Origin: Escherichia coli | GTDB lineage: Bacteria > Pseudomonadota > Gammaproteobacteria > Enterobacterales > Enterobacteriaceae | Strand: one strand, 5' to 3' | DNA length: 64,000 nt | Assembly: GCF_003018255.1 (NCBI RefSeq) | Contig: NZ_CP027440.1 | In this document: piece after piece, positions 1-64,000 of the stretch | Layout of the letters: each line of letters starts with the position of its first letter | How positions within the stretch are numbered: position 1 is the stretch's first letter | Program-made: the position numbers and the translations under genes | Notes under the pieces: model-generated | Told to the model about the DNA's origin: nothing | Database searches by the model: none | Seen by the model: only the letters and a program-made list of their open reading frames with translations

Positions 1-19
1 TGGTAGCTATATAATTGAT

Positions 20-658
20 TTACATGAAGAATGGCTTATCGCCATCAGTCCCGGGTTGATTGATTCCTATATTCTCACCAATGTGTTTCTCAGGTTTATC
101 GATGATATCTGTAATTAATGCTGCGACACTCTTACGTGATACGATCGTACCTTTGAATGGTTCATTGCGTGAGGTAAGCTCATAATCAATAATATCTTCA
201 TCAGTCAGCCAGGCAGGGCGAAGAATTGTATATTCCAGTCCAGAAGCCTCAATTGCATCTGCAGCCCTGCGGAATGGTTTTAGGGGTTCACCAATAACTG
301 CATTATTCCATTCGCCAAATTTTCCTGGAACTTCATCATAAATACCGAGGGAAAGAACAAAGATCAGACGTTTAACATCACCGACTTTCATCGCAGCGAT
401 CACTGAATTTGCCTGAATATCTAAATCTTCCCCCGTAAGGTTGGCATACACAACATCCTGTCCCTGCATGGCCTGCTTCAGTGCTGCATGATTCAGTACA
501 TCCCCCATAATAATCTTGCTATTAGTGGGATAGGGTTTGTGGATTTTTGCTGGCTGACGGGCAAATAAAGTTTGTTTAATGGTTTGTTTATCTGCCAGTT
601 GATTAATCACATGGCGGGCTATCTGACCGCCAGCACCAAGAATCAGTACATTTTTCAT
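20..658 (-). CDS. NAD(P)-binding Rossmann-fold oxidoreductase (NmrA/atypical SDR-like), 212 aa; probably the intact counterpart of the K-12 ymjC/ymjD fragments
   Basis: Full-length ORF with N-terminal GAGGQIA glycine-rich dinucleotide-binding motif; lies directly downstream of ycjY on the same strand; K-12 assignment is from memory. Confidence 0.6.
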   Translation of the reverse strand: MKNVLILGAGGQIARHVINQLADKQTIKQTLFARQPAKIHKPYPTNSKIIMGDVLNHAALKQAMQGQDVVYANLTGEDLDIQANSVIAAMKVGDVKRLIFVLSLGIYDEVPGKFGEWNNAVIGEPLKPFRRAADAIEASGLEYTILRPAWLTDEDIIDYELTSRNEPFKGTIVSRKSVAALITDIIDKPEKHIGENIGINQPGTDGDKPFFM

Positions 659-728
659 GAAACTTTTCCCAGATTATTGGCAGCAATATGCCAGGCCATA
701 TCACTATTACGGATTTGAATATGTTTCA

Positions 729-1649
729 TTACAGAGTTTCCTCAAAGAACGGAGCTAATACTGAAATTGCTTCAGCCACATAGACTTTGCCGTCATAAAG
801 ATCCATATGGTTTGCGCCTTCAACAATGTGATAGCGTTTATCCTGGCTTGATGCTCGATCGTACAGGTCGTCACTCATCCATTTGCTCCCTGCCTGGCTG
901 CCCGCCACAATCTGTATCGGCTGAGTCAGGTACACTTCCGCCATATGGTAAGCATCATAGGTAATAATCTGGTTAAGGCTGCGCAAAGTAGCGTAACCCG
1001 GTGCTGTTGGATACTGCGCGCGAGGGGTATGGTAATACTCCCAGGCCTGACGCAGTTCTTCGTTCGGCGCATCGGACTCCTTCATTGGTGCCAGTGGCAT
1101 AGTGGCGTATTCTCTGCTGCTAATATCGCTGGTTCGGGCGTTTGAACCCGCGTCAACGTATGGTAGGGCATCTATAGATTTCACATTGTTTTCCCAACCA
1201 TTACGGAACATCGAACCAATATTGACCGCACTAACAGTACCGATGGCCTTGATGCGGCGATCCTGAATTGCAGCATTGGCTGTATATCCTGCACCGGCAC
1301 AAATTCCCATCGCACCAATTCGGCTATTGTCGACATAAGAAAGCGTTGTCAGGTAATCAATCACGGCACTGACGTCTTCAGTACGAATGTATGGGTTTTC
1401 TAACTGACGCGGCTCGCCGCCGCTTTCACCTTGATAAGATGCGTCATAAGCAATAGTGACAAATCCCTTTTCCGCCAGTTTTTCGGCATAGGTTCCAGCC
1501 GTTTGCTCTTTAACGCCCCCACCTGGGTGAGATACCACAATTGCCGGATACTGACGGGTTTCATCAAATTTTGGAGGGAAATAGATCACTGCAGACAAAG
1601 AGATGGTTGGATTATTGCTGTTAGTGAAGCTGACTTTATTATTCATCAT
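729..1649 (-). CDS. ycjY: alpha/beta-hydrolase (dienelactone hydrolase-like) YcjY
   Basis: ORF 729..1661; start chosen at the second Met pair (MMNNKVSF) which has a GAGGAA Shine-Dalgarno upstream and gives about 306 aa; position upstream of pgrR/mppA matches K-12 order. Confidence 0.75.
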   Translation of the reverse strand: MMNNKVSFTNSNNPTISLSAVIYFPPKFDETRQYPAIVVSHPGGGVKEQTAGTYAEKLAEKGFVTIAYDASYQGESGGEPRQLENPYIRTEDVSAVIDYLTTLSYVDNSRIGAMGICAGAGYTANAAIQDRRIKAIGTVSAVNIGSMFRNGWENNVKSIDALPYVDAGSNARTSDISSREYATMPLAPMKESDAPNEELRQAWEYYHTPRAQYPTAPGYATLRSLNQIITYDAYHMAEVYLTQPIQIVAGSQAGSKWMSDDLYDRASSQDKRYHIVEGANHMDLYDGKVYVAEAISVLAPFFEETL

Positions 1650-1786
1650 TCCGTTCCTCATGGAGTTGTCGGTTCGTTTTGACGGTTGGTGATATCACTA
1701 TAGATATTGATCATTAAGTTGATTAGACCCAAAATCATGATTAGACCTATCATTTAAATGATTAATAGATTGTATGGAGATACTGA

Positions 1787-2686
1787 ATGAAGCGTGAAGA
1801 AATCGCTGATCTGATGGCGTTTGTCGTCGTTGCAGAGGAGCGTAGCTTCACTCGCGCAGCAGCCCGCCTGAGCATGGCGCAGTCAGCTTTAAGCCAGATA
1901 GTGCGCCGTATAGAAGAACGATTGGGATTGCGGCTTCTGACACGAACCACGCGCAGCGTTGTACCCACTGAAGCGGGCGAGCATCTTTTGTCTGTTCTTG
2001 GCCCTATGTTGCATGACATAGATTCTGCCCTGACATCCCTGAGCGATCTGCAGAACCGCCCATCCGGGACAATACGTATTACTACTGTAGAACATGCAGC
2101 AAAAACGATATTGTTACCAGCTATGCGCACATTCCTGAAATCGCATCCTGAAATTGATATCCAGCTTACCATTGATTATGGTTTGACCGATGTCGTTTCT
2201 GAACGTTTTGATGCAGGCGTCCGTCTGGGTGGGGAGATGGATAAAGATATGATCGCCATTCGAATCGGGCCAGATATACCAATGGCTATTGTTGGCTCAC
2301 CGGATTATTTTTCTCGTCGAAGTGCTCCAACCTCAGTGTCACAATTAATAGATCATCAGGCAATTAATTTGTATCTTCCCACATCGGGTACAGCAAATCG
2401 CTGGAGATTAATACGCGGTGGACGTGAAGTTCGTGTTCGCATGGAAGGTCAGCTTTTACTGAATACGATAGACCTGATCATTGATGCTGCAATTGATGGG
2501 CATGGATTGGCGTATCTACCTTATGATCAGGTTGAGCGGGCTATTAAAGAAAAAAAACTGATACGTGTTTTGGATAAATTCACACCAGATTTACCCGGTT
2601 ATCACCTGTACTATCCACACCGTCGACATGCTGGCTCGGCATTCTCATTATTTATAGATAGGCTGAAGTATAAAGGTGCTGTTTAG
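1787..2686 (+). CDS. pgrR: LysR-family transcriptional regulator PgrR (YcjZ)
   Basis: 299 aa ORF with N-terminal LysR HTH (FVVVAEERSFTRAAARLSMAQSALSQ); divergent from ycjY and upstream of mppA. Confidence 0.85.
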   Translation: MKREEIADLMAFVVVAEERSFTRAAARLSMAQSALSQIVRRIEERLGLRLLTRTTRSVVPTEAGEHLLSVLGPMLHDIDSALTSLSDLQNRPSGTIRITTVEHAAKTILLPAMRTFLKSHPEIDIQLTIDYGLTDVVSERFDAGVRLGGEMDKDMIAIRIGPDIPMAIVGSPDYFSRRSAPTSVSQLIDHQAINLYLPTSGTANRWRLIRGGREVRVRMEGQLLLNTIDLIIDAAIDGHGLAYLPYDQVERAIKEKKLIRVLDKFTPDLPGYHLYYPHRRHAGSAFSLFIDRLKYKGAV

Positions 2687-3022
2687 CACTACTTGCTGAT
2701 ACATTAATTTAATTCTTCTCTTAACGTATTCTCAGTTCCTTTCAACGTTTTGGTTATTTTTTATTCTTCGTACAATGGCGACAGATGCTGATTATGATAC
2801 CGAAAACGGGTTTGAACGTGCGAAGCCCGAACGTAGTGTTCGGAGTTCTATGTGCTTTACCGCATTTTGGAGACTATTATTTACACTAAATCTGATTTGA
2901 TATATTGATACTTAAAACATTTGATGCTTCCTTTGTCACTTTTTTGATGGAAGTTGTTTGCATTTCTTTAAGGCGAAACAAATAATTACGCATCAATTTT
3001 AATGTCGGTTAGAGGGAAACTT

Positions 3023-4636
3023 ATGAAGCACTCTGTTTCAGTCACGTGTTGTGCGCTGTTGGTCAGCAGCATTTCTCTTTCGTATGCTGCTGAAGTTCCG
3101 AGCGGCACAGTACTGGCAGAGAAGCAGGAGCTGGTGCGCCACATTAAAGATGAGCCTGCGTCGCTGGATCCCGCTAAAGCCGTGGGCCTGCCAGAGATTC
3201 AGGTCATTCGCGATCTGTTTGAAGGACTGGTGAATCAGAACGAGAAAGGGGAGATTGTCCCCGGCGTTGCGACTCAGTGGAAAAGTAATGACAACCGTAT
3301 CTGGACTTTTACCCTGCGCGATAACGCAAAATGGGCGGATGGCACACCGGTAACGGCGCAAGATTTTGTCTACAGCTGGCAACGTCTGGTGGACCCAAAA
3401 ACATTGTCGCCATTTGCATGGTTTGCCGCGCTGGCGGGAATCAACAACGCACAGGCGATTATTGATGGTAAAGCCGCGCCTGACCAGCTTGGCGTCACCG
3501 CAGTTGATGCCCAAACTTTGAAAATCCAGCTTGATAAACCGTTGCCGTGGTTTGTGAATTTAACCGCTAACTTTGCCTTCTTCCCGGTGCAAAAAGCCAA
3601 CGTAGAAAGCAGTAAAGAGTGGACGAAACCCGGAAATCTGATCGGTAATGGCGCTTATGTTCTTAAAGAGCGCGTAGTCAATGAAAAACTGGTCGTGGTA
3701 CCGAATACCCATTATTGGGATAACGCCAAAACGGTGCTGCAAAAAGTGACCTTCCTGCCAATTAATCAGGAATCCGCAGCCACTAAGCGTTATCTCGCGG
3801 GGGATATTGATATCACCGAATCCTTCCCGAAAAATATGTATCAGAAGCTGTTGAAGGATATTCCGGGGCAGGTTTATACGCCGCCACAGCTCGGGACCTA
3901 TTATTATGCGTTTAACACGCAAAAAGGGCCGACGGCCGATCAGCGTGTTCGCCTGGCATTAAGTATGACGATAGATCGCCGCCTGATGACCGAAAAAGTG
4001 TTGGGAACGGGCGAAAAGCCAGCGTGGCATTTTACACCAGATGTTACTGCAGGATTTACGCCGGAACCTTCGCCGTTTGAACAAATGAGTCAGGAAGAAC
4101 TGAATGCGCAGGCAAAAACTTTGTTGAGCGCAGCTGGTTATGGTCCGCAAAAACCGCTGAAGCTGACGCTTTTGTATAACACTTCAGAAAACCATCAAAA
4201 AATTGCGATTGCTGTAGCATCAATGTGGAAAAAGAACCTTGGCGTAGATGTTAAATTGCAAAATCAGGAATGGAAAACCTATATCGATAGCCGTAACACC
4301 GGCAATTTTGATGTTATCCGAGCCTCGTGGGTAGGGGATTATAATGAACCCTCCACTTTCCTGACATTATTAACGTCAACGCATTCAGGAAATATTTCAC
4401 GCTTTAACAATCCGGTATACGACAAAGTACTGGCCCAGGCATCAACGGAAAATACCGTTAAAGCGCGTAATGCCGATTACAATACGGCAGAAAAAATCCT
4501 CATGGAGCAAGCACCGATTGCACCAATTTATCAATATACCAATGGACGATTAATCAAGCCGTGGCTGAAAGGTTATCCCATTAATAACCCGGAAGATGTG
4601 GCGTACAGTCGGACTATGTATATTGTGAAGCATTGA
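3023..4636 (+). CDS. mppA: periplasmic murein tripeptide-binding protein MppA
   Basis: ORF 3002..4636; start placed at MKHSVSVTCC (signal peptide), giving 537 aa; OppA-family substrate-binding protein. Confidence 0.9.
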   Translation: MKHSVSVTCCALLVSSISLSYAAEVPSGTVLAEKQELVRHIKDEPASLDPAKAVGLPEIQVIRDLFEGLVNQNEKGEIVPGVATQWKSNDNRIWTFTLRDNAKWADGTPVTAQDFVYSWQRLVDPKTLSPFAWFAALAGINNAQAIIDGKAAPDQLGVTAVDAQTLKIQLDKPLPWFVNLTANFAFFPVQKANVESSKEWTKPGNLIGNGAYVLKERVVNEKLVVVPNTHYWDNAKTVLQKVTFLPINQESAATKRYLAGDIDITESFPKNMYQKLLKDIPGQVYTPPQLGTYYYAFNTQKGPTADQRVRLALSMTIDRRLMTEKVLGTGEKPAWHFTPDVTAGFTPEPSPFEQMSQEELNAQAKTLLSAAGYGPQKPLKLTLLYNTSENHQKIAIAVASMWKKNLGVDVKLQNQEWKTYIDSRNTGNFDVIRASWVGDYNEPSTFLTLLTSTHSGNISRFNNPVYDKVLAQASTENTVKARNADYNTAEKILMEQAPIAPIYQYTNGRLIKPWLKGYPINNPEDVAYSRTMYIVKH

Positions 4637-4686
4637 TGTGATGGGAACTGGCGTTACCCTTGTGGATAACGCCAGTGATGTCTGAT

Positions 4687-5718
4687 TTAGCGACCCTGGT
4701 CCGGCGGTGTAATGTTATCCATATACAGCGTCTGGCTGGGGAAGGCAAAGTCCGCGCCGTGTGACTGTACAATATCGATAATCTTCAAATAAACGTCTTG
4801 CTGTGCAGCAAGCCATTCAGCCCATACCGTGGTTTTGGTAAAGCAATAAACCATAATATTCAATGAAGAGTCAGCAAACTGGTTGAAATAAACCAGTAAG
4901 GTTTGTCGCTGGTCGATGGCCGGGTGATTTTTCAGCATCTCACGTACGGCTTCGACAATAACGCCCACTTTTGCCGCATCCTCATAACGTAAACCAATGG
5001 TCGTGGTAATGCGCCGGTTGGTCATTCGTCCTGGGTTTTCTACGCTGATCGACGAAAACAGCGAGTTCGGTACGTACAACGGACGATTATCAAAAGTCGT
5101 AATTTTGGTAATTCGCCAGCCAATTTCCGCTACTGTACCTTCGATATTTCTGTCCGGTGAACGGATCCAGTCGCCAATACTAAAAGGACGGTCGAAATAG
5201 AGCATAATCCCGGAAAAGAAGTTACTCAAAATATCTTTACCGGCCATACCGACAGCCAGACCACCAATACCACCAAAGGTCAACAAGCCAGAAAGGCTCA
5301 TACCGAAATGTTCACCATAAAGCAGAACAAGCACCACAATAATGGTGATTTTGATGATACGCGACATAATCCGCGCACTGGTGATATCGCGACCTTTTTT
5401 AATCTGCTGTTTTTCAAACTGATTTATCAGCAGAAATAGCTTAATCGTCAGAATAACCGCAATCAGGGACGTACAGATAAAATCGATAACGCCTGGGGTG
5501 ATAAATTTGAGTTTATAGTTTTCTATAACATAATTAATGATGCTACCAACAGCACTGATAATTATGGTGTAGATTAAAAATTGCACCGCATGGAATAAAA
5601 ATCCTTTTCTTTTACGATTTCCGCGGCGAAACCAAAAGCTCATCAGAATCAATGCTGCGCAGCTACCGAAAATAATGACCAGATTAAGCGCATTATTTGT
5701 AAACAGTTCAGCGATCAT
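4687..5718 (-). CDS. ynaI: MscS-family mechanosensitive channel YnaI
   Basis: 343 aa ORF with N-terminal transmembrane segments and a C-terminal MscS-like domain; synteny with mppA. Confidence 0.9.
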
Positions 5719-5961
5719 TGTTTTATCAGGCTCCTCCAGATAATTGTCGTCATGCCGGAAACCCCTGGCGGGGCTATTTTACCGCGACAATTCATTCAGA
5801 TCATCAATAGTCAGGGAAGGAAGTAGCAACATTAGCTAACTAATCAATGCGTTGATTGTAAATCCAGCTAAGAGGTGAGGTTTTCAGAGCAGACAACGGT
5901 GAAATGTCATGGTATTGTTACGTTTAGGTAACAAGAAATTTGTCTGCACAAGGATTACATC

Positions 5962-6219
5962 ATGATTATGGCGAAACTGAAGTCAGCGAAAGGGAAGAAA
6001 TTTCTCTTTGGTTTGTTGGCGGTTTTCATTATTGCGGCGTCGGTTGTGACTCGCGCGACCATCGGCGGCGTGATAGAACAGTACAATATTCCGCTGTCTG
6101 AGTGGACGACATCAATGTATGTGATTCAGTCATCGATGATTTTTGTTTATAGCCTGGTCTTTACTGTGTTGCTGGCAATCCCGTTGGGAATTTATTTCCT
6201 TGGCGGCGAAGAGCAGTAA
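5962..6219 (+). CDS. ynaJ: small inner-membrane protein YnaJ (DUF2534)
   Basis: 85 aa ORF with two hydrophobic helices; no IS5 lies between ynaI and ynaJ here, unlike my recollection of K-12. Confidence 0.8.
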   Translation: MIMAKLKSAKGKKFLFGLLAVFIIAASVVTRATIGGVIEQYNIPLSEWTTSMYVIQSSMIFVYSLVFTVLLAIPLGIYFLGGEEQ

Positions 6220-6227
6220 GTAAAAAA

Positions 6228-6250
6228 TAGGCCCGATAACTCGGGCCTTG
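6228..6250. terminator. hairpin GGCCCGATAACTCGGGCC between the convergent ynaJ and uspE genes
   Basis: Perfect inverted repeat seen directly in the sequence immediately after both stop codons. Confidence 0.5.
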
Positions 6251-6268
6251 TCAGTTATTGAAGAGTCG

Positions 6269-7219
6269 TTAATCGTCTTCTTCGTCATCCAGTTCAACGG
6301 GTGTCTGATACTGGTCAGGTTTAATGACCAGCAGGTCGCAGCGAAGATGATCAATCACCTGTTCCGCCGTGTTACCAAGGAATGCTGCTGAAATACCGGT
6401 GCGTCCGACCGTGCCCAGAACCACAATCCCCGCCTGTAAGTGCTCCGCCAAATCAGGAATCACCTCTTCTGGCAGACCTTTTTCTACGTGCGTCATGTTT
6501 TCATTAATGCCGAATTTCTGCCGCAGGGCTTTCATTGCCAGCAAATGTTGCCCACGAATGGCATCGTTATAAACGCTCGGATCAAATTCCGGCAGTTCAA
6601 TCGCGATATTAATTGGCGTTACCGGATAAGCGCCAACCAGATGAACTTCGGTATGGTTGACTTGTTCCGCCAGTTCGATCGTCTCTTTGACCAGTTTTTC
6701 ATTGAGCGCATTATGATACGGCTCTTCACTGGCGAGATTCACCGCCACCAGCGCCTTACCCCCTTCCGGCCACGGCTGGTCTTTCACCATCCACACGGGG
6801 CTTGGGCATTTGCGTAACAGATGCCAGTCCGTTGGCGTAAAAATCACCGCTTCCAGACGGTCATGTTGGTGCGCCATTTTTAGCACCAAATCGTGCCCGC
6901 CGCTGATCACTTCCTGAATGATGGCTTCGAAAGGACGGTTATGCCAGACCACTTTAATTTCAATGGGAACGCCAGCATTGAGATAATATTTTGCCTGCTC
7001 GTGGATCCAGGCTGTACGCTGGCTGATGACGCCCTGACGCATAGCGGTACGTTCGTCCGGGGAGAGCAGGGTGGTCATTTCGTATGAGAAGTCATAGATC
7101 GGCAAAAAGGCTTTAATTTTGCCACCAATCCGTTGATGTAAATAAACAGCTCGCCGCAATGCTGGTTGGTCGTCCTGGTTAGGATCGATAACAACGAGCA
7201 TGTTCTGATACATAGCCAT
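6269..7219 (-). CDS. uspE: universal stress protein E (tandem Usp domains)
   Basis: ORF 6269..7246; start at [10 protein letters not shown] gives 316 aa; GGAGAC ribosome-binding site upstream. Confidence 0.9.
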
Positions 7220-7370
7220 ACAGGGTCTCCTTACAACAACTGTCAACGCAGTTTGTAATTAAAAGATTAACCCATATCTGGTGAATGAAACAGTGATGAA
7301 CCTTCTGCCAGATCAATAAATCAGAAAAATTTAATGATATGACAGAAGGATAGTGAGTTATGCGGAAAAA

Positions 7371-8123
7371 TCAGGCAACGTTACGCGTATGACCAGCAAG
7401 CTGGGCCAGCGCATCGTTATTTTCGATGGTGATGTATTTACCTTTGACTGCCAGCATACCGCTTTTCTGGAAGCGACCCAGCAGACGGCTGATGGTTTCT
7501 ACCGTCAGGCCCAGATAGTTACCAATATCGCCACGAGTCATCGTCAGGCGGAATTCACGAGGGGAGAAGCCGCGTTGGGCAAAACGACGGGACAGGTTGT
7601 AGATGAATGCAGCCAGACGTTCCTCGGCATTTTTCTTCGACAACAGCAGGATCATGTCCTGATCGCCTTTGATTTCACCGCTCATCAGACGCATCATCTG
7701 CTGACGCAGATTCGGCATTTTACCGGACAAATCGTCCAGCGTTTCGAACGGGATTTCACATACCATCGAGGTTTCCAGCGCCTGCGCGAAGCTCGGGTGA
7801 TGGCCGCTGCCGATGGCGTCAAATCCCACCAGGTCGCCTGCTAAATGGAAACCAGTGATTTGCTCGTCGCCTTGCTCAGTGATGGTATAACTTTTAATCG
7901 TACCGGAGCGGATGGCATAAAGCGATTTAAGTTCATCACCAGCCTTAAACAGCGTCTGGCCTTTCTGAATAGGCTTCTTCCGCTCAATGATATTATCAAG
8001 CTGATCAAGCTCATGTTCGTTGAGTGTGAACGGGATGCAAAGCTGGCTGATGCTGCAATCCTGGCAATGGATAGCACAACCGCCAGACTGAATGCGCCGT
8101 ATAATTCGCTTTTCCGGGATCAT
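7371..8123 (-). CDS. fnr: global anaerobic regulator FNR (CRP/FNR family)
   Basis: Start at [29 protein letters not shown], which holds the N-terminal Fe-S cysteine cluster; 250 aa; the longer ORF to 8180 is an upstream extension. Confidence 0.95.
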
Positions 8124-8142
8124 AGGTCTGCTCAAGCCGTAA

Positions 8143-8156
8143 TTGATATTTGTCAA
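8143..8156. promoter_or_regulatory. candidate FNR box (TTGAT-N4-GTCAA) in the fnr promoter region
   Basis: Near-palindromic TTGATATTTGTCAA 20-33 bp upstream of the fnr start; fnr is known to be autoregulated. Confidence 0.4.
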
Positions 8157-8317
8157 TTTTAACATCTTTTTAGGGAGCAAGTAAGTCTAAGCAAACCTTA
8201 ACAGCAGAGAATTCCGATATTAGATGTAAATATATGTCTATCTATTTGAAAACCCTTAAGTTGTTAAGGGTAACTTTACATAAAAGTGTGAACAAGCTGG
8301 CACAAATTGTTTAATGT

Positions 8318-8833
8318 TTACAGCAAAAGATAACCTTCGTGGCGCAATAACCACTCTTTTCGCTGAACTCCGCCTGCATATCCGGTCATGGTGCCGTTTC
8401 GGCCAATAACCCGATGGCAAGGTACAACAATGCTGATGGGATTCGATCCGTTAGCCGCACCAACGGCACGCGCCGCGCCTGGGCGGCCTAATTGTTCAGC
8501 CAGTTGGCCATAATGCATTACCTGCCCGCAGGGGATAGTGCGCAGTGTTTTCCAGACTTCGCGCTGAAATGGCGTCCCCCCCGTGGCAGTGGGAAGCGTA
8601 TCAATAATGCTAAGATTACCGGCAAAATATTCACGAAGCTTGTCGCTTAAACCACCTGGGTTGGTGGCAGAAATGCGCTCATAGCCTTCTTTGCGATAAT
8701 GGATGTCCAGCAGCTGCACCATGCGTTCGCTGTACTCTTCCCATTCAACCGCCCGCAGGCGAAATTGCTCATCGCAAATCACCCACAGTGGACCCAGTGG
8801 CGTGGCAATTTTTTCTTCAAGTAATCTCAGCAT
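8318..8833 (-). CDS. ogt: O6-alkylguanine-DNA alkyltransferase Ogt
   Basis: 171 aa ORF containing the PCHRV active-site motif; synteny downstream of fnr. Confidence 0.9.
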
Positions 8834-8843
8834 CCGTTCTCTC

Positions 8844-9047
8844 TTAAGACAAACGTGGGTAAATACCCGGACCTATCGGCAGACCGACAAGATACCACGC
8901 CAGCAACATCAGCAGCCATACCACCAAAAAGATAAGCGGATAGGGCAAGACTAACGAATAGTAAGTACCCAGTTTCGCGTCTGGTTTGTCGCAGTCTGAT
9001 AGCATAAAGCGATTTTTTGATTTTTCTGCCTGAAGAAATGAGGGCAA
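8844..9047 (-). CDS. hypothetical small hydrophobic ORF (67 aa) just upstream of ogt; possibly a remnant of the deleted abgT 3' end
   Basis: ORF ends 10 bp before the ogt start; hydrophobic C-terminal half; no clear ribosome-binding site evaluated. Confidence 0.25.
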
Positions 9048-9376
9048 GCCATCACATGGATCGAGGGTGGGATAATTCCAGTCAGCGAAATTTTACCGTA
9101 GGCTATCTGTTATTTGATTCTGTGGCGTGATAGCCGCCAGACACCACTGATCTCGTCACTCATTCCCCAATCCCGGCGAGAATGTGGTTATTTACAGAGC
9201 TAAAAAATGAATAAAAAAATAGAGCCTGTCGACATCCGCCAGACTCTACAGTACACACAGCAGTGCATCCTCGTCTTAAATCCGGCCTGGGGTCCTGGTG
9301 ACCGGTGACAGTGTTATAACGGTTTTACCCATCCGTTGCCAATTTTCTTCAGTGACAGATTTCACGAAAATATAAG

Positions 9377-10192
9377 TTAAATCATTTGCCTTGTGATTGC
9401 ATAATCATGCATCGTTAATCGACGAGTAAATTTACCGGGCGAGTAGCCCGTTCGACGCTTAAACATATTGCCGAACGATTCAGCTGAGGCATAGCCCAGA
9501 CGATGGGCAATTTTGGTCAACGAATATCCATCATCAAGAAGCGTCACTGCAGAAATAACGTGCATTTGCTGAACCCAGTGGCGAAATGTTAATCCCGTCT
9601 CTTTAACAAATAAGCGCATGAGTGTACGGCTACTGACGTTAATTTTATCCGCTAGATTATCCAGTGTTGGCAGATACCCTTGGTTGTTTAGCAAATTCTC
9701 ACAAAGCTGCTGTAGCCGCTCATCATTTGGCCAAGGGAGTTCAAGTGACATTTTCACCCCCATTTTTATTTCCTGAAGTATCAGTGTCTCGAGGGCTGAA
9801 AAACGTAACTGTTGTTTATCTGTGGTACTTTGCGACGGTGGAAGTTGGTTAATTGCAATTAGTAATTCTCTTAACAGGGGTGAAATACCCGTCATGAAGC
9901 AAACTTTTCCCAGCGTTTCACTTTCCGCTTCTGAAACCAGTACGGTTTTTAAAAGTACGTTGCCTGTCGCAACAAACTTATGCGGCATTTGTGGGGGCAG
10001 CCAAAGCGCGCTGCTGGCATGCACTAGCCAGACGCTTTCTCCAGCCCATAGACGAACGACTCCTTCAGCCGGGTAAAGCAACTGGGCATAGAGATGTTTA
10101 TGCCAGGGAACTGTGCCTCCATTCAGATGTTCCGAATCCAGTCCGATAATGTGATGCCCTGGTGATGCTTTGGGTTGCAGTGTGATTGTCAT
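9377..10192 (-). CDS. AraC/XylS-family transcriptional regulator (cupin N-domain plus C-terminal HTH)
   Basis: 271 aa ORF with C-terminal AraC-type HTH (KIAHRLGYASAESFGNMFKRRTGYSPGKF); divergent from the efflux genes. Confidence 0.8.
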   Translation of the reverse strand: MTITLQPKASPGHHIIGLDSEHLNGGTVPWHKHLYAQLLYPAEGVVRLWAGESVWLVHASSALWLPPQMPHKFVATGNVLLKTVLVSEAESETLGKVCFMTGISPLLRELLIAINQLPPSQSTTDKQQLRFSALETLILQEIKMGVKMSLELPWPNDERLQQLCENLLNNQGYLPTLDNLADKINVSSRTLMRLFVKETGLTFRHWVQQMHVISAVTLLDDGYSLTKIAHRLGYASAESFGNMFKRRTGYSPGKFTRRLTMHDYAITRQMI

Positions 10193-10288
10193 TTACAGTA
10201 GGTATTTTGTCAGAAATCATCAAATAAGCCATGTTAAATTTTAAATATGGCGAATGCAAGTTTCCGGATATATACGGTGTAAAGAGTG

Positions 10289-11317
10289 ATGATAATTTCT
10301 AAAAAACAGCTTATTGGGGTAGTAGCGATCGGTATTATTTTGGCTGGCGTTGTCTTTTTTATCTGGTGGGTAAGCAAAGGAAGATTTATACAGACGACGG
10401 ATGATGCTTACATTGGTGGTAATATTACCACGGTGGCAAGTAAAGTTTCTGGTTATATTTCTGCTATAGAGGTGCGTGATAATCAGAGCGTAAAAAAAGG
10501 CGATATTATCCTGCGTCTCGATGATCGGGATTATCGTGCAAATGTCGCCAGGCTTGAGGCAAAAATAAAAAGTAGAAAAGCCAATCTCGAAAGCATTCAA
10601 GCCACTATTACGATGCAGCAGTCGATAATTCAAAGTGCCAGTGAAACATGGCAGGCAGTAAAACATGAGGAGCAAAAGCGCCTGCGAGATACTGAACGTT
10701 ATGAAAAACTCGTACAATCAGCGGCAATATCGCAGCAAATTATTGATAACGCCAGGTTTGACTACCAGCAGGTCGCAGCAAAGGAGCGCAAAGCCGCGAA
10801 CGATTTCCTGGTGGAGAAGCAACGGCTGGCAGTTTTATCTGCTCAGGAAGAAAACGTACGTGCGAGTATCGAAGAAGTTCAGGCCGCTTTGACTCAGGCA
10901 CTACTGGATCTGGAATATACCCTTGTTCGTGCGCCGATTGATGGCATTGTCGCAAACCGCAGCGCCCATACAGGCAGTTGGGTGGAAGGCGGCACATCGT
11001 TAGTTTCACTTGTACCAGTCAGTGAGTTGTGGGTTGATGCAAATTATAAAGAAAACCAAATAGCGGGAATGAAGCCAGGAATGAAGGCTGAGATCCGTGC
11101 TGATATTCTCAAAGGGGAAGTGTTTCACGGTCACATTGAAAGCCTTTCCCCAGCGACAGGAGCCAGTTTCAGCTTGATTCCGATAGAAAATGCCACTGGC
11201 AATTTCACCAAAATTGTTCAGCGTGTCCCGGTACGGATTGCATTTGACGACGCAAAGGAATTAAAGCAACTTCTTCGCCCGGGACTGTCCGTCACCGTCA
11301 GTGTCGATGAGAGATGA
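10289..11317 (+). CDS. HlyD/EmrA-family membrane fusion protein (efflux pump periplasmic adaptor)
   Basis: 342 aa with an N-terminal TM anchor, coiled-coil middle and EmrA-like overall architecture; ATG at 10289 (a GTG at 10286 is an alternative). Confidence 0.8.
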   Translation: MIISKKQLIGVVAIGIILAGVVFFIWWVSKGRFIQTTDDAYIGGNITTVASKVSGYISAIEVRDNQSVKKGDIILRLDDRDYRANVARLEAKIKSRKANLESIQATITMQQSIIQSASETWQAVKHEEQKRLRDTERYEKLVQSAAISQQIIDNARFDYQQVAAKERKAANDFLVEKQRLAVLSAQEENVRASIEEVQAALTQALLDLEYTLVRAPIDGIVANRSAHTGSWVEGGTSLVSLVPVSELWVDANYKENQIAGMKPGMKAEIRADILKGEVFHGHIESLSPATGASFSLIPIENATGNFTKIVQRVPVRIAFDDAKELKQLLRPGLSVTVSVDER

Positions 11318-12828
11318 TGTCTATGCGTAAACATATTGCTTTCGCCAGTATGTGTATGGGATTATTTATTGCTCAGCTTGATATTCAAATTGTATCGTCA
11401 TCCCTAAATGAAATAGGTGGTGGTCTGTCCGCAGGTAAAGACGAAATGGCCTGGCTTCAGACCAGCTATTTAATTGCTGAGATTATTGTTATTCCGCTCT
11501 CTGGGTGGCTGTCACGGGTATTTTCCACTCGTTGGCTTTTTACTCTATCCGCGGGAATATTTACTTTAATGAGTATCGCGTGTGGACTTGCATGGAATAT
11601 TCAGATCATGATTTTGTTTCGTGCTTTACAGGGAGCGGCTGGCGCATCCATGATCCCTTTAGTTTTCACGACGGCGTTTATTTATTACCAGGGTAAAGAG
11701 TTGGGGTCGGCTGCTGCGGTAGTCAGTGCGCTGGCCTCACTGTCACCGACGCTAGGGCCAACTCTGGGGGGCTGGATCACTGATAACCTCGACTGGCGAT
11801 GGCTATTTTATATCAATATATTACCTGGCATATATTTAGTTTTGAGTATTCCTTTTCTGGTTAATTTTGATAAACCTGATCTCTCTTTACTGAAAGTTGC
11901 TGATTATCCGAGTATTATCCTGTTGGCCATGACACTGGGATGTCTGGAATATACCCTTGAAGAAGGAGCGCGCTGGGGATGGCTGGATGATAATACTATT
12001 TTGCTGACATCAGTTCTGGCATTGGTGAGTTTTATTTTATTTGCTGCGCGTACACTTACAATATCCAATCCGATAATGGATCTTCATGCTTTTAAGGATA
12101 AAAATTTCACGCTGGGATGTTTTTTTTCTTTTTCTGGAGGGGTTGGGATATTCTCTACTGTATATTTAATACTTGTGTTTTTGGGGCAGGTTCGCGGATT
12201 AAATGCCGAAGAGATAGGTTTTGCCGTTTGCACAACAGGTATTTTCCAGTTATTTTCTGTTCCCTTTTACTTCTGGTTAAGTAAAAAAATAAATCTGCGA
12301 TGGCTGTTGATGGCGGGGCTGGGTGGATTTGTGTTTTCAATGTATCTTTTTACCCCTATAACCCACGAATGGGGATGGCAGGAGTTACTGTTTCCACAGG
12401 CAATTAGAGGGATTTCGCAGCAGTTTGCGATGGCCCCCATCGTAACATTAACGCTGGGGGGAATTCCAAAGGAACGGCTGAAGTTAGCCTCTGGTGTATT
12501 TAATTTAACACGTAATCTTGGGGGCGCGATTGGTATTGCCCTGTGTGGCTCTATTCTCAATAATCGAACTAATTTTCATTTTTCGAGAATGGGTGAAAAA
12601 ATGGTTTCTGTTCCCCATACGGTGAATGACTTCATTTCCAGAAGTGCTTTGTTTTTTAATCGCAGTGGAAGTGACCAGACATCGGAAATACTGGCTTCAA
12701 CCAAATTATTGAGTCAGTTGATGCTGAGGGAGGCGCAAACTATGGCATTTTCGGATACCTTTCTGCTAATCAGTGGTCTGTTATTTATCGCATTTTTGTT
12801 GGTTCCTGCTATGAATAAATCATCCTGA
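11314..12828 (+). CDS. MFS efflux transporter, DHA2 (EmrB-like, 14-TMS) family
   Basis: 504 aa, highly hydrophobic, start overlaps the membrane-fusion gene stop by 4 bp (operon). Confidence 0.85.
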   Translation: MMSMRKHIAFASMCMGLFIAQLDIQIVSSSLNEIGGGLSAGKDEMAWLQTSYLIAEIIVIPLSGWLSRVFSTRWLFTLSAGIFTLMSIACGLAWNIQIMILFRALQGAAGASMIPLVFTTAFIYYQGKELGSAAAVVSALASLSPTLGPTLGGWITDNLDWRWLFYINILPGIYLVLSIPFLVNFDKPDLSLLKVADYPSIILLAMTLGCLEYTLEEGARWGWLDDNTILLTSVLALVSFILFAARTLTISNPIMDLHAFKDKNFTLGCFFSFSGGVGIFSTVYLILVFLGQVRGLNAEEIGFAVCTTGIFQLFSVPFYFWLSKKINLRWLLMAGLGGFVFSMYLFTPITHEWGWQELLFPQAIRGISQQFAMAPIVTLTLGGIPKERLKLASGVFNLTRNLGGAIGIALCGSILNNRTNFHFSRMGEKMVSVPHTVNDFISRSALFFNRSGSDQTSEILASTKLLSQLMLREAQTMAFSDTFLLISGLLFIAFLLVPAMNKSS

Positions 12829-13022
12829 TCGGAGCCTGTGCTGAATTAAACTCGGGCTAAACTGTTCGATACTGCTAACAGGCTAGTATAAAATGCCCCG
12901 CCTGCGCAGATACTCACAGGTATGAAGTAGAGTATTGTTTCAATCTGTGAAGGGAACGATGCAGTAAGAATGAACAATTAACCCGTCTGAATCACGACGT
13001 GTGAAGGTGCATAGGAGGTTAC

Positions 13023-13586
13023 ATGAACCTTGACGACAAATCGCTGTTTCTTGACGCCATGGAAGATGTCCAGCCGCTGAAACGTGCTACAGATGTCCAC
13101 TGGCATCCAACGCGTAACCAACGTGCGCCGCAGCGTATCGACACGCTGCAACTTGATAATTTCCTCACCACCGGATTTCTCGACATCATCCCGCTAAGTC
13201 AGCCGCTGGAGTTTCGGCGGGAAGGGTTGCAACATGGGGTGCTGGATAAGCTGCGCAGTGGTAAATATCCGCAACAGGCGAGCCTGAATCTTTTGCGCCA
13301 GCCGGTGGAAGAGTGCCGCAAAATGATGTTCAGTTTCATTCAACAAGCCATGGCGGATGGTTTGCGTAACGTGCTGATTATTCATGGTAAAGGGCGGGAT
13401 GATAAATCGCATGCCAATATTGTCCGCAGCTATGTGGCGCGCTGGCTGACCGAATTTGATGATGTTCAGGCATATTGCACCGCGCTACCGCATCATGGCG
13501 GCAGCGGGGCGTGTTACGTCGCACTACGTAAAACGGCGCAGGCGAAGCAAGAAAACTGGGAGCGCCACGCTAAGCGCAGCCGTTGA
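13023..13586 (+). CDS. smrA: Smr-domain DNA endonuclease SmrA (YdaL)
   Basis: 187 aa ORF with a C-terminal Smr domain; synteny before dgcM. Confidence 0.85.
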   Translation: MNLDDKSLFLDAMEDVQPLKRATDVHWHPTRNQRAPQRIDTLQLDNFLTTGFLDIIPLSQPLEFRREGLQHGVLDKLRSGKYPQQASLNLLRQPVEECRKMMFSFIQQAMADGLRNVLIIHGKGRDDKSHANIVRSYVARWLTEFDDVQAYCTALPHHGGSGACYVALRKTAQAKQENWERHAKRSR

Positions 13587-13606
13587 TCTCGAGACGCATC
13601 CGCGGC

Positions 13607-14839
13607 TTATGCCGCCAGCACGCGGTTGCGTCCATCATTTTTCGCCCGATACAAAGCATCATCAACGCGTTTAAACAGTTCATCGATGCTTTCATTTCCT
13701 TCGTGATGCGCCACACCAATGCTGACGGTAAAGCGTGGTAAGCCCGAAATACTCACTTTTGCCACGCTTACGCGGATAGTTTCAGCCAGCGAAAGCGCGG
13801 TATCCAGTGGGGTTCTTGGTAGCAATAAGACAAACTCTTCGCCTCCCCAACGAAACACCAAATCGCCTTTGCGAGCGCAACTTTCGAGGGTGCGGGCGAG
13901 GGCGCATAACACCTCATCACCTTTAGAATGCCCATAGAGATCGTTAATGTGTTTAAAACGATCGGTGTCGATGAGCAATAAGCTGTAATCCTGAGCGATG
14001 GCGAGGTGCTGCATTTGGCCTGGCTCGGTAATGTGATAAAACTGTCGCCGATTCAGTAATCCGGTCATCGCGTCATGGTGGGCAGCATGTTCCAGCTGCT
14101 CCTCCAGCCGTTTTTGCTCAGTAATATCATGCACAATACATAACATGAGCTTGTCGCCATAAATTTCAATCGGACCGGCATAGGTCTGCACATGACGAGT
14201 CGAACCATCCGCCAGTTTATGAACAAAATTCAAAGGCTTATGGCCACCGGGTAAATGCGAAATTTCATGCATGATAGGCATGACGCGTCGCCCGAGCATA
14301 TTTATTTCCCAAGTATGTTTCTGGCACATCGTTTCATGGTTATAGCCATAGAAATTGAGCGCGGCGAGGTTAGCATCGACGATTTGGCCATCTCGTGAGG
14401 GGTCAATCAACAACATTGGTGCAGAGTTAGTCAGAAAAAAGCGCGCATAAAAACCTTGTTTTTTGCGCTGATAATTTGCCGAGCGACTGGCTTTTAAACC
14501 CAGCGTTGCCGGTGCTTCGATACCTTCGAAAATAATCACCGGTTCTGCTTCTGTCAGCTTTCGCAAAACAAGCCGACAGCTCAATGCTGTTTCCTCTTCA
14601 TTGCGCTGAACGGTGAGGATTTCGATAATATCGTGTTGGTTTTGCAGATCGGAGAGGTATTCCGGCAGTTCTTTTTGTGAGGAGGCGGAATAGGGACCGG
14701 TTCGTAGCTGACTAAACGTGAGGTCTTGCATCAACAGTCGCGCCGCGCTGTTGGCATAAATTAACTGTTCCTCAAAGGGCGAAACGATCCAGACAGGACT
14801 GGTGAGTAAGTCCAGGGTATTGAAGTTGTGCGTAATCAT
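13607..14839 (-). CDS. dgcM: diguanylate cyclase DgcM (YdaM), PAS-GGDEF
   Basis: GGEEF motif present; start at MITHNFNTLDL gives 410 aa (the longest ORF extends to 14899). Confidence 0.85.
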   Translation of the reverse strand: MITHNFNTLDLLTSPVWIVSPFEEQLIYANSAARLLMQDLTFSQLRTGPYSASSQKELPEYLSDLQNQHDIIEILTVQRNEEETALSCRLVLRKLTEAEPVIIFEGIEAPATLGLKASRSANYQRKKQGFYARFFLTNSAPMLLIDPSRDGQIVDANLAALNFYGYNHETMCQKHTWEINMLGRRVMPIMHEISHLPGGHKPLNFVHKLADGSTRHVQTYAGPIEIYGDKLMLCIVHDITEQKRLEEQLEHAAHHDAMTGLLNRRQFYHITEPGQMQHLAIAQDYSLLLIDTDRFKHINDLYGHSKGDEVLCALARTLESCARKGDLVFRWGGEEFVLLLPRTPLDTALSLAETIRVSVAKVSISGLPRFTVSIGVAHHEGNESIDELFKRVDDALYRAKNDGRNRVLAA

Positions 14840-15072
14840 TGAGATCCCGTTATTTTTATCAATTTTTGTTGCTATCCGATCGCAAAAAAGCCACGTCATA
14901 TGATCAGATAATTCTGATAATGATAGACGCTATTTAACACTTCACACGGTTTGTATATGGAAAAGCATTTTGCTTTTTGTATTCAATTTAGACAGAATTT
15001 TATTAATCATTTCAGGGTAATGGGGTGATGAGATGTTGCGTAACAGGGCCAGAAGGCTAGACTACAAAATAA

Positions 15073-16077
<1,005 letters not shown>

Positions 16078-16351
16078 CAAAAGCAATTTTCCCGGCTGTC
16101 TGTATACAAAAACGCCGCAAAGTTTGAGCGAAGTCAATAAACTCTCTACCCATTCAGGGCAATATCTCTCTTGCAGGTGAATGCAACGTCAAGCGATGGG
16201 CGTTGCGCTCCATATTGTCTTACTTCCTTTTTTGAATTACTGCATAGCACAATTGATTCGTACGACGCCGACTTTGATGAGTCGGCTTTTTTTTGCCTGT
16301 TATTTGTCAGCGTCTACCCTTTAAGAGTCCACCCAATGACCGGAGGGAAAT

Positions 16352-16525
16352 ATGACGACACTTATTTATTTGCAAATTCCTGTCCCTGAACCGATTCCTG
16401 GCGATCCTGTTCCAGTGCCCGATCCGATCCCTCGCCCGCAACCCATGCCTGACCCACCACCCGACGAAGAACCGATTAAATTGTCGCATCGTGAGCGTAG
16501 ATCTGCGAGGATACGCGCCTGCTAA
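16352..16525 (+). CDS. hypothetical proline-rich small protein (57 aa)
   Basis: ATG preceded by a GGAGGG Shine-Dalgarno at 16342-16347; sequence MTTLIYLQIPVPEPIPGDPVPVPDPIPRPQPMPDPPPDEEP...; below the 60-aa cut-off of the ORF track. Confidence 0.4.
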   Translation: MTTLIYLQIPVPEPIPGDPVPVPDPIPRPQPMPDPPPDEEPIKLSHRERRSARIRAC

Positions 16526-16554
16526 CTTTGCGTCGATGACCACGAGAATAGATT

Positions 16555-17928
16555 GTGACCGCTTTTTCTACCCTGAATGTTTTGCCTCCCGCCCAACTCA
16601 CGAACCTTGATGAGTTGGGTTATTTAACCATGACGCCGGTGCAGGCCGCCGCGCTTCCGGCGATCCTTGCCGGAAAAGATGTTCGCGTGCAGGCGAAAAC
16701 CGGCAGCGGCAAAACGGCGGCTTTTGGCCTCGGCTTGTTACAGCAAATTGATGCGTCGCTATTTCAAACCCAGGCTTTAGTGCTGTGTCCTACGCGTGAA
16801 CTGGCGGATCAGGTGGCAGGTGAATTGCGTCGGCTGGCGCGTTTTCTGCCAAATACCAAAATTTTGACGTTGTGCGGTGGTCAACCGTTCGGTATGCAGC
16901 GTGATTCGTTGCAACATGCGCCGCATATTATCGTGGCAACGCCGGGCCGTTTGTTGGATCATCTGCAAAAAGGCACGGTATCACTGGATGCGTTGAATAC
17001 GCTGGTGATGGATGAGGCCGACCGCATGCTGGATATGGGATTTAGCGATGCCATTGATGATGTCATCCGTTTTGCGCCAGCATCTCGACAGACGCTTCTG
17101 TTTTCGGCAACCTGGCCGGAAGCCATCGCCGCAATCAGCGGACGAGTGCAACGCGATCCTTTAGCGATTGAAATTGACTCAACAGATGCTCTGCCACCTA
17201 TTGAACAACAATTTTATGAGACATCCAGCAAAGGCAAAATTCCGTTGTTGCAACGGTTATTAAGTTTGCATCAGCCATCCTCTTGCGTGGTGTTTTGCAA
17301 TACCAAAAAAGATTGCCAGTCTGTCTGCGACGCGCTGAATGAAGTAGGGCAAAGTGCATTGTCGTTACACGGCGATCTGGAGCAACGCGATCGCGATCAG
17401 ACCCTGGTACGTTTTGCTAACGGTAGCGCCCGTGTACTGGTCGCGACTGATGTTGCTGCGCGTGGTCTGGATATAAAATCGCTTGAGCTGGTGGTGAACT
17501 TTGAGCTGGCGTGGGACCCTGAAGTTCATGTACATCGCATCGGTCGTACAGCTCGTGCAGGAAATAGCGGTCTGGCGATCAGTTTCTGTGCCCCGGAAGA
17601 AGCACAGCGGGCCAATATCATTTCTGACATGTTGCAGATAAAACTTAACTGGCAAACGCCGCCAGTTAATAGTTCCATTGTGCCGCTGGAAGCAGAAATG
17701 GCAACGTTATGTATCGATGGCGGGAAAAAAGCCAAAATGCGCCCGGGTGATGTATTAGGTGCGCTGACAGGAGATATCGGGCTTGATGGCGCAGATATTG
17801 GCAAAATCGCCGTGCATCCGGCGCATGTCTATGTCGCGGTGCGTCAGGCTGTTGCTCATAAAGCATGGAAACAGTTACAGGGCGGGAAGATTAAAGGAAA
17901 AACGTGCCGGGTGCGGTTATTAAAATAA
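16555..17928 (+). CDS. dbpA: ATP-dependent RNA helicase DbpA (DEAD-box, 23S rRNA-specific)
   Basis: 457 aa, GTG start, motifs AKTGSGKT, DEAD and SAT present. Confidence 0.9.
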   Translation: MTAFSTLNVLPPAQLTNLDELGYLTMTPVQAAALPAILAGKDVRVQAKTGSGKTAAFGLGLLQQIDASLFQTQALVLCPTRELADQVAGELRRLARFLPNTKILTLCGGQPFGMQRDSLQHAPHIIVATPGRLLDHLQKGTVSLDALNTLVMDEADRMLDMGFSDAIDDVIRFAPASRQTLLFSATWPEAIAAISGRVQRDPLAIEIDSTDALPPIEQQFYETSSKGKIPLLQRLLSLHQPSSCVVFCNTKKDCQSVCDALNEVGQSALSLHGDLEQRDRDQTLVRFANGSARVLVATDVAARGLDIKSLELVVNFELAWDPEVHVHRIGRTARAGNSGLAISFCAPEEAQRANIISDMLQIKLNWQTPPVNSSIVPLEAEMATLCIDGGKKAKMRPGDVLGALTGDIGLDGADIGKIAVHPAHVYVAVRQAVAHKAWKQLQGGKIKGKTCRVRLLK

Positions 17929-17974
17929 TGAAATGTTGAATCGCAGGGTGCAAGAGTAAACATCTTCTTCGGGA

Positions 17975-18056
17975 TTGCCGGATGCGACGCTGGCCGCGTC
18001 TTATCCGGCCTCCATAAGAGTAGCCCGGTAAGCTTGCGCATCGGGCGCTATCCGGG
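17975..18056. repeat. REP (repetitive extragenic palindromic) element(s)
   Basis: GCCGGATGCGACGCTGGCCGCGTCTTATCCGGCC-type palindromic unit between the convergent dbpA and ttcA genes. Confidence 0.55.
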
Positions 18057-18992
18057 TTATTTCACTTCAACCACATTCAGCCGTAACTCATCCAACTGAT
18101 TTTCATCTTCTTCAGGCTGCCAACCCGCCGGTTGTAGAGGGATCTCTTCGCGATCAAACGCCAGATCACCCCCGTTAACCACTTCAGAACCGTGGGTAAT
18201 ACCTTTGAAATCGAACAGGTTGGTATCGCACAGATGCGACGGCACCACATTCTGCATCGCGCTGAACATCGTCTCGATACGCCCTGGATAACGTTTATCC
18301 CAGTCACGCAACATGTCAGCAATCACCTGACGTTGCAGGTTAGGCTGTGAACCGCACAGGTTGCACGGAATAATCGGGAACGCTTTTGCATCGGCAAAGC
18401 GCTGAATATCTTTCTCGCGGCAGTAGGCCAGCGGGCGAATCACGATATGTTTGCCATCATCGCTCATCAGTTTCGGAGGCATACCTTTCATCTTGCCGCC
18501 GTAGAACATATTTAAGAACAACGTTTGCAGGATATCGTCACGATGGTGACCCAGCGCGATCTTCGTCGCTCCCAGTTCCGTTGCGGTACGATAAAGGATA
18601 CCGCGACGAAGACGAGAACACAGTGAGCAAGTGGTTTTGCCCTCCGGAATCTTCTCTTTCACGATACCGTAAGTGTTCTCTTCCACAATCTTGTACTCAA
18701 CGCCCAGCTTTTCAAGATACTCGGGCAGAACGTGTTCCGGAAAGCCCGGTTGCTTTTGATCGAGGTTAACAGCCACCAGCGAAAAATTGATTGGCGCGCT
18801 TTGCTGCAAATTGCGCAGAATTTCCAGCATGGTATAGCTATCTTTACCCCCGGAGAGGCAAACCATGATGCGATCGCCTTCTTCAATCATATTGAAGTCA
18901 GCAATGGCTTCGCCCACGTTACGACGCAGGCGTTTTTGTAATTTGTTCAGGTTGTATATTTCTTTCTTCGTATTCTTTTGATTTTCTTGCAT
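18057..18992 (-). CDS. ttcA: tRNA 2-thiocytidine(32) synthetase TtcA
   Basis: 311 aa with SGGKDS PP-loop motif and CxxC pairs; its 5' end overlaps the prophage attL. Confidence 0.9.
18943..18957. other. attL core of the Rac-like prophage (TTGTTCAGGTTGTAT), inside the ttcA 5' coding region
   Basis: The same 15-mer recurs at 32764-32778 with diverged but related flanks. Confidence 0.55.
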
Positions 18993-19043
18993 TATTTCAG
19001 TTCTCTGGTACTAAATGGGGCAAATTGGGGGCAAACTTTGCAA

Positions 19044-20279
19044 CTACGATAACCGCGCATTCAACATGGCTACCTGTTCGTCGTTCATGTCATCAATCCA
19101 CATACCGTAAATTTCATACACCATCTGCGCAGTTTCATGCCCCATCTGGCTGGCTATAAACGCCGGGTTCGCTCCTGCCGTCAACAGCCAGCAGGCAAAA
19201 GTATGCCGCGTATGGTACGGATTACGGCGGCGAATACCAGCACGTTTTACTGCTGCATTCCATCTCGCACCCAAACTGCTTACCGAGTAATAAGGTTTCT
19301 GTTTTCCGTTACACACTCTGGGCATGAAAACAAAATGCAGTTTTTGCTTTTCGGTTCTGCCGTACTCCCGATGATAAAAAGTGATTTCGCTTTTGCGATG
19401 ATGCCCGGTCAGTTTGTATTGCTCCTTCAGTGCTTCAAGAGCAGGCTGCAGTAGTGTTACCGTCCGGATCCCCGCATTTGTTTTTGGGGGACCGAACATA
19501 TCAAGTATCGTCAGGTTTCTTCTGACATTCACAACTCCCTTCTCGAAATCCACATCCTCCCACGCCAGAGCAGCCAGTTCCCCGTGACGAAGCCCGGAGT
19601 ATACGGCAAATTTCCACAAGTTCTGGCTCTGTCCTTTTTCACTTTCCATTAATGCATTGAATTCTGTTTTAGATAACGGGTCAGGCTTTATTCTGTTTCT
19701 CTGTAATTTTTTTACTCCTTCAAATGGTTTGGTTGATATAAATCCCGACTGATACGCAAAACGTAACAACGAACAGAGCAGGGCGATATAATTATCAACT
19801 GTGCGCACGGTTCTTCCTTTTTTGTTGGATCTTGGATTATCTAGGTAAAGCGTTTCTCCATGCAGCAGTTCATTCCGGTAGTTTAAGATATCGCTATAAC
19901 GAATATGCGATATCGGGGTACTCTCACAAATTATTATCCTGAGTGTTTTTAATTGTGATTTCGTTTTCTTCATTGTGTTTGTTGTTAACTCTGTTTCTTT
20001 AATTTTTGTCCAGATATCACAAAGCTCCCCGAACGTTTTTATGACCCTCGTTGTCACCATTTTTGCCCCAGTGCTGGACTGGGGAAAACGTCTTAAATAC
20101 TCAAACTCACCGGAATTGATTTCATGAACTATCAACGCTCTTAAATTCCCGGCTTTTTTAATGTTACTGTTAGTAACCTCCCAGCCTTTCAATGTTTCCC
20201 GACATCGTTTTCCTCGAAACATGAACCAGATGCGAATGTATTTACCTCGAATCTCGACACCTGTTGGTAATTTAGACAT
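19044..20279 (-). CDS. intR: Rac prophage tyrosine integrase IntR
   Basis: 411 aa with a C-terminal tyrosine-recombinase catalytic region (HxxR ... Y); immediately inside attL. Confidence 0.9.
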   Translation of the reverse strand: MSKLPTGVEIRGKYIRIWFMFRGKRCRETLKGWEVTNSNIKKAGNLRALIVHEINSGEFEYLRRFPQSSTGAKMVTTRVIKTFGELCDIWTKIKETELTTNTMKKTKSQLKTLRIIICESTPISHIRYSDILNYRNELLHGETLYLDNPRSNKKGRTVRTVDNYIALLCSLLRFAYQSGFISTKPFEGVKKLQRNRIKPDPLSKTEFNALMESEKGQSQNLWKFAVYSGLRHGELAALAWEDVDFEKGVVNVRRNLTILDMFGPPKTNAGIRTVTLLQPALEALKEQYKLTGHHRKSEITFYHREYGRTEKQKLHFVFMPRVCNGKQKPYYSVSSLGARWNAAVKRAGIRRRNPYHTRHTFACWLLTAGANPAFIASQMGHETAQMVYEIYGMWIDDMNDEQVAMLNARLS

Positions 20280-20280
20280 A

Positions 20281-20496
20281 TCATGAGTCTTTGATAAACT
20301 GATTTATCTTTGGATAGTTGTACCAGATAATTCCTCGCTTACTGTCTGGCTTCCCTAAAGGAGATACTCGTTTGAAGTGGAAGCCTTCCACCCAACAGTT
20401 CTGGCGGTATGCTTCAATTTGTCTGGCCCCCAGACCAGTGCGAAGCATCAGGCCGTATTCAACCATCCACTCTTCATTAAAGATTACTTGTGCCAT
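20281..20496 (-). CDS. xisR: excisionase-like protein XisR (YdaQ)
   Basis: Start at [11 protein letters not shown] gives 71 aa; directly upstream of intR. Confidence 0.7.
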
Positions 20497-20595
20497 CGCA
20501 TTACCTCTGGCAGGCGCCAATGTTAGACTTAAATTGACGCCCGATGTTGATTATTAATAATCAGCTATGAAGTTTTAATTTGAATACAATGCAAT

Positions 20596-20796
20596 TCACG
20601 AGGACTGAAGTTTCTCGCAATTAAAATTTATCAGTTTTACTTTCTGCTCTCTGGAAACGCCTGCTTCTTTTTTACCTGAGAGCATTTTTTCGCATTCTGA
20701 TTTAGTTAGTTTATATTTTGAATATCTTGTCCAGTTAGTAGGAGTGCCACCTTCCTTTTCAATAGTGGCGGTAATTTTATACATGAACACCTCCAT
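20596..20796 (-). CDS. rcbA: Rac prophage protein RcbA (YdaC)-like
   Basis: ORF 20596..20856; contains MYKITATIEKEGGTPTNW...; exact start is ambiguous (Met at 20796 or 20784). Confidence 0.5.
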   Translation of the reverse strand: MEVFMYKITATIEKEGGTPTNWTRYSKYKLTKSECEKMLSGKKEAGVSREQKVKLINFNCEKLQSS

Positions 20797-20971
20797 TATT
20801 ATTTCCAGTGGTTCGTTTATTCCATCTTTCGAGTGCTTCTTTTTCACTTCCACCATAACCGGTTCGGGATTCGCATCCGTTACACTTCGCTCGGTAATAT
20901 CCTGAAATGGCTTTCACCGTTACTGATGGACAACCACAAAATGGACATGGTTTAACATTGTCATATCTCAT
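20777..20971 (-). CDS. ralR: restriction alleviation protein RalR (Lar), zinc-finger small protein
   Basis: Start at MRYDNVKPCPFCGCPSV gives 64 aa with two CxxC pairs. Confidence 0.75.
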   Translation of the reverse strand: MRYDNVKPCPFCGCPSVTVKAISGYYRAKCNGCESRTGYGGSEKEALERWNKRTTGNNNGGVHV

Positions 20972-21027
20972 AATTTTTCTCATAAAAAATATTTCAAGTT
21001 GGCGGTGCATTACACCGCCAGGCTGAA

Positions 21028-21843
<816 letters not shown>

Positions 21844-21909
21844 ATTTTATAACCCAGAACGGGCGTCAGAAATGACGCCTTTTTTATTGCAGAAAAGCGA
21901 GAGGTAATT

Positions 21910-22509
21910 ATGCGTAAACTTTATGCCGCCATTTTGTCCGCAGCCATTTGTCTGGCCGTATCCGGTGCGCCTGCATGGGCGTCTGAACATCAGTCCACGC
22001 TGAGCGCGGGGTATCTTCATGCCCGGACGAACGTTCCCGGCAGTGATGATCTGAACGGGATTAACGTGAAATACCGTTATGAGTTTACGGACACACTGGG
22101 GATGGTGACGTCATTCAGCTATGCAGGAGACAAGAATCGTCAGCTGACCCGTTACAGCGATACCCGCTGGCATGAAGATTCCGTTCGTAACCGCTGGTTC
22201 AGCGTAATGGCGGGGCCGTCTGTGCGCGTGAATGAATGGTTCAGCGCGTATGCGATGGCGGGTGTGGCTTACAGCCGTGTGTCGACTTTTTCCGGGGATT
22301 ATATCCGCGTAACTGACAATAAGGGGAAAACGCACGATGTGCTGACCGGAAGTGATGACGGTCGCCACAGCAACACGTCTCTGGCGTGGGGGGCTGGCGT
22401 GCAGTTTAACCCGACCGAATCCGTGGCCATTGATATTGCTTATGAAGGCTCCGGCAGTGGTGACTGGCGCACTGACGGTTTCATCGTGGGTGTCGGTTAT
22501 AAATTCTGA
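21910..22509 (+). CDS. lom: Lom/Ail/OmpX-family outer-membrane beta-barrel protein (prophage Lom)
   Basis: 199 aa with signal peptide, alternating beta-strand pattern and C-terminal GYKF. Confidence 0.85.
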   Translation: MRKLYAAILSAAICLAVSGAPAWASEHQSTLSAGYLHARTNVPGSDDLNGINVKYRYEFTDTLGMVTSFSYAGDKNRQLTRYSDTRWHEDSVRNRWFSVMAGPSVRVNEWFSAYAMAGVAYSRVSTFSGDYIRVTDNKGKTHDVLTGSDDGRHSNTSLAWGAGVQFNPTESVAIDIAYEGSGSGDWRTDGFIVGVGYKF

Positions 22510-22573
22510 TTAGCCAGGTAACACAGTGTTATGACAGCCCGCCGGTTCAGGCGGGCTTTTTTGTGGGGTGAAT

Positions 22574-25500
22574 ATGGCAGTAAAGATTTCAGGTGTACTG
22601 AAAGACGGTGCAGGTAAACCGGTACAGAACTGTACAATCCAGCTGAAAGCAAAACGTAACAGCACCACGGTGGTGGTGAACACGGTGGCCTCAGAAAATC
22701 CGGATGAAGCCGGGCGTTACAGCATGGACGTTGAGTACGGTCAGTACAGCGTTATTCTGTTGGTGGAAGGATTCCCGCCGTCACATGCCGGGACCATCAC
22801 CGTGTATGAAGATTCCCGACCCGGTACGCTGAATGATTTTCTCGGTGCCATGACGGAGGATGATGCCCGTCCGGAGGCTCTGCGCCGTTTTGAACTGATG
22901 GTGGAAGAGGTGGCGCGTAACGCGTCCGCGGTGGCACAGAACACGGCAGCCGCGAAGAAATCAGCCAGCGATGCCAGCACATCAGCCCGTGAGGCGGCAA
23001 CCCATGCGACTGATGCTGCAGATTCAGCACGTGCAGCCAGCACGTCAGCCGGACAGGCCGCTTCGTCGGCTCAGTCAGCGTCTTCCAGCGCAGGAACGGC
23101 ATCAACAAAGGCCACTGAAGCCTCAAAAAGTGCTGCCGCTGCAGAGTCCTCAAAAAGCGCGGCGGCTACCAGTGCCGGTGCGGCGAAAACGTCAGAAACG
23201 AATGCGGCAGCGTCACAACAATCAGCAGCCACTTCTGCATCCACCGCGACCACGAAAGCGTCAGAAGCTGCCACCTCAGCCCGGGATGCGTCGGCCTCAA
23301 AAGAGGCAGCGAAATCATCAGAAACGAACGCATCATCAAGTGCCAGTAGTGCAGCTTCCTCGGCAACGGCGGCAGGAAATTCCGCGAAGGCCGCAAAAAC
23401 GTCTGAGACGAATGCAGATAACAGCGCACAGGCGGCAGCAGACTCACAAACTGCATCAGCAAACTCCGCGACAGCAGCCAAAAAATCAGAAACCAACGCG
23501 AAAAATAGCGAGGCAGCAGCAAAGAGCAGCGAAACCAACGCTAAAGCCAGCGAAACTAATGCTAAATCCAGTGAAACAAACGCGGCGAAATCTGCGGCGG
23601 ACGCACTTAATTATCGCAACCAGGCGCAAGTAATTGTTGGCGATAATATCGGTCTTGGTGAAGTTGCCATGACCTGCACTGATATCTCTGTTGAGCCATC
23701 AGGTTATATTGGATTTGTCAGGATTTACATCTCAGCGAAAGGTTATCCATCAGTAGCGTCTAGTGCCGGTGATAATCTTATTTCTGGTTATATAGTTAGA
23801 TCAGAAGTGTCAACAAAAAGATATTCCGGTCTATTTGTTGGTTCAGATACAAAATCATTGTATTCGTACATTTACAGCCAAAGTTCTGGCCCGCAATGGA
23901 TACGTCATACCCGCAGAGATGAATTAAGCCGCTTTGGTCAAAATGAATCAACAACTCGTATGTATGGTCCAACTGGTGATCGTTTCTTTGAAATCCATAC
24001 TAACGGGAGTTGGGGAGTTTATGATTCTTCTTCTGGACAATGGTCTCCGTTAGGTTTAGCCCAGGGCGGTACTGGTGGAAGAACTATCGAGCAAGCACGT
24101 GCGAACTTGCGGGTAATGTATGAGCAAAAAGCTGGCCTTGCTAATACTGACCTAAACACCCTTACCGGTGAATATTCTGGTTTCTATCAACAACCAACGA
24201 GCGCTTACGCAACAGAAGAATTAAATTACCCAATCGGTCTGGCGGGCGCTTTAATAGTGCTCCAAACGAGAGCCAACACTGCTTCTTCCTGCGTTCAGGT
24301 GTACTACCCTTATAATAATCCGGGAATTACTTATAGACGAATATATGAAGGAGGAAGCGGTACCTGGTCTGAATGGAAGAGAGATGTATCAACAGAAAGG
24401 GTTGAAGAGGGAAAAGAAACAACTTACGTATATTCTACGTATTCTTCAGGCGCACCACGCTTACAGGTTTCCAAATCTGGTTTGTGGGGTTGTCATAATG
24501 GCACTGGCTGGTTGCCATTAGCTGTTGGGCAAGGAGGTACAGGTGCGACAACAGTAGAAGATGCGCGAAACAACTTAAGTCTTGGCGAAAGTAGCGCAGT
24601 TAAATTTAAAAACCTTACTTTAACCGAAGCGCTCGACACGACATTAGGACTGCTTACAAAAACAGGACGAGACTGGAACACGCAGCATACTGATAACATT
24701 AATAAATTTATACCAATTGCAGGCAGTACAAACGGCCCGGCAGGTTCTATGGTTCTTGGCGGCATTCATGTTCAATTTAGTAAAAATTATGCTGTGCAGT
24801 TCGGAGGCCGCAATTCCGGTTTTTGGGGAAGAACAATTGAAAATGGAACGACGCAGGAATGGAAGAAATTACTAACAGTAGACGATCTCAATTCATCTAC
24901 CGATCTTGCTGTCAGGTCATTAACCACATCTAACCCGGTAAAATCTGGCGGAGGGCGAATTGATGTCCTTGGAAGCACGTCAGACTATAGCAAAATGGAT
25001 TGCTTTGTACGTGGGTTTGATAGCACCGGTAATTCTCTCGCGTGGGCGTTGGGTTCATCAGTCGGCGTAAGTAAGATGCTGTCGCTAAAAAATTTCTTTA
25101 GCGGAGCTGAGATACTGTTAAATGGTAATGACGGCGCGGTTCAACTCAAAACAGGTGCTGTTAACGGGGCTAAAGCGCAGGCGCTCACTATCAACAAGGA
25201 TGAGGTTAACTCAACTGTTGATTTAACTCTTACAAAACAAACAGGGACTGGAAATCGTTTTGTTTTACAGAACTTAGGTAATACAGAACTATCATTTGCC
25301 GCAAAAGTATGGGGATCAAGTGATCGACAAAACGTTTTTGAGGTTGGAACGTCTGCTGCGTATCTGTTTTATGCGCAAAAAACGTCAGCAGGCCAGTTGT
25401 TTGATGTAAATGGCGCTATTAATTGCACAACGCTGAATCAGTCATCAGACCGCGACCTTAAAGACGATATTCTCGTTATCAGCGACGCGACGAAAGCAAT

Positions 25501-25879
25501 CCGTAAAATGAACGGATACACCTACACGCTCAGGGAAAACGGGATGCCTTATGCTGGCGTTATTGCACAGGAAGTAATGGAGGCGATACCAGAAGCTGTG
25601 GGATCGTTTACTCATTACGGTGAAGAGTTGCAGGGACCAACGGTTGACGGCAATGAATTACGTGAAGAAACACGTTATCTGAATGTTGACTACGCCGCCG
25701 TGACGGGGTTACTTGTTCAGGTCGCCCGTGAAACAGATGGTCGCGTTACCGCGCTGGAAGAGGAAAACATAACGCTACGTAAAAATCTGGCAACAGCAGG
25801 CACCCGGATCAGCACTCTGGAAAATCAGGTAAGCGAACTGGTTGCACTTGTCGGGCAGTTAACAGGAAGCGAACATTGA
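22574..25879 (+). CDS. stf: side tail fibre protein (lambda Stf-like N-terminus, Ala/Ser-rich repeat shaft, C-terminal endosialidase-type intramolecular chaperone / peptidase S74-like domain)
   Basis: Start MAVKISGVLKDGAGKPVQNC resembles the lambda Stf N-terminus; long AAxxSxTxA repeat region; C-terminal SDRDLKDD ... coiled-coil tail typical of self-cleaving fibre chaperone domains. Confidence 0.8.
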   Translation: MAVKISGVLKDGAGKPVQNCTIQLKAKRNSTTVVVNTVASENPDEAGRYSMDVEYGQYSVILLVEGFPPSHAGTITVYEDSRPGTLNDFLGAMTEDDARPEALRRFELMVEEVARNASAVAQNTAAAKKSASDASTSAREAATHATDAADSARAASTSAGQAASSAQSASSSAGTASTKATEASKSAAAAESSKSAAATSAGAAKTSETNAAASQQSAATSASTATTKASEAATSARDASASKEAAKSSETNASSSASSAASSATAAGNSAKAAKTSETNADNSAQAAADSQTASANSATAAKKSETNAKNSEAAAKSSETNAKASETNAKSSETNAAKSAADALNYRNQAQVIVGDNIGLGEVAMTCTDISVEPSGYIGFVRIYISAKGYPSVASSAGDNLISGYIVRSEVSTKRYSGLFVGSDTKSLYSYIYSQSSGPQWIRHTRRDELSRFGQNESTTRMYGPTGDRFFEIHTNGSWGVYDSSSGQWSPLGLAQGGTGGRTIEQARANLRVMYEQKAGLANTDLNTLTGEYSGFYQQPTSAYATEELNYPIGLAGALIVLQTRANTASSCVQVYYPYNNPGITYRRIYEGGSGTWSEWKRDVSTERVEEGKETTYVYSTYSSGAPRLQVSKSGLWGCHNGTGWLPLAVGQGGTGATTVEDARNNLSLGESSAVKFKNLTLTEALDTTLGLLTKTGRDWNTQHTDNINKFIPIAGSTNGPAGSMVLGGIHVQFSKNYAVQFGGRNSGFWGRTIENGTTQEWKKLLTVDDLNSSTDLAVRSLTTSNPVKSGGGRIDVLGSTSDYSKMDCFVRGFDSTGNSLAWALGSSVGVSKMLSLKNFFSGAEILLNGNDGAVQLKTGAVNGAKAQALTINKDEVNSTVDLTLTKQTGTGNRFVLQNLGNTELSFAAKVWGSSDRQNVFEVGTSAAYLFYAQKTSAGQLFDVNGAINCTTLNQSSDRDLKDDILVISDATKAIRKMNGYTYTLRENGMPYAGVIAQEVMEAIPEAVGSFTHYGEELQGPTVDGNELREETRYLNVDYAAVTGLLVQVARETDGRVTALEEENITLRKNLATAGTRISTLENQVSELVALVGQLTGSEH

Positions 25880-26086
25880 TATCCTTCAAGCCCTGAAGGA
25901 GGCTGTTCCTGGTACGTTCAGACTGTTGTTGAGCTGGAAATCGCAACGGAGGAAGAAACTTCGTTGCTGGAAGTCTGGAAAAAGTATCGGGTGTTGCTGA
26001 ACCGTGTTGATACATCAACTGCACCTGATGTTGATTGGCCAGCAGCACCGAAGTGTAATTCATTAGAACTCATCACCTGTGAATAA
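25880..26086 (+). pseudogene. orphan 3' remnant of a tail-fibre-assembly (tfa) gene
   Basis: In frame with stf immediately after its stop, no start codon; encodes ...[29 protein letters not shown]..., a Tfa-type C-terminal motif by recollection. Confidence 0.45.
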
Positions 26087-26687
26087 TATCTGTTTTTGAG
26101 TAAGTTAGTAATAATCACTTAAATGTGTTATGAGTTTGTTGAGGCGTGATTTGCAATAGGATAGAGAGTACGATTATGGATTGAGAATAAGAAAGCGCCA
26201 TGAAAGAGTTTCATGGCGAGTACATAAACGTACAAAATATGATGAAAGTAGAGTGGCATAAGCCACTATGTTAACTTATAGCAATAGGGAAGATAAGTAA
26301 ATAATATTTCTTGAGTATAGTGTAAGTCGTTCATTGTAAAGCGTTAATGTTATCTATATTGTTTATCTTAAAATAAGGTGTATAAACCAAACTTTTGAGC
26401 TAAAAGTTTAAAGAGTATTAGTGCAAAAATAATGTTTAATAAGATAATCAATTTGCTTTGTATCTTCATTTCGAAAGATTGCTAAGTAACGTTAATTACC
26501 AAAACGATAGATCAGAATTATCTTAGAGTCAATGACTTTAGGTTTGTTTATAATGTAAATATTTTCTATTTGTTATAAGTTTTCTTAATATAGTCACCCA
26601 TGCAACTTGTTCCGTGTGGAGATTAAAGGTTAAAATTTAATGCGAAGATGGAATTATATTATATTTGTTATAATTAATTTAACCTTA

Positions 26688-26770
26688 ACATCGTTGCTGG
26701 CGGCATGGAAGAAATATCGGGTCTTGCTGATGTCGTGTTGGCACTTCCTTAGTGCCGGATATCGAGTGGC
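26688..26770 (+). pseudogene. second, frameshifted tfa-like C-terminal remnant
   Basis: Encodes ...[10 protein letters not shown] then, after a +1 shift, RVGTSLVPDIEWPAAPIG; a degenerate direct repeat of 25955-26060. Confidence 0.3.
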
Positions 26771-26987
26771 CAGCTGCACCTATAGGGTAAAAATATAGTT
26801 CTATATGGGAGCGCTATTTTTACAATATAAATGCTGAACGGAAGAATCTAACCAGTTACAAAAAACATAGTTATGTAATCCAGTTGCCTGGGCATGCGTG
26901 TGATGTTGATAGCTATTACTGTATCTTCCGTTCACTTACCTTATTGTGAACAGTTATATATAATTTGATCTGCTCTTATTCAGCCTG

Positions 26988-28190
26988 CTAGGCTGCTGTA
27001 AATCTTCGATACTTTCTTAACATAAAGATCATGATTAGAATAATTGAAAGTAAGTAAACAATCCAAATGGTGATATTTCGTTCAATTAAAAAGCTACCAA
27101 TTCCGCCGATCACTGAAGGAATCACCAGAGAAGCGGCCCCCATTAACGCAGATGTGGCACCCAGACTGGTACGTTGGCTGGACATAGTTAGGTAAGTATA
27201 AAGTGATTCGAACATACCTCCGGCAAACATCAAAACAATGAAGAATAATATAAAAACATTGACATGATGAACGAATATTATTAGCGGAGTGCACAATACG
27301 ATAAATGAAGCAATGAGCTTCAGCCATAAACTCAAAATTTGTGGTGCAGACCGCTTCTTAAGTAGTTTACCTGATAGTGCTGCTCCCAGCAGAAGGAATC
27401 CTCCAATAATTGATGAGATAACACCAAATTGCGTAGATGAGTATCCATACTTAACCATCAAAATAAATGGGGAAGCTGTGACATAACAATAAATTAGAGA
27501 GAATGAAAGTCCAAGAGAAAGGCAAGGTAGATAAAATCTTGGTTGCTTACTTATCTCTTTGTACGTAAGAAATGATGATTTTAGTGAATATGTAATCCGT
27601 TTTTTATGACTGAGTGTTTCAGGGAAGTTAAAATAGACATACGTTAATGTTACAACAGAATATCCTAATATCATTAGAAAAATTGCACGCCATCCCCATA
27701 CATCATTAATTATTCCTCCCAGCAGTGGAGAAGCAATAGGCACGACACCTTCAATAGTTATGATAATAGCGTACAGTGTAGCAGCCACTGAACCGCGTGT
27801 TACATCACGAACGGCACTAATTGCTGTAACCAGAGTTATTGATATAGAAAGCCCCTGTATGATGCGTATTGTAAGAAACGTACCCAATCCGGTCGAGAGT
27901 GTGAGGCAATATGTTGTCACACAATAAATAATAGCACCTGAAAGCATAATTCTTCGACGACCAATAGAATCAGATAATGGGCCAAAAATTAGCTGTCCAA
28001 AACCTATACAAAGGGTATAAACCATGATAGACAATTGCATGGACGGGATGTTTTGTCTAAATTCTTTTGCGATGTCAGGAATTGAAGGCAAATAAGTGTC
28101 CACACCTAGAATGCCCATAATAGTCAGCAGCGATAGGCCAATAGTAAAGAAAAGTATATTCTTTCTGTGAATAACAACTTGTGATTTCAT
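26988..28190 (-). CDS. MFS transporter (12-TMS, Bcr/CflA-like drug:H+ antiporter family), AT-rich foreign gene
   Basis: 400 aa, highly hydrophobic, with the MFS signature GPLSDSIGRRR after TM2; GC content visibly far below the flanking DNA. Confidence 0.8.
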   Translation of the reverse strand: MKSQVVIHRKNILFFTIGLSLLTIMGILGVDTYLPSIPDIAKEFRQNIPSMQLSIMVYTLCIGFGQLIFGPLSDSIGRRRIMLSGAIIYCVTTYCLTLSTGLGTFLTIRIIQGLSISITLVTAISAVRDVTRGSVAATLYAIIITIEGVVPIASPLLGGIINDVWGWRAIFLMILGYSVVTLTYVYFNFPETLSHKKRITYSLKSSFLTYKEISKQPRFYLPCLSLGLSFSLIYCYVTASPFILMVKYGYSSTQFGVISSIIGGFLLLGAALSGKLLKKRSAPQILSLWLKLIASFIVLCTPLIIFVHHVNVFILFFIVLMFAGGMFESLYTYLTMSSQRTSLGATSALMGAASLVIPSVIGGIGSFLIERNITIWIVYLLSIILIMIFMLRKYRRFTAA

Positions 28191-28952
28191 TATTTATCAC
28201 CATGAATAAATTAAAAGAATGAAAAAAACTCCATTTAAATGGAAGGAGGTGGATAATTATCGTGTAGGCAATACAACAGAGTTGAAAAGAACTGTCAAAC
28301 TTTTAACTCAAAAAAGTGAGATGTGAATCACAGACATAAAAATCATCTTTTTCAGCCCTATGGTTCAGTTAAATTTGATTGTTATCGTACGAAGGTTTGA
28401 ACGTGTGTGTGCGTATGCGGTATTTTTTCTTGCGAGTGCCGGAGTTATGAGAGCGTTGTATTAACCTTCATAATCTGACCTATTCAATTGATTCCAGTAC
28501 ACCAATGGGTATTTTGGTGTTATGGTATGTGACTCCAAATAAAATGGAGCGTGAACTGATAGTTGTGCGAACAAAAGTCGGACTAGAAACCGCTCGGGTA
28601 CAGTGGCGAATTGGAGTTGGCGACCCAAACTGACCTAGGAACAATCGTTGCAGATCGGACGATTAATTTCATCAGAAATTCCTCGCTAAAAGGTGGCTAT
28701 CACTGTGATGTTAACGTATCTAATTTGTACAAGAAATTTCTGCGGGGGAAAATGAAACCGCAGACTCGTTGTATGCAAAAACGTGCTGCGGCTAACTGGT
28801 GAACTTTCGATAGTGCGGGTATTGAATGATTTCTAGGCGTTATCGATTTTACGTATTTTTTGCATGATAGAATTCGTACCTCCTCCCAACGACCTTCCAT
28901 GGCTTTCCGGACTTCTGTAGGCCGGCGGACGATGCTGTCCTCGGATGTTGTG

Positions 28953-29810
28953 CTAATTGGGTGATAACAGATCCTGTGTATGGGAGTTTCCCTTTGTGCG
29001 TGCGTTGATGCTGGTAACGGTAAACGTCATGATGAACACGACCGCGAATAAGACGACAATCGTCGGAGCTGGTGCGCTGTCGATAAAAAAGGACAACCAG
29101 ACACCAGTCATTGACACTATTACCGATATGCCAGTCGCCAGTAGGAGCGCAATATGAAAGCGTTGTGTCAGGAGTACCGCAATGGCGCCAGGCGCTATGA
29201 GCAGAGAAATGGAGAGAATGATACCTACCGCTTTCAGCGTCGCCACAATGGTCAGAGAGACCATGCACAGCAGCCCATAATGCAGCCATCTCGTATGCAA
29301 ACCGCTTACCTGCGCCTGTTGATAATCAAAGCTGAACAGCAAAAAATCCCGCCATTTTACGCTAATAACAAGTGTAACCAGCCCGGCAATAATCATCGTC
29401 TGGATTATATCGCCGATGGTTATCCCGAGCATGTCGCCGAAAAGAATATGGTCAAGATGTACGTCTGGTTTGACTGCAATATACAAGATCAGACCTGCGG
29501 CAAACATGCCAGAAAAAACAATCCCCATCACTGTATCTTGCTTGATTCGGCTGTTGTCTTTCAGGTATCCCGTCGCCACCGCGCAGAATACTCCGGCGAC
29601 GAATGCCCCTGTAGCTAAAGGTAACCCCAGAATCCAGGCAAGCACGATGCCAGGAAAAACTGCATGACTCATCGCGTCACCCATCAGTGCCCAACCTTTC
29701 AGGACCAGAAAGACCGACAGCAGCGCACAGGGTATGGAAACTACCAGTGAAATCAGCAGTGCGTGACTCATAAAGGTGAACTGCAGTGGCTCCAGTAATA
29801 ATGCCATCAT
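28953..29810 (-). CDS. sitD: Mn/Fe ABC transporter permease SitD
   Basis: 285 aa integral membrane permease; last gene of the four-gene operon; overlaps sitC by 4 bp. Confidence 0.9.
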   Translation of the reverse strand: MMALLLEPLQFTFMSHALLISLVVSIPCALLSVFLVLKGWALMGDAMSHAVFPGIVLAWILGLPLATGAFVAGVFCAVATGYLKDNSRIKQDTVMGIVFSGMFAAGLILYIAVKPDVHLDHILFGDMLGITIGDIIQTMIIAGLVTLVISVKWRDFLLFSFDYQQAQVSGLHTRWLHYGLLCMVSLTIVATLKAVGIILSISLLIAPGAIAVLLTQRFHIALLLATGISVIVSMTGVWLSFFIDSAPAPTIVVLFAVVFIMTFTVTSINARTKGNSHTQDLLSPN

Positions 29811-30664
29811 GAGCGATCCTCCAGCGCCTTATGCGCACGCCGACGATTTGCCAAAAGCCCATGGGTGGGCGCAAAGACAAATGCTAAAAGAAACAGCAGT
29901 GTCTGCGCCACCACGATGATTCCACCTGTCGCGCCGTCCAGAAAGTAACTGACCCACGAGCCGAGGAAACTGGTTACACTGCCAATAGTTACAGCAATCA
30001 TGAGCAGGCGGGGAAAACGATCGGTTAACAACCATGCTGTTGCACCGGGAGTCACCACCAGACAGATCACCAGAAAGGCACCAACCGTTTGCAGCGCCGC
30101 AACGGTCGAAACCGACAGCAGGGTGAAGAAGAGGAGTTTTAATCTGCCCGGATGCAATCCAATAGCACGGGCGTGATTCTCGTCGAAAAAGGTCACCATA
30201 AGATCTTTCCATTTGAAAAAAAGCACGATGATCGAGAGAATGCCAATGATAGTGAGTTGCAGGATATCCGCCGGATCGATTGCCAGAATATTGCCCAGGA
30301 CGATGGTCTGAATGTTCACAGATGTCGGGTTCAATGACACCATAAACAGCCCCAGGCCAAAAAAGGATGAGAAGATCAGGCCGATGATGGCATCTTCTTT
30401 TAAGCGGGTGCGTTGGTTAAGAAACAGCATGCTGCCCGCAGCCAGTCCGCCGGAAAAGAAGGCTCCCAGAGAAAACGGAAGCCCCAGCATATATGCTCCC
30501 GCAACACCCGGGACAATAGAGTGCGACAACGCATCGCCAATCAGCGACCAGCCTTTTAGCATCAGATAGCATGACAGGAAAGCGCAGAGACCGCCGACCA
30601 TCGCCGAGACCCACATCGCATTGAGCATATATTCATAGCTGAAGGGTTCCAGTAGCACGTTCAT
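29807..30664 (-). CDS. sitC: Mn/Fe ABC transporter permease SitC
   Basis: 285 aa permease paralogous to SitD; 4-bp overlaps on both sides. Confidence 0.9.
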
Positions 30665-31488
30665 CTTTCTTCCCTCTGCACCGCTGACGGTCGATGAGCC
30701 ACAAAAGGGCGTTCATCGTCAGTAATAATGCTTTCTTCCGAGCCGTTAAGTGTGACATGGCGCAGTACGCCGCTAAAAGCCAGCTCCAGGTTCTCGGCTG
30801 TAAAAGTGGTGTCTGTCGGCCCGCTTGCCAGGACGGTGCCTTTGACCATGACCGTATAATCGCAAAATGTCGTGACGGATCCGAGATTGTGTGTTGAGAC
30901 AAGCATCGTTTTGCCTTCCGCGCGTAACTCCCTCAACAGGCTGATGATTTTGGCTTCGGTTTTCACATCAACGCCAGTAAAAGGTTCATCCAGCAGGATC
31001 ACATCACCCTGCTGTGCAATCGCTCTCGCCAGAAAGACGCGTTTCTTTTGTCCACCGGAAAGCTCGCCGATTTGTCGATGGCGAAAATTCACCATATCGA
31101 CACGTTCCAGCGCATCGGTGACAATTTGACGATCCCTCTTTTTGGCGATACGCAACATACCCATATGCCCATAGCGGCCCATCATCACCACATCTTCCAC
31201 CAGTACAGGAAATGACCAGTCAACCTCTTCTGACTGAGGGACGTAGGCAACCAGGTTTTTCTGTAACGCCTGTCGCGTGGGAATACCCAGAACAGATATC
31301 TTTCCGCTGGTCAGACGCACAAATCCCATAATCGCTTTAAACAACGTCGATTTTCCGGAACCGTTTACCCCAACCAGAGCGGCAATAGATCCACTTGGTA
31401 CTGTGAAGGATGCATCGCGCAGTGCTGTGTGCCCGTTACGCCAGGTGACAGTAACATCATTAACGACAATGCCTGCAGATTGCATCAT
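30661..31488 (-). CDS. sitB: Mn/Fe ABC transporter ATP-binding protein SitB
   Basis: 275 aa with Walker [13 protein letters not shown] signature LSGGQKKR and Walker B ILLDEP. Confidence 0.9.
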
Positions 31489-32402
31489 TATTTCTCCCTT
31501 TTCCCGGCTTTAATTCCCTGTACCAGCGTACTGGTAGTAACCTTAAGAAGGTCGATATACGTCGGTACCGGGCCGTTTTCTGTGCTCAGGGAATCGACAT
31601 AGAGCACACCGCCGTAGTGTGCGCCGGTTTCACGCGCAACCTGACGCGCTGGTTTATCGGAAATCGTACTCTCGCTAAAGACTGCCGGGATATGATTTTT
31701 CTTAACTATATCAACAACCTTACGTACCTGTTGCGGTGTTCCTTGTTGATCGGCATTAATCGGCCACAGATAAAGCTCTTTTAGCCCCAAATCGCGTGCG
31801 AGATAAGAAAAAGCCCCTTCACTGGTGACCATCCACCGCTGATTCTCAGGGAGTTCCGTAATCTGCTTACGCAGGGGGGCAAGGGTTTGGGTAATCTTGG
31901 CTTTATAAGTATCGGCATTACGTTGGTAGGTTTGTGCATTAGCGGGATCGTATTTTATCAACGCATCACGAATATTATCGACGTAAATCAGAGCATTATC
32001 TGGCGACATCCATGCATGGGGGTTAGGTTTGCCCTCATAGGGGCCTTCGGTGATCCCTACTGGCGTCACACCCGAAGAGACAATTACTTCTGGAACCCCA
32101 TTGAGATGCTGGTAAAAGCGTTGGAACCACAATTCCAGATTCATACCATTGGCGAGGATCAGTTGTGCCCCCTGCGCACGTTTAATATCGCCAGGGGTAG
32201 GCTGATACTCATGAATTTCTGCACCGGGCTTGGTTATGGATGAGACTTCTGCAGCATCTCCAGCCACGTTTTTGGCCATATCCGCGATGATGGTAAATGT
32301 TGTAATGACCTTGAATTTTTCAGTTGCACTTGCCTGAAATGCGATCGAGCAGGTGAGGGCGAGGCACCCCAAGAGCATGGTTACTTTTTTTATTGAGTGC
32401 AT
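31488..32402 (-). CDS. sitA: periplasmic Mn/Fe-binding protein SitA (cluster A-I substrate-binding protein)
   Basis: 304 aa with signal peptide; first gene of the operon; 1-bp overlap with sitB. Confidence 0.9.
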
Positions 32403-32434
32403 AATTTAGTACCTATAGTGAGCAAAATTAGAAC

Positions 32435-32456
32435 AAACATAGCAACGGCTATGTTT
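32435..32456. promoter_or_regulatory. MntR box (perfect palindrome AAACATAGC-N4-GCTATGTTT) in the sitA promoter
   Basis: Perfect 9-bp inverted repeat 33 bp upstream of the sitA start; matches the MntR operator consensus as I recall it. Confidence 0.65.
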
Positions 32457-32477
32457 TATAGCACAACCTATACAAAA

Positions 32478-32496
32478 TGAAAATGATTATCATTAA
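32478..32496. promoter_or_regulatory. Fur box in the sitA promoter
   Basis: TGAAAATGATTATCATTAAC matches the GATAATGATAATCATTATC Fur consensus at most positions. Confidence 0.6.
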
Positions 32497-32610
32497 CAAC
32501 TTTGTGGCCCAAAACAGGGATTAGGTTGTTTCCTGCTGGCGACATGGTATTGAGGAAAAAAGCAGGGCAGCTATTAGGCTTTGAAATGACTTTATGAGGA
32601 AAATTTTTGA

Positions 32611-32655
32611 TGGCAAAAATGGGGCAAAACGCTGTAGAAGGGGCAAAAAAGGGGC
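32611..32655. repeat. three direct GGGGCAAAA(A) repeats in the prophage arm next to attR
   Basis: GGGGCAAAAC ... GGGGCAAAAAA GGGGCAAAAAAA; two similar copies lie at 19019-19038 next to attL. Confidence 0.6.
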
Positions 32656-32763
32656 AAAAAAAGAGTGGATTATCGTAGCTTATTGTTGTCGCTGATAATG
32701 TTTAACATATTGAAAAATAAATAAAATACTTATGAGTCAGATAGTTGTGATTTTTGCCCTTAC

Positions 32764-32813
32764 TTGTTCAGGTTGTATTGTTCTTTCTTACTAATTTCTT
32801 GATTTTGCGACAT
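32764..32813 (-). pseudogene. ttcC: ttcC: duplicated ttcA 5' fragment at attR (core TTGTTCAGGTTGTAT at 32764-32778)
   Basis: Reverse strand encodes MSQNQEISKKEQYNLNK-stop, paralogous to the TtcA N-terminus [17 protein letters not shown]. Confidence 0.6.
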
Positions 32814-32988
32814 TTAAAAGCGACTCAATTCGTTATATGGCATCAGAAGAGTATGCGTCATGCCGGAACGCCCAGCATAAGAAATCTGATATAAAAACTG
32901 TGGCGTGTATGGTACGGATTAGAGGGGAAAATGTCAGCACATTTGCGAAATGAATCAAAAAGCCCGCAGCAATGTGCGGGCGTTAGTG

Positions 32989-33504
<516 letters not shown>

Positions 33505-33563
33505 TTAGATCAAAGGAGGAAGAATAAGCAGAAAAAGCCCGCCATAACAGCGGGCAGGAGGAT

Positions 33564-34697
33564 TTAGAACTGATAAACCAGACCTAAAGCGACAATATCA
33601 TCGGTAGAGATGCCGTTGGCAGCGTAGAAGCTGTCATCTTCATCCAACAGGTTTATTTTATAGTCAACGTAGGTGGACATATTTTTGTTGAAATAGTAAG
33701 TCGCGCCAACATCGGCGTATTTAACCAGATCTTTATCATCAACACCTGCCGGGTTGTCTGCACCACCGGCAGCGTGCAGGTCACGGCCTTTAGACATCAG
33801 GAAAGAGACTGCCGGACGCAGACCAAAATCAAACTGGTACTGTGCAGTAACTTCAAAGTTCTGGGTTTTGTTCGCAACTGCATAATCGCTGTCGCCAAAC
33901 GGGGTCATGTTACGCGTTTCTGAATACATGGTTGCCAGGTAAATATTGTTAGCATCGTATTTTAGCCCAGCAGTCCACGCGTCTGCTTTATCACCACCCG
34001 CCGCAGTATGGTTAACCTGGTCATTGGTGCGGTCAGAAGAGGTGTATGCCGCACCAGCGCTAAAGCCCATGCCTAAATCATATGTTGTGGAAAGACCCCA
34101 GCCGTCACCGTTTTCATGGCGAACATCACGTCCGTTGTTGGTGCCTTCCTGACCATTACTGGCTCCTTCGTTGTTACCTTGATACTGCACCGCGAAGTTC
34201 AGACCATTTACCAGACCGAAGAAATCAGTATTACGATAAGTCGCGACGCCGTTGGCACGACCAGTCATAAAGTTGTCTGCATTGGTATAAGAGTCACCGC
34301 CAAATTCAGGCAGCATATCGGTCCAGCCTTCGATGTCGTACATTACGCCATAATTACGTCCGTAATCGAAAGAACCGTAATCTGCAAATTTCAGTCCGGC
34401 AAATGCCAGACGGGTCCATGACTGGTTTGTTGAAGATTCAGTGTTGTTTGCCTGAATATTGTATTCCCATTGACCGTAGCCAGTGAGTTGATCGTTAATT
34501 TGGGTTTCGCCTTTAAAACCCAGACGCGCATAGCTCTGGTCGCCATCTTTCGCTGAATTATCAGAAAAATAATGCAGGCCATCAACTTTGCCATACAGAT
34601 CTAATTTGTTGCCGTCTTTATTATAAACTTCGGCTGCATGTGCAGCACCTGCGGCGAGCAGGGCAGGAATTAAAAGTGCCAGTACTTTGCTTTTCAT
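33564..34697 (-). CDS. ompN: outer membrane porin OmpN (OmpC/OmpF family)
   Basis: 377 aa with signal peptide, general porin pattern and C-terminal ...GLVYQF. Confidence 0.9.
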
Positions 34698-35004
34698 TGA
34701 ATAAATCCTTTAGTTATTTTATTTGCCTTTTATCCCCATTTCGGGGAGTGAAAACATCCTAAAGGAGAAGTTCAGTTAGCCGATAAATATCATTTGTTAC
34801 GCCTTAAGTAAAACCTTAATCAAATAATTCTACGGAAATGATAATAAGTCTGGTGAATGTATTGAAGATAATACATACAAAATAAAAATTATACTTTTAA
34901 TTTGCTATACGTTATTCTGCGCGGGTTATATGCCTTTATTGTCACAGATTTTATTTTCTGTTGGGCCATTGCATTGCTACTGATTTTCCAACATATAAAA
35001 AGAC

Positions 35005-35035
35005 AAGCCCGAACAGTCGTCCGGGCTTTTTTTTA
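35005..35035. terminator. hairpin plus T-run downstream of ydbK (bidirectional appearance)
   Basis: AAGCCCGAACAGTCGTCCGGGCTTTTTTTTT, flanked by A/T runs on both sides. Confidence 0.45.
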
Positions 35036-35062
35036 GAATTGGATAATCCTTATCCAGTGCAT

Positions 35063-38000
35063 TTAATCGGTGTTGCTTTTTTCCGCTTTTCCGGCCATTT
35101 GTGCCAGGAAGTCATAGCGTTTTTGCAAATCAGCTGCAGCATCTTTCCATAACTGTTCTGCCACTTCTGGCTGCTGCGAATTCAGACGACGGAAACGCTG
35201 CTCGTGAAGTAACGTTTCTTCCAGTGCTTCTGACGGCGGGCGTGAATCCAGTGCCAGCGGCAGGTTGCCTTCATCGGCTCGACGTGGATCGAAGCGATAT
35301 AGCGGCCAGAAGCCGGTGGCAGTGAGTTGGCGCATCTGGTCGTGACTGAGTGCCAGATCGTAACCATGCTCTTCACAGGGGCTATAAGCGATGATCAGCG
35401 ATGGCCCCGGATACGCTTCCGCTTCCTGAATCGCTTTCACCGTCTGGTTGAGCTGCGCGCCGAGAGAAATCTGCGCCACATAAACATGACCGTACATCAT
35501 CATGCTGACGCCAAGATCTTTACGCGCTTTACGTTTGCCGTGCTCGCCGAACTTAGTTACTGCACCCAGCGGTGTCGCTTTCGACGCCTGACCACCGGTG
35601 TTGGAATAGCATTGCGTATCCAGCACCAGAATGTTGACGTTTTCCGTCAAACTCAATACATGATCCAGACCGCCAAAGCCGATATCGTAAGCCCAGCCAT
35701 CACCACCAATCAGCCAGATTGATTTTTCTACCAGTGCATCTGCGTCACGTAGCAGTTCATGTGCTTCGGCAACATCTTTGAGTTGCTGGCGTAAAGCTGC
35801 AACCTGTTCACGACGAACCTCTGGCTTGGCGTCTGATTTCAACGCAGTTAGTAATTCCGCCGGGATTTTATCGGCAAATTGATCCAGCAGACGCAGCACG
35901 CGGACACGGTGTTGATCGACCGTCAGGCGGAAACCAAGGCCAAATTCGGCGTTATCTTCAAATAGCGAGTTCGCCCATGCCGGTCCACGACCGTTGGCAT
36001 CGGTGGTATACGGTGTAGAGGGCAGGTTACCGCCATAAATTGAAGAACAGCCGGTGGCGTTAGCGATCAACATCCGGTCACCATAGAGCTGAGTCAGCAA
36101 TTTAATATACGGCGTCTCGCCACAACCGGAGCAAGCACCTGAATATTCAAACAGCGGTGTAATCAGCTGCGATGTACGAATATCAATACGTTCCAGTTTG
36201 CTACGGTCGATTTCTGGGAGGTTGAGGAAGAAATCGTAATTGATTTTCTCTTCTTCGACATGTTCCAGGCGAGACATCATATTGATGGCTTTAATCTCTG
36301 GATTCTGACGGTCTTTCGCCGGGCAAACTTCGACGCACAGGTTACAACCGGTGCAATCTTCCGGAGCCACCTGCAAGACATATTTCTGCCCGCGCATATC
36401 ACGCGATTTCACATCCAGCGAATGCAGGCTGGCAGGGGCGTTTTCCATCGCTTCAGGCGGTACCACTTTTGCGCGAATAGCTGAGTGTGGGCAAGCAGCG
36501 ACGCAGTGGTTACATTGGGTACAGAGTTCCTCTTTCCAGATGGGGATCTCTTCGGCGATATTGCGTTTTTCCCAGCGCGTGGTGCCCATCGGCCAGGTGC
36601 CGTCTGGCGGCAGCGCCGAAACGGGGAGGGCATCACCAAGCCCGGCGAGCATCGCCGCGGTAACGGTTTTCACGAAATCAGGAGCGGCATCGGAAACCAC
36701 AGGCGGTCGATTGGCGCTGTGCGGATTAACCGGCTGCAACGGAACTTCTTCTACGGATTCACGCGCCAGCGCCAGAGCCTGCCAGTTGCGCTCCACCAGA
36801 TCCTGACCTTTGCTACTGTAACTTTTGGCAATCGCACCCTGCAATTCTGCGAGGGCGCTATCGCCAGGCAGAATTTGCGTCAGATGGAAAAAAGCCATCT
36901 GCATGACGGTATTAATACGGGCCGCCAGACCACATTCGCGGGCGATTTTCGCCGCGTTAATCACATAGAAGCGCGCTTTTTTCTGGTTTAACACGGCCTG
37001 AACTTCCTGCGGCAAGCGCGACCATACTTCATCTACGCTGTACGGCGTGTTGAGCAGGAAAATGCCGCCAGGTTTTAAACGTTCAGCCATCTGATATTTA
37101 TCGATAAACTGCAACTGGTGGCAGCCAACAAAATCAGCCTGGGAAATCAGATAAGCGGAACGAATCGGCTGTTCGCTCACGCGAAGGTGAGAAACCGTCA
37201 GGCCGCCCGCCTTTTTGGAGTCGTAAACAAAATAGCCCTGTGCGTACCACGGCGTGGAATTACCGATTATCTTGATATTGTTTTTGGTCGCGGAAACGCT
37301 GCCATCACTACCAAGGCCATAAAACAAGGCTTCAAGTTTCGCCGAGTTTGGCAGGGTGTTTTCCGGCAACGGCAGTGACAGATTGGTCACATCATCGTAA
37401 ATACCAACCGTAAAGCGCGCTTTCGGTTTAGCCGCGTTGAGCTCGGCAAATACCGCCAGTACACAGTCCGGGCCAAATTCTTTGGATGAAAGACCATAGC
37501 GCCCACCAATGACACGGGGCAGGGTTTCGCGCTCGCCATTATTAAAGGCTTCTGCCAGTGCGGTCATTACATCCAGATAGAGCGGTTCTGCCTGGGCACC
37601 GGGTTCTTTGTTTCTGTCCAGTACCGCCACGCTGCGTACGGATCCCGGCAGAGCTTGTAGCAAGTGTTTGGCGGAGAAGGGACGGTACAGGCGAACTTTC
37701 AGCACGCCGACTTTTTCGCCACGGGTTAGCAATTCATCAACCACTTCTTCACAGGTGCCAATGGCAGAGCCCATCAGGATAATCACCCGTTCCGCTTGCG
37801 GATGCCCGTAATACTCAAACGGCTGATACTGACGACCTGTCGCGGCAGCGAAATCATTCATCGCCTGTTCAACATGGTCATAGACCGCGTTGTACCAGGG
37901 GTTGGTGGCTTCGCGAGACTGGAAATAAGTGTCAGGATTGGCGGACGTACCGCGGATCACCGGATGTTCCGGGTTGAGCGCCCGGGCGCGATGAGCATCA

Positions 38001-38587
38001 ATTTCGGCCTGCGGCATGAGATCAAGAATAGTGTCATCGGCCAGCGGGACAATTTTATTGATTTCGTGGGACGTGCGGAAACCATCAAAGAAATGAATAA
38101 ATGGCACGCGGCTCTTCAGCGTTGCGATGTGCGAAATGAGAGCAAAGTCTTGCGCTTCCTGGACGTTAGCCGCACACAACATCGCGCAACCCGTCTGGCG
38201 CACCGCCATAACGTCGGAATGATCGCCAAAAATAGAGAGTGCATGTGTGGCAACGGTACGTGCCGCTACATGCAGGACAAATGGCGTCAGTTCGCCTGCC
38301 AGTTTGTACAGCGTCGGGATCATCAGCAGCAAACCCTGCGATGACGTAAACGATGTTGAGAGGGCACCCGTCTGCAAAGCGCCATGCACGGTAGCGATAG
38401 CACCCGCTTCCGACTGCATTTCAACCACGCGTGGTGTGTCTCCCCAAACGTTCTTCAAGCCGTTTCCGGCCCAGGCATCAGCCTGTTCTGCCATCGTGGA
38501 ACTGGGGGTAATAGGGTAGATGGCGATAACTTCACTGGTGCGAAACGCCACCGAAGCAACCGCGCCATTACCGTCAATAGTAATCAT
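35063..38587 (-). CDS. ydbK: pyruvate:flavodoxin/ferredoxin oxidoreductase (PFOR) YdbK
   Basis: 1174 aa with two 4Fe-4S ferredoxin CxxCxxCxxxCP motifs and a TPP-binding domain. Confidence 0.95.
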   Translation of the reverse strand: MITIDGNGAVASVAFRTSEVIAIYPITPSSTMAEQADAWAGNGLKNVWGDTPRVVEMQSEAGAIATVHGALQTGALSTSFTSSQGLLLMIPTLYKLAGELTPFVLHVAARTVATHALSIFGDHSDVMAVRQTGCAMLCAANVQEAQDFALISHIATLKSRVPFIHFFDGFRTSHEINKIVPLADDTILDLMPQAEIDAHRARALNPEHPVIRGTSANPDTYFQSREATNPWYNAVYDHVEQAMNDFAAATGRQYQPFEYYGHPQAERVIILMGSAIGTCEEVVDELLTRGEKVGVLKVRLYRPFSAKHLLQALPGSVRSVAVLDRNKEPGAQAEPLYLDVMTALAEAFNNGERETLPRVIGGRYGLSSKEFGPDCVLAVFAELNAAKPKARFTVGIYDDVTNLSLPLPENTLPNSAKLEALFYGLGSDGSVSATKNNIKIIGNSTPWYAQGYFVYDSKKAGGLTVSHLRVSEQPIRSAYLISQADFVGCHQLQFIDKYQMAERLKPGGIFLLNTPYSVDEVWSRLPQEVQAVLNQKKARFYVINAAKIARECGLAARINTVMQMAFFHLTQILPGDSALAELQGAIAKSYSSKGQDLVERNWQALALARESVEEVPLQPVNPHSANRPPVVSDAAPDFVKTVTAAMLAGLGDALPVSALPPDGTWPMGTTRWEKRNIAEEIPIWKEELCTQCNHCVAACPHSAIRAKVVPPEAMENAPASLHSLDVKSRDMRGQKYVLQVAPEDCTGCNLCVEVCPAKDRQNPEIKAINMMSRLEHVEEEKINYDFFLNLPEIDRSKLERIDIRTSQLITPLFEYSGACSGCGETPYIKLLTQLYGDRMLIANATGCSSIYGGNLPSTPYTTDANGRGPAWANSLFEDNAEFGLGFRLTVDQHRVRVLRLLDQFADKIPAELLTALKSDAKPEVRREQVAALRQQLKDVAEAHELLRDADALVEKSIWLIGGDGWAYDIGFGGLDHVLSLTENVNILVLDTQCYSNTGGQASKATPLGAVTKFGEHGKRKARKDLGVSMMMYGHVYVAQISLGAQLNQTVKAIQEAEAYPGPSLIIAYSPCEEHGYDLALSHDQMRQLTATGFWPLYRFDPRRADEGNLPLALDSRPPSEALEETLLHEQRFRRLNSQQPEVAEQLWKDAAADLQKRYDFLAQMAGKAEKSNTD

Positions 38588-38860
38588 ATGACACCCTTAC
38601 ATTGCGCAAATGAGGGGCGCACGAAATTGCTGCGCGCCCAGTAGTAATCCTTCAATTTTAGCAAATGGCTTTCTTCTGCATTTTCGCTTTTGTGTCCCCC
38701 ACATCAGCGTAATGAATGTTTTGATCAAACAGAGGGCAAAAAAATAGCCATAAAAAAGTAAAAATGCGGGGCAACGCTCAGGACAGCTCTCGACGCCGCC
38801 CTCTGTGCTGCCTATTATTTATGGCGGTGTCGTTTGGCTTGAAGATCAGAGGAAGAAAAG

Positions 38861-39127
38861 ATGCGAGCAGCGTTTTGGGTAGGGTGTGCCGCTTTATTGT
38901 TGTCGGCGTGTAGTAGTGAACCTGTTCAGCAGGCGACTGCGGCGCACGTAGCGCCAGGTTTAAAAGCGTCGATGTCCAGTAGTGGAGAAGCAAATTGTGC
39001 AATGATCGGCGGTTCGCTTTCTGTTGCCCGTCAACTGGATGGTACGGCGATTGGGATGTGTGCATTACCCAACGGCAAACGCTGTAGCGAACAGTCACTT
39101 GCCGCCGGGAGCTGTGGCAGCTATTAA
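38861..39127 (+). CDS. ydbJ: small lipoprotein YdbJ (DUF333)
   Basis: 88 aa with lipobox LLLSAC; overlaps the hslJ stop by 4 bp. Confidence 0.8.
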   Translation: MRAAFWVGCAALLLSACSSEPVQQATAAHVAPGLKASMSSSGEANCAMIGGSLSVARQLDGTAIGMCALPNGKRCSEQSLAAGSCGSY

Positions 39128-39546
39128 TTCATTAAATCCGCCAGCTTATAAGTTAATGTCTGTTTCGCGGTCGCCAGCGTTAACTGGTTCGCGGTCAGAT
39201 CCACTTGTGCACCTTCTTTCAGCATTTCGCTAATGGTGTTATCGAGTTCATTAAGCTGCGGGTTAGCGCACATCATACGGGTCATTGCCAGCCCTTTGGC
39301 GGTCAGTTCACCATTAGACAGTTTGCCTTCACCGCTAAAGCGGTTACACATGCTGCCGGAAATCATCATCTTTTCACCAAAGCTGATTTCTGGCGGATTT
39401 TTATCGCTGGTCACGGGCTTACCGTTTACGCTTTCCAGCACAAAGCGATGATGCTGTAGCTGTTCTGGGGTTACAGCAATTTTGTCATTACTTACACATC
39501 CCGCCATCAGCAGGCTTAGCGCAACGAGCGCGGCTACTTTCTTCAT
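39124..39546 (-). CDS. hslJ: heat-shock lipoprotein HslJ (META domain)
   Basis: Start at MKKVAALVALSLLMAGC gives 140 aa with a lipobox. Confidence 0.85.
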   Translation of the reverse strand: MKKVAALVALSLLMAGCVSNDKIAVTPEQLQHHRFVLESVNGKPVTSDKNPPEISFGEKMMISGSMCNRFSGEGKLSNGELTAKGLAMTRMMCANPQLNELDNTISEMLKEGAQVDLTANQLTLATAKQTLTYKLADLMN

Positions 39547-39656
39547 TGTGGTTCTCAATTACAGTTTCTGACTCAGGACTATTTTAAGAATAGAGGATGA
39601 AAGGTCATTGGGGATTATCTGAATCAGCTCCCCTGGAATGCAGGGGAGCGGCAAGA

Positions 39657-40646
39657 TTAAACCAGTTCGTTCGGGCAGGTTTCGCCTTTTTCCAGATTGC
39701 TTAAGTTTTGCAGCGTAGTCTGAGAAATACTGGTCAGCGCTTCTGCTGTCAGGAATGCCTGATGCCCGGTAAACAGCACGTTGTGGCAGGCAGACAGGCG
39801 ACGGAATACGTCATCCTGAATTACGTCGTTGGATTTATCTTCAAAGAACAGATCGCGTTCGTTCTCATACACGTCCATACCCAACGAACCAATTTTCTGA
39901 TTTTTCAGCGCTTCAATTGCTGCCTGAGAATCAATCAATGCACCGCGACTGGTATTGACGATCATCACGCCATTTTTCATCTGTTCGAAGGCAGCTTCGT
40001 TCAACAGATGATAGTTTTCCGGTGTCAGCGGGCAGTGCAGAGAGATAACGTCTGATTCAGAGAACAGGGTTGGCAGATCGACATACTCCACACCGAGTTC
40101 CAGCGCCGCCGCACTTGGATACGGATCGAACGCCAGCAGACGCATACCAAAACCTTTCAGAATGCGCAGCATCGCCACACCGATTTTGCCGGTACCGATA
40201 ACGCCTGCCGTTTTGCCATACATAGTAAAGCCGGTCAGACCTTCCAGAGAGAAGTTGGCGTCACGGGTACGCTGATACGCGCGGTGAATACGGCGGTTCA
40301 GCGTCATCATCATACCGATGGCGTGTTCAGCAACGGCTTCTGGATCATAGGCTGGAACACGGACTACTTTCAGCCCCAGTTCTTTTGCCGCGTCAAGGTC
40401 GACGTTATTGAAACCGGCACAGCGCAGGGCGATATATTTAACGCCGTGCTTTTTCAGCTCTTCCAGCACCGGGCGGCTGCCGTCATCGTTTACGAAAATA
40501 CATACCGCTTCGCAGCCATTGGCGGTTTTAGCGGTTTTTTCCGTCAGCAGAAAGTCAAAAAATTCCAGCTCAAAGCCAAAGGACTCGTTCACCTGTTGCA
40601 GGTACTTCTTGTCGTACTGTTTTGTGCTATAAACGGCGAGTTTCAT
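39657..40646 (-). CDS. ldhA: fermentative D-lactate dehydrogenase LdhA
   Basis: 329 aa D-isomer-specific 2-hydroxyacid dehydrogenase with GxGxxG (GTGKIGVAM). Confidence 0.95.
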   Translation of the reverse strand: MKLAVYSTKQYDKKYLQQVNESFGFELEFFDFLLTEKTAKTANGCEAVCIFVNDDGSRPVLEELKKHGVKYIALRCAGFNNVDLDAAKELGLKVVRVPAYDPEAVAEHAIGMMMTLNRRIHRAYQRTRDANFSLEGLTGFTMYGKTAGVIGTGKIGVAMLRILKGFGMRLLAFDPYPSAAALELGVEYVDLPTLFSESDVISLHCPLTPENYHLLNEAAFEQMKNGVMIVNTSRGALIDSQAAIEALKNQKIGSLGMDVYENERDLFFEDKSNDVIQDDVFRRLSACHNVLFTGHQAFLTAEALTSISQTTLQNLSNLEKGETCPNELV

Positions 40647-40853
40647 AAGACTTTCTCCAGTGATGTTGAATCACATTTAAGCTACTAAAAATATTTTACA
40701 AAATTTCAAATATAATTGAAAGCTATGGCGATATTGAAAAATTCATCAACAACTATGCTTAGTGTAGGCGCAACCTTCAACTGAACGGTTAAACATGCCA
40801 CAATACCCGTATTGAATGCTTAATTTTTCGCTAAATCAGGATATTAACTACCC

Positions 40854-43493
40854 ATGCTGGGTAAATATAAAGCCGTTCTCGCGCTATTATTACTGATTAT
40901 TCTTGTGCCGTTGACACTGCTGATGACGCTCGGGCTGTGGGTTCCCACGCTGGCGGGCATCTGGCTACCGCTCGGGACACGTATTGCATTAGATGAAAGC
41001 CCACGCATTACGCGTAAAGGTTTAATCATTCCCGATCTCCGTTATCTGGTGGGAGATTGTCAGCTTGCGCATATCACCAACGCCAGCCTTTCACATCCCA
41101 GCCGCTGGTTATTGAACGTCGGCACGGTAGAACTTGATTCTGCTTGTCTGGCGAAATTGCCGCAGACGGAGCAATCGCCTGCCGCTCCAAAAACCCTCGC
41201 GCAGTGGCAGGCCATGTTGCCTAACACCTGGATCAATATCGATAAACTGATTTTTTCTCCCTGGCAGGAATGGCAGGGAAAACTCTCTCTCGCATTAACC
41301 TCCGATATCCAGCAACTGCGTTATCAGGGCGAAAAAGTTAAATTTCAAGGCCAGCTGAAAGGGCAACAACTTACAGTCAGCGAACTGGATGTCGTCGCGT
41401 TTGAAAATCAGCCGCCGGTTAAACTGGTGGGGGAATTTACTATGCCGCTAGTGCCGGATGGACTTCCTGTAAGTGGTCATGCTACTGCGACGTTAAACTT
41501 GCCGCAGGAGCCTTCACTGGTGGATGCCGAGCTGGACTGGCAGGAAAATAGCGGGCAATTGATTGTGGTGGCACGGGATAACGGCGATCCGTTGCTCGAT
41601 CTGCCGTGGCAAATTACTCGCCAACAATTGACCGTAAGCGATGGTCGCTGGAGCTGGCCGTATGCAGGTTTTCCTTTGAGTGGACGACTGGGTGTCAAAG
41701 TCGACAACTGGCAGGCAGGGCTCGAGAACGCTCTGGTCAGCGGACGACTGAGTGTGCTGACCCAGGGGCAAGCGGGTAAGGGCAACGCGGTGCTTAATTT
41801 TGGCCCAGGAAAATTAAGTATGGATAACAGCCAGCTGCCTTTGCAGCTGACCGGTGAAGCGAAACAGGCGGACCTCATTTTATATGCCCGTTTACCTGCG
41901 CAGCTAAGCGGAAGTCTGACTGACCCAACGCTGGCCTTTGAGCCAGGCGCGTTATTACGTTCGAAGGGAAGAGTCATCGATTCGCTGGACATCGATGAAA
42001 TCCGCTGGCCTTTAGCGGGTGTAAAAGTCACCCAACGTGGTGTTGACGGACATTTGCAGGCCATTTTGCAGGCGCATGAAAATGAACTGGGCGATTTCGT
42101 GCTGCATATGGATGGACTGGCGAATGATTTTCTCCCTGACGCTGGCCGCTGGCAGTGGCGCTACTGGGGAAAAGGCAGTTTTACACCGATGAATGCCACC
42201 TGGGATGTCGCAGGAAAGGGTGAGTGGCATGACAGCACGATTACGCTGACCGATCTCTCCACCGGTTTCGACCAGTTACAATACGGTACGATGACGGTAG
42301 AAAAGCCGCGATTAATTCTCGACAAGCCCGTCGTCTGGGTACGTGACGCACAGCATCCCTCCTTTAGCGGCGCGCTGTCACTGGACGCCGGGCAAACGCT
42401 GTTCACTGGCGGCAGTGTGTTACCGCCATCAACCTTAAAATTTAGTGTCGATGGGCGCGATCCGACGTATTTCCTCTTTAAAGGCGATTTGCATGCTGGT
42501 GAGATTGGCCCGGTTCGGGTAAATGGTCGCTGGGACGGTATTCGTCTGCGCGGTAACGCCTGGTGGCCTAAACAATCACTGACTGTATTCCAGCCGCTGG
42601 TGCCACCCGACTGGAAGATGAACTTACGCGATGGCGAACTGTATGCTCAGGTTGCATTTTCAGCTGCGCCTGAACAAGGATTCCGCGCGGGAGGGCACGG
42701 TGTGTTGAAAGGCGGTAGTGCCTGGATGCCAGATAATCAGGTTAACGGTGTCGATTTTGTCCTGCCTTTCCGTTTTGCCGATGGAGCCTGGCATCTGGGG
42801 ACTCGCGGCCCCGTTACGTTGCGAATTGCCGAAGTGATTAATCTGGTGACAGCGAAAAATATTACGGCTGATTTGCAAGGGCGTTATCCGTGGAGTGAAG
42901 ACGAACCATTGCTGTTGACTGATGTTAGCGTCGATGTGTTAGGCGGTAACGTGCTGATGAAACAATTACGCATGCCGCAACATGACTCGGCGCTGTTGCG
43001 GCTGAATAATCTCTCATCCAGCGAACTGGTTAGCGCCGTCAATCCGAAACAATTCGCCATGTCCGGGGCATTTAGTGGTGCATTGCCGTTATGGCTAAAC
43101 AACGAAAAATGGATAGTGAAAGACGGCTGGCTGGCAAATAGCGGGCCAATGACCTTGCGGCTGGATAAAGACACCGCAGATGCGGTGGTGAAAGACAATA
43201 TGACCGCGGGTTCAGCAATTAACTGGTTGCGCTATATGGAAATTAGCCGTTCATCGACAAAAATTAATTTAGATAATCTCGGTTTATTAACCATGCAGGC
43301 CAATATTACAGGTACCAGTCGCGTTGATGGTAAAAGCGGTACGGTAAATCTTAATTACCATCATGAAGAGAATATTTTTACGCTGTGGCGCAGTTTACGC
43401 TTTGGCGATAATCTCCAGGCATGGCTGGAGCAGAACGCGCATCTACCGGGAAATGACTGTCCGCAAGGAAAAGAGTGTGAGGATAAACAATGA
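40854..43493 (+). CDS. ydbH: AsmA-like large envelope protein YdbH
   Basis: 879 aa with an N-terminal TM anchor; forms an operon with ynbE and ydbL. Confidence 0.9.
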   Translation: MLGKYKAVLALLLLIILVPLTLLMTLGLWVPTLAGIWLPLGTRIALDESPRITRKGLIIPDLRYLVGDCQLAHITNASLSHPSRWLLNVGTVELDSACLAKLPQTEQSPAAPKTLAQWQAMLPNTWINIDKLIFSPWQEWQGKLSLALTSDIQQLRYQGEKVKFQGQLKGQQLTVSELDVVAFENQPPVKLVGEFTMPLVPDGLPVSGHATATLNLPQEPSLVDAELDWQENSGQLIVVARDNGDPLLDLPWQITRQQLTVSDGRWSWPYAGFPLSGRLGVKVDNWQAGLENALVSGRLSVLTQGQAGKGNAVLNFGPGKLSMDNSQLPLQLTGEAKQADLILYARLPAQLSGSLTDPTLAFEPGALLRSKGRVIDSLDIDEIRWPLAGVKVTQRGVDGHLQAILQAHENELGDFVLHMDGLANDFLPDAGRWQWRYWGKGSFTPMNATWDVAGKGEWHDSTITLTDLSTGFDQLQYGTMTVEKPRLILDKPVVWVRDAQHPSFSGALSLDAGQTLFTGGSVLPPSTLKFSVDGRDPTYFLFKGDLHAGEIGPVRVNGRWDGIRLRGNAWWPKQSLTVFQPLVPPDWKMNLRDGELYAQVAFSAAPEQGFRAGGHGVLKGGSAWMPDNQVNGVDFVLPFRFADGAWHLGTRGPVTLRIAEVINLVTAKNITADLQGRYPWSEDEPLLLTDVSVDVLGGNVLMKQLRMPQHDSALLRLNNLSSSELVSAVNPKQFAMSGAFSGALPLWLNNEKWIVKDGWLANSGPMTLRLDKDTADAVVKDNMTAGSAINWLRYMEISRSSTKINLDNLGLLTMQANITGTSRVDGKSGTVNLNYHHEENIFTLWRSLRFGDNLQAWLEQNAHLPGNDCPQGKECEDKQ

Positions 43494-43675
43494 AAATTTT
43501 ACTGGCTGCGTTGACGTCATCTTTTATGCTGGTTGGCTGTACGCCTCGCATTGAAGTCGCTGCACCTAAGGAACCGATCACTATCAATATGAACGTTAAA
43601 ATTGAGCATGAGATCATCATCAAGGCAGACAAAGATGTCGAAGAGCTGCTTGAGACCCGTAGCGATCTTTTTTGA
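43490..43675 (+). CDS. ynbE: small lipoprotein YnbE
   Basis: 61 aa with lipobox LVGC; start overlaps the ydbH stop. Confidence 0.8.
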   Translation: MKILLAALTSSFMLVGCTPRIEVAAPKEPITINMNVKIEHEIIIKADKDVEELLETRSDLF

Positions 43676-43682
43676 GGTGATG

Positions 43683-44009
43683 ATGAAAAGAACATTACTT
43701 CTTTGTGCATTTCTTGTTGGCTTGGTAAGCAGCAATGTAATGGCATTGACTCTGGATGAAGCCAGAACTCAGGGGCGGGTAGGCGAAACATTTTATGGTT
43801 ATCTGGTTGCGCTGAAAACAGATGCTGAAACTGAGAAATTAGTAACCGACATCAATGCCGAACGTAAAGCGAGCTATCAACAACTGGCAAAGCAGAATAA
43901 TGTGTCGGTGGATGATATCGCGAAACTCGCCGGGCAAAAGCTTGTAGAACGGGCCAAACCCGGGGAATATGTACAAGGGATAAACGGTAAATGGGTGCGA
44001 AAATTTTAA
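43683..44009 (+). CDS. ydbL: periplasmic protein YdbL (DUF1318)
   Basis: Start at MKRTLLLCAFLVG with GAGGTG ribosome-binding site; 108 aa. Confidence 0.8.
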   Translation: MKRTLLLCAFLVGLVSSNVMALTLDEARTQGRVGETFYGYLVALKTDAETEKLVTDINAERKASYQQLAKQNNVSVDDIAKLAGQKLVERAKPGEYVQGINGKWVRKF

Positions 44010-44180
44010 TAGCAAAACCGCAATATCGGGATAACGCTACAGGAGAAGACGATTAATCTATTTTCCGGAAACAACGTGAATATTCAAAAATTCCTGTCAA
44101 ATTGCCTTTCGCCCTGAAAAATGCATAGTCAAATATCTGTTTTAACTAATTCGCGTTGCTGTACATGCAACGCGAATTAG

Positions 44181-44372
44181 TTAGCGGAATTTACGTCGAT
44201 ACTCGCCTGGCGTCATCCCAAAGCGTTGCTTAAATACCGTTGAAAAATGACTCTGGTCGGAAAATCCCCAATGAAAGCCAATGCCTGCCAGTTTTTCATC
44301 ATCTGCGGCATGGCGAATCGCATCTGCACAAAAATCGAGACGACGGTTACGGATATATTGCGCGACTACCAA
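44181..44372 (-). pseudogene. feaR: feaR 3' fragment (AraC-type HTH C-terminus only)
   Basis: 63-aa ORF encoding an AraC-family HTH tail (GFHWGFSDQSHFSTVFKQRFGMTPGEYRRKFR); feaB, tynA and paaZ-paaX are absent from the window. Confidence 0.55.

Positions 44373-64000: not shown

Follow-up and report, generated by a model that had tools for sequence, protein, structure and literature searches.

The window analysed here, 64,000 nucleotides of the Escherichia coli contig NZ_CP027440.1, carries a complete sitABCD operon and, next to it, a gene for an MFS transporter. In extraintestinal E. coli and Shigella, sitABCD has a role in Mn/Fe acquisition and in resistance to oxidative stress. How did these genes come to lie here, are they phage cargo, and did they arrive together or separately? 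The answer in which we have great confidence is that the locus is a ttcA-integrated, Rac-type lambdoid prophage whose equivalent of the b region (tfa to attR) holds two stacked, independently acquired morons.

Five intact genes, all on the minus strand, fill positions 26988-32402: the MFS gene and sitDCBA (Table 1). None of the five ORFs contains an internal stop, their coordinates agree with those of the first-pass annotation, and all five proteins are identical to proteins annotated in RefSeq for E. coli strain 41. Neighbouring sit genes overlap by 1-4 bases each, so the complete importer of overlapping genes that had been described is indeed there.

Table 1. Features of the prophage and its cargo, by position in the window.
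Feature	Position	Strand	Remarks
attL core	18943-18968		within 5' end of ttcA (18057-18992, minus strand)
P' arm	19017-19035		two GGGGCAAA repeats
intR	19044-20279	-	Rac-type tyrosine integrase, 411 aa, full length; 97.8% nt identity to K-12 block
xisR	20281-20496	-	excisionase; coordinate mapped from K-12 homology block
Internal deletion junction	21324-21337		3' recT remnant fused to C-terminal fragment of tail-tip gene J
lom	21910-22509	+	Ail/Lom outer-membrane protein
Side tail fibre gene	22568-25879	+	N-terminal ~280 aa (nt 22568-23412) alone K-12 stfR-like; C-terminal part divergent
First tfa 3' remnant	25916-26058	+	tfaR residues 147-191; also Rfam IS009 match
MFS cargo module	26059-28754		2.7 kb, GC 0.36; in place of K-12 pinR-ynaE-ynaM; missing in otherwise collinear strain 13P484A
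AT-rich spacer in MFS module	26059-26690		GC 0.28
Second tfa 3' remnant, in MFS module	26691-26781	+
MFS gene	26988-28190	-	Bcr/CflA-family DHA1 transporter, 400 aa, intact; motif A GPLSDSIGRRR, antiporter-type motif C SPLLGG
gin/pin invertase remnant in MFS module	28541-28740	+	frameshifted
Left flank of sit insertion point	28755-28791		37 bp matching K-12 Rac between ynaM and right end
sit cassette	about 28933-32593	-	3.7 kb (3.66 kb), GC 0.50; sitDCBA plus about 190 bp promoter region
sitD	28953-29810	-	ORF
sitC	29807-30664	-	ORF
sitB	30661-31488	-	ORF
sitA	31488-32402	-	ORF
MntR operator	32435-32456		exact palindrome AAACATAGCAACGGCTATGTTT, 33 bp upstream of sitA start codon
Fur box	32479-32497		2-3 mismatches to GATAATGATAATCATTATC; 0.03 expected by chance
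Rac P arm	32598-32763		K-12-homologous; three GGGGCAAA repeats at 32621, 32640, 32651
attR core	32764-32789		TTGTTCAGGTTGTATTGTTCTTTCTT; ttcA 5' end duplication runs to 32806 (ttcC pseudogene of K-12); uspF next

The carrier prophage

Membership of the Rac type follows from integration at the 5' end of ttcA, the duplicated core and the presence of both IntR and XisR. The duplication of the ttcA 5' end comprises 43 bp and includes the attR core; the attL and attR cores differ at two positions, and the exact repeat is 15 bp (TTGTTCAGGTTGTAT). From attL to attR the prophage measures only about 13.8 kb, without replication, packaging and most tail genes. K-12-like Rac gene content (recE, kilR, racR, ydaSTUV, trkG and others) is absent, as homology to K-12 ends in recT at 21337 and restarts at lomR; at the junction itself the recT side is homologous up to 21337 and the J side from 21324, with the J fragment in an ORF at 21202-21843. 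What is shared with K-12 Rac is the integration site in ttcA, the att core and P arm, and the blocks intR-xisR-rcbA-ralR/RalA-recT' and lomR-stfR N-terminus, at 96-98% identity. K-12, however, has tfaR-pinR-ynaE-ynaM and no sit where the window has tfa remnants and the MFS module, and the window has none of the genes from recE through the tail. The prophage, whose tail fibre is divergent, is thus a remnant left by deletion; it cannot mobilise itself, and even its excision is uncertain, given the two mismatches between the att cores.

The attR core lies 362 bp past the sitA start. Homology to the right arm of K-12 Rac restarts at 32598-32604, inside the annotated right end of Rac, which leaves 166 bp of Rac right arm between sit and the core; the GGGGCAAA repeats found there and in the P' arm are probably integrase arm-type sites. 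The att duplication therefore flanks the whole region, and the earlier proposal that the cargo lies inside the prophage beside attR stands: attR homology places sit within the element, and sit was not encountered at this position in genomes without Rac sequences. One could instead regard sit as a chromosomal genomic island inserted beside the prophage, outside the att sites and not as phage cargo. The literature does use the name 'PAI sit' for an element at several chromosomal locations, with rearrangements attributed to homologous recombination (PMC7545054), and the boundaries of a remnant such as this one could be misjudged. Yet the position of the attR core and of the ttcA duplication beyond sitA, the arm repeats in between, and the fact that phage 21, Perceval and dozens of other phages package the identical sit cassette within their genomes already contradict this reading, to which we give next to no credence. 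The sit and MFS genes are cargo of a decayed Rac-type prophage and lie at its tail-fibre end.

Two modules with separate junctions

Comparison with K-12 Rac divides this cargo into two separately bounded modules. The insertion point of sit lies immediately beyond the integrase arm repeats, about 170 bp to the left of the attR core, and coincides with a gap of ~35 bp in the alignment: positions 25729-25765 of the K-12 locus correspond to window 28755-28791, and 25800 onward to window 32604 onward. The first-pass annotation had put all five genes at the place of K-12 pinR/ynaE. This is accurate and can be refined, since the MFS module replaces pinR-ynaE-ynaM and sit was inserted separately, further right. 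Strain 13P484A has an identical locus except that the 2.7-kb MFS module is missing. As expected of morons, both modules lie between attL and attR, and K-12 Rac and 13P484A lack one or both of them, which are hence dispensable for the phage. The sit genes have host-type operators and are oriented opposite to the late genes.

The sit importer and its predicted regulation

By homology, sitABCD is a Mn2+/Fe2+ ABC importer of the SitABCD/YfeABCD type (cluster A-I), made up of a binding protein, an ATPase and two permeases. SitA matches Yersinia YfeA (5uxs) with E = 3.7e-125. SitB exceeds the cutoff of the Mn/Fe ABC ATPase equivalog NF011630 (PRK15056) over its full length (593.6 bits, cutoff 393). 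SitC and SitD match metal ABC permease models (AztB, SloB) with E = 1e-50 to 1e-55, below the models' own cutoffs; RefSeq contains identical proteins under the names SitC and SitD. Residues H64, H129, E195 and D270 of SitA align with identical YfeA residues 76, 141, 207 and 282, which we take to be the YfeA metal ligands (the His-His-Glu-Asp site of cluster A-I). The system thus resembles Yersinia pestis YfeABCD, Salmonella SitABCD and Shigella flexneri Sit in its four-gene architecture, and also in the conserved metal-binding tetrad, the SitB equivalog and the MntR and Fur operators; the Salmonella operon differs in lying beside SPI-1 and not in a prophage.

The MntR palindrome upstream of sitA occurs once in the window and in none of 100 shuffles. 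Together with the Fur box, it would fit dual repression. We thus picture the cassette as a self-contained unit with its own promoter, transcribed opposite to the phage late genes, that host MntR and Fur would repress when Mn or Fe is replete and that the lysogen would express under metal limitation.

Distribution and origin of sit

The sitA-attR-uspF junction is common to 494 of the 5426 complete E. coli genomes, and sit as such, whether on plasmids or at one of several prophage sites, is present in 44% of complete E. coli genomes. The cassette is also present in about 60 records of isolated lambdoid phages, including phage 21 (OL657228) and Perceval, with 98.9-99.1% identity to the window. 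In phage 21, where its boundaries are equal, it occupies the b region, with the tail fibre genes on one side and attP/int on the other; in CFT073 it resides in a prophage at icd.

The abundance of sit on plasmids (1060 loci in complete E. coli genomes and about 1000 PLSDB plasmids), where IS1 abuts the operon, could suggest that IS elements moved the operon to the chromosome from a virulence plasmid of the ColV/ColBM type, and that its location in a prophage is incidental. However, when the plasmid loci were compared, the window copy proved closer to the phage copies than to those of plasmids (96.7% identity); the upstream region has diverged further in the plasmid copy, where IS1 cuts it short, and no IS sequences or terminal repeats were found at the cassette ends in the window. 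A plasmid source is therefore highly improbable.

That sit is prophage cargo at the ttcA locus and in many lambda-like phages is already known, and the novelty that the first-pass annotation implied does not hold, because the arrangement has been published (PMC2808357, PMC6969025, PMC9928086, PMC7545054). In enteroaggregative strain EAEC 042, prophage 042p3 (ROD21) carries sitABCD as tail-end cargo at the ttcA/uspF locus and ends in a reported 15-bp direct repeat (Chaudhuri et al. 2010, PMC2808357). It shares with the window the locus, the order J-lom-stf-tfa'-sitDCBA-uspF-ompN-nifJ and a repeat that matches the 15-bp exact att repeat, but it is a prophage of roughly 50 kb without an MFS module, whereas the window holds a 13.8-kb remnant with the 2.7-kb module. 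Among infant-gut lambda phages, 70% carry sit, each phage-borne operon with an upstream Fur box (PMC6969025), and sit of phage Perceval is expressed as a moron in an LF82 lysogen (PMC9928086). Phage 21, Perceval and the infant-gut phages have the 3.66-kb cassette in common with the window, as well as its position, orientation and upstream Fur box; they differ in being complete and active, in integrating mostly at other sites (phage 21 at icd) and in that none carries the MFS gene. The suggestion that the Rac scaffold is the mobilisation route of sit is thus right in a general sense only: sit rides lambdoid phages of several specificities, and the copy studied here is confined to a remnant. The patchy distribution of sit is explained once it is seen as a self-regulated cassette that temperate lambdoid phages carry from host to host, which is established knowledge. 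What we add is a base-level map that separates the sit cassette from the MFS gene, and a count of how rare the latter is.

The MFS transporter

The MFS protein scores 204.5 bits against the Bcr/CflA model TIGR00710 (cutoff 200.9, a small margin) over profile positions 6-381 of 385, and this full-length alignment implies a predicted 12-TMS fold; at a strict threshold, a crude hydropathy scan separates about 10 segments. Both motifs were read from the translation: motif A agrees with the DHA1 pattern GxLxDxxGRR, and motif C (residue 154) resembles the antiporter pattern GPxxGG, with Ser in place of Gly as its first residue. These features point to a DHA1-type H+ antiporter that probably acts as an efflux pump. 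Identity as a Bcr orthologue (bicyclomycin/sulfonamide resistance) was rejected (NF008314, 163.3 bits, cutoff 303), and the scores for TcaB (191, cutoff 475) and CmlA/FloR (154, cutoff 450) likewise fall far below the equivalog cutoffs. The protein belongs to a clade from E. coli, Salmonella, a metagenome (82-88% identity) and Arsenophonus (65%), beyond which the best matches reach at most 32% identity over most of the length.

The gene is found in 35 of the 5426 complete E. coli genomes, in copies at least 99.5% identical to each other. In every one of these genomes it lies beside sitD, which can be read as linkage and not as accident.

In Salmonella the picture is different. Phage FSL SP-016 has a homologue of the MFS module at the equivalent position without sit (87% nt and about 88% aa identity for the MFS gene, 81-87% nt over MFS and gin'), and a chromosomal Salmonella homologue, again without sit, neighbours a tail-fibre-assembly gene where a prophage ends. 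The FSL SP-016 gene was labelled bicyclomycin resistance (Moreno Switt et al. 2013, PMC3728262), a label that the scores obtained here (163 against 303) do not support. Its slot has the same order of tail fibre genes, MFS, Gin remnant and prophage end; phage and host are others, msgA and a different integrase follow beyond MFS, and sit is missing. This link to a Salmonella phage gene with a doubtful label is likewise part of what we add.

One unit or two acquisitions

Could sit and MFS nonetheless form one functional unit? An importer and an exporter might work together in the homeostasis of metals or metallophores, with the Fur/MntR-controlled sitA promoter driving a joint transcript and selection acting on both. 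The MFS gene lies 763 bp downstream of sitD on the same strand, no terminator is predicted in between, the two are neighbours in all 35 MFS-positive genomes, and the protein has a weak similarity, at 90 bits far short of the cutoff of 500, to FslD, an MFS transporter for rhizoferrin. Against this, the MFS gene is missing from 459 of the 494 genomes that have sit in this place, from all sit plasmids and from all sit phages, and in Salmonella it occurs without sit in FSL SP-016 and in prophages; an opposite-strand gin remnant and separate junctions lie between the two. Composition disagrees as well: the MFS gene has a GC of 0.377 and a GC3 of 0.31, compared with 0.49-0.52 and 0.49-0.60 (about 0.55) in the sit genes and a GC3 of 0.45-0.57 in host genes of the window. 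The near identity of the 35 copies fits one recent event. We consider a single functional unit very improbable. Much lower GC than sit and separate acquisition of the MFS gene, both proposed at first pass, are thus upheld, the latter also by strain 13P484A, and a check of conservation alongside sit gave the 35 genomes, all sit-adjacent, against 494 with sit at the site. To judge from its composition and distribution, the MFS gene is a second, independently acquired moron, a rare and recent add-on.

No intrinsic terminator was predicted in the interval from sitD to the MFS gene, so transcription of one may not be independent of the other; upstream of the MFS gene we found a TTGACA hexamer only, with a poor -10. 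There is a slim chance that MFS is read through from the sit promoter. The 35 lineages would then have an efflux activity induced by metal limitation, whose substrate could be, for instance, a metallophore, a toxic complex of a metal or a compound from the host. If so, the tfa-sit slot of ttcA-integrating prophages would put new cargo under control of the sit promoter.

Under the two-moron explanation, the 2.7-kb MFS module probably arrived by recombination with another phage that held it in an equal slot, as the module has tfa and gin remnants of its own. Both modules would spread through lysogenisation by intact lambdoid phages and be reshuffled by recombination between prophages and phages. 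The carrier here later lost everything between recT and J, so that sit and MFS are now fixed chromosomal genes, which IntR/XisR could at most excise as a non-replicating circle. Among loci, the slot between tfa' and sit varies, being empty or holding MFS or a diguanylate cyclase.

Gene content and prophage boundaries

The interval 26988-32402 is filled by five minus-strand ORFs, all uninterrupted, whose protein sequences equal those of RefSeq-annotated genes of E. coli strain 41 (see table). Neighboring sit genes overlap by 1-4 bases. SitB scored 593.6 bits against the curated Mn/Fe ABC ATPase equivalog, for which the cutoff is 393, SitA matched Yersinia YfeA with E = 4e-125 and both permeases matched metal ABC permease models. 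Moreover, the four residues which we take to be the metal ligands of YfeA (His76, His141, Glu207 and Asp282) are all conserved in SitA. The MFS protein lies narrowly above the Bcr/CflA subfamily model (204.5; cutoff 200.9) and far under the equivalog cutoffs of Bcr, TcaB and CmlA/FloR. It has the DHA1 motif A (GPLSDSIGRRR) and an antiporter-type motif C (SPLLGG). GC3 of its gene, at 0.31, is well below that of the sit genes (0.49-0.60), with host genes in the window at 0.45-0.57. The first-pass annotation had described sitABCD and an AT-rich MFS gene as prophage cargo next to attR, and for ORFs, protein families and GC3 that description was accurate in every particular.

Chromosomal genes in the window run zntB-dbpA-ttcA on one side of the prophage and uspF-ompN-nifJ(ydbK)-ldhA on the other. 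The 5' end of ttcA is duplicated, with 18943-18985 matching 32764-32806. An exact Rac att core, TTGTTCAGGTTGTATTGTTCTTTCTT, lies at 32764-32789 (attR), and its copy at 18943-18968 (attL) carries two adjacent mismatches (TATATTTC in attL versus TATTGTTC in attR). The exact att repeat in the window is therefore only 15 bp long, as reported for prophage 042p3 of EAEC 042 (PMC2808357). The attL and attR cores of K-12 are identical to each other. The mismatch in the attL core alters the N-terminus of TtcA and may affect excision. Together, the duplication and the blocks of K-12 homology place sit and the MFS gene between attL and attR, so that sit is indeed inside the element. No tRNA genes were found in the window, and hence no tRNA-associated integration.

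The 64-kb window contains six copies of the motif GGGGCAAA. Five copies are within the att arms, all in the same orientation, and probably act as arm-type sites for IntR. The sit insertion point is just beyond the outermost GGGGCAAA, with the cassette end ~20-30 bp outside it.

Features of the prophage and its cargo in the window
Feature	Coordinates	Strand	Remark
K-12 MG1655 homology	16044-21337		zntB through ttcA, intR, xisR, rcbA, ralR into recT
K-12 MG1655 homology	22112-23412		lomR and first ~850 nt of stfR
K-12 MG1655 homology	25917-26058		tfaR 3' end
K-12 MG1655 homology	28755-28791		37-bp piece
K-12 MG1655 homology	32598-32604 onwards		resumes 166 bp inside Rac's annotated right end
GGGGCAAA copies	19017-19035		two, att arm
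GGGGCAAA copies	32621-32658		three, att arm
AT-rich spacer			MFS module; similar to the sequence that follows tfa in phages ev099 and mEp332
Second tfa 3' remnant	26691-26781		MFS module
MFS gene	26988-28190	-	MFS module; ORF, 400 aa
gin/pin invertase remnant	28541-28740		MFS module; frameshifted
sitD	28953-29810	-	ORF
sitC	29807-30664	-	ORF
sitB	30661-31488	-	ORF
sitA	31488-32402	-	ORF

The sit cassette and the MFS module

The sit genes in the window are flanked by positions 25729-25765 and by 25800 onward of the K-12 locus. Given K-12 sequence on both sides, sit has been inserted in the Rac right arm, at a gap of ~35 bp. The same locus in strain 13P484A has the tfa remnant, 36 bp and then sequence starting at window position 28758, which delimits a separate 2.7-kb module around the MFS gene (26059-28754, GC 0.36). 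The slot between the truncated tfa and sitD varies: it is empty in 13P484A (NZ_CP019280.1 8986-9199), holds the MFS module in the window and holds a sensor diguanylate cyclase in STK77-E (NZ_CP162190.1 5379-6710).

We considered transposon-like ends for either module and rejected them, as the repeat search found neither direct nor inverted repeats flanking the sit cassette (28933/32593). The sole notable repeat pair is a 17-nt inverted repeat (26393-26409 and 28297-28313, 94% complementary) that encloses the second tfa remnant and the MFS gene and adjoins the gin/pin remnant. It may be what is left of an invertible segment, or may have arisen by chance in AT-rich DNA.

Of 5426 complete E. coli genomes, 2383 have a sit operon; its loci number 1682 on chromosomes and 1060 on plasmids. 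The sitA-attR-uspF junction of the window, including the Rac P arm (the right-end stretch between sit and the attR core), is shared by 494 genomes. The MFS gene is present in 35, in chromosomal copies only, all at least 99.5% identical, and the MFS-sitD junction likewise in 35. A consensus scan found no terminator between sitD and the MFS gene, and the sitD 3' flank folds no more stably than shuffled sequence (z = +2.1). Transcription from the sit promoter may thus extend into the MFS gene. Nonetheless, functional coupling of sit and the MFS gene is improbable, because the MFS gene is missing from 459 of the 494 genomes that have sit here, because it is found without sit in Salmonella and because the two modules differ in composition and junctions. 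The separate acquisition proposed earlier for the MFS gene agrees with these counts.

Predicted regulation of sit

Upstream of sitA are the window's only MntR palindrome, which is exact (0 in 100 shuffles), and its only Fur-box match (0.03 expected by chance). The operon runs opposite to the phage late genes. These predicted operators and the direction of transcription point to a host-regulated moron, which would give the lysogen Mn2+/Fe2+ uptake under metal scarcity. Two published observations support this reading: a Fur box lies upstream of every phage-borne sit operon (PMC6969025), and in an LF82 lysogen sit is expressed above the prophage background (PMC9928086).

Carriers and mobilization

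In the phage collection, ~60 records contain the cassette 28933-32593 (98.9-99.1% identity), among them classical phage 21, Perceval and the Lambda_ev and PhiR series; a megablast-level search of these records found no MFS gene. Phage 21 has the cassette between the side tail fibre genes and attP/int, and the icd-integrated prophages of CFT073 and MS8345 have it in the corresponding place. The sitA of the icd-site prophage in the clinical strain MS8345 (NZ_CP025401.1 9536-10452) is annotated as frameshifted, hence sit is not always kept intact. 'Salmonella phage SPF_0923' (ON032529.1) was a candidate for an active Rac-type sit phage. However, its sitDCBA is followed by uspF, ompN and a partial nifJ, and these E. 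coli-type host genes beyond attR mark the record as a prophage region with wrongly set limits, not a packaged genome.

Plasmids offer another comparison. Typical plasmids share only 28946-32617 with the window (96.7% identity), after which IS1 interrupts the match. We therefore rejected both a ColV-plasmid origin of the window copy and a phage origin of the plasmid copy. In pAPEC-O2-ColV (NC_007675.1 7456-7935), sitA is followed by the Rac P arm, the att core, the P' arm (the intR side) and the 3' end of intR. The order corresponds to a complete Rac attP and would fit the capture of a fragment from an excised Rac-type sit phage. The arrangement occurs in this plasmid only (1 of 72,556 PLSDB plasmids), and in the record an N run and pGEM-like polylinker sequence directly follow the junction, which may be an assembly chimera. 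For these reasons we do not use it as evidence.

In the window, homology to K-12 recT ends at 21337 and homology to tail-tip J begins at 21324. The 14-bp overlap suggests a microhomology-mediated deletion of the prophage body, and the truncated recT now joins the C-terminal part of J in a chimeric 213-aa ORF (21202-21843). With only ~13.8 kb now between attL and attR, the local carrier is dead, and neither replication nor packaging is possible. Excision as a circle is conceivable, since intR, xisR and both att sites are still present, though the cores differ at two positions. Mobilization would instead proceed by lysogenization by intact lambdoid phages and recombination among them. The first-pass annotation named the Rac scaffold as the route; this was its single over-statement, as Rac-type integration is one carrier among several, and its interpretation otherwise stands.

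The prophage-borne sit arrangement is already known. Prophage 042p3 lies at this very locus (J-lom-stf-tfa'-sitDCBA-uspF-ompN-nifJ), and sitABCD is carried by 70% of infant-gut lambda phages (Mathieu et al., 2020; PMC6969025) and by the active phage Perceval (Misson et al., 2023; PMC9928086). The 'PAI sit' of Shigella and E. coli has four insertion clusters and phage-like content (reviewed in PMC7545054). Carriage of the MFS gene by a phage was noted in 2013, when the Salmonella phage homologue was labeled 'bicyclomycin resistance' (PMC3728262). To this the present analysis adds a precise map of the modules, the finding that the MFS add-on is rare, and its common ancestry with the Salmonella phage gene.

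Relatives of the MFS gene and remaining features

Salmonella phage FSL SP-016 matches region 26931-28839 at 81% identity; there, tail fibre is followed in turn by the MFS gene ('bicyclomycin efflux system'), a Gin fragment, msgA and the integrase. A homologue on the Salmonella chromosome (88% aa) also occupies the end of a prophage, where its neighbors are a tail-fibre-assembly gene and a dinI-like gene. Outside E. coli and Salmonella, the family includes a few metagenomic sequences (82-84%) and Arsenophonus apicola (65%); all others have at most 32% identity over most of the length. The Arsenophonus context (mgtE and a SopA-like gene adjacent) holds no clue to the substrate. The model scores obtained here do not support the bicyclomycin label; a proton-driven efflux pump is the most likely function of the protein.

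On the minus strand, the region preceding the MFS start codon (28211-28298) has a TTGACA hexamer that fits the consensus (28298-28293) and a poor -10. A run of seven Ts (28228-28222) comes after a weak hairpin (28243-28230), and a mini-ORF of seven codons reads MEFFSFF (28234-28211). The region is reminiscent of the leader-peptide attenuation of cmlA-type genes.

An Rfam search of the window for structured RNAs, in which no Mn riboswitch appeared, gave two matches above the gathering threshold, MicC (126 bits, 34922-35042) and RalA, the antitoxin sRNA of Rac (217 bits, 20600-20778). Sub-threshold matches were two IS009 over the tfa remnants and a weak isrG within the tail fibre gene. The RalR/RalA toxin-antitoxin pair persists in the remnant.

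Follow-up and report, generated by a model that had tools for sequence, protein, structure and literature searches.

A decayed pin/gin invertase gene and putative control sequences fill an unannotated segment between an MFS efflux gene and sitD in an Escherichia coli prophage

The pin/gin family of serine DNA invertases (Pfam PF00239 and PF02796) is well known and includes PinE of e14, PinR of Rac and PinQ of Qin. In Pin, Gin and Hin the serine nucleophile lies at about residue 10, within the N-terminal catalytic domain, and the crossover core motif of these invertases reads AAACC-NN-GGTTT with flanks. Lambdoid phages such as HK97 and HK022 also carry morons, autonomous cargo genes that have their own promoter and terminator and sit between phage genes. 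The sitABCD genes are a frequent moron of lambda-like coliphages (PMC6969025). A 5'-truncated pin fragment is already annotated in Salmonella phage FSL SP-016 (KC139516), at the same junction that is described here for E. coli. The window analysed is a whole stretch of 64,000 nucleotides from contig NZ_CP027440.1, to which all positions refer, and the segment under study, 28191-28952, is bounded on one side by the start codon of a minus-strand MFS gene (28190) and on the other by the sitD stop codon (28953). Very probably this segment is made of three parts (A to C) and is not one functional unit: an MFS control region, a pin remnant and a lambdoid spacer. We assign a probability of roughly 0.85 to the overall reading, in which a sit terminator, a pin fossil and an MFS promoter stand in series. 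The segment is an ordinary prophage scar where two minus-strand cargo units adjoin, and the decay of a gene from a well-known family beside control sequences is nothing new in kind. It does close an annotation gap, in that the seemingly 'empty' 760 bp are accounted for by a dead invertase gene and control sequences. The features are as follows.

26988-28190, minus strand: intact Bcr/CflA-family MFS efflux gene, 400 aa (open reading frame and TIGR00710)
28191-28384, minus strand: part A, 5' regulatory region of the MFS gene with candidate promoter, operator and 5' UTR (conservation)
28231-28242, no strand assigned: perfect palindrome CCATTTAAATGG in the predicted MFS leader/operator region
28270-28298, minus strand: candidate sigma-70 promoter TTGACA-17-TGTATT (read from the sequence, and conservation)
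about 28385-28750, plus strand: part B, pseudogene of a pin/gin-family serine DNA invertase (blastn, tblastn, lesions)
28739-28764, plus strand: hairpin TCTGCGG-12 nt-CCGCAGA (fold)
28749-28952, minus strand for 28749-28852 and no strand assigned for the rest: part C, lambdoid spacer (homology)
28749-28791, minus strand: conserved lambdoid hairpin and U-tract (fold, covariation, U-tail)
28792-28852, minus strand: remaining lambdoid element (alignments A3 and A4)
28853-28952, no strand assigned: spacer like the lambda b region, 3' flank of the sit operon (homology)
28953-29810, minus strand: sitD, last gene of sitABCD (open reading frame and RefSeq annotation of identical genomes)

Followed along the minus strand, the sitABCD transcript would leave sitD, cross the lambda-like spacer of about 100 bp and then about 100 nt of conserved, structured lambdoid sequence, and would most likely end at the hairpin 28791-28758 and its U-tract (to 28749). 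Next would come about 365 bp of inert pin/gin remnant, lying on the opposite (plus) strand. Where it meets the MFS cassette, pin has lost its first ~58 codons, the catalytic serine included, and what was left went on to decay through frameshifts, stops and GC-to-AT drift. The last ~194 bp would be upstream DNA of the MFS gene with its own candidate promoter (28270-28298), possible operator palindromes and a leader.

The locus is the right (tail-fibre) end of a Rac/lambda-like prophage. Genomes identical to the window over the segment have the order lambdoid tail genes, stfR, tfa, a tfa fragment, the MFS gene, the gap, sitDCBA, uspF and ompN. The arrangement resembles that of morons, as sitABCD and the MFS gene are placed between tail-fibre genes and the prophage end with a terminator-like hairpin between them, and each of the two cargo units appears to have its own predicted control region. 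A difference is that the terminator-like hairpin belongs to a pre-existing lambdoid element and is not specific to a moron. The complete 762 bp are found with at least 99% identity in 35 of the 5426 complete E. coli genomes, and in all 35 the RefSeq annotation of the segment is 'none'; E. coli AR436 and strain 41 (NZ_CP076285) are examples of strains with the locus. The last ~195 bp alone (28758-28952) occur in another 372 E. coli genomes, every time beside sitD. In these sit loci, which are the commoner kind, the shared 195 bp come right after tfaR or an ea47-like gene. The sequence-only reading had seen no convincing open reading frame but only short overlapping ones, and this is borne out: all open reading frames of the segment are short and overlapping (30-66 aa) and there is no intact gene. 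A frame of 146 aa at 28849-29289 is spurious, running within sitD in another frame. GC content climbs from 0.32-0.35 (28050-28499) over 0.43-0.45 (28350-28949) to 0.48-0.54 in the sit genes. Hence the intermediate GC that had been attributed to the segment, between ~0.33 at the MFS end and ~0.50 in sit, is confirmed, and the proposed boundary between two cargo blocks of different GC is real. Searches for tRNA, tmRNA and tandem repeats found none, and in a plasmid collection the only matches were to pin/hin genes and tfa fragments, so that nothing there is more closely related to the module.

The middle part of the segment, part B, is homologous to the C-terminal two-thirds of PinE at the DNA and the protein level. 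By sensitive blastn, 28413-28760 matches pinE and genes annotated as 'recombinase family' in about 1900 E. coli genomes with 71-73.5% identity and, against pinE, E values down to 3e-48. Such a BLASTN search had been suggested by the sequence-only reading, on whose own terms the clear homology to a known gene fragment that was found speaks against anything more exotic. A tblastn search with K-12 PinE gave three collinear HSPs (residues 70-137, 140-166 and 169-182; combined E = 7e-20), which fall in three different frames. The motif LIVIVRRFER, with frames read from the sequence, aligns with PinE TLVVWKLDR, so that the homology begins at about residue 59 and part B covers PinE residues ~59-182. 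It thus reaches from the end of the catalytic domain through the E-helix and across the HTH domain, and as for pin of e14 its place is just downstream of tail-fibre and tfa genes. The stitched translation matches Pfam Resolvase positions 67-140 with 17.8 bits, below the cut-off of 23.3, and HTH_7 with 19.2 bits, below the cut-off of 23.8; these sub-threshold matches are confined to the C-terminal two-thirds.

In contrast to working Pin, Gin, Cin and Hin proteins, part B has neither the catalytic domain nor its serine, and it is interrupted by three in-frame stops (TGA 28448-28450, TAG 28636-28638, TAA 28687-28689) and at least three frameshifts (near 28405-28415, 28615-28621 and 28701-28707). 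The native pin stop near 28748 is lost through a 1-nt deletion, and in the window copy two stops and two frameshifts interrupt the HTH region. Nothing similar to PinE residues 1-58, which include the catalytic serine, was found upstream of part B, and a local DNA alignment of 28191-28375 with pinE, covering its 5' third and the sequence upstream, scored 21, within the range of shuffled sequences (mean 18, maximum 26), so that no pin N-terminus is hidden there. The crossover motif in the form given above, with one mismatch allowed, has no match in the window, and among inverted repeats in the tail-fibre region (22000-29100) only weak ones were found, none of them convincing. Part B is thus devoid of all three marks of a functional invertase, namely a catalytic N-terminus, an open frame and crossover sites. 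Changes specific to the window copy run from GC to AT in 43 cases and from AT to GC in 15, and the remnant has a GC content of 0.43 vs 0.50 for pinE. Its sequence agrees among 35 independent assemblies. Because significant pin homology and disabling lesions occur together, part B is almost certainly a pin/gin-family pseudogene.

A close relative of the module is found in FSL SP-016, which aligns with window positions 26931-28839 at 81% identity. There, the MFS gene is followed by a 5'-truncated pin on the opposite strand ('Gin', annotated as a fragment of 84 aa) and then by msgA (dinI-like) and int, and the IMG/VR locus L011 has the same arrangement. Both share with the window the MFS gene, its upstream region, the junction with a 5'-truncated pin and the lambdoid element that comes after it. 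They differ in what became of these parts: the pin fragment of SP-016 is uninterrupted and its element is followed by msgA and int, whereas the fragment in the window is heavily decayed and its element is followed by sitDCBA. In SP-016 the fragment corresponds to PinE residues 66-181 with 88% identity, and neither stops nor frameshifts interrupt it within these residues. An MFS gene with 84-85% amino acid identity is also found at loci L009 and L010, in islands with a P4-like integrase and without any pin. They are unrelated to the window beyond ~28384, so that the MFS cassette ends and the pin remnant begins there. The pin remnants of the window and SP-016 are 63% identical to each other and each ~73% identical to pinE, and the 4-fold degenerate sites of the MFS gene are 72% identical. 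From these values a single shared ancestral truncation, followed by decay, is likely for the window and SP-016 but unproven, and one lineage may have undergone gene conversion afterwards. As the truncated 5' end of pin directly adjoins the MFS cassette, insertion of the cassette may well have caused the truncation, and its arrival probably destroyed the tail-fibre inversion switch. Loss of the switch would leave a prophage with a single host-range configuration.

The MFS gene itself seems to be maintained by selection. Its product scores 204.5 bits against NCBIfam TIGR00710 (cut-off 200.9) and has 88% amino acid identity to the product of a gene annotated as 'bicyclomycin efflux system' in FSL SP-016; identities by codon position between the two genes are 92/94/76%, which argues for purifying selection. 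Part A, upstream of it, is 83% identical to SP-016 overall and 98% identical in 28251-28300, compared with 72% at the 4-fold sites of the MFS gene, and it is kept in the pin-less loci L009 and L010 as well. Because its conservation exceeds that of neutral sites, we read part A as promoter and operator DNA, and it is reasonably likely to be the promoter region of the MFS gene. The candidate promoter consists of a -35 hexamer TTGACA (28298-28293), a 17-nt spacer that ends in TGn and a -10 hexamer TGTATT (28275-28270), and if it fires as predicted transcription would start at about 28263. All six aligned loci agree in the -35 hexamer, the spacing and the TGn, and their -10 hexamer is TGTATT or TTTATT. 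TGTATT is weak, and a consensus scan for promoters and terminators called nothing relevant on the minus strand; the candidate was missed because its -10 hexamer has no A at position 2. The predicted leader is ~70 nt long, with GGTGA as its Shine-Dalgarno sequence, 6 nt upstream of the ATG. The palindrome at 28231-28242 reads CTATTTAAATAG in L009 and L010, in which two symmetric changes leave the palindrome intact; this is a single event and thus weak evidence for it. Upstream of the -35 hexamer lies TGTGAATCACA (28322-28332). A structured leader or attenuator was considered and rejected, as the leaders of three homologues fold no better than shuffled sequences (z = 0.26 for the window, 0.49 and -0.63; none significant). 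By eye, no leader mini-ORF is conserved among the window, SP-016 and L009. An open reading frame of 35 aa on the plus strand (28219-28326) was likewise rejected as a gene, being broken in SP-016 and L009.

The sequence-only reading had pointed to a hairpin, CTGCGG-N12-CCGCAG, near 28745-28770. The hairpin exists, at a slightly different position: CTGCGG at 28740-28745 and, after 12 nt, CCGCAG at 28758-28763, giving 7 bp with the flanking T and A. Its fold has -11.7 kcal/mol (z = -2.8; 2 of 200 shuffles fold as well). Neither SP-016 nor pinE nor any of the other loci compared keeps this pairing, and the corresponding sequence of the Salmonella phage reads CTGCGA...CCGCTG. The right arm is at the same time the left arm of a longer, conserved hairpin at 28758-28791. 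Because of its absence from the relatives, the pairing is fortuitous: the last pin codons happen to pair with the left arm of this longer hairpin. Three options had been offered for the segment: a decayed gene, which is correct for the middle ~365 bp with their pin/gin homology and lesions; the MFS promoter or leader, which conservation supports well for the first ~194 bp only; and a small RNA at this hairpin, which was not upheld, as the pairing is accidental and no Rfam family reaches its threshold. That the last ~200 bp form a widespread lambdoid element, with 28758-28791 as the true conserved hairpin, had escaped the sequence-only reading.

From CCGCAG (28758) on, part C aligns with the 3' flank of sitD, with the spacer between tfa and DinI-like genes, with the pin-msgA spacer of SP-016 and with phage lambda between ea47 and ea31. 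Its portion next to sitD, 28853-28952, matches lambda at ~24.3-24.4 kb and is 87-94% identical in the 372 other sit-positive E. coli genomes, and its fold is not significant (z = 0.82). The portion next to pin belongs to what we call the lambdoid tfa/dinI-junction element, a group defined in this analysis and not a published family. It is defined by the core TTCGATAGTGCGAGTATTGAATGATT and two covarying helices at the tail-fibre end, and all of these are found in the one copy in the window, which can be aligned along the whole of A3 and A4. The usual left neighbour of the element is a plus-strand tfa, tail-fibre or pin gene that ends 4-40 nt before the hairpin, and the usual right neighbour is a minus-strand DinI-like gene that ends ~50 nt from the core. 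On the minus strand of the window the hairpin 28758-28791 (-14.3 kcal/mol, z = -2.1) is followed by UUUCAUUUU (28757-28749); its inner stem has a mismatch and the terminal hairpin is intact. The second helix is formed by 28794-28797 and 28835-28838 and is weakened in the window copy to two Watson-Crick pairs, one G.U and one mismatch. Within it lies the near-invariant core TTCGATAGTGCGGGTATTGAATGATT (28806-28831), with one mismatch to the core TTCGATAGTGCGAGTATTGAATGATT, and GATTTTAC comes after. As a side observation, such a structured element of ~100 nt is near-universal in E. coli: copies, 18,602 in all, are present in 5411 of the 5426 complete genomes (median 3, maximum 10), among them one at the end of the Qin prophage of K-12, between ynfT and ydfJ, and one in Rac.

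Stem covariation is directly observed among lambdoid copies. We gathered 120 lambdoid contigs by a pattern in the core, which lies outside the terminal hairpin, and a hand-picked set of 51 distinct sequences, from which a few lacking the hairpin were left out, forms the alignment A4. RNAalifold finds two covarying helices in it. Of all cells at paired positions, 95.9% are paired, vs 22-48% in slid controls, and 9 of 19 pairs have double changes; in the first helix, GC-to-AU double changes occur in 16 of the 51 sequences. Cells with double changes number 56, vs 17.7 in shuffles (0 of 500 reach 56), a control that ignores relatedness and thus overstates the significance for these related sequences. 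Two observations favour the minus strand, namely the counts of G.U and A.C in the stems (41 vs 16) and a U-rich tail after the hairpin, which 20 of 51 sequences have on the minus strand and none has on the plus strand. Folding energies of both strands, compared for 97 hairpins, gave no more than a hint (p = 0.07), and the wobble count was the more informative of the two. We therefore consider it somewhat probable, judging from fold and U-tract, that the hairpin 28758-28791 acts as an intrinsic terminator and ends sitABCD transcription. The terminator scan missed it because of its 9-nt loop (the limit is 8 nt) and a bulge. In lambda and many Salmonella-type copies the hairpin has no U-tract, so that termination may be neither the only nor the primary role of the element.

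A further role is conceivable, in which 28749-28852 is a functional RNA of the minus strand, either a 3'-UTR-derived or stand-alone sRNA or a protein-binding 3' UTR. We hold this only tentatively; it is compatible with the preferred reading of terminator, pin fossil and promoter in series and would add a function to part C. The covariation of two helices speaks for it, as do the wobble asymmetry, the U-tail on the minus strand only, the abundance of the element and its position ~50 nt past the stop codon of a DinI-like gene in many loci. Across lambdoid copies the hairpin stems vary widely while the terminal loop (UCUUGCAUA) and the core are near-invariant, but the core was partly fixed by the search pattern and its invariance in A4 is thus inflated. 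Relatedness weakens the shuffle control in the way described above, and 31 of the 51 copies have no U-tail. Rfam gave one match in its favour, a weak one. The Rfam scan proposed in the sequence-only reading was run, and no family reaches its gathering score on the segment; over 26000-30000 (E <= 1) there were only a partial IS009 match in a tfa fragment and a weak match to a hairpin of CssrB (RF02799), the chromosome-encoded Shigella sRNA B. The 3'-terminal hairpin of that model aligns with 28758-28790, but with 20.2 bits against a gathering score of 76, with 131 central model positions absent, and on the plus strand, opposite to the strand favoured by wobbles and U-tail. At gathering score, ten related loci gave full IS009 matches inside tfa genes and none on the element. 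Literature searches with the core sequence strings or by topic (DinI-like, prophage, sRNA, Hfq) found no paper on the element, those on CssrB only unrelated papers and those on lambda late-operon terminators near tfa and ea47 nothing usable. That 28749-28852 is an undescribed structured RNA of lambdoid prophages, on the strand of dinI and sit, which serves as a 3'-UTR-derived sRNA or as a chaperone/RNase platform, is in our view doubtful on the sequences compared. In such an RNA the second helix would present the near-invariant core of ~30 nt and the loop of the terminator hairpin would be conserved, and cargo genes such as sitABCD would inherit the element by inserting upstream of it. If the element is a functional RNA, it would bear on termination and regulation of phage-borne virulence and fitness genes such as sitABCD.

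Part C might instead be conserved as DNA, providing homology at a module boundary, where the tail-fibre region ends, for swaps of lambdoid cargo (dinI, sit, MFS, effectors) through homologous recombination, with the hairpin as an ordinary terminator. We regard this as rather unlikely, and it is not mutually exclusive with an RNA role. The neighbours do change at the element, on the left between tfa, pin, pin remnants and ea47 and on the right between dinI-int, sitDCBA and, in K-12 Qin, attR-side genes; there are several copies per genome and the core is highly conserved whatever the neighbours are. Recombination homology alone, however, leaves the compensatory pairing changes and the G.U asymmetry unexplained. 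Very improbable is a third alternative, in which a small RNA or protein from parts A and B regulates MFS or sit, for example from open reading frames on the plus strand (28611-28802, 63 aa) and the minus strand (28700-28900, 66 aa) or as a truncated, HTH-only Pin: such frames exist, a 'Gin' fragment is annotated in SP-016 and the hairpin at 28740-28763 is moderately stable, but the two frames represent the tail of the pin pseudogene, read out of frame, and the antisense of it, cross the covarying stems and are subject to 1-nt indels in relatives, the HTH region and the 35-aa frame of part A are broken as described, and neither an Rfam match nor conservation of the pairing nor a significant leader fold was found.

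In the preferred reading of the segment as terminator, pin fossil and promoter in series, the pin remnant is one of many. In 30 of the 120 viral loci the hairpin directly adjoins an intact pin gene or a pin remnant truncated at its 5' end, and these remnants differ widely in length. This makes the order 'pin 3' end, then hairpin' the ancestral one and shows that erosion of pin from its 5' end recurs. Pin remnants of many lengths mark the tail-fibre end of lambdoid phages as a recurrent site of cargo insertion.

The stretch between the gene for a Bcr/CflA-family MFS efflux pump and sitD contains a non-coding, structured element roughly 100 nt long, which no Rfam family matched at its gathering score and which is carried by 5411 of the 5426 complete E. 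coli genomes (median of 3 copies), by lambda and by the K-12 prophage Qin.

Window 28749-28852, minus strand favoured: the structured element, in which two helices covary and the core is almost invariant
L002:3001-3106, L012 about 2260-2490, L133:2501-2603, and the lambdoid contigs L013-L132, collected by a pattern in the element core: further copies

Wobble pairs and a U-tail point to the minus strand, on which dinI and the sit genes also lie, as the favoured strand. The conserved lambdoid hairpin (28758-28791) lies within this element, and in 30 of the 120 contigs L013-L132 a pin-family invertase gene ends directly at its left flank. About half of these genes are full length, while the others are 5'-truncated to varied lengths, starting at residue 66, 101, 113, 122, 142, 151 or 165 of the K-12 (e14) invertase PinE. 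The varied lengths of these remnants suggest that cargo insertion at this site has eroded pin repeatedly.

The conserved region upstream of the MFS gene holds two perfect palindromes, both candidate operator sites of a regulator.

Window 28231-28242: perfect palindrome CCATTTAAATGG
Window 28322-28332: perfect palindrome TGTGAATCACA

The window's MFS cassette is also present, without pin, in two islands with a P4-like integrase (L009 and L010), where CTATTTAAATAG replaces CCATTTAAATGG, a double change that is symmetric. After the cassette boundary these islands hold a (GTGTTG)n hexanucleotide microsatellite (L009:2640-2834 and L010:2623-2835) that differs in copy number between the two, and a short (GT)4 run is found at the matching junction of the window (28404-28412). 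In E. coli AR436 the segment between the MFS gene and sitD is 100% identical, but the annotation splits the MFS gene (L134:10798-12000, equivalent to window 26988-28190) into two CDS, one for an 'MFS transporter' and one for a 65-aa 'hypothetical protein'. The pump gene is intact in the window, whereas by this annotation it appears disrupted in at least one carrier.

Between the gene for a 1103-aa tail fibre and the MFS gene, window 25880-26987 is very AT-rich (GC 0.26-0.35). Two C-terminal fragments of the tail-fibre-assembly gene tfa, with the motif WKKYRVLL, are more debris from a former tail-fibre switching region.

Window 25964-26086, plus strand: tfa C-terminal fragment
Window 26640-26798, plus strand: tfa C-terminal fragment
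Window 26675-26750, L003:3745-3943, L012:417-615 and L053:2022-2220: matches to Rfam IS009 (RF02111)

Because the IS009 matches fall inside tfa coding sequence, that of lambda orf-194 included, this 'RNA family' is, as judged from match positions, coincident with a protein-coding region. The window match is only partial and lies within a tfa fragment.

Follow-up and report, generated by a model that had tools for sequence, protein, structure and literature searches.

Among the closest described systems is the mntH promoter of Escherichia coli K-12, which Patzer and Hantke reportedly found in 2001 to be under dual repression by Fur and MntR. Its MntR palindrome, AAACATAGC-AAAG-GCTATGTTT, has the same half-sites as the palindrome (box 2) upstream of sitA in the E. 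coli DNA analysed here. The order of the elements is also the same, with a Fur box (-68), an MntR box (-34) and then the ATG, and in both promoters two shared regulators are placed over an Mn2+ importer. The promoters differ in the gene-strand spacer of the palindrome (AAAG in mntH, CGTT in sitA), in the gap between the Fur and MntR boxes (15 nt in mntH, 22 nt in sitA) and in the lack at mntH of a recognisable second palindrome in register. Furthermore, sit is a mobile module, unlike the core gene mntH.

Salmonella Typhimurium carries the orthologous sitABCD operon, although in SPI-1 rather than at a prophage edge as in our case. Ikeda et al. are said to have reported in 2005 that Salmonella sit is repressed by Fur, mainly in response to Fe, and by MntR, mainly in response to Mn, and that each repression is lost when the respective putative site is mutated. 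A Salmonella sitA-lacZ fusion is repressed by both Fur and MntR and derepressed in fur and mntR mutants, and it becomes independent of sigma-S only when both fur and mntR are lost (PMC8970401). Salmonella sitA is also 53.8 fold up in a fur mutant (PMC3212961). A review describes SitABCD as repressed by MntR in Salmonella and Shigella (PMC3852070), and repression of sitABCD by both MntR and Fur is stated for Salmonella, Shigella and E. coli (PMC3852070; PMC8970401). Dual Fe/Mn control of sit by Fur and MntR is already known.

Within E. coli, direct evidence for Fur comes from strain CFT073. There the orthologous motif GCTAATGATAATCATTTTC (1450227-1450245) contains the summit of a Fur ChIP-seq peak at 1450244 (height 526, cutoff 19.5), and sitB, sitC and sitD rise 20, 16 and 8 fold, respectively, in a fur mutant (PMC7157518). 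That study covered Fur but not MntR. From the Fur box to the ATG, the CFT073 sitA promoter differs from ours by one base, located in the Fur box (GCT.. versus GTT..). The CFT073 sit genes lie near an icd-associated island, whereas those studied here lie beside uspF. Moreover, CFT073 sitA is a frameshifted pseudogene (locus L085, 3215-4151) whose promoter block is nevertheless intact and bound by Fur, whereas our sitA is intact. A ChIP-exo study of nine strains assigns sitABCD to the Fur regulon in two pathogenic ones (PMC10164565), and low-iron media induce a plasmid-borne sitA 18-84 fold (PMC3438092).

A third relevant promoter is that of K-12 mntS, which is overlapped by two MntR palindromes (-97 and -78) lying 19 bp apart centre to centre, the same offset as that of the two boxes upstream of sitA. 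According to Shi et al., this spacing equals the cooperative spacing of Bacillus subtilis mneP (bioRxiv 10.1101/2024.06.28.601288). It has been proposed that mntS derived from the 5' end of sitA (bioRxiv 10.1101/2023.06.02.543501). This origin is consistent with the near-identity between the strong mntS box, TAATATAGCCTGTGCTATATCT, and AAATATAGCCTGTGCTATATCT, which is box 1 in the sitA promoter of Enterobacter cloacae. The mntS promoter appears to have been inherited from sitA as well, except that a second MntR site takes the place of the sitA Fur box. At mntS there is no Fur box above 8 bits, whereas in the sitA promoter studied here it is one member of the MntR pair that is degenerate.

We identified an intact sitA gene (31488..32402, minus strand; 304 aa), encoding a periplasmic metal-binding protein, in the window, by which we mean the whole stretch of 64,000 nucleotides (64 kb) that was analysed. 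On the same strand are intact ORFs for sitB (30661-31488), sitC (29807-30664) and sitD (28953-29810). Because the ORFs overlap or abut, we consider sitB, sitC and sitD (together 28953..31488) part of the regulated operon, and because the operon is on the minus strand, its promoter was sought above position 32402. SitA shares 99% identity with a large E. coli SitA cluster carrying Pfam domain PF01297, and the gene is named sitA in the annotation of the identical strain E. coli AR436, to which a 341-nt stretch around the operators is 100% identical. The gene order in AR436 is nifJ (ydbK), ompN, uspF, sitA, sitB, sitC, sitD, an MFS transporter gene and prophage tail-fibre genes. In this E. coli chromosome, sitABCD is placed between uspF and a Rac-like prophage.

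The window from position 1 to about 28000 is prophage, with genes for a P22-type capsid, terminase, a minor head protein, tail fibre and tail-fibre assembly. The sitABCD genes and the MFS transporter gene are found just past the tail-fibre genes, at the prophage edge beside uspF; the counterpart position in K-12 is the end of Rac (ynaM, ydfK, pinR). In a comparison with K-12/DH1, homology is limited to query positions 1-117, which correspond to 32604-32720 of the window, and backbone homology therefore starts at 32604. The DNA upstream of the Fur box that moves with the sit module (32498..32603, minus strand) has its outer boundary between about 32540 and 32604. Four GGGGCAAAA-like units (GGCAAAAATGGGGCAAAA / GGCAAAAAAGGGGCAAAA, 30 bp apart) were seen at 32612-32660, between uspF and the sit module; this repeat stretch belongs to the K-12 backbone and lies outside the module.

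Read on the plus strand, positions 32435-32456 contain AAACATAGCAACGGCTATGTTT, two perfectly inverted 9-nt arms separated by 4 nt (9-4-9); on the gene strand (minus) the sequence is AAACATAGC-CGTT-GCTATGTTT. This predicted MntR operator, box 2, ends 32 nt before the ATG at 32402, with its near edge 33 bp from the A of that codon, and is the element that an earlier note on this DNA had correctly described as a perfect palindrome with an AACG spacer 33 bp upstream of sitA. When the window was searched for the palindrome pattern with up to three mismatches, one match was found against 0.02 expected from shuffles. We also built an MntR matrix from four K-12 (MG1655) sites, those of mntH and mntS and the two of mntP. 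Box 2 scores 29.0 bits with this matrix, which is effectively the maximum, and it heads the 64-kb window, the next position reaching 13.3 bits. Its half-sites, which recur unchanged in the K-12 mntH palindrome, fit the inverted-repeat form AAACATAGC-N4-GCTATGTTT perfectly, in line with the MntR-box-like character that the note had assigned to it. The second-best match, at 2272-2293, is inside the prophage terminase small-subunit gene and, at 13.3 bits, was treated as probably due to chance.

Box 2 is kept in E. coli sit variants and in other genera. The mntR gene is located outside the window and was found in 5421 of 5426 complete E. coli genomes, and is thus a core gene. We found no documentation of MntR binding at the E. 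coli sitA promoter in the literature searched, which consisted of papers other than the primary sitA and mntH operator studies, and a full-text search with the half-site string matched unrelated primers only. The matrix rank, the half-sites and the conservation support the assignment of 32435-32456 as the MntR operator of sitA, at which we infer occupancy by MntR.

Upstream of box 2, the 13-mer AATGATTATCATT at 32482-32494 forms the core of a 19-mer at 32479-32497 that reads GTTAATGATAATCATTTTC on the gene strand and agrees with the Fur consensus GATAATGATAATCATTATC at 17 of 19 positions. The Fur-box-like element of the earlier note is therefore real. The note gave a distance of about 20 bp; the 13-mer lies 25 nt beyond the palindrome, and the full Fur box is 22 bp upstream of box 2. 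With up to three mismatches to the 19-mer, the sole matches in the 64-kb window are this same site on both strands, against 0.03 expected. In addition, TGATAATCATTTTCA fits the 7-1-7 Fur form TGATAATnATTATCA with one mismatch. A Fur matrix was constructed from 12 ChIP-supported CFT073 motifs (Table S5B, PMC7157518), with sitA excluded. The box scores 25.5 bits with this matrix, which ranks it first of approximately 128,000 positions, and 10 of the 12 training sites have lower self-scores; the next unrelated site reaches 16.3 bits. The scoring with Fur and MntR matrices that the note had proposed as a check thus ranks each site first in the window, well above what chance would give.

A weaker Fur match of 14.9 bits overlaps the box 6 bp downstream (32473-32491) and is probably the pattern expected of a Fur array, extending toward the promoter. 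The second-best Fur-like match elsewhere, at 6605-6623 (16.3 bits), is between two prophage head genes and was also treated as a probable chance occurrence. The matrix rank and the consensus match support 32479-32497 as a Fur operator, and in vivo occupancy by Fur is known from the orthologous CFT073 site described above.

A scan of all -35/-10 pairs upstream of sitA gave, as the best sigma-70 candidate, a pair with 9 of 12 matches and a TG extension. The predicted -35, TTTTCA (4/6), is at 32478..32483 on the minus strand and is itself a modest promoter match; all but one of its six bases fall within the Fur box. The predicted extended -10, TGcTATAAA (TATAAA, 5/6), follows after 17 nt at 32455..32463 on the same strand, and TGTGCTATA is kept in most relatives. 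This -10 falls in the right half of a degenerate MntR-like repeat (box 1, below), and its last two bases are also the first two of box 2. A stricter promoter scan returned no candidate between the two boxes; it skipped this one because the -10 ends in A, whereas the scan requires T at position 6. Transcription is predicted to start at about 32447-32449, so that the leader would measure about 46 nt. That the operators overlap the -35, -10 and +1 is a prediction depending on a modest hexamer match, in which the -35 contributes only 4/6, and the position of the promoter is to be read accordingly.

Given this arrangement, we propose that Fe2+-Fur would bind the near-consensus box at 32497-32479, probably out to 32473, and cover the predicted -35, while Mn2+-MntR would bind the perfect palindrome at 32456-32435 and cover the end of the predicted -10 together with the predicted start. 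Box 1 would hold the promoter spacer and the predicted -10; it (32475-32454) may recruit a second MntR dimer cooperatively, or may merely be a relic. Since Fur would cover the -35 and MntR the end of the -10 and the start, either repressor alone should block RNA polymerase, and the operon would therefore be on only when iron and manganese are both scarce. We are highly confident that this region provides the cis-regulation of sitABCD, an iron/manganese ABC importer, with Fur and MntR operators over its predicted promoter. The dual Mn/Fe control logic of sit and mntH, which the note had held to be preserved, appears to be intact here, as indicated by the presence of both operators directly upstream of an intact sitABCD and by the MntR and Fur repression stated in the literature (PMC3852070; PMC8970401).

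To compare this arrangement across relatives, species-representative genomes were scanned with SitA, which gave enterobacterial loci at 73-87% protein identity in Enterobacter, Lelliottia, Pluralibacter, Shimwellia, Citrobacter, Cedecea and Erwinia, followed by Rhizobiales and others. Salmonella SitA was absent among the closest relatives returned by the genome scan and a protein search (Enterobacter, Lelliottia, Pantoea, Citrobacter, then Rhizobiales). Across 21 loci from seven other enterobacterial genera, the order Fur box, MntR box, ATG is kept in most sitA promoters, and the promoters examined have an ATAGC-N4-GCTAT palindrome in the corresponding position. In most of them a Fur-like box is followed after 3-4 nt by MntR-type palindromes, which end 19-41 nt before the ATG. 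The palindrome is weak in Erwinia persicina and Pantoea sp. 1.19, where we also detected no clear Fur box.

An anchored alignment of 19 promoters was used to calculate the information content per position. The two MntR palindrome cores carry 1.76 and 1.73 bits, the Fur 19-mer 0.84 bits and the palindrome spacers 0.43-0.52 bits, compared with 0.45 bits downstream of the boxes and 0.22 bits upstream of the Fur box. Among E. coli sequences, conservation extends across the entire 5' UTR at the level seen in the boxes, and is therefore not specific to them.

In the relatives, MntR palindromes occur as an adjacent pair spaced 19 bp centre to centre, and the copy that is near consensus varies by lineage. 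A strong palindrome occupies the box 1 position in Enterobacter, Lelliottia, Cedecea, Erwinia and others. Specifically, E. cloacae scores 27.4 bits at box 1 and 11.4 bits at box 2, and Cedecea sulfonylureivorans 29.0 and 16.6 bits; the two are almost equal in Enterobacter sp. BIGb0383 (21.6 and 21.0 bits). Citrobacter has 1-7 bits at box 1 and 25.7 bits at box 2, and the E. coli promoter of the window has 2.1 and 29.0 bits. The earlier description is incomplete rather than wrong, in that the ancestral layout suggested by these motifs comprises one Fur box and two adjacent MntR boxes. It had mentioned neither the minus-strand orientation of the gene and promoter nor the degenerate MntR-like repeat between the two elements. 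The apparent spacer between the Fur box and the palindrome in fact holds the decayed box 1 and the predicted -10.

Several further features of the relatives were observed. A conserved TTAACCA motif is found about 20-27 nt downstream of box 2 in the leaders of Enterobacter, Lelliottia, Pluralibacter, Shimwellia and Citrobacter (loci L005-L012, L014, L017 and L018); the E. coli sitA leader is without it and has TTTTGCTCAC in its place. The nearest SitA relatives after Enterobacterales (70-76% identity) are from Rhizobiales and some Pseudomonas, with upstream regions that are without the MntR palindrome. Two Rhizobium sitA-like loci (L021 and L022) keep a Fur-like palindrome, and in these no MntR-type palindrome was detected, the best match having 7-8 mismatches. 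The distribution of these motifs suggests horizontal spread of the transporter with replacement of regulator sites.

Box 1 (32454..32475, minus strand) reads TTGT-ATAGG-TTGT-GCTAT-AAAA on the gene strand, with a 9/10 core match. It overlaps box 2 by 3 nt, and its core (32458-32471) is offset by 19 bp, centre to centre, from that of box 2 (32439-32452). Some E. coli sit variants have a perfect box 1 core, ATAGC-TTCT-GCTAT in a plasmid form and ATAGC-TTAT-GCTAT in strain LH50-c. Box 1 of the window may be either a relic or a weak cooperative MntR site. We give an even chance to the reading in which MntR acts through the perfect palindrome only, ATAGG-N4-GCTAT being a non-binding relic whose right half is kept solely as the -10. 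The score of box 1 in the MntR matrix, about the 45th best position in the window, compares with 24-29 bits for the known K-12 sites, and a 9/10 core match is not rare by itself, as five such matches were found in the window against 1.55 expected. Within E. coli the left half is free to vary (ATAGG, ATTGC, ATAGC), whereas the right half, GCTATAAAA, is invariant, which also favours a relic. However, box 1 is in the exact 19-bp register of the strong palindrome of the relatives and of the second site of K-12 mntS. In addition, B. subtilis MntR fills weak sites at 19-bp spacing through dimer-dimer cooperativity (bioRxiv 10.1101/2024.06.28.601288), and a consensus neighbour could for this reason load the weak box 1.

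We tentatively advance a broader proposal, which we think has less than an even chance of being right. The sitA promoters of Enterobacterales would form a conserved unit of a Fur box, 3-4 nt and two MntR palindromes at the cooperative 19-bp spacing, with the consensus copy being lineage-specific (downstream in E. coli and Citrobacter; upstream in Enterobacter cloacae, Cedecea and Erwinia). The weak, -10-bearing box 1 of E. coli would still be loaded by cooperativity, sharpening the response to Mn. In the window promoter the 19-bp spacing is present but only one of the two sites is recognisable as an MntR site, and because box 1 fails the matrix test we do not class this promoter as a paired operator. 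No description of a paired MntR arrangement at sitA was found in the literature searched, which consisted of papers other than the primary sitA studies, and the arrangement may already be described in the latter.

It is also possible, although we would not rate it as probable, that oxygen and growth phase also act on the operon (via ArcA/Fnr, sigma-S and possibly OxyR), using the 40-100 bp that precede the Fur box; such inputs would add to the dual-repressor reading. A C preceding the -10 is favoured by sigma-S, and the predicted -10 has this base (gCTATAAA). The 40-100 bp or so upstream of the Fur box are common to E. coli sit modules in differing genomic contexts. Sigma-S induces Salmonella sitABCD, counteracting both repressors (PMC8970401), and Shigella flexneri sit is repressed by anaerobiosis (review PMC3852070). 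On the other hand, no additional motif was found in this upstream interval, and this DNA is not conserved between genera (0.22 bits).

An RNA-level role of the palindrome, as an attenuator or terminator in the sitA leader or as the terminator of uspF rather than a protein site, is very improbable and was rejected: a terminator scan does report it on the minus strand as a 9-bp stem with a 4-nt loop followed by GTTCTAATTT, but the hairpin contains only three G-C pairs and its T tract is poor, the leader is no more stably folded than shuffled sequence (z = -0.48) and matches no Rfam family, uspF has its own G+C-rich terminator at 32962-32981, and the predicted start lies inside the palindrome, so that the full hairpin would not be transcribed. 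Moreover, the arms are kept in sequence beyond mere pairing and are the same as at the unrelated mntH promoter, while the loop varies, which argues for protein recognition rather than an RNA hairpin.

Of 5426 complete E. coli genomes, 1635 contain the 71-nt operator block at no less than 90% identity. The sit module occurs in at least five contexts, always with the block: beside uspF, beside a GNAT gene, next to a plasmid IS1, by a transposase fragment and in the vicinity of the CFT073 icd-associated island. Variants from five different E. coli contexts have the region between about -140 and the ATG in common. In the sit promoter of a ColV-type plasmid (strain D10), 2 nt are deleted, relative to the chromosomal form, from the interval separating the Fur box and box 1. 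The same promoter has a perfect box 1 core (ATAGC-TTCT-GCTAT), one box 2 mismatch (AAACATAGT) and a better -35-like sequence, TTTACA. Given these differences between the plasmid and chromosomal promoters, two paralogous sit copies in ExPEC/APEC may differ in their response to Mn.

The understanding of metal regulation is unchanged by these results. What they add is modest: the conserved pair of MntR boxes with lineage-specific decay, which is mildly new, and the predicted overlap of operators and promoter. They may be of use for annotation and for predicting expression under metal restriction in the host. The sit operon is an accessory, virulence-associated metal importer that is intact in the strain studied here and comes with its own switch. 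Approximately 140-200 bp of upstream DNA moves with the sit genes, wiring them into the core Fur and MntR circuits of the host wherever they are inserted.

Follow-up and report, generated by a model that had tools for sequence, protein, structure and literature searches.

The direct repeats in the attR-side arm of this Rac-like prophage, together with their counterparts in the attL-side arm, are in all likelihood the arm-type sites at which the integrase IntR contacts the Rac attachment site. The attR-side (P) arm carries four same-strand copies of (T/G)GGGCAAAA and the attL-side (P') arm carries two; when the window, by which we mean the whole 64-kb stretch of DNA analysed, was searched for exact GGGGCAAA matches, these were found on the + strand at P-arm copies 2, 3 and 4 and at both P' copies (Table 1). 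The motif is unlike the core, it recurs in both arms within an attP of ~290 bp, and its tandem copies are helically phased. It also tracks the integrase lineage rather than attB or the flanks, and both the motif and its layout of 2+2 copies in P and 2 in P' persist down to ~30% integrase identity and at other attB sites. The arm-type reading had been put forward in a preliminary description of this DNA, and it appears well supported by the separate arm-binding domain of IntR, by the presence of the motif in both arms, by its conservation in the integrase family and by a joint change of both arms in Pseudomonas phage MD8.

Table 1. Repeats, attachment-site elements and genes of the Rac-like prophage and its surroundings, in window coordinates
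Feature	Position	Strand	Remarks
P-arm copy 1, degenerate TGGCAAAAA	32611..32619	+	Outermost candidate arm-type site; invariant in five Rac-type attR arms
P-arm copy 2, GGGGCAAAA	32621..32629	+	11 nt from copy 1
P-arm copy 3, GGGGCAAAAA	32640..32649	+	19 nt from copy 2
P-arm copy 4, GGGGCAAAAAAA	32651..32662	+	11 nt from copy 3; C at 109 nt from core
P'-arm copy 1, GGGGCAAA	19017..19024	+	Kept in all ttcA-integrated relatives
P'-arm copy 2, GGGGCAAA	19028..19035	+	11 nt from copy 1; 9 nt before intR stop codon
attR identity block, TTGTTCAGGTTGTAT	32764..32778		Presumed crossover region; inside 26-nt site annotated attB in Rac-SA53 record
attL identity block, TTGTTCAGGTTGTAT	18943..18957		Within ttcA 5' coding region
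IHF-like site, TTTCAATATGTTA	32703..32715	-	One mismatch to WATCAANNNNTTR; between P-arm repeats and core; consensus match only
Second IHF-like match, AATCAAAAGAATA	18971..18983	-	P' arm, in phage-supplied ttcA 5' codons; conservation confounded by coding constraint
Inverted partial copy, GGGCAAAAA	32751..32759	-	4 nt left of attR core (TTAC, 32760-32763, between)
ttcA	18057-18992	-	
intR	19044..20279	-	Tyrosine integrase, 411 aa; PF12167 (N-terminal arm-binding domain, residues 5-69) + PF00589
xisR (ydaQ)	20281..20520	-	Excisionase gene; phrog_539 excisionase, E=7e-27 (PHROGs)
sitABCD	28953-32402	-	Iron/manganese ABC transporter; adjoins attR side

The prophage is a 13.8-kb Rac-like remnant inserted in ttcA, whose further cargo, from left to right after xisR, comprises lom, stfR, a tail-fibre assembly gene and an MFS gene, and beyond attR uspF and ompN follow in the K-12 order. 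The combination of sitABCD and an MFS transporter as attR-side cargo was also seen in E. coli AR436 and in a record named Salmonella phage SPF_0923. A mosaic joint lies at 32420-32603: left of ~32600, upstream of sitA, a segment of phage 21 and many lambda-like phages (their b region) share the sequence at 91-94% identity, and the Rac-specific att arm begins at ~32603. The identity block shared by attL and attR sits in a longer imperfect match of 43 nt (84%), and the excised attP of ~290 bp would be composed of 32603-32763 (attR-side arm), the core and 18958-19043 (attL-side arm). Between attR and uspF, 51 nt (32894-32944) are 76% identical, on the same strand, to the 3' part of intR (19197-19247), and this stretch looks like what remains, next to the att site, of an older integrase gene. 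At the corresponding place in APEC O1, P'-arm-like sequence is followed by an annotated truncated integrase pseudogene, and together the two observations suggest past tandem integrations.

The spacing of the repeats is regular. Measured from C to C, the P-arm copies are 11, 19 and 11 nt apart and so form two pairs, and the P' copies form a single pair with an 11-nt spacing, which places the six copies at about -160, -149, -130, -119, +68 and +79 relative to the core centre. The three GGGGCAAA copies of the P arm start to the left of the attR identity block, at distances of 143, 124 and 113 nt from it, in agreement with the preliminary description, which had counted three copies 110-150 bp inside attR; however, it had missed the degenerate copy 1, and its right-hand limit of 32655 clips the last copy, which reaches ~32662. 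The two copies that it had placed 60-80 bp inside attL beside intR were found to start 60 and 71 nt beyond the right-hand end of the attL identity block, where the pair occupies the 51-nt gap from the start of ttcA (18992) to the stop of intR (19044). P-arm copy 2 and P' copy 1 have a 12-mer in common, AAATGGGGCAAA (shared 8-mers from 32617 and 19013 onwards). The two arms had been called mirrored, a term that does not fit, since all copies are on one strand and hence are direct repeats in the excised attP.

At least three non-overlapping copies of any 8-mer within 50 nt occur only here in the window, and such a cluster arose in 5 of 200 first-order Markov simulations. The probability of meeting GGGGCAAA twice in the 86-nt P' arm is ~7e-7, and when the k-mers of both arms were compared in an unbiased way, no 8-mer besides the GGGGCAAA motif was common to them. 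Clustering of the repeats by chance is excluded. A sixth match in the window lies inside intR at 20062-20069 on the - strand, within a perfect GGGGCAAAAA at 20060-20069 (-), where it forms the codons Gly-Ala-Lys of residues 71-73, just past the arm-binding domain; it is without conservation in the PHB10 integrase and is probably a chance occurrence, the expectation being 2.8 matches per window.

Other elements of the arms were compared in the same way. The IHF-like site between the P-arm repeats and the core is kept in Rac-type arms; an identical and syntenic element is present in phi367 and a perfect consensus occurs at that place in PHB10, all as pattern matches. In KT1 no match to the IHF consensus was found, and EH1910 has a single match, with one mismatch. 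The inverted partial copy GGGCAAAAA beside the attR core was considered as a seventh arm site and rejected as unproven: it is kept in close Rac-type arms, but it is lost in one of the loci compared (L003), and neither PHB10, where it is oriented and placed differently, nor phi367 has it in a syntenic position. It could be a core-proximal site or a chance match.

In regards to the protein that would read the repeats, residues 5-69 at the N terminus of IntR match an arm-binding domain of their own (Pfam Arm-DNA-bind_2, PF12167; E=3e-26), after which come SAM-like and catalytic domains (PF00589, E=6e-23). The predicted structure of the N-domain shows a fold of three strands plus a helix, as in the arm-binding domains of the lambda, Tn916 and HPI integrases, with scores that are modest yet usual for so small a domain; the N-domain was compared by fold search, the sequence search of the PDB with IntR having given matches to the catalytic domain only. 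In NCBIfam we found just sub-threshold Xer-type matches for IntR and none for XisR. The integrase of phage vB_EcoS-666R9 matches the IntR of the window at 100% identity, and the Rac-SA53 one does so at 99.5%. Its pairing of PF12167 with PF00589 is the one by which the IntBPP-1 subgroup is recognised in the part of Smyshlyaev et al. 2021 (PMC8138268) considered here, where the subgroup consists of PF12167 (formerly DUF3596) proteins and where its examples from BPP-1, an Stx2a phage and Gifsy-2 are termed putative integrases.

The repeats were also looked for in other Rac-like elements, whose lack of them had been named beforehand as a ground for giving up the reading, and they were present in all. 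The Rac P arm occurs in 962 of 5,426 complete E. coli genomes, in which its annotation never goes beyond 'hypothetical protein'. Independent Rac-type elements differ in their left-side cargo (the ydfK/ynaM side in K-12, sitABCD in this window, tail genes in Rac-SA53), and their homology starts a few nt left of copy 1. When five P arms were aligned, one of them only 83% identical, the repeat units proved almost invariant: the 83%-identical arm reads GGGACAAAA at copy 2, Rac-SA53 reads GGGGCAACAAAA at copy 4, and no other change was seen in them. The 9-nt spacer between the pairs and the outer flank are variable.

Beyond Rac, the contiguous attP of PHB10, whose integrase is 69% identical to IntR, has AGGGGCAAA-type copies at -160, -148, -129 and -118 in the P arm and AGGGGCATAA at +68 and AGGGGCAAAAA at +79 in the P' arm, so that its repeat geometry is that of Rac although the remaining arm sequence no longer aligns. 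Pairs of TGGG(G/A)CA stand in both arms of five further elements with differing attB sites. In phi367 (933W-like, wrbA; integrase 44% identical) the P arm has TTGGGGC four times as 2+2 and the P' arm has TTGGGGCAC and CTGGGGCAC; the ompW-site junction of EH1910 (40%) reads GGGGCA, GGGGCA and GGGACA at 11-nt spacing in P and GGGGCA and GGGACA in P'; and Pseudomonas phage KT1 (28.5%) has TTAGGGCAAA twice in P and TTAGGGTA and TTAGGGCATAAA in P'. Bordetella phage BPP-1, with an N-domain 33% identical, carries two copies of TTGGGACAAA in P and TTGGGAC and TTGGGGCAAA in P', and Gifsy-2 has a GGGGCA pair in each arm. In these five, 173-207 nt separate the inner P copy from the first P' copy.

A survey of 77 relatives, one genome per species, in which the 3' end of int was scanned from the end of the protein alignment, gave a similar picture. 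A strict pair, defined as GG[GA]CA-N5-7-GG[GA]CA on the antisense strand, was found at the int 3' end in 53 of the 77 relatives and not once in 460,820 nt of background formed by the rest of those loci; with the motif relaxed to GGG[GA]C the pair was found in 62/77 relatives (57/64 among those with at least 40% identity) versus four occurrences in the background. The relatives surveyed occupy many different chromosomal contexts. Most of them read TGGGGCATGGATGGGGCAAAC, without A-tracts, and the family-invariant part is GGGGCA. From IMG/VR, P'-arm sequence was available for only 5 of 80 loci, nearly all of which end exactly at the int stop codon. In relatives 40-45% identical (L119-L159) and in Gifsy-2 (L176 60-90) the integrase has a C-terminal extension whose codons contain the P' pair, ATGCCCCA encoding Met-Pro-His of this tail, and thus the same bases encode the protein and its presumed binding site.

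Pseudomonas phage MD8 (L171), whose integrase is 29% identical, departs from the family motif in both arms at once: TGTACCA(A) pairs stand in each, with matching spacing and positions. Such a joint change is the pattern expected of sites read by one protein. The MD8 N-domain has a one-residue deletion in its third strand (RRC-E versus KRCRE), possibly a determinant of specificity. For MD8 and Ralstonia, where the motif is switched, the N-domain differences in strands 2 and 3 are suggestive, with too few sequences for a claim.

The same comparisons bear on whether the repeats might be structural DNA, either A-tracts phased so as to curve the arm or to nucleate H-NS, or functionless products of 11-nt slippage. 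Phased A-tracts curve DNA, and the Rac units do carry A4-A7 tracts phased at 11 nt. Slippage does occur, as the inner P cluster of E. coli 162.2 (L173 270-330) has three GGGGCAAAAAA units where the others have two, the additional 11-nt unit being a slippage expansion; since copy number thus varies between strains, some copies may be dispensable. H-NS, furthermore, affects rac excision according to earlier work cited in PMC4632033. Against these points, GGGGCA is invariant across the family and the A-tracts are not, and slippage can neither put the same motif into the other arm ~190 nt away nor keep it down to ~30% integrase identity across many attB sites, which leaves a purely structural origin highly improbable.

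Still less probable is a role of the repeats as operators, either for the promoter region of sitABCD or for the 5' end of ttcA supplied by the phage. Their positions would allow it, the P-arm copies lying 209-260 nt upstream of the sitA start (32402) and the P' pair 25-43 nt upstream of the ttcA start codon. However, in the Rac of K-12 and in other elements without sitABCD the repeats stand just as far from the core, and relatives integrated outside ttcA retain the P' pair, often within the int coding sequence. Scans for promoters and terminators at attL and attR returned nothing above shuffled expectation, the three weak promoter matches at attR being within the shuffled range (mean 1.7, sd 1.5). 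IntR bound at the repeats could conceivably have a secondary effect on ttcA expression.

The excisionase deserves closer attention as a candidate binder, and its function has been demonstrated in K-12 (PMC4632033). The repeats could be sites of XisR, the recombination directionality factor, polymerising head to tail on tandem units as lambda Xis does on X1-X1.5-X2, and tandem direct repeats about one helical turn apart in the P arm do resemble Xis filaments. XisR homologues also accompany the integrase in PHB10 and phi367, their excisionases being 65% and 35% identical to XisR, and because excisionases co-vary with integrases, conservation alone does not separate the two proteins in the enterobacterial subgroup. 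Liu et al. reported that XisR shifts a 294-bp AttR probe, which includes the repeats, and does not shift a 291-bp AttM probe (PMC4632033). We mapped the published EMSA primers on K-12 (L002): AttR spans 598-891 and AttM 477-767, and the repeats at 615-665 are inside both. The unshifted AttM probe therefore holds all four P-arm copies, from which it follows that, in this single study with one His-tagged protein, XisR alone does not bind the repeats.

Two further observations speak against XisR. The motif is also paired in the P' arm beside int in 62 of the 77 relatives, where sites of a directionality factor are not expected, and BPP-1 retains it with an excisionase that shows no similarity to XisR by BLASTP. 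Excisionase sites would be confined to one arm and bound by their own excisionase; the repeats stand in both arms and, in the one published experiment, were not bound by XisR. In the enterobacterial subgroup only BPP-1, with its unrelated excisionase, and the published EMSA tell integrase from excisionase, and we regard XisR sites as very unlikely, about as much so as a structural origin. The sequence unique to the shifted AttR probe is the core and the B' side (L002 768-891, which is 32764-32887 of the window). This would imply that XisR binding needs the core or the bacterial side of attR and not the phage arm, an unusual requirement for an excisionase and one on which PMC4632033 does not comment.

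With IntR as the preferred binder, the attachment site can be set beside known systems. In lambda, the arm-type sites P1, P2 and P'1-P'3 are bound by the N-terminal domain of Int. Lambda attP and that of Rac are alike in having a heterobivalent tyrosine integrase with an N-domain of three strands plus a helix, a short motif distinct from the core in both arms, tandem copies spaced by ~11 nt beside int in the P' arm, distal P-arm copies at about -120 to -160, and, in Rac as a putative site matched by consensus, an IHF-type site between arm and core. They differ in the motif itself (GGGGCAAA in Rac, C/AAGTCACTAT in lambda) and in the pattern of copies, 2+2 / 2 in Rac as against 1+1 / 3 in lambda, the Rac sites being candidates assigned by sequence. 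The lambda P2 site is moreover inverted relative to P1, whereas the Rac copies are all direct.

Tn916 and Tn1549 are conjugative transposons with a loose choice of target and different arm repeats, unlike Rac with its fixed site in ttcA. KplE1 (CPS-53), with IntS and TorI, is a cryptic prophage of K-12 in whose attL and attR integrase arm sites and excisionase sites have been mapped. It differs from Rac in integrase family, motif and attB, and its sites are experimentally mapped while those of Rac are assigned by sequence. The nearest comparison is the IntBPP-1 subgroup, which shares the PF12167 domain with IntR and in which the attP of BPP-1, of a 933W-like phage and of Gifsy-2 carry TGGG(G/A)CA pairs. 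This subgroup is other than that of lambda Int in the part of PMC8138268 considered here, which classifies proteins and gives no arm sites, and the DNA motif adds to that classification.

We propose that the N-domain of IntR (residues ~5-69) would bind units of (T/G)GGGCA(A/T)A, of which the P arm offers two phased pairs (from about -160 to -119 relative to the centre of the core) and the P' arm a single pair (about +68 and +79), while the protomers so bound would hold the core in ttcA through their C-terminal core-binding and catalytic domains. An IHF-type bend at 32703-32715 could then turn the P arm back on itself, letting the integrase bound there reach across to the core and form an intasome, and XisR would redirect the assembly towards excision. 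IntR as the binder of the repeats, the role of IHF and the division of copies between integration and excision are all points that we infer from the sequence and from the likeness to known systems. Searches of the open-access literature returned no IntR binding data on the repeats and no mapped arm sites for this motif, for Rac/IntR, for 933W/wrbA or for PF12167 integrases, although an earlier description in a subscription journal is possible. Likewise, the statement that arm sites had not been assigned for Rac IntR agrees with what was found in open-access papers and bioRxiv.

The paradigm is known from lambda, and what appears to be new are candidate arm sites for the IntBPP-1 subgroup, which were expected in principle. 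Laboratory strains of K-12 carry Rac, whose excision alters TtcA and affects biofilm behaviour (PMC4632033). The arm sites would define a minimal attP of ~290 bp, give targets for locking or releasing the prophage, and account for the exact coincidence of copy 1 with the start of the conserved module. Attachment sites of 933W-type Shiga-toxin phages and of Gifsy-2 bear this motif too, and a simple rule, namely an 11-nt TGGGGCA pair at the 3' end of the integrase gene with a matching pair or two ~190 nt away, could help to delimit prophages of this family.

A shared motif also raises the question of cross-talk between integrases of the family. It is conceivable, though we hold it somewhat less likely than its opposite, that a TGGGGCA arm code is common to the whole IntBPP-1 subgroup (Rac, 933W-type Stx phages, Gifsy-2 and BPP-1), and that the integrases of co-resident prophages can recognise one another's arms and differ only in the cores that they recognise. 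If this were true, IntR could occupy the arms of Stx or Gifsy prophages and vice versa, perhaps altering the efficiency of excision or integration, and an exchange of no more than the core-binding half of the integrase would let the family retarget to a new attB.

Follow-up and report, generated by a model that had tools for sequence, protein, structure and literature searches.

Rho-dependent transcripts end at stable stem-loops that have reduced U content and no upstream A-tract; the sequence downstream of these stem-loops shows a mild enrichment of C over G, and the stem-loops protect the RNA against PNPase and RNase II (Dar and Sorek 2018, PMC6061677). A stem-loop is also required for collision-driven bidirectional termination of convergent gene pairs (Wang et al., bioRxiv 10.1101/2022.10.23.513370). 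In the non-coding DNA of Escherichia coli MG1655, perfect inverted repeats with arms of at least 13 nt are about 150-fold enriched, and template switching has been put forward as a process that preferentially corrects imperfect copies (Lavi et al. 2018, PMC5941160); the mechanism of quasipalindrome mutagenesis has been described as well (PMC7202029).

The palindrome considered here, found in a 64-kb stretch of E. coli DNA (the whole of which we call the window), is of kinds already known: stem-loops of Rho-terminated transcripts and long, perfect inverted repeats of non-coding DNA. Its only unusual aspect is the series of alleles at one position of its stem.

The palindrome and its genomic setting

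A perfect inverted repeat of 17+17 nt, TAACTAATTCGCGTTGC-TGTACAT-GCAACGCGAATTAGTTA, occupies positions 44143-44183 of the window, between the converging genes ydbL (+) and feaR (−). An earlier, sequence-only reading of this DNA had reported a perfect palindrome with a 7-bp loop; both the palindrome and its loop are real, but the arms are 17 nt long rather than 16. That reading had also placed the palindrome across the feaR stop codon, as it indeed lies. The features of the region are given below, with gene annotation taken from strain 104, a chicken isolate that is 100% identical over the region.

43683-44009, plus strand: ydbL, last gene of ydbH-ynbE-ydbL; stop codon at 44007-44009
44023-44069, plus strand: what remains (~47 nt, the 3′ end) of an ORF of 101 aa found intact in E. 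fergusonii
44143-44159: left arm of the palindrome, TAACTAATTCGCGTTGC, with a polymorphic stem base at 44152 (C here; G or A in other strains)
44160-44166: loop, TGTACAT, 7 nt
44167-44183: right arm of the palindrome, GCAACGCGAATTAGTTA, in which 44174 pairs with 44152 (G here; elsewhere C, T, or a mismatching G)
44181-44183, minus strand: feaR stop codon, TAA, whose bases make up the three outermost pairs of the stem
44181-44387, minus strand: 3′ remnant of feaR, 207 nt, a pseudogene without its N terminus
44184-44400, plus strand: RNA past the hairpin, antisense to feaR; untranslated and richer in C than in G in the K-12 ortholog
44388-44540: last 153 nt of paaX, fused to the feaR remnant and followed by paaY

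The spacer between the ydbL stop codon and the palindrome is 133 nt, after which the ydbL transcript reaches the hairpin. On the other side, the feaR remnant forms an ORF on the minus strand whose C-terminal end reads ...GEYRRKFR. The feaR-paaX deletion junction lies at 44387/44388, 204 nt from the palindrome; missing from the window strain are the 5′ part of feaR, feaB, tynA, and paaZ through most of paaX. What is left of feaR is promoterless, so that only a plus-strand role of the hairpin could apply in this strain. Other strains carry different deletions of the same region (L017, where the deletion is IS1 mediated; L018; and L007, which is strain 21319).

The spacer itself has a history as coding sequence. 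In E. fergusonii, ydbL and the palindrome are separated by an intact 101-aa ORF (L013, 1881-2186), which had no match in a Pfam search. This ORF is not retained in any complete E. coli genome; since only its 3′ end is left in E. coli, the ydbL-feaR spacer is a decayed gene.

The sequence-only reading had called the palindrome unusually long, and this was borne out: no perfect short-loop inverted repeat in the 64-kb window is longer, and the runner-up has arms of 12 nt. When the window was shuffled 20 times, the longest arms reached 8 to 11 nt at most, which puts arms of 17 nt far beyond chance. As RNA, the palindrome is predicted to fold into a hairpin of −25.5 kcal/mol on the plus strand and −24.9 kcal/mol on the minus strand, with z-scores of −8.0 and −9.6, respectively; as single-stranded DNA, its predicted folding energy is −18.5 kcal/mol. 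It is the sole strong inverted repeat from the ydbL stop codon to the downstream region of Rho termination considered below.

Next in length among the perfect inverted repeats of the window is ACAAAAGGGAAA-GATGCA-TTTCCCTTTTGT at 46211-46240, which lies 8 nt past the pdxI stop codon and just ahead of an IS200C-type tnpA (annotation from the identical strain 104). With its flanking A and T runs, it resembles either a canonical bidirectional terminator or the hairpin of an IS200 end.

Termination signals and published RNA data

The hairpin has a 17-bp stem that includes an 8-bp GC-rich core, and thus the GC-rich stem-loop of an intrinsic terminator; the U-rich tract is lacking. The sequences that follow the stem, GCGGAATTTACG on the plus strand and AAACAGATATTT on the minus strand, contain no U-tract in either direction, and the immediate 3′ tails (GCGGAAUUUACG and AAACAGAUAUUU, respectively) are not U rich. 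On the plus strand, the sole T-run, TGTTTT, comes before the stem, the reverse of a bidirectional terminator's order of A-tract, stem, T-tract; neither transcript would therefore receive a U-tail. A scan of 43400-44700 with a terminator consensus returned 0 sites, and d'Aubenton-Carafa-type scores, which are weighted for the T-tract, ranged from −20 to −57 whether the full stem or the GC-rich inner stem was used. These results agree with the earlier suggestion that a palindrome without a T-run is not a simple intrinsic terminator, and published bicyclomycin data point instead to Rho.

Adams et al. (2021; PMC7815308, Supplementary file 2) reported a region of Rho termination on the plus strand at MG1655 position 1446501, antisense to feaR. 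The K-12 palindrome lies at NC_000913.3 1446340-1446380 (L001, 5341-5381), where it overlaps the stop codon of an intact feaR; the Rho region is thus 121 nt past it. Upstream and downstream reads at 1446501 were 54 and 14 without bicyclomycin and 87 and 91 with it (Rho score, 4.03; p = 1.3e-5); these DirectRNA-seq counts come from 800-nt windows with low read numbers and refer to K-12 and to the plus strand only (PMC7815308). Because bicyclomycin abolishes the drop in coverage, the plus-strand drop is Rho dependent and does not come from the hairpin alone. On the plus strand of K-12, and at this low coverage, the data argue against efficient intrinsic termination at the hairpin, which does not behave as Rho independent.

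Several of the properties listed by Dar and Sorek (PMC6061677) are seen at the locus. The stem-loop is stable and has neither a U-tract nor an upstream A-tract; transcription continues past it into a Rho-terminated region; and the sequence downstream of it resembles rut sites in having more C than G, with a C/G ratio of 1.1 to 2.1 in 78-nt windows on both strands. No 3′ end at 14463xx, where expression is low, is listed for either strand in the curated Term-seq data of Adams et al. (Supplementary file 1; PMC7815308), and the TRS tables examined list none at the palindrome site.

The sequence-only reading had proposed a comparison with the K-12 sequence downstream of feaR, and would have been refuted by the same sequence annotated there as the feaR terminator. 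This check came out half one way and half the other: the palindrome is present in K-12, with a compensatory swap of one base pair (see below), but the RefSeq K-12 record annotates neither a terminator nor any other feature at this site. Our literature search found no paper describing this hairpin, and it is unannotated in the records examined.

Copy number, distribution, and alleles

A search for additional copies, as had been suggested, turned up one locus per genome only. Within the window there are no further copies at up to 3 mismatches, and none would be expected by chance. A 61-mer around the palindrome is present in ~4,190 of 5,426 complete E. coli genomes, at one locus each (a second hit listed per genome is a self-match of the palindrome), and in E. 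coli genomes and E. fergusonii alike the palindrome always sits in the ydbL-feaR interval. Plasmid and phage sequences yielded no true copies; the sole matches were mislabelled chromosome fragments. A metagenome scan in which the variable positions were left open found 90 stretches, 80 of which were fetched, and all 80 had the flanks ATATCTGTTT and GCGGAATTTA. A permissive Rfam search of 43400-44700 gave only sub-threshold matches to eukaryotic miRNA and snoRNA hairpins; lacking a proper match, the palindrome belongs to no known RNA family. A repeat family of the REP/BIME type, also considered, would have many dispersed copies, and the palindrome is found at one place per genome.

The palindrome is restricted to the E. 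coli/E. fergusonii lineage. In E. fergusonii, it is identical and lies at that species' feaR stop codon. Among the five loci returned by a scan for feaR in other species, those of Pseudocitrobacter and Pluralibacter have feaR and ydbL stop codons only 2 to 3 nt apart and no hairpin. E. albertii and E. marmotae lack feaR and have no palindrome after ydbL. It is also absent from 'E. coli' SCPM-O-B-8794 (L008), a divergent Escherichia whose FeaR is 96% identical and whose spacer is 73 nt. Being absent from other genera and from some Escherichia lineages, the palindrome is dispensable.

In SCPM-O-B-8794 (L008, 3404-3482), ~100 nt of spacer is gone, and the remaining 73 nt contain a weak, AT-rich inverted repeat of 9 nt; feaR ends there in TGA instead of TAA, and the missing segment appears to end exactly at the stop codon. 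In strain 21319 (L007, ~1533), a 15-nt deletion takes most of the right arm (ATGCAACGCGAATTA), and this strain has a separate feaR-paaY deletion too.

Five alleles are common in complete genomes. They are listed by the base pair at stem position 10 (44152 and its partner, 44174), the polymorphic pair, and by loop; the counts are exact 61-mer matches, which sum to 4141 of ~4193 genomes.

Window type: C·G pair, loop TGTACAT, 880 genomes
K-12 type: G·C pair, loop AGTACAT, 1398 genomes
ECONIH1 type: A·T pair, loop TGTACAT, 129 genomes
HS type: G·G mismatch, loop AGTACAT, 412 genomes
2015C-3107 type: G·C pair, top pair broken, loop AGTACAC, 1322 genomes

Relative to the window, K-12 thus has a compensatory change from C·G to G·C in the stem. 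In addition, the change from T to A in its loop allows pairing with the last T of the loop, which extends the hairpin to 18+18 bp with a 5-nt loop, GTACA, and a predicted −27.6 kcal/mol, making it more stable than the probably ancestral window allele. All five common alleles are predicted to fold, at −20 to −27.6 kcal/mol, and the G·G mismatch costs about 4 of 27 kcal/mol. Of the 80 metagenome loci fetched, 39 have G·C, 25 C·G, 14 G·G, and 2 A·T; no other combination occurs among them. Stem position 10 is thus found as three Watson-Crick pairs plus the expected intermediate, and 15 of the 18 pairs never vary.

Across 84 loci, common variable sites number 2 in the 34 nt of the arms, 21 in the 133 nt of the adjacent spacer, and 14 in 204 nt of the feaR remnant; this low variability of the arms suggests constraint or homogenization. 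A formal covariation test on the five distinct alleles was not significant, as 46 of 500 shuffles reached the observed score. Variants in which a base has become the complement of its partner, so that an imperfect repeat is turned into a perfect one, are present, as at quasipalindrome hotspots; this is an observational match, which selection or recombination could also produce.

The window allele (C·G with the T-type loop) is probably ancestral, because E. fergusonii has C·G with a T-type loop. The ECONIH1-type allele has a feaR remnant of the same length, 207 nt, as the C·G allele of the window, which suggests a single old deletion common to roughly 1,000 complete genomes. Since A·T shares this remnant with C·G, its apparent ancestor, the A·T double change most likely arose after the death of feaR. 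At 44174 there is homoplasy: two or more flank haplotypes carry G·G, and G·C is found on the HS-type flank as well. The choice between G and C at 44174 is homoplasic even relative to SNPs only 50 nt away (L053, L072, L098, and L027), which indicates recurrent interconversion or very short recombination tracts.

Possible roles and relation to known systems

We tentatively favor the view that the palindrome provides a protective or pause hairpin at the 3′ end of Rho-terminated transcripts and is not a self-sufficient intrinsic terminator. It would act as RNA, as a stable stem-loop without a U-tract in the 3′ region common to ydbH-ynbE-ydbL and feaR. RNA polymerase coming from ydbL would pass through the hairpin into untranslated RNA antisense to feaR; Rho would load on this RNA, with termination about 100 to 300 nt further on, and 3′-5′ exonucleases would then digest the transcript up to the base of the hairpin, leaving a stable mRNA 3′ end of the Dar and Sorek class. 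Where feaR is intact, its mRNA would be capped, right at the stop codon, by the hairpin formed from the opposite strand, and the same hairpin may double as a pause or collision point for converging polymerases. We infer this protective role from the predicted stability on both strands and in all five alleles, the lack of a U-tract, the Rho region 121 nt downstream in K-12, the C-over-G sequence past the stem, the lack of any other strong inverted repeat up to the Rho region, the small number of arm variants, and the three-state pair. Counting against it are the 800-nt windows and low read numbers of the bicyclomycin measurement; the restriction to a plus-strand role in the window strain; the lack of a 3′ end in the Term-seq data of Adams et al. 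or in the TRS tables, where expression is low; covariation that comes from a single pair and is not significant; the abundance of imperfect alleles (412 genomes with G·G and 1322 with a broken top pair); and the absence of the palindrome from feaR-bearing loci of SCPM-O-B-8794, Pseudocitrobacter, and Pluralibacter. Besides selection, intramolecular template switching at quasipalindromes has probably aided the repeated return to perfect complementarity.

A possible, if somewhat unlikely, alternative is that the palindrome has no function, having been inherited from the ancestor of E. coli and E. fergusonii, perhaps as an old 3′ structure of the decayed 101-aa ORF, and kept perfect by template switching during replication. 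Its surroundings are a decayed gene, its loss in SCPM-O-B-8794 had no obvious consequence, and the A·T double change most likely postdates inactivation of feaR. Moreover, because the G·G mismatch is cheap, selection for re-pairing should be weak, and yet there are three perfect states and, in K-12, an 18th pair. The homoplasy of 44174 across flank haplotypes and the allele pattern as a whole fit the model of Lavi et al. (2018; PMC5941160), although short recombination tracts could explain the homoplasy instead. If G·G were corrected by template switching, another expected product would be C·G with the A-type loop, an allele that is absent from the 80 metagenome loci and present in at most ~52 of 4193 complete genomes. 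Its site also counts against a functionless palindrome, since functional hairpins are to be expected just there, exactly between convergent units and in a region of Rho termination. The allele series fits template-switch "self-correction" as well as it fits selection; the stronger claim, that the locus is a natural, population-scale record of such self-correction in which template switching, and not selection for an RNA function, keeps the 41-bp palindrome perfect, seems to us clearly improbable. If it were true, the locus would be a handy natural marker for the rates and strand bias of quasipalindrome mutation. We do infer a contribution of template switching alongside a role in RNA.

That the palindrome is a weak, non-canonical bidirectional terminator, or a hairpin that positions head-on collisions between polymerases transcribing ydbL and feaR, we consider decidedly unlikely. 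Its location between convergent genes, the presence of the same hairpin in both transcripts, and the stem-loop requirement found by Wang et al. (bioRxiv 10.1101/2022.10.23.513370) speak for such a role. In one variant, partial intrinsic termination would use the GC-rich inner stem, CGCGUUGC/GCAACGCG, followed by AAUUAGUUA; this inner stem, with a tail that has 4 U in 9 nt, gives the least negative score, about −20. Every terminator score is nonetheless negative and the scan empty, the plus-strand T-run is upstream instead of downstream of the stem, and plus-strand coverage shows no drop at all under bicyclomycin (87 to 91). Collisions would also be rare, given the weak expression of feaR in the absence of inducer and its lack of a promoter in the window strain. 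A site that acts as DNA, whether an operator for a dimeric regulator (PaaX, for example, or another local factor) or a cruciform or recombination hotspot behind the feaR-paa deletion, is very improbable indeed. Its dyad symmetry is perfect, the half-site TAATTC resembles the PaaX half-site TGATTC, the 15-nt deletion of strain 21319 falls inside the right arm, and the missing segment of SCPM-O-B-8794 ends exactly at the feaR stop codon. Nevertheless, the palindrome is located at gene 3′ ends with no promoter-like site nearby, and one base per half-site varies among three nucleotides. The protein-binding site suggested in the sequence-only reading is not supported by a comparison with its sole plausible local candidate: the PaaX operator at a regulated promoter is TGATTC-N27-GAATCA, compared with TAATTC-N21-GAATTA in the window and TAATTG-N21-CAATTA in K-12, the strain that does have PaaX but whose half-sites match even less well. 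The same reading's recombination hotspot near the deletion boundary likewise lacks support, in view of the distance of 204 nt to the junction and of the independent deletions of other strains, which end at an IS1 insertion or elsewhere, further upstream. Arms of 17 bp are also far below the palindrome length needed for cleavage by SbcCD.

As a 3′-end hairpin, the palindrome would be the likely 3′ boundary of both feaR and the ydbH-ynbE-ydbL operon, which serves phospholipid transport. The locus shows that a hairpin rejected by terminator finders for want of a U-tail can nevertheless sit in a Rho-terminated zone, and it offers a clean natural example of a palindrome with a single polymorphic pair that has been re-complemented several times. 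No new system is indicated, and the locus should not surprise specialists in bacterial transcription termination.

Among known systems, REP/BIME and the other intergenic palindrome families of E. coli share with this locus an extragenic palindrome at convergent gene 3′ ends, whereas here the palindrome is strictly single copy, locus specific, and without an Rfam family. Bidirectional intrinsic terminators, as described with SEnd-seq and in the polymerase collision model of Wang et al. (bioRxiv 10.1101/2022.10.23.513370), likewise place between convergent genes a stem-loop that can be read on both strands, but they have the order A-tract, stem, T-tract, and at this locus the plus-strand T-run comes ahead of the stem. 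The perfect inverted repeats thought to be maintained by template switching (Lavi et al. 2018, PMC5941160) are similarly long and non-coding, and the mismatch intermediate, three perfect states, and homoplasy seen here are in keeping with them; the difference is that only one of the two possible products of G·G correction is seen, and for this locus the mechanism is suggested by comparison of alleles. Finally, the protective stem-loops at the 3′ ends of Rho-terminated transcripts (Dar and Sorek 2018, PMC6061677) resemble the palindrome in being stable, in having neither U-tract nor A-tract, and in being followed by sequence with more C than G in a Rho-dependent region; compared with them, the stem described here, with a putative 3′ end at its base, stands out for its length and perfect pairing (17 to 18 bp), is common to two converging units, and overlaps a stop codon.
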